Source of the DNA: an uncultured Deinococcales bacterium
GTDB lineage: Bacteria > Deinococcota > Deinococci > Deinococcales > JAAFIG01
Reading direction: 5' to 3'
Length of the DNA: 10,314 nt
Assembly: GCA_964247135.1 (NCBI GenBank)
Contig: CAXTTL010000175.1
Span: forward strand, 1-10,314
The position numbers were made by a program, and so were the translations under genes. The notes beneath the pieces were generated by a model that saw only the letters and a list, made by a program, of their open reading frames with translations, searched no databases and had not been told where the DNA came from. Each line of letters opens with the position of its first letter. Position 1 is the stretch's first letter. Of the stretch, positions 1 to 10,314 are shown in pieces.

Positions 1-30
1 ATCACCATCTGCACTTTAAGGAATACCAAC

Positions 31-489
31 ATGCCCATCCTTTTTTACGGAACTCGAGAAGTCCCTTACGGCTGCTTCTCGAACTTCAGCGCCCACAAAT
101 TCAAGCTCGAGAACATCGAATGGCGCACGAGTGAGCATTACTTTCAAGCCATGAAATTCTATCCGCACTGGGATCACATTAATGCCCTTCGCGCCATGCC
201 AAGCCCCATGCAGGTTGCCAAAGCGGGACGCTCGAGAGCCAGACCACTGCGCCCAGACTGGGAACAAGTCAAAGACGACATCATGCGGGCTGCCGTGCTC
301 GCCAAATTCTCGCAAAACCTCAAGATTCAAAACGTGCTGCTCGAGACTGGAACTGAAGATTTAATTGAGAACACCACGCACGACCATTACTGGGGTTGCG
401 GCAGCACTGGAACGGGAAAAAACATGCTCGGCATTATTTTGATGGAAACCCGAGAGATACTGCGCTCGAGATTGGAGAACAAAACATGA
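31..489 (+). CDS. NADAR family protein (YbiA/RibX-like N-glycosidase, COG3236), 152 aa
   Basis: Motifs YGCFSNF, WRTSEHYFQAMKF, RPDWEQVKDDIM..AVLAKFSQN, LLETG..DLIE, YWGCG..GTGKNMLG.ILMETR are typical of NADAR. SD-like AAGGA at 18-22. Confidence 0.93.
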   Translation: MPILFYGTREVPYGCFSNFSAHKFKLENIEWRTSEHYFQAMKFYPHWDHINALRAMPSPMQVAKAGRSRARPLRPDWEQVKDDIMRAAVLAKFSQNLKIQNVLLETGTEDLIENTTHDHYWGCGSTGTGKNMLGIILMETREILRSRLENKT

Positions 490-1370
490 ACCCATTACAA
501 CGCGCTCGAGTGAGTCTTGAAGGTTTATCAATTGGTGATGCCTTTGGGCAGCAATTCTTTTTCACCAATGGCGTTTATGAAGCGATAGCTGAACGTCAAC
601 TCCCCTCAGCGCCTTGGTATTACACCGACGACACCATGATGGCGTTCTCAATTTATGACTCGCTCGAGAATCACGGTTGCATTGATGCAGACAAATTGGC
701 GTTGATGTTCGCAAAACGCTACACCAATGATCCCGCTCGAGGTTACGGCGGCGGAATGCACGATACGTTGCGAGCAATTCAAAAAGGTGAACATTGGCAA
801 AAAGTCACAACACAAGCCTTTGGAGGTATGGGTTCATTCGGAAATGGTGCTGCCATGCGAGTTGCACTCCTGGGCGCATATTTTGCAGATGGTCTCGAAC
901 GGGTGGTTTCTGAAGCCACACTTTCGGCTCGAGTGACCCACGCACACATGGAAGGCATTGCAGGTGCGATTGCAGTAGCGGTTGCAACAGCCTTAGCGCA
1001 ACAAGGTCAAGTTATTGGCAAAGAATTCCTTGAGAAAGTCATTGAACTTACACCTGACAGTGAAGTGAAAAGCAAGCTGGCTCGAGCAACAAAGTACACA
1101 GAATACACTCCTATAGAAACAGCCATTCATCAACTTGGCGTGGGTTGGGGAGTCTCGGCACAAGATACAGTTCCATTTTGCATTTGGTGTGCTTCAAAAC
1201 ACCTCGAGAATTTTGTTGATGCCATGTGGTACACGGTCAGCGGTCTTGGAGATCGAGACACCACTTGCGCGATTGTCGGCGGCATTGTCGCGGCTCGAGT
1301 TGGAATGGAAGGCATTCCGAACGCTTGGCGTACTGCTAGAGAAGATTTGCAAATTTGGGAATCAACATGA
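486..1370 (+). CDS. ADP-ribosylglycohydrolase (ARH/DraG family), 294 aa
   Basis: GDAFG, YTDDT, GNGAAMR, VTH and GDRDT metal-binding motifs are all present. Start moved from the ORF-track 396 to ATG 486 (ATGA overlap with the NADAR stop, GGAG at 474-477). Confidence 0.93.
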   Translation: MNPLQRARVSLEGLSIGDAFGQQFFFTNGVYEAIAERQLPSAPWYYTDDTMMAFSIYDSLENHGCIDADKLALMFAKRYTNDPARGYGGGMHDTLRAIQKGEHWQKVTTQAFGGMGSFGNGAAMRVALLGAYFADGLERVVSEATLSARVTHAHMEGIAGAIAVAVATALAQQGQVIGKEFLEKVIELTPDSEVKSKLARATKYTEYTPIETAIHQLGVGWGVSAQDTVPFCIWCASKHLENFVDAMWYTVSGLGDRDTTCAIVGGIVAARVGMEGIPNAWRTAREDLQIWEST

Positions 1371-1816
1371 AATACATCCAATGCCCCACCGAATACAACC
1401 CGCACCACCTCGAGCCAACCCTTTTTCTGGCGGGTGGAATCTCGAGTTGCCCAGATTGGCAAACTGAATTGACTGCAAAACTCGTGCGCACGAATTGGAC
1501 TGTTCTCAACCCGCGTCGAACAGATTTTGATGCAGAAAACTCGAGCTTGGCAATTCAGCAAATTGATTGGGAGTTTCGGCATTTGCGGCTTGCCAGTGCA
1601 ATCGCGTTTTGGTTTCCACCGCAAACACTTTGCCCGATCACCTTGTACGAATTGGGTGCGTGGAGCATGACGAACAAGAAGCTTTTTGTGGGTGTTGACC
1701 CGAATTATCAGCGCCTTTTGGATGTCAAAATTCAAACCCAACTCGCTCGTCCTGATGTTGTTGTGCTCGAGTCGTTGACGGATTTGGCTGATGTACTCAT
1801 AGGAGGTATTTTATGA
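1367..1816 (+). CDS. Nucleoside 2-deoxyribosyltransferase-like protein (NDT fold, Nuc_deoxyri_tr2-like), 149 aa
   Basis: LFLAGGI..CPDWQ, VLNPRR, QQIDWE and CPITLYELG (putative catalytic Glu). Start at ATG 1367 overlaps the upstream TGA (ATGA). Confidence 0.85.
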   Translation: MKYIQCPTEYNPHHLEPTLFLAGGISSCPDWQTELTAKLVRTNWTVLNPRRTDFDAENSSLAIQQIDWEFRHLRLASAIAFWFPPQTLCPITLYELGAWSMTNKKLFVGVDPNYQRLLDVKIQTQLARPDVVVLESLTDLADVLIGGIL

Positions 1817-2427
1817 ATATTTTAGGACTCGAGATTCCGCAATGGTTCTGGGATTACTCTGGCTCGGTGGCGGTGGTTGTTTCGCTGGTGTACCTGTTCA
1901 AAAAGCACATTGCGTACTGGCATTGGTCGAATCTTTCTGTCGTGCCGTTCTTTATTTTGTTCGTCGCTCAGGGCGCGTGGTTGTTCGCGGGACTGCAAGT
2001 TTCGTACCTAATTTTTGGCATTCACGGTTTGTACTTGTGGTTTCTCGAGCAACGCCGCGACAGGGGAGAGATTCGTTTTAACGAACCCGCTTGGTACGCC
2101 GTGACCTGGGCGGTCAGTCTGGCGATTTTTGTTTACACGGTGTACCTGACCGATTTTTCCAACCCTTGGAATTGGTTGCAATTCGCCATTGTCGGCATTC
2201 AGTTGATTGCCAATTTCGGCACGACGCGCAAATGGACTTGGAGTTGGGCGGTTTGGATTCTGACCAACATCATGAGCGTTGTTTACTTTTCACACGCGCA
2301 AATTTGGGGTCAGTTTGGTTTGCAATTTATACTGATTGCACTGTCAATCAAAGGTTGGATGGACTGGGCAAAGGATGACAAGCAACTTGAAACTCGAGGT
2401 TTAAACCGTGTCGAAGCTGTTTCGTAA
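1813..2427 (+). CDS. pnuC: PnuC-family transporter, probably nicotinamide riboside, 204 aa
   Basis: Hydrophobic Trp-rich multi-TM protein with internal two-fold repeat (KKHIAYW...GLYLW / RKWTWSW...GWMDW) and a WxxW motif. AGGAGG at 1801-1806, ATGA overlap, directly upstream of a NadR-like gene. Confidence 0.85.
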   Translation: MNILGLEIPQWFWDYSGSVAVVVSLVYLFKKHIAYWHWSNLSVVPFFILFVAQGAWLFAGLQVSYLIFGIHGLYLWFLEQRRDRGEIRFNEPAWYAVTWAVSLAIFVYTVYLTDFSNPWNWLQFAIVGIQLIANFGTTRKWTWSWAVWILTNIMSVVYFSHAQIWGQFGLQFILIALSIKGWMDWAKDDKQLETRGLNRVEAVS

Positions 2428-3379
2428 CGGTTTGGTGGTTGGAAAGTTCGCGCCGCCGCACAAGGGGCATCAATTGCTGCTCGAGACAGCCTTAAATCAG
2501 TGCCAACAAGTCACGGTGTTGGTCTACTCAAACCCAGATTTCCCGAACATGCCTTCCAAAACCCGAGCAGCCTGGATTCTCGAGTTGTACCCGAACTTGC
2601 GGGTGATTGTGCCAGAAAACCCGCCGCACAACGACGCGGACGATTTCACGCAACGCGAGTTTATCAAAAAATTTCTCGAGCGAGAAAACATTGCCCTTGA
2701 TGTGGTGTTCACGAGCGAATCTTACGGCGCAGGATTTGCAGCGCATTTGCAAGTGGAGCACGTACTTGTTGACCTCGAGCGCGAACAAATCCCAATTTCA
2801 GGAACTCGAGTTCGGCAAAATATTCATGCGAACCGTGAAATGCTTGACCCAAAAATCTACAAGCATTTTGTGCAAAAAATCGTCTTTATGGGCGCGGAAA
2901 GTACAGGCAAAAGCACCTTGACCGAACGACTCGCGCTCGAGTTTCAAACCAATTTCGTTGCCGAGTACGGACGTGAAGTTTGGATGCAAAAAAATGGGAT
3001 GCTCGCGCTTGAGGATTATGTTTACATCGCCAAGCATCACCAACAACTCGAGGATGCGGCGCTTCCCGAGTCGAACCGATTTTTGTTTGTGGACACCAAC
3101 GCGATCACGACCATGTTCTGGTGTTATGCCTACGAAGGTGCTGGACTTCCAGAACTCACAGATTTGGCTCGAGTTGCCGAATTCCGTTACGATCACGTGT
3201 TTGTTTGCAACGACGACATTCCATTTGTTCAAGATGGGTGGCGCGACGATGCTGTTTGGCGCTCGAGGCAGCAAAGTATAATCTTGTACGATTTAACCGT
3301 TCGGGGCGTACCGTTTACGTTGGTCAGCGGGTCGCTCGAGGAACGGGTTACTCAAGTTAAAGCGCTGTTGGATTTGTAG
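2408..3379 (+). CDS. nadR: NadR-type bifunctional NMN adenylyltransferase / ribosylnicotinamide kinase without HTH domain, 323 aa
   Basis: N-terminal nucleotidyltransferase GKFAPPHKGH (HxGH) and ISGT motif. C-terminal P-loop GAESTGKST, EYGR, FVDTN, DIPFVQDGWR. GTG start, GAGG at 2396-2399, 20-nt overlap with pnuC. Confidence 0.9.
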   Translation: MSKLFRNGLVVGKFAPPHKGHQLLLETALNQCQQVTVLVYSNPDFPNMPSKTRAAWILELYPNLRVIVPENPPHNDADDFTQREFIKKFLERENIALDVVFTSESYGAGFAAHLQVEHVLVDLEREQIPISGTRVRQNIHANREMLDPKIYKHFVQKIVFMGAESTGKSTLTERLALEFQTNFVAEYGREVWMQKNGMLALEDYVYIAKHHQQLEDAALPESNRFLFVDTNAITTMFWCYAYEGAGLPELTDLARVAEFRYDHVFVCNDDIPFVQDGWRDDAVWRSRQQSIILYDLTVRGVPFTLVSGSLEERVTQVKALLDL

Positions 3380-3553
3380 GGGTGCTGCTGCTGCTTGATC
3401 CCAAGACGCACCTGTCTTGCCCTTAAAGCAGCACCTTGCGGGCTTGGGTGCTTCGGGCAGGATCGCTTGACCATTAAAATGCACCTTCTTGAACCTAAGC
3501 GTGCACCTTGCGGCAGGTTCGCTCACGGGCATGGTCGTTCGCTGCGCCCTTGC
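3376..3553. repeat. Structured intergenic element: imperfect terminal inverted repeat enclosing two degenerate ~72-nt tandem units (REP/MITE-like or ncRNA)
   Basis: GTAGGGGTGCTGC (3376-3388) pairs with GCTGCGCCCTTGC (3541-3553) at 12/13 positions counting G-U. GCTTGA at 3393/3465, GCACCTTGCGG at 3431/3503 and CGGGCA at 3454/3526 are each 72 nt apart. Confidence 0.6.
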
Positions 3554-3555
3554 GT

Positions 3556-5349
3556 TTATTCGCTGCTCGAGAGGACTGCCAAGAACGCCTCTTGCGGCAC
3601 TTCGACGGTACCAATGTTTTTCATGCGGGCTTTGCCTTTTTTCTGTTTGTTCAACAGTTTTTTCTTTCTCGAGATATCGCCGCCGTAACATTTTGCCAGC
3701 ACATCTTTGCGGTATGCCTTGACGGTGGCTCGAGCGATAATCTTACCGCCAATCGCGGCTTGAATCGGCACGGCAAACATTTGGCGCGGGATGACTTCCG
3801 CCATTTTCTCGACAATTTTGCGTCCCAAAGGGTCGGCTTTGTCTTTGTGACAAATGATCGCCAGGGCGTCCACGATGTCGCCGTTGACCAAAATGCCGAC
3901 CTTGACCAGGTCGCCCTCACGGTAGCCAATCTGTTCGTAATCCATGCTGGCGTAACCCCTGGACAGACTCTTCAAACGGTCGTGAAAGTCGTAGAGCACT
4001 TCGCCGAATGGGACTTCGTAACGCAGCTCGACGCGTTTGCCGATGTACTGCATGTCTTTCATCACGCCGCGTTTTTCGACCAGCAACTGCATGGTGCTGC
4101 CGACGTATTCTTCGGGCAGGATAATGCTGAGTTTGATGTACGGCTCTTCGATGCTGTCCACGCGGTCCATCGTGGGCAAGCCAGACGGGTTTTGCAGTAA
4201 ATAACTCGAGCCGTCGGAAAGGTTGATTTTGTAAATTACACTCGGTGCGGTGGCGATCAAATCCATGTCAAACTCGCGCTCGAGCCGTTCTTGAACCACT
4301 TCGGCGTGAAGCAGTCCCAAAAATCCGCAACGAAAACCAAAGCCCAGCGCCTCGGAGGTTTCAGGCTCGAAAGTCAACGCGGCGTCGTTGAGTTGCAGTT
4401 TCTCGAGCGCCTCGCGGAGTTTTGGGTATTCGGCGGTGTCGGTGGGGTACAAGCCGCTGAACACCACGGGTTGCGCGGGTTTAAAACCAGGGAACGGTTC
4501 GGCGGTGGACCGCATAAAACCGGTCACGGTATCGCCCACTTGGGCGTCGTGAATGTCTTTGATCGCCGCCGTAAAAAACCCGACCTCGCCAGCCTCGAGC
4601 ACTTCTGAAACCTCGAGCGCGGGACGGAAAACGCCGACCTTATCGACTTCGACGACCTTGCCCGTGTTCCACATTTTGACCTTGTCGCCGCGTTTGATGC
4701 TGCCCTCGAGCACCCGCACAAACGGAATCACGCCCTGGTAGGCGTCGAAGACCGTGTCAAAAATAAGTGCTTTTAAAGGTTCGCTGCTGTTGCCGCTCGG
4801 CGGCGGAATGCGTTTGACGATGGCTTCCAGAATCTCGTGAACGCCAATGCCCGATTTGGCGCTGGCGAAAATCGCGCCGTCGGCGGGAATGCCGATCACT
4901 TCCTCGAGTTCGCGGGCGGCGCCCTCGGGGTCGGCGGCGGGCAAATCGATTTTGTTGATGACCGGAATGATCTCGAGATTACTATCAATTGCCAGGTACG
5001 CGTTGACGATGGTTTGCGCCTCGACGCCCTGCGAGGCATCGACCAAGAGCAGCACGCCCTCGCAGGCGGCAAGGGACTTCGAGACTTCATAGTTGAAATC
5101 GACATGCCCTGGGGTGTCAATCAAATTCAGGGCGTACTCTTGACCGTCGTCGGCGGTGTAAGACAAGCGCACGGGCGTCGCCTTGATCGTGATGCCGCGT
5201 TCACGCTCGAGTTCCAGGGTATCTAGGGTTTGCTCGCGTTTGTCGCGCTCCGACATTCCCCCCGTCAACTCGAGAATCCTGTCCGCAAGGGTGCTTTTGC
5301 CGTGATCGACGTGGGCGATAATTGAGAAATTTCTGATTTTTTCAAACAT
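3556..5349 (-). CDS. lepA: Elongation factor 4 (LepA), 597 aa
   Basis: [54 protein letters not shown] and C-terminal [31 protein letters not shown]. Confidence 0.99.
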
Positions 5350-5421
5350 ATTTTGGCTTTCAAATGGTTTAGGTTGGCTCGAGAATATTTCAGTTTATTA
5401 TGATCAATTTGTTTGGATCTT

Positions 5422-5449
5422 GTAGGGGTGAACCTTGTGTTCACCCTTG
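5422..5449. repeat. REP-like palindrome with GTAG foot
   Basis: GTAGGGGTGAAC-CTTGT-GTTCACCCTTG: perfect 8-bp stem GGGTGAAC/GTTCACCC (5426-5433/5439-5446), extendable with wobble pairs, in the lepA divergent intergenic region. Confidence 0.6.
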
Positions 5450-5635
5450 ATGACGGCGATTTTAAGTTTTGTGCGAAATTGAATTGAATCGTCTCGAATG
5501 TAAACAAAACACATGCCTGATTCGTCAGGCTCGAGAAGTGTACCATTTTGGCGCGAAGACATTTGTAAGTTTTTAAGATTGAGGCTTTTGGCACGTTTGT
5601 AATCGTTTCGACACACGTCTAATCCGTTTCGCGCC

Positions 5636-5641
5636 TAGAAT
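5636..5641 (+). promoter_or_regulatory. Putative -10 element (TAGAAT) for a leaderless or short-leader transcript
   Basis: TANNNT hexamer 8 nt before ATG 5650, with no Shine-Dalgarno sequence. Confidence 0.45.
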
Positions 5642-5649
5642 CTTGCGCA

Positions 5650-6969
5650 ATGCGTCGCTGGTTTTTCGTCACTTTTTTGACGTTTTGCACCTCGAGTTTT
5701 GCGTCCGCGCTCGGGTGGGACGTTAGCGTGCCTGGCGCGAGGGCGAGGCTGGGTTTTGGCGGCGGTTTTTTTGTCGGCGCGTGGTCAGAACTCAGGCTCG
5801 AGGTGTCTGGCGCGGGTGCGTATCAAGTGCATTTGGATTCGCAATCTGGACGTTACCGCGACGGTTTCAAACCTTTAACAGCGACGTTGAGGGTCCCTGA
5901 AGGTTCGGGCGTGCGGGTTCAAACACTTCAGATTCCCCTCTCAAATCATGTTGCGAAACTCAGGCTCACAGGCGAGGCAGGCTCTCAAACCGTGACGCTC
6001 GAGCCTTTTGATTCGGCAATGGCAATCAGTGTCACTGACGGCGTGGCGGGTGCTCGAGGGAATTCGTTTGAACTCTCGAGCGACGATCTGCCAGCCAACC
6101 CGGCGCTGTTGTTGGGTGTGCCCGAAGTGGTGGTGGGCAACAATCTGGTGCCGCCCGCATCGTTGCTGGCGGCGCTGGCGGCGGGTTCTCGGGTATTTAT
6201 GAAGCCCGGGAACCAAATCTTGCCAAAACTGAGCGGCGCCATCGGTTTGGGCAGGCTCGAGCGCGACCCTGCAAGCAGCCGTTTGCCCGCCACCGTCAAT
6301 TTGGAAGCCCTGGCGCGATCTTTGGTGCCAACGGTAGACGTTCCACCTGGACGGCACACCTTTTTGGGCTGGTGGGCGGTGGCTGGTTTTGTGGTAGGCT
6401 TGGGAATTTTCAGTGCGCGTCGGACCGAGCGTGCTTTTGTGATCGGTTCGGCAGCTTTCATGTTTTTGTTCGGTATGGTCGGTTTCTGGGCGTTTGCGCC
6501 ACAAACCGCTTTCACCCAAAACACGACGCAAGTTTTGATCGGCGCTCGAGGTTGGGGTTTAAAAATGAATCTGGTGTCAAGGTTTGATTTGCAAGCCTCG
6601 ACGGTCGCCTTGCCAATGGGTGCAAAGTCTTTGACTGGCGAATCCCTCGAGTACCTGACCGACCGAGTCAACCTCAAAACTTTGGCTTGGCAAAAGCATT
6701 CGTACCTGCTGCCGCCGGTGGTCGGTGCCGTATCGCTGCGGGTTGTGAATCAAAGAATCGAGAACATTGGCAGCCAAATGTTTAGTGAAATTCAGGTGGT
6801 CGGTTCCGGCGTTCAAGAACCCATCGCTCCAGGGAAAAACGCCAAAATATCGCAAACCGGTTATTCCAGCCAGTTCAATTTCGAGGCTTTGCCCATCGGT
6901 TCGGTGGTCGGCAAGGTCAAAGGCGTGCCAGCCAAATTCGTGATTGCCCTACCCGAGGACACCCAATGA
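5650..6969 (+). CDS. Hypothetical exported/membrane protein, 439 aa
   Basis: N-terminal signal peptide (MRRWFFVTFLTFCTSSFASA), two central TM helices (FLGWWAVAGFVVGLGIF; FVIGSAAFMFLFGMVGFWAF), long ORF, ATGA-coupled to the next gene. Confidence 0.8.
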   Translation: MRRWFFVTFLTFCTSSFASALGWDVSVPGARARLGFGGGFFVGAWSELRLEVSGAGAYQVHLDSQSGRYRDGFKPLTATLRVPEGSGVRVQTLQIPLSNHVAKLRLTGEAGSQTVTLEPFDSAMAISVTDGVAGARGNSFELSSDDLPANPALLLGVPEVVVGNNLVPPASLLAALAAGSRVFMKPGNQILPKLSGAIGLGRLERDPASSRLPATVNLEALARSLVPTVDVPPGRHTFLGWWAVAGFVVGLGIFSARRTERAFVIGSAAFMFLFGMVGFWAFAPQTAFTQNTTQVLIGARGWGLKMNLVSRFDLQASTVALPMGAKSLTGESLEYLTDRVNLKTLAWQKHSYLLPPVVGAVSLRVVNQRIENIGSQMFSEIQVVGSGVQEPIAPGKNAKISQTGYSSQFNFEALPIGSVVGKVKGVPAKFVIALPEDTQ

Positions 6970-7526
6970 TTCACCATCCATTTGATGATGTGCAACTTTC
7001 CAAACCTGTGCCGCCGCCACGGAACCCCTTGCCTCCAGCCTTGCAACTCGAGTTGGCGTATCAAATGGTGCTGGTCGGCTGTCTGATCGAAATGCTGTTG
7101 ACCGTTTTCTTGTCACCTCGAGGTGAGGCAAATGCGCCTGTGGTCTTTCAATCGGTGGCTGCCTTTCGGGCTTTGGTGTTGCTGGGCTTGACGCTGCTGG
7201 TCTTGCCTTACAAAACCCGTGTTGTTCTGCCCGCCCTGCTAATCTGGGCAGCCATGTTGTCCGCCCCAGAATTGTGGGCGTTTGCGCTCGAGGCTCGAGC
7301 GGGAATGCCGTTGAGTTTGGTCGGAACGCCGCTGTTGGCGCTCGGCATTCAGGCGAGTTTTAGGTTGCATTCCAAACTTGGGCTGGTTTACTTGGGGCTG
7401 CTGCTGGGCAGTGTGCTCTTGCCCACAGCTTGGAATGCGTTTTTCAGCATGGTTCAACCCGCAATCCCAATATGGCTGATCATCTCGAGTCTCATGTGTT
7501 TGGTGGCATACTGGAAGGACGCATGA
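6966..7526 (+). CDS. Hypothetical integral membrane protein, 186 aa
   Basis: About 5-6 hydrophobic segments. ATGA overlaps at both ends (6966-6969 and 7523-7526). Confidence 0.75.
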   Translation: MIHHPFDDVQLSKPVPPPRNPLPPALQLELAYQMVLVGCLIEMLLTVFLSPRGEANAPVVFQSVAAFRALVLLGLTLLVLPYKTRVVLPALLIWAAMLSAPELWAFALEARAGMPLSLVGTPLLALGIQASFRLHSKLGLVYLGLLLGSVLLPTAWNAFFSMVQPAIPIWLIISSLMCLVAYWKDA

Positions 7527-8905
7527 TGTTACTTCGATCACCTGAACTCCCCAAAGGCTGGACACACCAGGTTTTAAGCCTCCATCGAACTTGGCATTTG
7601 CGGCGCGTTTGGCAATGGAAAGCCCGAGCGGTGGCGGCGCTGACTGTGGTGGCATTGATTGCCGTCATCTTGGGCGCAGATAAACGCTGGTTGCTCGCCA
7701 GCGTGCTCGGTGTATTGCTGCCCGCCCCTCACCCGAAAAGCCAAACGTTGCTCGAGATCGAACGCGCCCAAGGCGAAATTTACACCACGGCGCTGGTCGC
7801 GCCCGAAGATTCGTTTGGTTTTTCAAAACGTCTGCTCGAGGGTGCGAAATACGTCGTTCACAAAGCCCAACTGCCTGCCCTACCTTGGCTCGAGGGACTG
7901 GGAATTTTGCTGCTGGCATCATTGGCGTTCGTGATTCCCGCCCAAAACGCAAGTTCACAAGACAATGCCTTGGCGGTTGCACCAACCCCAACCGAGCAAA
8001 GCCTCAACAATCCCTCGAGCGACCCACAAGCCGCGCCGCCAGTCTTGAACGCTCCCGCGTCTGGAGCTGCGCCGCAAGCCGGGCAGGATGCCGCCAACGG
8101 CAAACCGGCTTCTGGCGGAACACCAGGCGAAAGTGGTGTCGGAGAGTCAAGACCAGGCGGTGGCAATGCCAGCGACGACCCCGCCGCCGTCAGCCGAGAT
8201 TACCTCGAGGCGCTCGAGCGCGGCGCGGTGAAATCACAGGATGGACAGCAAAAAACGGGCAACAATGCCAAAAAAGTCGAAGACCTCAACTCGAGCAAGA
8301 CCGACCAAAACGGTAAAGGTCAGTCGGGTGCGAATGGGCAAAGTTCACAAAATGGACAAAACGGCAAGCCAGGACAAAAACCAGGTTCAGGACAGCAAAA
8401 CAACGGGCAGCAAGGGAAAAACGGACAGCAAGGACAGAACGGACAGCAAAATGGTTCTGGTAACCCATCAAACCCGAACGGTTCAGGCAAGCAAGGGCAG
8501 CAGAACCAAAACCCGAGCGGCAAAAACGGGCAAAAAAATGGGTCTAGTTCGCAAAATGGCGCAGACCGTTTTGATCGCGGTGAAAACAGCGACACTGGCA
8601 GCTTCCCAAATCAATCGCCCGAAAATCAAGGTCGCAGCCAACCAGGGCAGGCGGGACGCGGCGGCGGCTTGGGCAATCGTTTGAACGGCACGAACGCCGC
8701 CAAAAATGGCAAACTCGAGTACCTTCCAGGTCAAGTGCAAGGCAGTCAAGTGCGAAGCGGCGCAATGCAACTGCCAGGTGATCCACGACGACCACTCACC
8801 CTGACCCCAGGCACGCCAGCCTATCAACGCGCTGTCGAAAATGCGGTGCTCGACCCGAGGTTGCCACCCGAATACCAAGAAATGCTGAAAAATTATTACA
8901 AGTAA
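7523..8905 (+). CDS. Membrane-anchored protein with a long G/Q/N-rich disordered region and a conserved-looking C-terminal tail, 460 aa
   Basis: Start moved to ATG 7523 (ATGA overlap). Two to three N-terminal TM segments, GQQ/GQN repeats, C-terminus LPPEYQEMLKNYYK. Confidence 0.8.
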   Translation: MMLLRSPELPKGWTHQVLSLHRTWHLRRVWQWKARAVAALTVVALIAVILGADKRWLLASVLGVLLPAPHPKSQTLLEIERAQGEIYTTALVAPEDSFGFSKRLLEGAKYVVHKAQLPALPWLEGLGILLLASLAFVIPAQNASSQDNALAVAPTPTEQSLNNPSSDPQAAPPVLNAPASGAAPQAGQDAANGKPASGGTPGESGVGESRPGGGNASDDPAAVSRDYLEALERGAVKSQDGQQKTGNNAKKVEDLNSSKTDQNGKGQSGANGQSSQNGQNGKPGQKPGSGQQNNGQQGKNGQQGQNGQQNGSGNPSNPNGSGKQGQQNQNPSGKNGQKNGSSSQNGADRFDRGENSDTGSFPNQSPENQGRSQPGQAGRGGGLGNRLNGTNAAKNGKLEYLPGQVQGSQVRSGAMQLPGDPRRPLTLTPGTPAYQRAVENAVLDPRLPPEYQEMLKNYYK

Positions 8906-8907
8906 TT

Positions 8908-8916
8908 TGTTAACAT
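8908..8916 (+). promoter_or_regulatory. Putative extended -10 promoter (TGnTAACAT) for a leaderless transcript
   Basis: TGT-TAACAT ends 6 nt before ATG 8923. No SD in the 17-nt intergenic gap. Confidence 0.5.
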
Positions 8917-8922
8917 AACTTC

Positions 8923-9324
8923 ATGAACCCGCTTCAAGCCGTGCAACAAGGACTCGAGAAACTCAACCCGATCCCGCAACCTTTAAGGGTTTTGATCGGC
9001 TCGAGTTGGTTCTGGCTGGCGGTATGGGTGGCGTTGTGCGTTGGCGTGGCACGTTACTTGTTTGGCGAAAGACTCGGCGCTTGGCTTGGGTTAAGCATTG
9101 CTGCCATCAGTTGGTGGACTTTTGTGCCCGGTGGACGCGACGAATTGACCATTGCCATCATCGTGTTTGTTCTCGCGCAAGTGCTTGGTTTAATCTGGTC
9201 GCGCTCGAGCCTGACCGCAGGCGCTCGAGGGGTGAAGACCTGCCCAGACTGCGCCGAAGAAGTTAAATCTCGCGCTCGAGTTTGTAAGCATTGCGGGTTT
9301 GAATTTCATGCGAAAAGAGTTTGA
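8923..9324 (+). CDS. Small membrane protein with C-terminal zinc ribbon (UPF0547-like), 133 aa
   Basis: Three TM segments followed by KTCPDCAEEVKSRARVCKHCG (CxxC...CxxC). Confidence 0.85.
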   Translation: MNPLQAVQQGLEKLNPIPQPLRVLIGSSWFWLAVWVALCVGVARYLFGERLGAWLGLSIAAISWWTFVPGGRDELTIAIIVFVLAQVLGLIWSRSSLTAGARGVKTCPDCAEEVKSRARVCKHCGFEFHAKRV

Positions 9325-9455
9325 ATCCGAGGGAATGGCAACGTTGATTGCCAAAGCGTTCACTGAAATTCGTATGACTTTGTGTAAGAAATTTCCAGTC
9401 TGAAACCATATCTGAAAGAAATTGATAAGATCGTTAACAGAGTGGAGATTAAAAA

Positions 9456-10190
9456 ATGGTTGAATCGCCAAGAGCCACAAAAGGTTTGAATCTAAAAAAC
9501 AGTCTGCCACAGTTTAAAATTCTGTTTTTCCTCTTGGCGATTGATGCGGTATCTAAATTGATGGCATTTTCATTTTTACCGCCGAATCAGATTCCGAATC
9601 CATCAGCAGTGCTTCAACTGGTCTTAATAGTGAACTATGTTGGAATAGGTACTTATGGAAAGAACGTCATCGCCGCTGGAGGAAGCAATATCGTTTCTCT
9701 AGCCCCAATTTTTTCTTTACTACTGGGCGTTTTTTTGTTGATTGTTGGTTATTGGCGACGGCTTTCGAGTGTCGCCGTGGCGTTCTGCATTGGTACGGCG
9801 TTGCTCGCCAGTTTTATTGTTTTTCTGGTTTTACCAGGCGGTACTCAAGTTTTTGCCAATTCGATTTTGCCTTTAAGAGCCGCGCAATGCTTTCTATGGA
9901 TTGTTATTTGGATATTGGTTTCGCACAAAATTTGGAAAGTAGGTGCTTTGTTGTTCGTTTCTGCTGCCATTGGAAATTTCTTGTCGTTGTTTTATCCACC
10001 AAATTTTATTGTCGATTTCATCTGGTCAGCCCCGTTTAGTCGATTGACAAGAACGGGCGTATTTAACCTCGCTGACGCATTCTGGGATGTTGGGATTATT
10101 GTTTTTTTATGTGCGTTCGTTTTCAGTATTGCAGGGTTTTTCACAAAACGTTCAAAGTCCGCACCTGTGATTGTTGATATTGATCCCTAA
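9456..10190 (+). CDS. Atypical signal peptidase II (LspA/peptidase A8-like), 244 aa
   Basis: IDAVSK, AAIGNFL, IVDFI and VFNLADAF correspond to LspA motifs, including both catalytic Asp. GGAG at 9444-9447. Longer than canonical LspA. Confidence 0.75.
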   Translation: MVESPRATKGLNLKNSLPQFKILFFLLAIDAVSKLMAFSFLPPNQIPNPSAVLQLVLIVNYVGIGTYGKNVIAAGGSNIVSLAPIFSLLLGVFLLIVGYWRRLSSVAVAFCIGTALLASFIVFLVLPGGTQVFANSILPLRAAQCFLWIVIWILVSHKIWKVGALLFVSAAIGNFLSLFYPPNFIVDFIWSAPFSRLTRTGVFNLADAFWDVGIIVFLCAFVFSIAGFFTKRSKSAPVIVDIDP

Positions 10191-10211
10191 ACACCAATCT
10201 CGAGCCATAGG

Positions 10212-10239
10212 AAAAACCCCACTCATCTCTCGAGAGTGG
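10212..10239 (-). terminator. Possible intrinsic terminator for a convergent gene
   Basis: CCACTC/GAGTGG stem (10219-10224/10234-10239) followed on the - strand by GG and a 5-U run. Confidence 0.35.
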
Positions 10240-10260
10240 CAGTAACAATCATAGTTTAAT

Positions 10261-10314
10261 TTAAACCTGATGTTCGAGTGTGAGTTCCACCACATTACTG
10301 CGGGGTTTAGAACT
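10261..10314 (-). CDS. Possible 3' end of a convergent gene truncated by the window edge (SSKPRSNVVELTLEHQV*)
   Basis: Open frame from the window edge to TAA at 10263-10261, just upstream of the candidate - strand terminator. Too short to verify. Confidence 0.3.
   Translation of the reverse strand, partial: SSKPRSNVVELTLEHQV

Follow-up and report, generated by a model that had tools for sequence, protein, structure and literature searches.

What keeps a single six-letter word, CTCGAG, so common in this DNA? The window (the whole stretch that was analysed, 10,314 nt) contains exactly 72 copies, of which the first starts at 53 and the last at 10229, whereas 200 dinucleotide-preserving shuffles gave 1.75 on average and at most 7. 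Our recount was identical to that of the preliminary description, also for the G found 5' of 37 of the 72 sites. Its per-gene counts agreed with ours when site positions were overlaid on open reading frames (ORFs) and Pfam matches, and, with an ORF start at 31, sites 53, 106 and 231 have the three codon phases that it gave them. The features are listed below, each line opening with the span of the sites (for the lspA-like gene, of the ORF).

53-470: NADAR gene (ORF 31-489; Pfam NADAR), 5 sites at 53, 106, 231, 340 and 465
505-1299: ADP-ribosylglycohydrolase gene (ORFs and Pfam), 7 sites at 505, 663, 736, 928, 1081, 1203 and 1294
1409-1771: nucleoside 2-deoxyribosyltransferase-like gene (ORFs and Pfam), 4 sites at 1409, 1441, 1540 and 1766
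1828-2398: pnuC (ORFs and Pfam), 3 sites at 1828, 2044 and 2393
2480-3340: nadR (ORFs and Pfam), 10 sites at 2480, 2579, 2675, 2774, 2805, 2936, 3047, 3168, 3262 and 3335
3566-5274, minus strand: lepA (Pfam), 13 sites
5378-5535: intergenic pair (positions against ORFs), 2 sites at 5378 and 5530
5691-6651: ORF 5650-6969, without a Pfam family, 8 sites
7047-7489: ORF 6966-7526, 5 sites, including a pair 7 bp apart (7287 and 7294)
7751-8719: ORF 7430-8905, 8 sites, including a pair 9 bp apart (8204 and 8213)
8953-9280: zinc-ribbon ORF 8923-9324 (ORFs and Pfam), 5 sites
9456-10190, plus strand: lspA-like ORF (Pfam Peptidase_A8, 29.5 bits; GC of the region 0.452), 0 sites
10199-10234: intergenic pair at 10199 and 10229, 30 nt apart, just 3' of a stop codon

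The two intergenic pairs account for all 4 intergenic sites of the window, and the lspA-like ORF is its sole gene without CTCGAG.

The enrichment had been claimed to be genome-wide, and it is. CTCGAG occurs 33,925 times in 5,091,702 bp, 24.8 times the expectation from base composition, and is the commonest hexamer of the genome; it is spaced at about 1 per 150 bases genome-wide, and likewise in relatives. All 825 of 825 5-kb bins hold at least 8 copies, a uniformity that may be inflated if binning of MAGs by composition drops atypical DNA. Confinement to the source contig and an assembly artefact, both named in the preliminary description as ways in which its claim could fail, do not apply, as the whole genome is enriched and the enrichment is seen again in 18 further assemblies of the family as well as in other families. 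A Markov model of order 4 yielded an excess of only 1.24x, but this model already includes the pentamers of CTCGAG itself.

The force behind the word acts at the DNA level and not via codons or the RNA reading frame. Coding DNA has 6.56 sites/kb and non-coding DNA 7.47 sites/kb, and the ~88% of sites that are intragenic are spread over all three phases (18,612, 6,787 and 4,457), the Leu-Glu phase making up 62% of coding sites. Amino-acid-preserving shuffles of synonymous codons, a null under which the enrichment might have vanished according to the preliminary description, gave 4,068-4,151 coding sites vs 29,773 observed, and codon-order shuffling gave ~1,750. CTC represents 92% of Leu codons before GAG vs 13-20% elsewhere, CGA reaches 83% of Arg and TCG 88% of Ser solely in a site-forming context, and 76.7% of Leu-Glu dipeptides (18,556/24,182) are written CTCGAG. 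The force even changes amino acids. No dipeptide of the proteome is more over-represented than Leu-Glu (O/E 2.34, vs 1.04-1.09 in outgroup G031), which shows how far a DNA-level force can prevail over protein-level constraint; at sites in the Leu-Glu phase, the outgroup also has Leu-Glu at only 148 of 538.

Only the exact hexamer is favoured. In non-coding DNA its O/E is 36.6, compared with 1.14 for words one mismatch away (Hamming distance 1) and 0.87-1.06 for more distant words, and each one-off neighbor is outnumbered 16-56 fold by the exact site, from which a scaled advantage of ~3-4 per site may be estimated. Among one-off variants, the three transition classes are about equal in frequency, so that no CpG deamination signature is seen and CTTGAG is not depleted (O/E of CTTGAG/CTCAAG, 1.17 over the whole genome and 1.78 in its non-coding part).

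In 238 kb aligned to the congener G005, CTCGAG was retained at 73-82% of sites, and control hexamers at 43-44%; the corresponding values for the non-coding part were 79% and 43%. Codons were better conserved inside than outside the motif (CTC, 0.85 vs 0.53; GAG, 0.85 vs 0.65; TCG, 0.82 vs 0.62; CGA, 0.75 vs 0.48), and the extra conservation stopped at the hexamer boundary. Because sites outlast their surroundings, the force is still operating. Several lepA sites at Leu-Glu positions are CTCGAG in 15-18 of the 18 family genomes compared. In a codon alignment of lepA, 14 sites of G000 lay without gaps, the poorly aligned N-terminus apart, and none of the 51 indels in the 238 kb was flanked by CTCGAG sites. 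Judging from this one gene and 238 kb, sites arise by substitution and not by insertion. Lineage-specific sites had an excess of multi-nucleotide differences (3 or more in 29% vs 14%), which is compatible with rate heterogeneity and is not diagnostic. The preliminary description had proposed a lineage system that creates or maintains CTCGAG, for example an orphan methyltransferase with biased repair. The frame-independent, DNA-level creation or upkeep of the word is supported by synonymous saturation, non-coding enrichment, excess conservation and amino-acid replacements, whereas the methyltransferase version was not borne out by the gene census described below.

At distances below 500 bp, the spacing of sites is more regular than a Poisson process would give (variance/mean of 0.80 for 100-200 bp). 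Between ~60 and 1,500 bp the pair correlation is flat, with short-range repulsion only, and no periodicity was found up to 1.5 kb, the multi-kb periods reported for HIP1 being out of reach on 386 contigs. Genome-wide, the first 20 nt after stop codons show a twofold peak (13.9/kb vs a mean of ~6.7/kb). Non-coding DNA has relatively many hairpin-capable pairs 12-30 nt apart, and coding DNA has fewer close pairs than expected (ratios 0.28-0.54). Non-coding flanks are weak and symmetric, with A at -3 (0.45) and G at -1 (0.35).

The trait had been ascribed to this lineage. All 19 genomes of family f1 are indeed enriched; however, the trait is not confined there but graded across the phylum, and it is reversed in a large Deinococcus-like genus, where CTCGAG is avoided. 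In a genus of a neighboring family, G150 and G151 are enriched and their congener G152 is not (2 of 3); this small-genome lineage has lost both the CTCGAG trait and palindrome avoidance. Meiothermus-like and other lineages carry CTCGAG at 3-4/kb, and G033 and G190 exceed the codon null 3.5-4.1x. Enrichment is present in over 20 independent assemblies belonging to several families, and enriched genomes are nearly without most other GC-containing palindromes (GAGCTC: 0 copies). The trait is thus old, graded in strength, and lost or reversed in some lineages.

We are nearly certain that CTCGAG in Deinococcota is a highly iterated palindrome (HIP), an exact word that is kept near saturation by a DNA-level fixation bias for alleles with the perfect site over all its neighbors. 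The mechanism is more tentative. It is possible that a protein with restriction-enzyme-grade specificity, of a kind to which family searches are blind, reads CTCGAG, and that the bias is generated during DNA exchange or repair between genome copies or cells, where site-carrying DNA would be preferentially taken up or retained, or would provide the winning strand. This would be molecular drive, as proposed for USS/DUS and now HIP1, and not a classical orphan methyltransferase with Vsr. Such an exchange or repair tag, taken by itself, falls short of an even chance, and to the HIP, the fixation bias and the tag jointly we assign a probability of about 0.4. It should be noted that equilibrium word frequencies cannot tell drive from direct selection. 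Thermus and Deinococcus are regarded as taking up DNA irrespective of its sequence, which counts against an uptake tag.

In the model put forward by Elhai for HIP1, methyltransferase-linked biased mismatch repair, an orphan CTCGAG methyltransferase would mark the sites and methylation-aware repair would convert near-cognates, ratcheting up their count. CTCGAG is among the classical recognition words of type II enzymes, an all-or-none preference for an exact hexamer is typical of restriction-modification enzymes, and these genomes, which avoid most other palindromes, carry many variable methyltransferases (G000 has 9 candidates, and G012 up to 5 C5 and 9 N4/N6 matches). In cyanobacteria, according to Elhai 2015, alternate HIPs co-occur with cognate methyltransferases. 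However, no methyltransferase orthologue common to all enriched genomes was found among C5, PF01555, D12 and ~500-aa gamma-class enzymes, in a census of MAGs that are 57-94% complete, where specificity is not readable from sequence and an unrecognised enzyme could escape. C5 enzymes share 23-45% identity across genera, few pairs excepted; two Dam-like conserved groups are both patchy (group B in 7/19); the gamma-class ORFs of ~500 aa are heterogeneous; and the complete genome G011 lacks a PF01555 methylase. The XhoI endonuclease family (PF04555) was detected in none of the 19 f1 genomes, M.XhoI had no orthologue in f1 (top identity 47%, over the C-terminal motif only), and Vsr was absent from the five best f1 genomes. 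The equal transition classes, lacking a deamination signature, also speak against this model, which we consider improbable. A genuine XhoI endonuclease and methylase pair was present in one of 12 outgroup genomes (G021). Two narrower candidates were rejected, XhoI-type restriction-modification by the PF04555 and M.XhoI searches, and Dcm/Vsr short-patch repair by the absence of Vsr from the five genomes searched, of a shared C5 orthologue and of CTTGAG depletion. Family searches identified no protein recognising CTCGAG.

Direct selection on a chromosomal function of each site also seems unlikely to us. The site might bind an abundant nucleoid, cohesion or repair protein, or act as an orientation-independent, Chi-like stop of end resection, a signal for double-strand-break repair in polyploid, stress-resistant bacteria. 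Non-coding conservation, evenness below 500 bp, symmetric flanks and the occupancy of every 5-kb bin agree with such a function, and the joint loss of the trait and palindrome avoidance in G152 would be expected if weak selection had relaxed. However, one-off words gain nothing here, although mismatches are usually tolerated by DNA-binding proteins; periodicity is absent to 1.5 kb, close pairs are depleted, and the marginal benefit of one among 34,000 sites would be tiny. None of 5 genomes had RecC, no more than 2 of them had AddAB-like pairs, and large PD-(D/E)XK nuclease-helicase ORFs were seen in G005 only, with a weak match in G011, and a Chi-type hotspot with a RecBCD/AddAB reader was rejected on these data. 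The distribution of RecC and NucS does not follow the trait.

A role at the RNA level, in which self-complementary CUCGAG pairs form hairpin terminators or stabilisers, is very unlikely. It would account for the peak after stop codons and the closely spaced non-coding pairs, and in a predicted RNA fold the copies at 10199 and 10229 pair together, but this fold was no better than shuffles (z-score -1.59, not significant), most sites lie within genes in all phases, close coding pairs are depleted, and the enrichment is inherently strand-symmetric. The remaining possibility, a by-product of codon usage, GC history, dipeptide content, or assembly or binning, has a negligible probability: the prevalence of the Leu-Glu phase, the preference of high-GC relatives for CTC and GAG and the low Markov ratio favor it, but it is already refuted by the shuffle and non-coding nulls, and the dependence of CTC on a following GAG and the number of independent enriched assemblies also oppose it.

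We found no published report of a CTCGAG HIP in Deinococcota, and HIPs are treated as a cyanobacterial peculiarity throughout the literature found. We read CTCGAG as a HIP1/USS-like element that is kept by a sequence-specific fixation bias, and as a second example of a HIP, outside cyanobacteria. HIP1 was discovered thirty years ago, and there is still no agreement on where it came from or what it does. With a second case that is independent, stronger and in another phylum, HIPs can be compared instead of being studied in one instance alone. Nature offers genomes in which the trait is on, intermediate, off or reversed, including the within-genus contrast of G150 and G151 with G152; therefore, gene families can be correlated with a continuous trait, and methylation, uptake bias and repair bias can be tested at the bench. 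Meiothermus-like carriers are probably culturable. A bolder proposal, which we regard as doubtful, is an ancient, phylum-level self-DNA code, in which exact CTCGAG is read by a putative specific protein and was driven to saturation, with ~14,000 dipeptides rewritten per proteome and up to 1 site per 110 bp; the flip to total avoidance in the Deinococcus-like genus and G031 would then have come with the acquisition of TCGA- or CTCGAG-cutting restriction. If true, this would be an independent second origin of the HIP phenomenon, and the first non-cyanobacterial HIP with a mechanism that can be dissected, because the Meiothermus-like relatives may be cultured. In practice, composition-based binning, codon-usage models, detection of horizontal gene transfer and XhoI cloning behave abnormally in CTCGAG-rich genomes.

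Compared with known systems, XhoI/PaeR7I have the identical word and an all-or-none six-base specificity; however, their hosts avoid CTCGAG, which here is the top hexamer, with no XhoI-family endonuclease or M.XhoI homologue found in the enriched family. Dcm/Vsr, with over-representation of CCWGG in E. coli, is a known repair bias that raises the frequency of methylation sites, but it needs Vsr, which none of five genomes had, and a C5 methylase, of which no orthologue is shared here; CTTGAG, the T:G product expected to be depleted, is not depleted, and the effect of Dcm/Vsr is small, below about 2x. USS (Pasteurellaceae) and DUS (Neisseriaceae) are 9-12 nt long and non-palindromic, occur about once per kb and have known uptake receptors; they are thus longer than CTCGAG and 5-10 times sparser. 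They are similar to it as family-level, genome-wide words that are evener than random, frequent 3' of genes as invertible pairs, leave a peptide imprint and are explicable by molecular drive without a per-site benefit, and CTCGAG has this type of distribution in its even spread, its peak after stop codons and its Leu-Glu imprint; its hairpin-capable non-coding pairs and weak symmetric flanks also resemble USS/DUS. With regard to HIP1, CTCGAG is a hexamer and not an octamer, belongs to a different phylum, and reaches 1 per 110-150 bp, whereas Elhai gives ~1 per kb for HIP1. It also differs in its unfavoured one-off variants, in the lack of quasi-periodic spacing over the 60-1,500 bp covered, in that no cognate conserved methyltransferase was found in the census, in a measurable proteome effect (Leu-Glu doubled) and in the accompanying near-total loss of most other palindromes. 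The analogy with HIP1 drawn in the preliminary description was nevertheless apt. Like HIP1 (GCGATCGC) and the alternate cyanobacterial HIPs, CTCGAG is a short, GC-rich palindrome in many-fold genome-wide excess, in coding DNA in all frames and in non-coding DNA; it appears to originate by substitution without indels, is clade-wide with exceptional lineages lacking the motif, and, by the tests of Xu et al. 2018, is conserved beyond control motifs and its own codons.

All 72 copies of CTCGAG reported for the window in the preliminary description were recovered, at positions 53 to 10229, whereas dinucleotide-preserving shuffles of the window held 1.75 sites on average and 7 at most. When site positions were laid over the ORFs and their Pfam matches, the reported number of sites in each gene was reproduced. 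The four intergenic sites and the site-free lspA-like ORF were likewise borne out, as was a 5' G at about half of the sites (37 of 72). A stem can form between the last two sites (10199, 10229), but its fold is not better than those of shuffled sequences. Other features of the window are as follows.

31-3379: co-directional cluster for NAD/ADP-ribose metabolism (NADAR, ADP-ribosylglycohydrolase, nucleoside deoxyribosyltransferase-like, pnuC, nadR)
3380-3555: spacer between nadR and lepA, with a small repeat (about 80-160 nt) that is dispersed in the genome
5650-9324: four co-directional ORFs of 439, 186, 491 and 133 aa, of which three match no Pfam family even at E 0.1, while the last carries a zinc ribbon at its C-terminus; congeners keep the block at 80-85% nucleotide identity
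9456-10190: lspA-like ORF (Peptidase_A8, 29.5 bits), the sole gene in the window without a site, in its lowest-GC part (0.452)

The enrichment is genome-wide, as had been supposed. The window makes up contig C175 entirely; the assembly to which it belongs (genome G000; 5.09 Mb in 386 contigs, 84% complete, 52.7% GC) contains 33,925 CTCGAG, or one per 150 bp; this is 24.8 times the expectation from base composition and ranks first among all hexamers. CTCGAG accounts for 62% of TCGA tetramers, and the remaining NTCGAN words are ordinary or rare. Each of the 825 five-kb bins has at least 8 sites. Regions with no more than 5 sites per 3 kb, considered as islands of recently acquired DNA, comprise only 25 segments (about 100 kb in total), a figure from which composition-based binning may have stripped atypical DNA. 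One 4.4-kb stretch without a called ORF (G000:C238:1900-6300; 43.6% GC, 6 sites) is possibly an rRNA operon. Among sequencing runs, at least 5 entries from 2 studies share some of the words sampled, each no more than 0.07 of them, and no RNA data set was among those listed.

Genes were called heuristically from ORFs and codon log-odds, giving 4,816 genes that cover 89% of the genome. Site density was 6.56/kb within coding DNA and, despite a GC content of only 46%, reached 7.47/kb in non-coding DNA. The three coding phases hold 18,612, 6,787 and 4,457 sites, in agreement with the frame independence noted previously. An amino-acid-preserving shuffle of synonymous codons within genes, which had been put forward as a check, left 4,068-4,151 sites versus 29,773 observed, even though it keeps the protein and the gene's own codon usage, itself already raised by the sites. 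About 1,750 sites remained when codon order was shuffled. The spelling of amino acids depends strongly on the motif: CTCGAG spells 18,556 of 24,182 Leu-Glu dipeptides (76.7%), CTC makes up 92% of Leu codons ahead of GAG and 13-20% elsewhere, Arg is encoded by CGA in 83% of cases within xCT_G and 11-13% otherwise, and Ser by TCG in 88% of cases within C_AG and 15-20% otherwise. A Markov order-4 expectation (1.24x) was discarded: the pentamers it is built on are themselves dominated by the site, which leaves it uninformative. Neither codon usage nor an artefact is the cause.

Only the exact word is favored. In non-coding DNA its observed/expected ratio (O/E) was 36.6, compared with 1.14 for the 18 one-off words pooled and 0.87-1.06 for more distant classes. 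Among one-off words, transitions were at 1.8-2.7 and transversions at 0.27-0.95; raised transitions are expected as decay products of so many sites. Because the exact site outnumbers each neighbor 16-56 fold, we infer that its scaled fixation advantage is roughly 3-4. The three transition classes were about equal in frequency, both genome-wide and among differences from a congener, and the central CpG thus has no deamination signature. Non-coding flanks were weak but symmetric (A at -3, 0.45; G at -1, 0.35; C at +1, 0.35; T at +3, 0.44), and palindromic 8-mers around the site showed no preference beyond the product of both half-preferences.

Conservation of the site was analyzed with 238 kb of a congener (G005) aligned to G000 at 84.7% identity. 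The two genomes had 1,313 sites in common, with 425 found only in G000 and 239 only in G005. By coding phase, 82%, 73% and 79% of sites were retained, and outside coding DNA 79%; all other hexamers of the same class, used as a control, were retained at 43-44%. We also used a codon-conservation test from Xu et al. 2018, who, in the accessible part of their paper, applied it to HIP1, the highly iterated palindrome (HIP) of cyanobacteria. The added conservation ends at the edge of the hexamer.

Table. Codon conservation inside and outside the motif
Codon; inside motif; outside
CTC; 0.85; 0.53
GAG; 0.85; 0.65
TCG; 0.82; 0.62
CGA; 0.75; 0.48

Across the family of G000 (f1), conserved Leu-Glu positions of lepA are CTCGAG in 15-18 of 18 genomes. 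Nucleotide identity of lepA between f1 genera is only 68-79%, so that synonymous sites between genera are saturated; since CTCGAG is kept nevertheless, the pressure must be continuing. Lineage-specific sites differed at three or more bases in 29% of cases versus 14% of controls; concerted multi-nucleotide conversion was not supported by this excess, which rate heterogeneity can explain and which is not diagnostic.

The motif has altered protein sequences. In the G000 proteome Leu-Glu is the top over-represented dipeptide (O/E 2.34, a surplus of roughly 14,000 pairs), with Glu-Leu at 1.01 and Ser-Ser at 1.61; in the outgroup genome G031, an uncultured Deinococcaceae bacterium, Leu-Glu was 1.04-1.09 and Ser-Ser 1.10. 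In 136 orthologue pairs, G031 has Leu-Glu at only 148 of 538 Leu-Glu-phase sites (27.5%), less than the 37% identity of dipeptides in general. At these positions the outgroup most often has Leu-Asp, Leu-Ala, Leu-Lys or Ile-Glu. Lineage-specific sites in the lepA alignment arose with amino-acid replacements and without indels.

The distribution of the trait was tallied over 364 genomes of the phylum with rounded genome sizes (one genome is unpublished, and no claim depends on it). All 19 f1 genomes, from five genera, were enriched (4.3-6.8 sites/kb). In family f3, the large Deinococcus-like genus g7 avoids the site (26-1,372 per genome across 111 genomes), genus g19 includes G150 (8.6/kb), G151 (7.0/kb) and their congener G152 (only 0.30/kb), and genus g15 includes G033 (3.6/kb). 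In genera of f5 and f2, density rises to 2-3.5/kb. Samples of sequence, some of them small (24-100 kb), confirm that the enrichment in G151, G150, G033 and G190 is the same phenomenon as in f1.

Table. CTCGAG in genome samples outside f1
Genome; sample; density; ratio to codon null; Leu-Glu
G151; 92 kb; 7.23/kb (O/E 28); 8.5x; O/E 2.33, CTCGAG in 302 of 366 Leu-Glu
G150; 24 kb; 9.15/kb; 5.95x; O/E 2.36
G033; 100 kb, 68% GC; 3.87/kb; 3.5x; O/E 2.39
G190; 54 kb, 59% GC; 3.15/kb; 4.1x; O/E 1.55
G152 (neutral); 400 kb; 0.30/kb (O/E 1.26); 1.25x; O/E 1.24

Among the matches listed, the nearest named relative by LepA was G031 (79% identity to the window's protein), which appears to be the same genome as the g7 member G131. 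Its 2.4 Mb contain 27 sites, since every TCGA-containing word is avoided there, a TaqI-type pattern (O/E 0.03-0.04 for all such hexamers; sample L175-L194), and it spells Leu-Glu mostly CTAGAA or CTAGAG. The LepA tree placed G031, G033 and the three g19 genomes together (support 100/99; g19, 88/81; f1, 86/61), so that lineages without enrichment lie within a group of enriched ones. It would be most economical to regard the trait as old and as later lost or reversed in places, repeated gains being the alternative under a single-gene tree. G152 (2.3 Mb in 5 contigs; sample L271-L290) has the longest LepA branch and has lost both CTCGAG enrichment and general palindrome avoidance; the Leu-Glu O/E of 1.24 may be a slight relic of an earlier enriched state. 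LepA of the f5 genome G176 is 82% identical to that of a Meiothermus sp. record among the matches listed, and that locus has 2.05 sites/kb (O/E 6.2); thus, culturable relatives probably carry a moderate form of the trait.

In G000, 28 of the 64 6-bp palindromes have an O/E below 0.1, and most GC-containing ones are nearly absent (GAGCTC 0, also 0 in the window; GGGCCC 1; CGGCCG 3; CGTACG 5; GGATCC 7). Each of the four GRGCYC (BanII-type) words has at most 6 copies, GGCC totals 380, and the O/E of the TA dinucleotide is 0.39 and that of CTAG 0.07. Palindromes below 0.1 number 27 of 64 in G151, 28 in G150, 18 in G031 and only 3 in G152. With most other GC-containing palindromes nearly absent and CTCGAG the commonest hexamer, CTCGAG is therefore the single palindrome to escape, and reverse, a very strong restriction-type avoidance. 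The repeat in the nadR/lepA spacer has 30 BLAST matches in G000 and many more in every genome of the family; its copies contain no CTCGAG in 2,015 nt versus about 13 expected, and are thus motif-free DNA that may be young or mobile.

Gaps between sites in G000 averaged 148 bp (CV 0.96). None was exactly 6 bp, a spacing that would create GAGCTC. The pair correlation was 0.23 below 15 bp and rose to 1 by about 60 bp; a periodic spacing, which the preliminary description had suggested looking for, did not emerge, as the correlation was free of oscillation as far as 1.5 kb. Site counts had a variance/mean ratio of 0.80 at 100-200 bp and above 1 beyond 1 kb. Close pairs were depleted in coding DNA and near the Poisson expectation in non-coding DNA. 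Within the first 20-40 nt past stop codons, density was twofold (13.9 and 10.7/kb). A role of sites as indel or recombination breakpoints was rejected, as none of the 51 indels of at least 6 bp ended at a site within BLAST segments, which break at larger indels.

Candidate agents were sought among restriction, methylation and repair proteins. An XhoI-family endonuclease was detected in none of the 19 f1 genomes and in one of 12 outgroup genomes (G021), where a genuine gene (L111, C1:73699-77256) adjoins a PF01555 methylase; G021 has 1.7 CTCGAG/kb despite this gene. Homologues of the adjoining methylase were not found in f1 and were 63% identical in two outgroups. The methyltransferase complement is large and variable. 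PF01555 methylases were not found in the single-contig f1 genome G011. C5 methylases were found in all five of the best f1 genomes but are mostly 23-45% identical. The Dam-like (D12) group A occurs in three of these five, and group B (75-83% identical) in only 7 of 19, with identities not following phylogeny. In these five well-assembled genomes none of the C5, PF01555 and D12 families tracks the trait, nor do the C5 enzyme L132 and the PF01555 enzyme L128 of G000, the heterogeneous gamma-class ORFs of roughly 500 aa, or the PD-(D/E)XK nucleases and AddAB-like ORFs, which are not universal. RecC was detected in none of five f1 genomes. NucS was rejected as the agent: strong matches were present in 12 of 19 f1 genomes and in all three g7 genomes searched, which avoid the site, and no strong match was found in the enriched G150 or G151. 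A partial census of G000 (84% complete; 62 ORFs from a regex prefilter, 34 kept, 20 taken to Pfam) gave 9 DNA methyltransferases among the 20. A 1,502-aa ORF (L125, G000:C112:1671-6176) combines an N-terminal N6-adenine methyltransferase domain (Eco57I/N6_Mtase) with a SNF2-type helicase, and a 5-kb site-poor stretch of short ORFs adjoins it. None of the listed candidates explains the trait, restriction-type proteins being too diverse for family searches to rule out an unrecognized one and the genomes being mostly incomplete MAGs.

Together, these data demonstrate a fixation bias at the DNA level. It favors the exact word alone, continues to operate, is old in phylogenetic terms and differs in strength among lineages. 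The preliminary description had inferred a system maintaining the site, for example an orphan methyltransferase with biased repair; maintenance at the DNA level and genome-wide stands, whereas the orphan methyltransferase was unsupported by the gene census. We favor a drive or selection that would act during DNA exchange or recombinational repair, with CTCGAG working as a self-DNA tag, because its even spacing, position downstream of genes, proteome imprint and sharp clade boundaries match uptake sequences, and because the genes and mutational signatures of the classical methylase-plus-Vsr route are missing. Specifically, Vsr, whose correlation with the enrichment had been proposed, was found in none of the five best f1 genomes. 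Maintenance by methyltransferase-linked repair is a serious rival, though a rather improbable one in our judgment; methylation of CTCGAG in other organisms is mentioned in two papers. Selection acting directly on a site for binding or repair is also a serious rival, to which we assign a similarly small share of the probability.

Literature searches gave no description of a CTCGAG enrichment for Deinococcota, Thermus or Meiothermus; the supplements to Elhai 2015 and to Xu et al. 2018 may list non-cyanobacteria. In their accessible portions, the HIP papers speak only of cyanobacteria. The exchange or repair tag that we favor would resemble the uptake sequences of Pasteurellaceae and Neisseriaceae, as well as the current reading of HIP1 as a self-DNA tag, given in the accessible portions of 2024 bioRxiv and 2026 GBE papers, the latter of which applied phylogenetic profiling (PGLS or BayesTraits) to HIP1. 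In contrast to HIP1, CTCGAG is hexameric, denser and located in another phylum, and it is apparently a HIP independent of any conserved methyltransferase.
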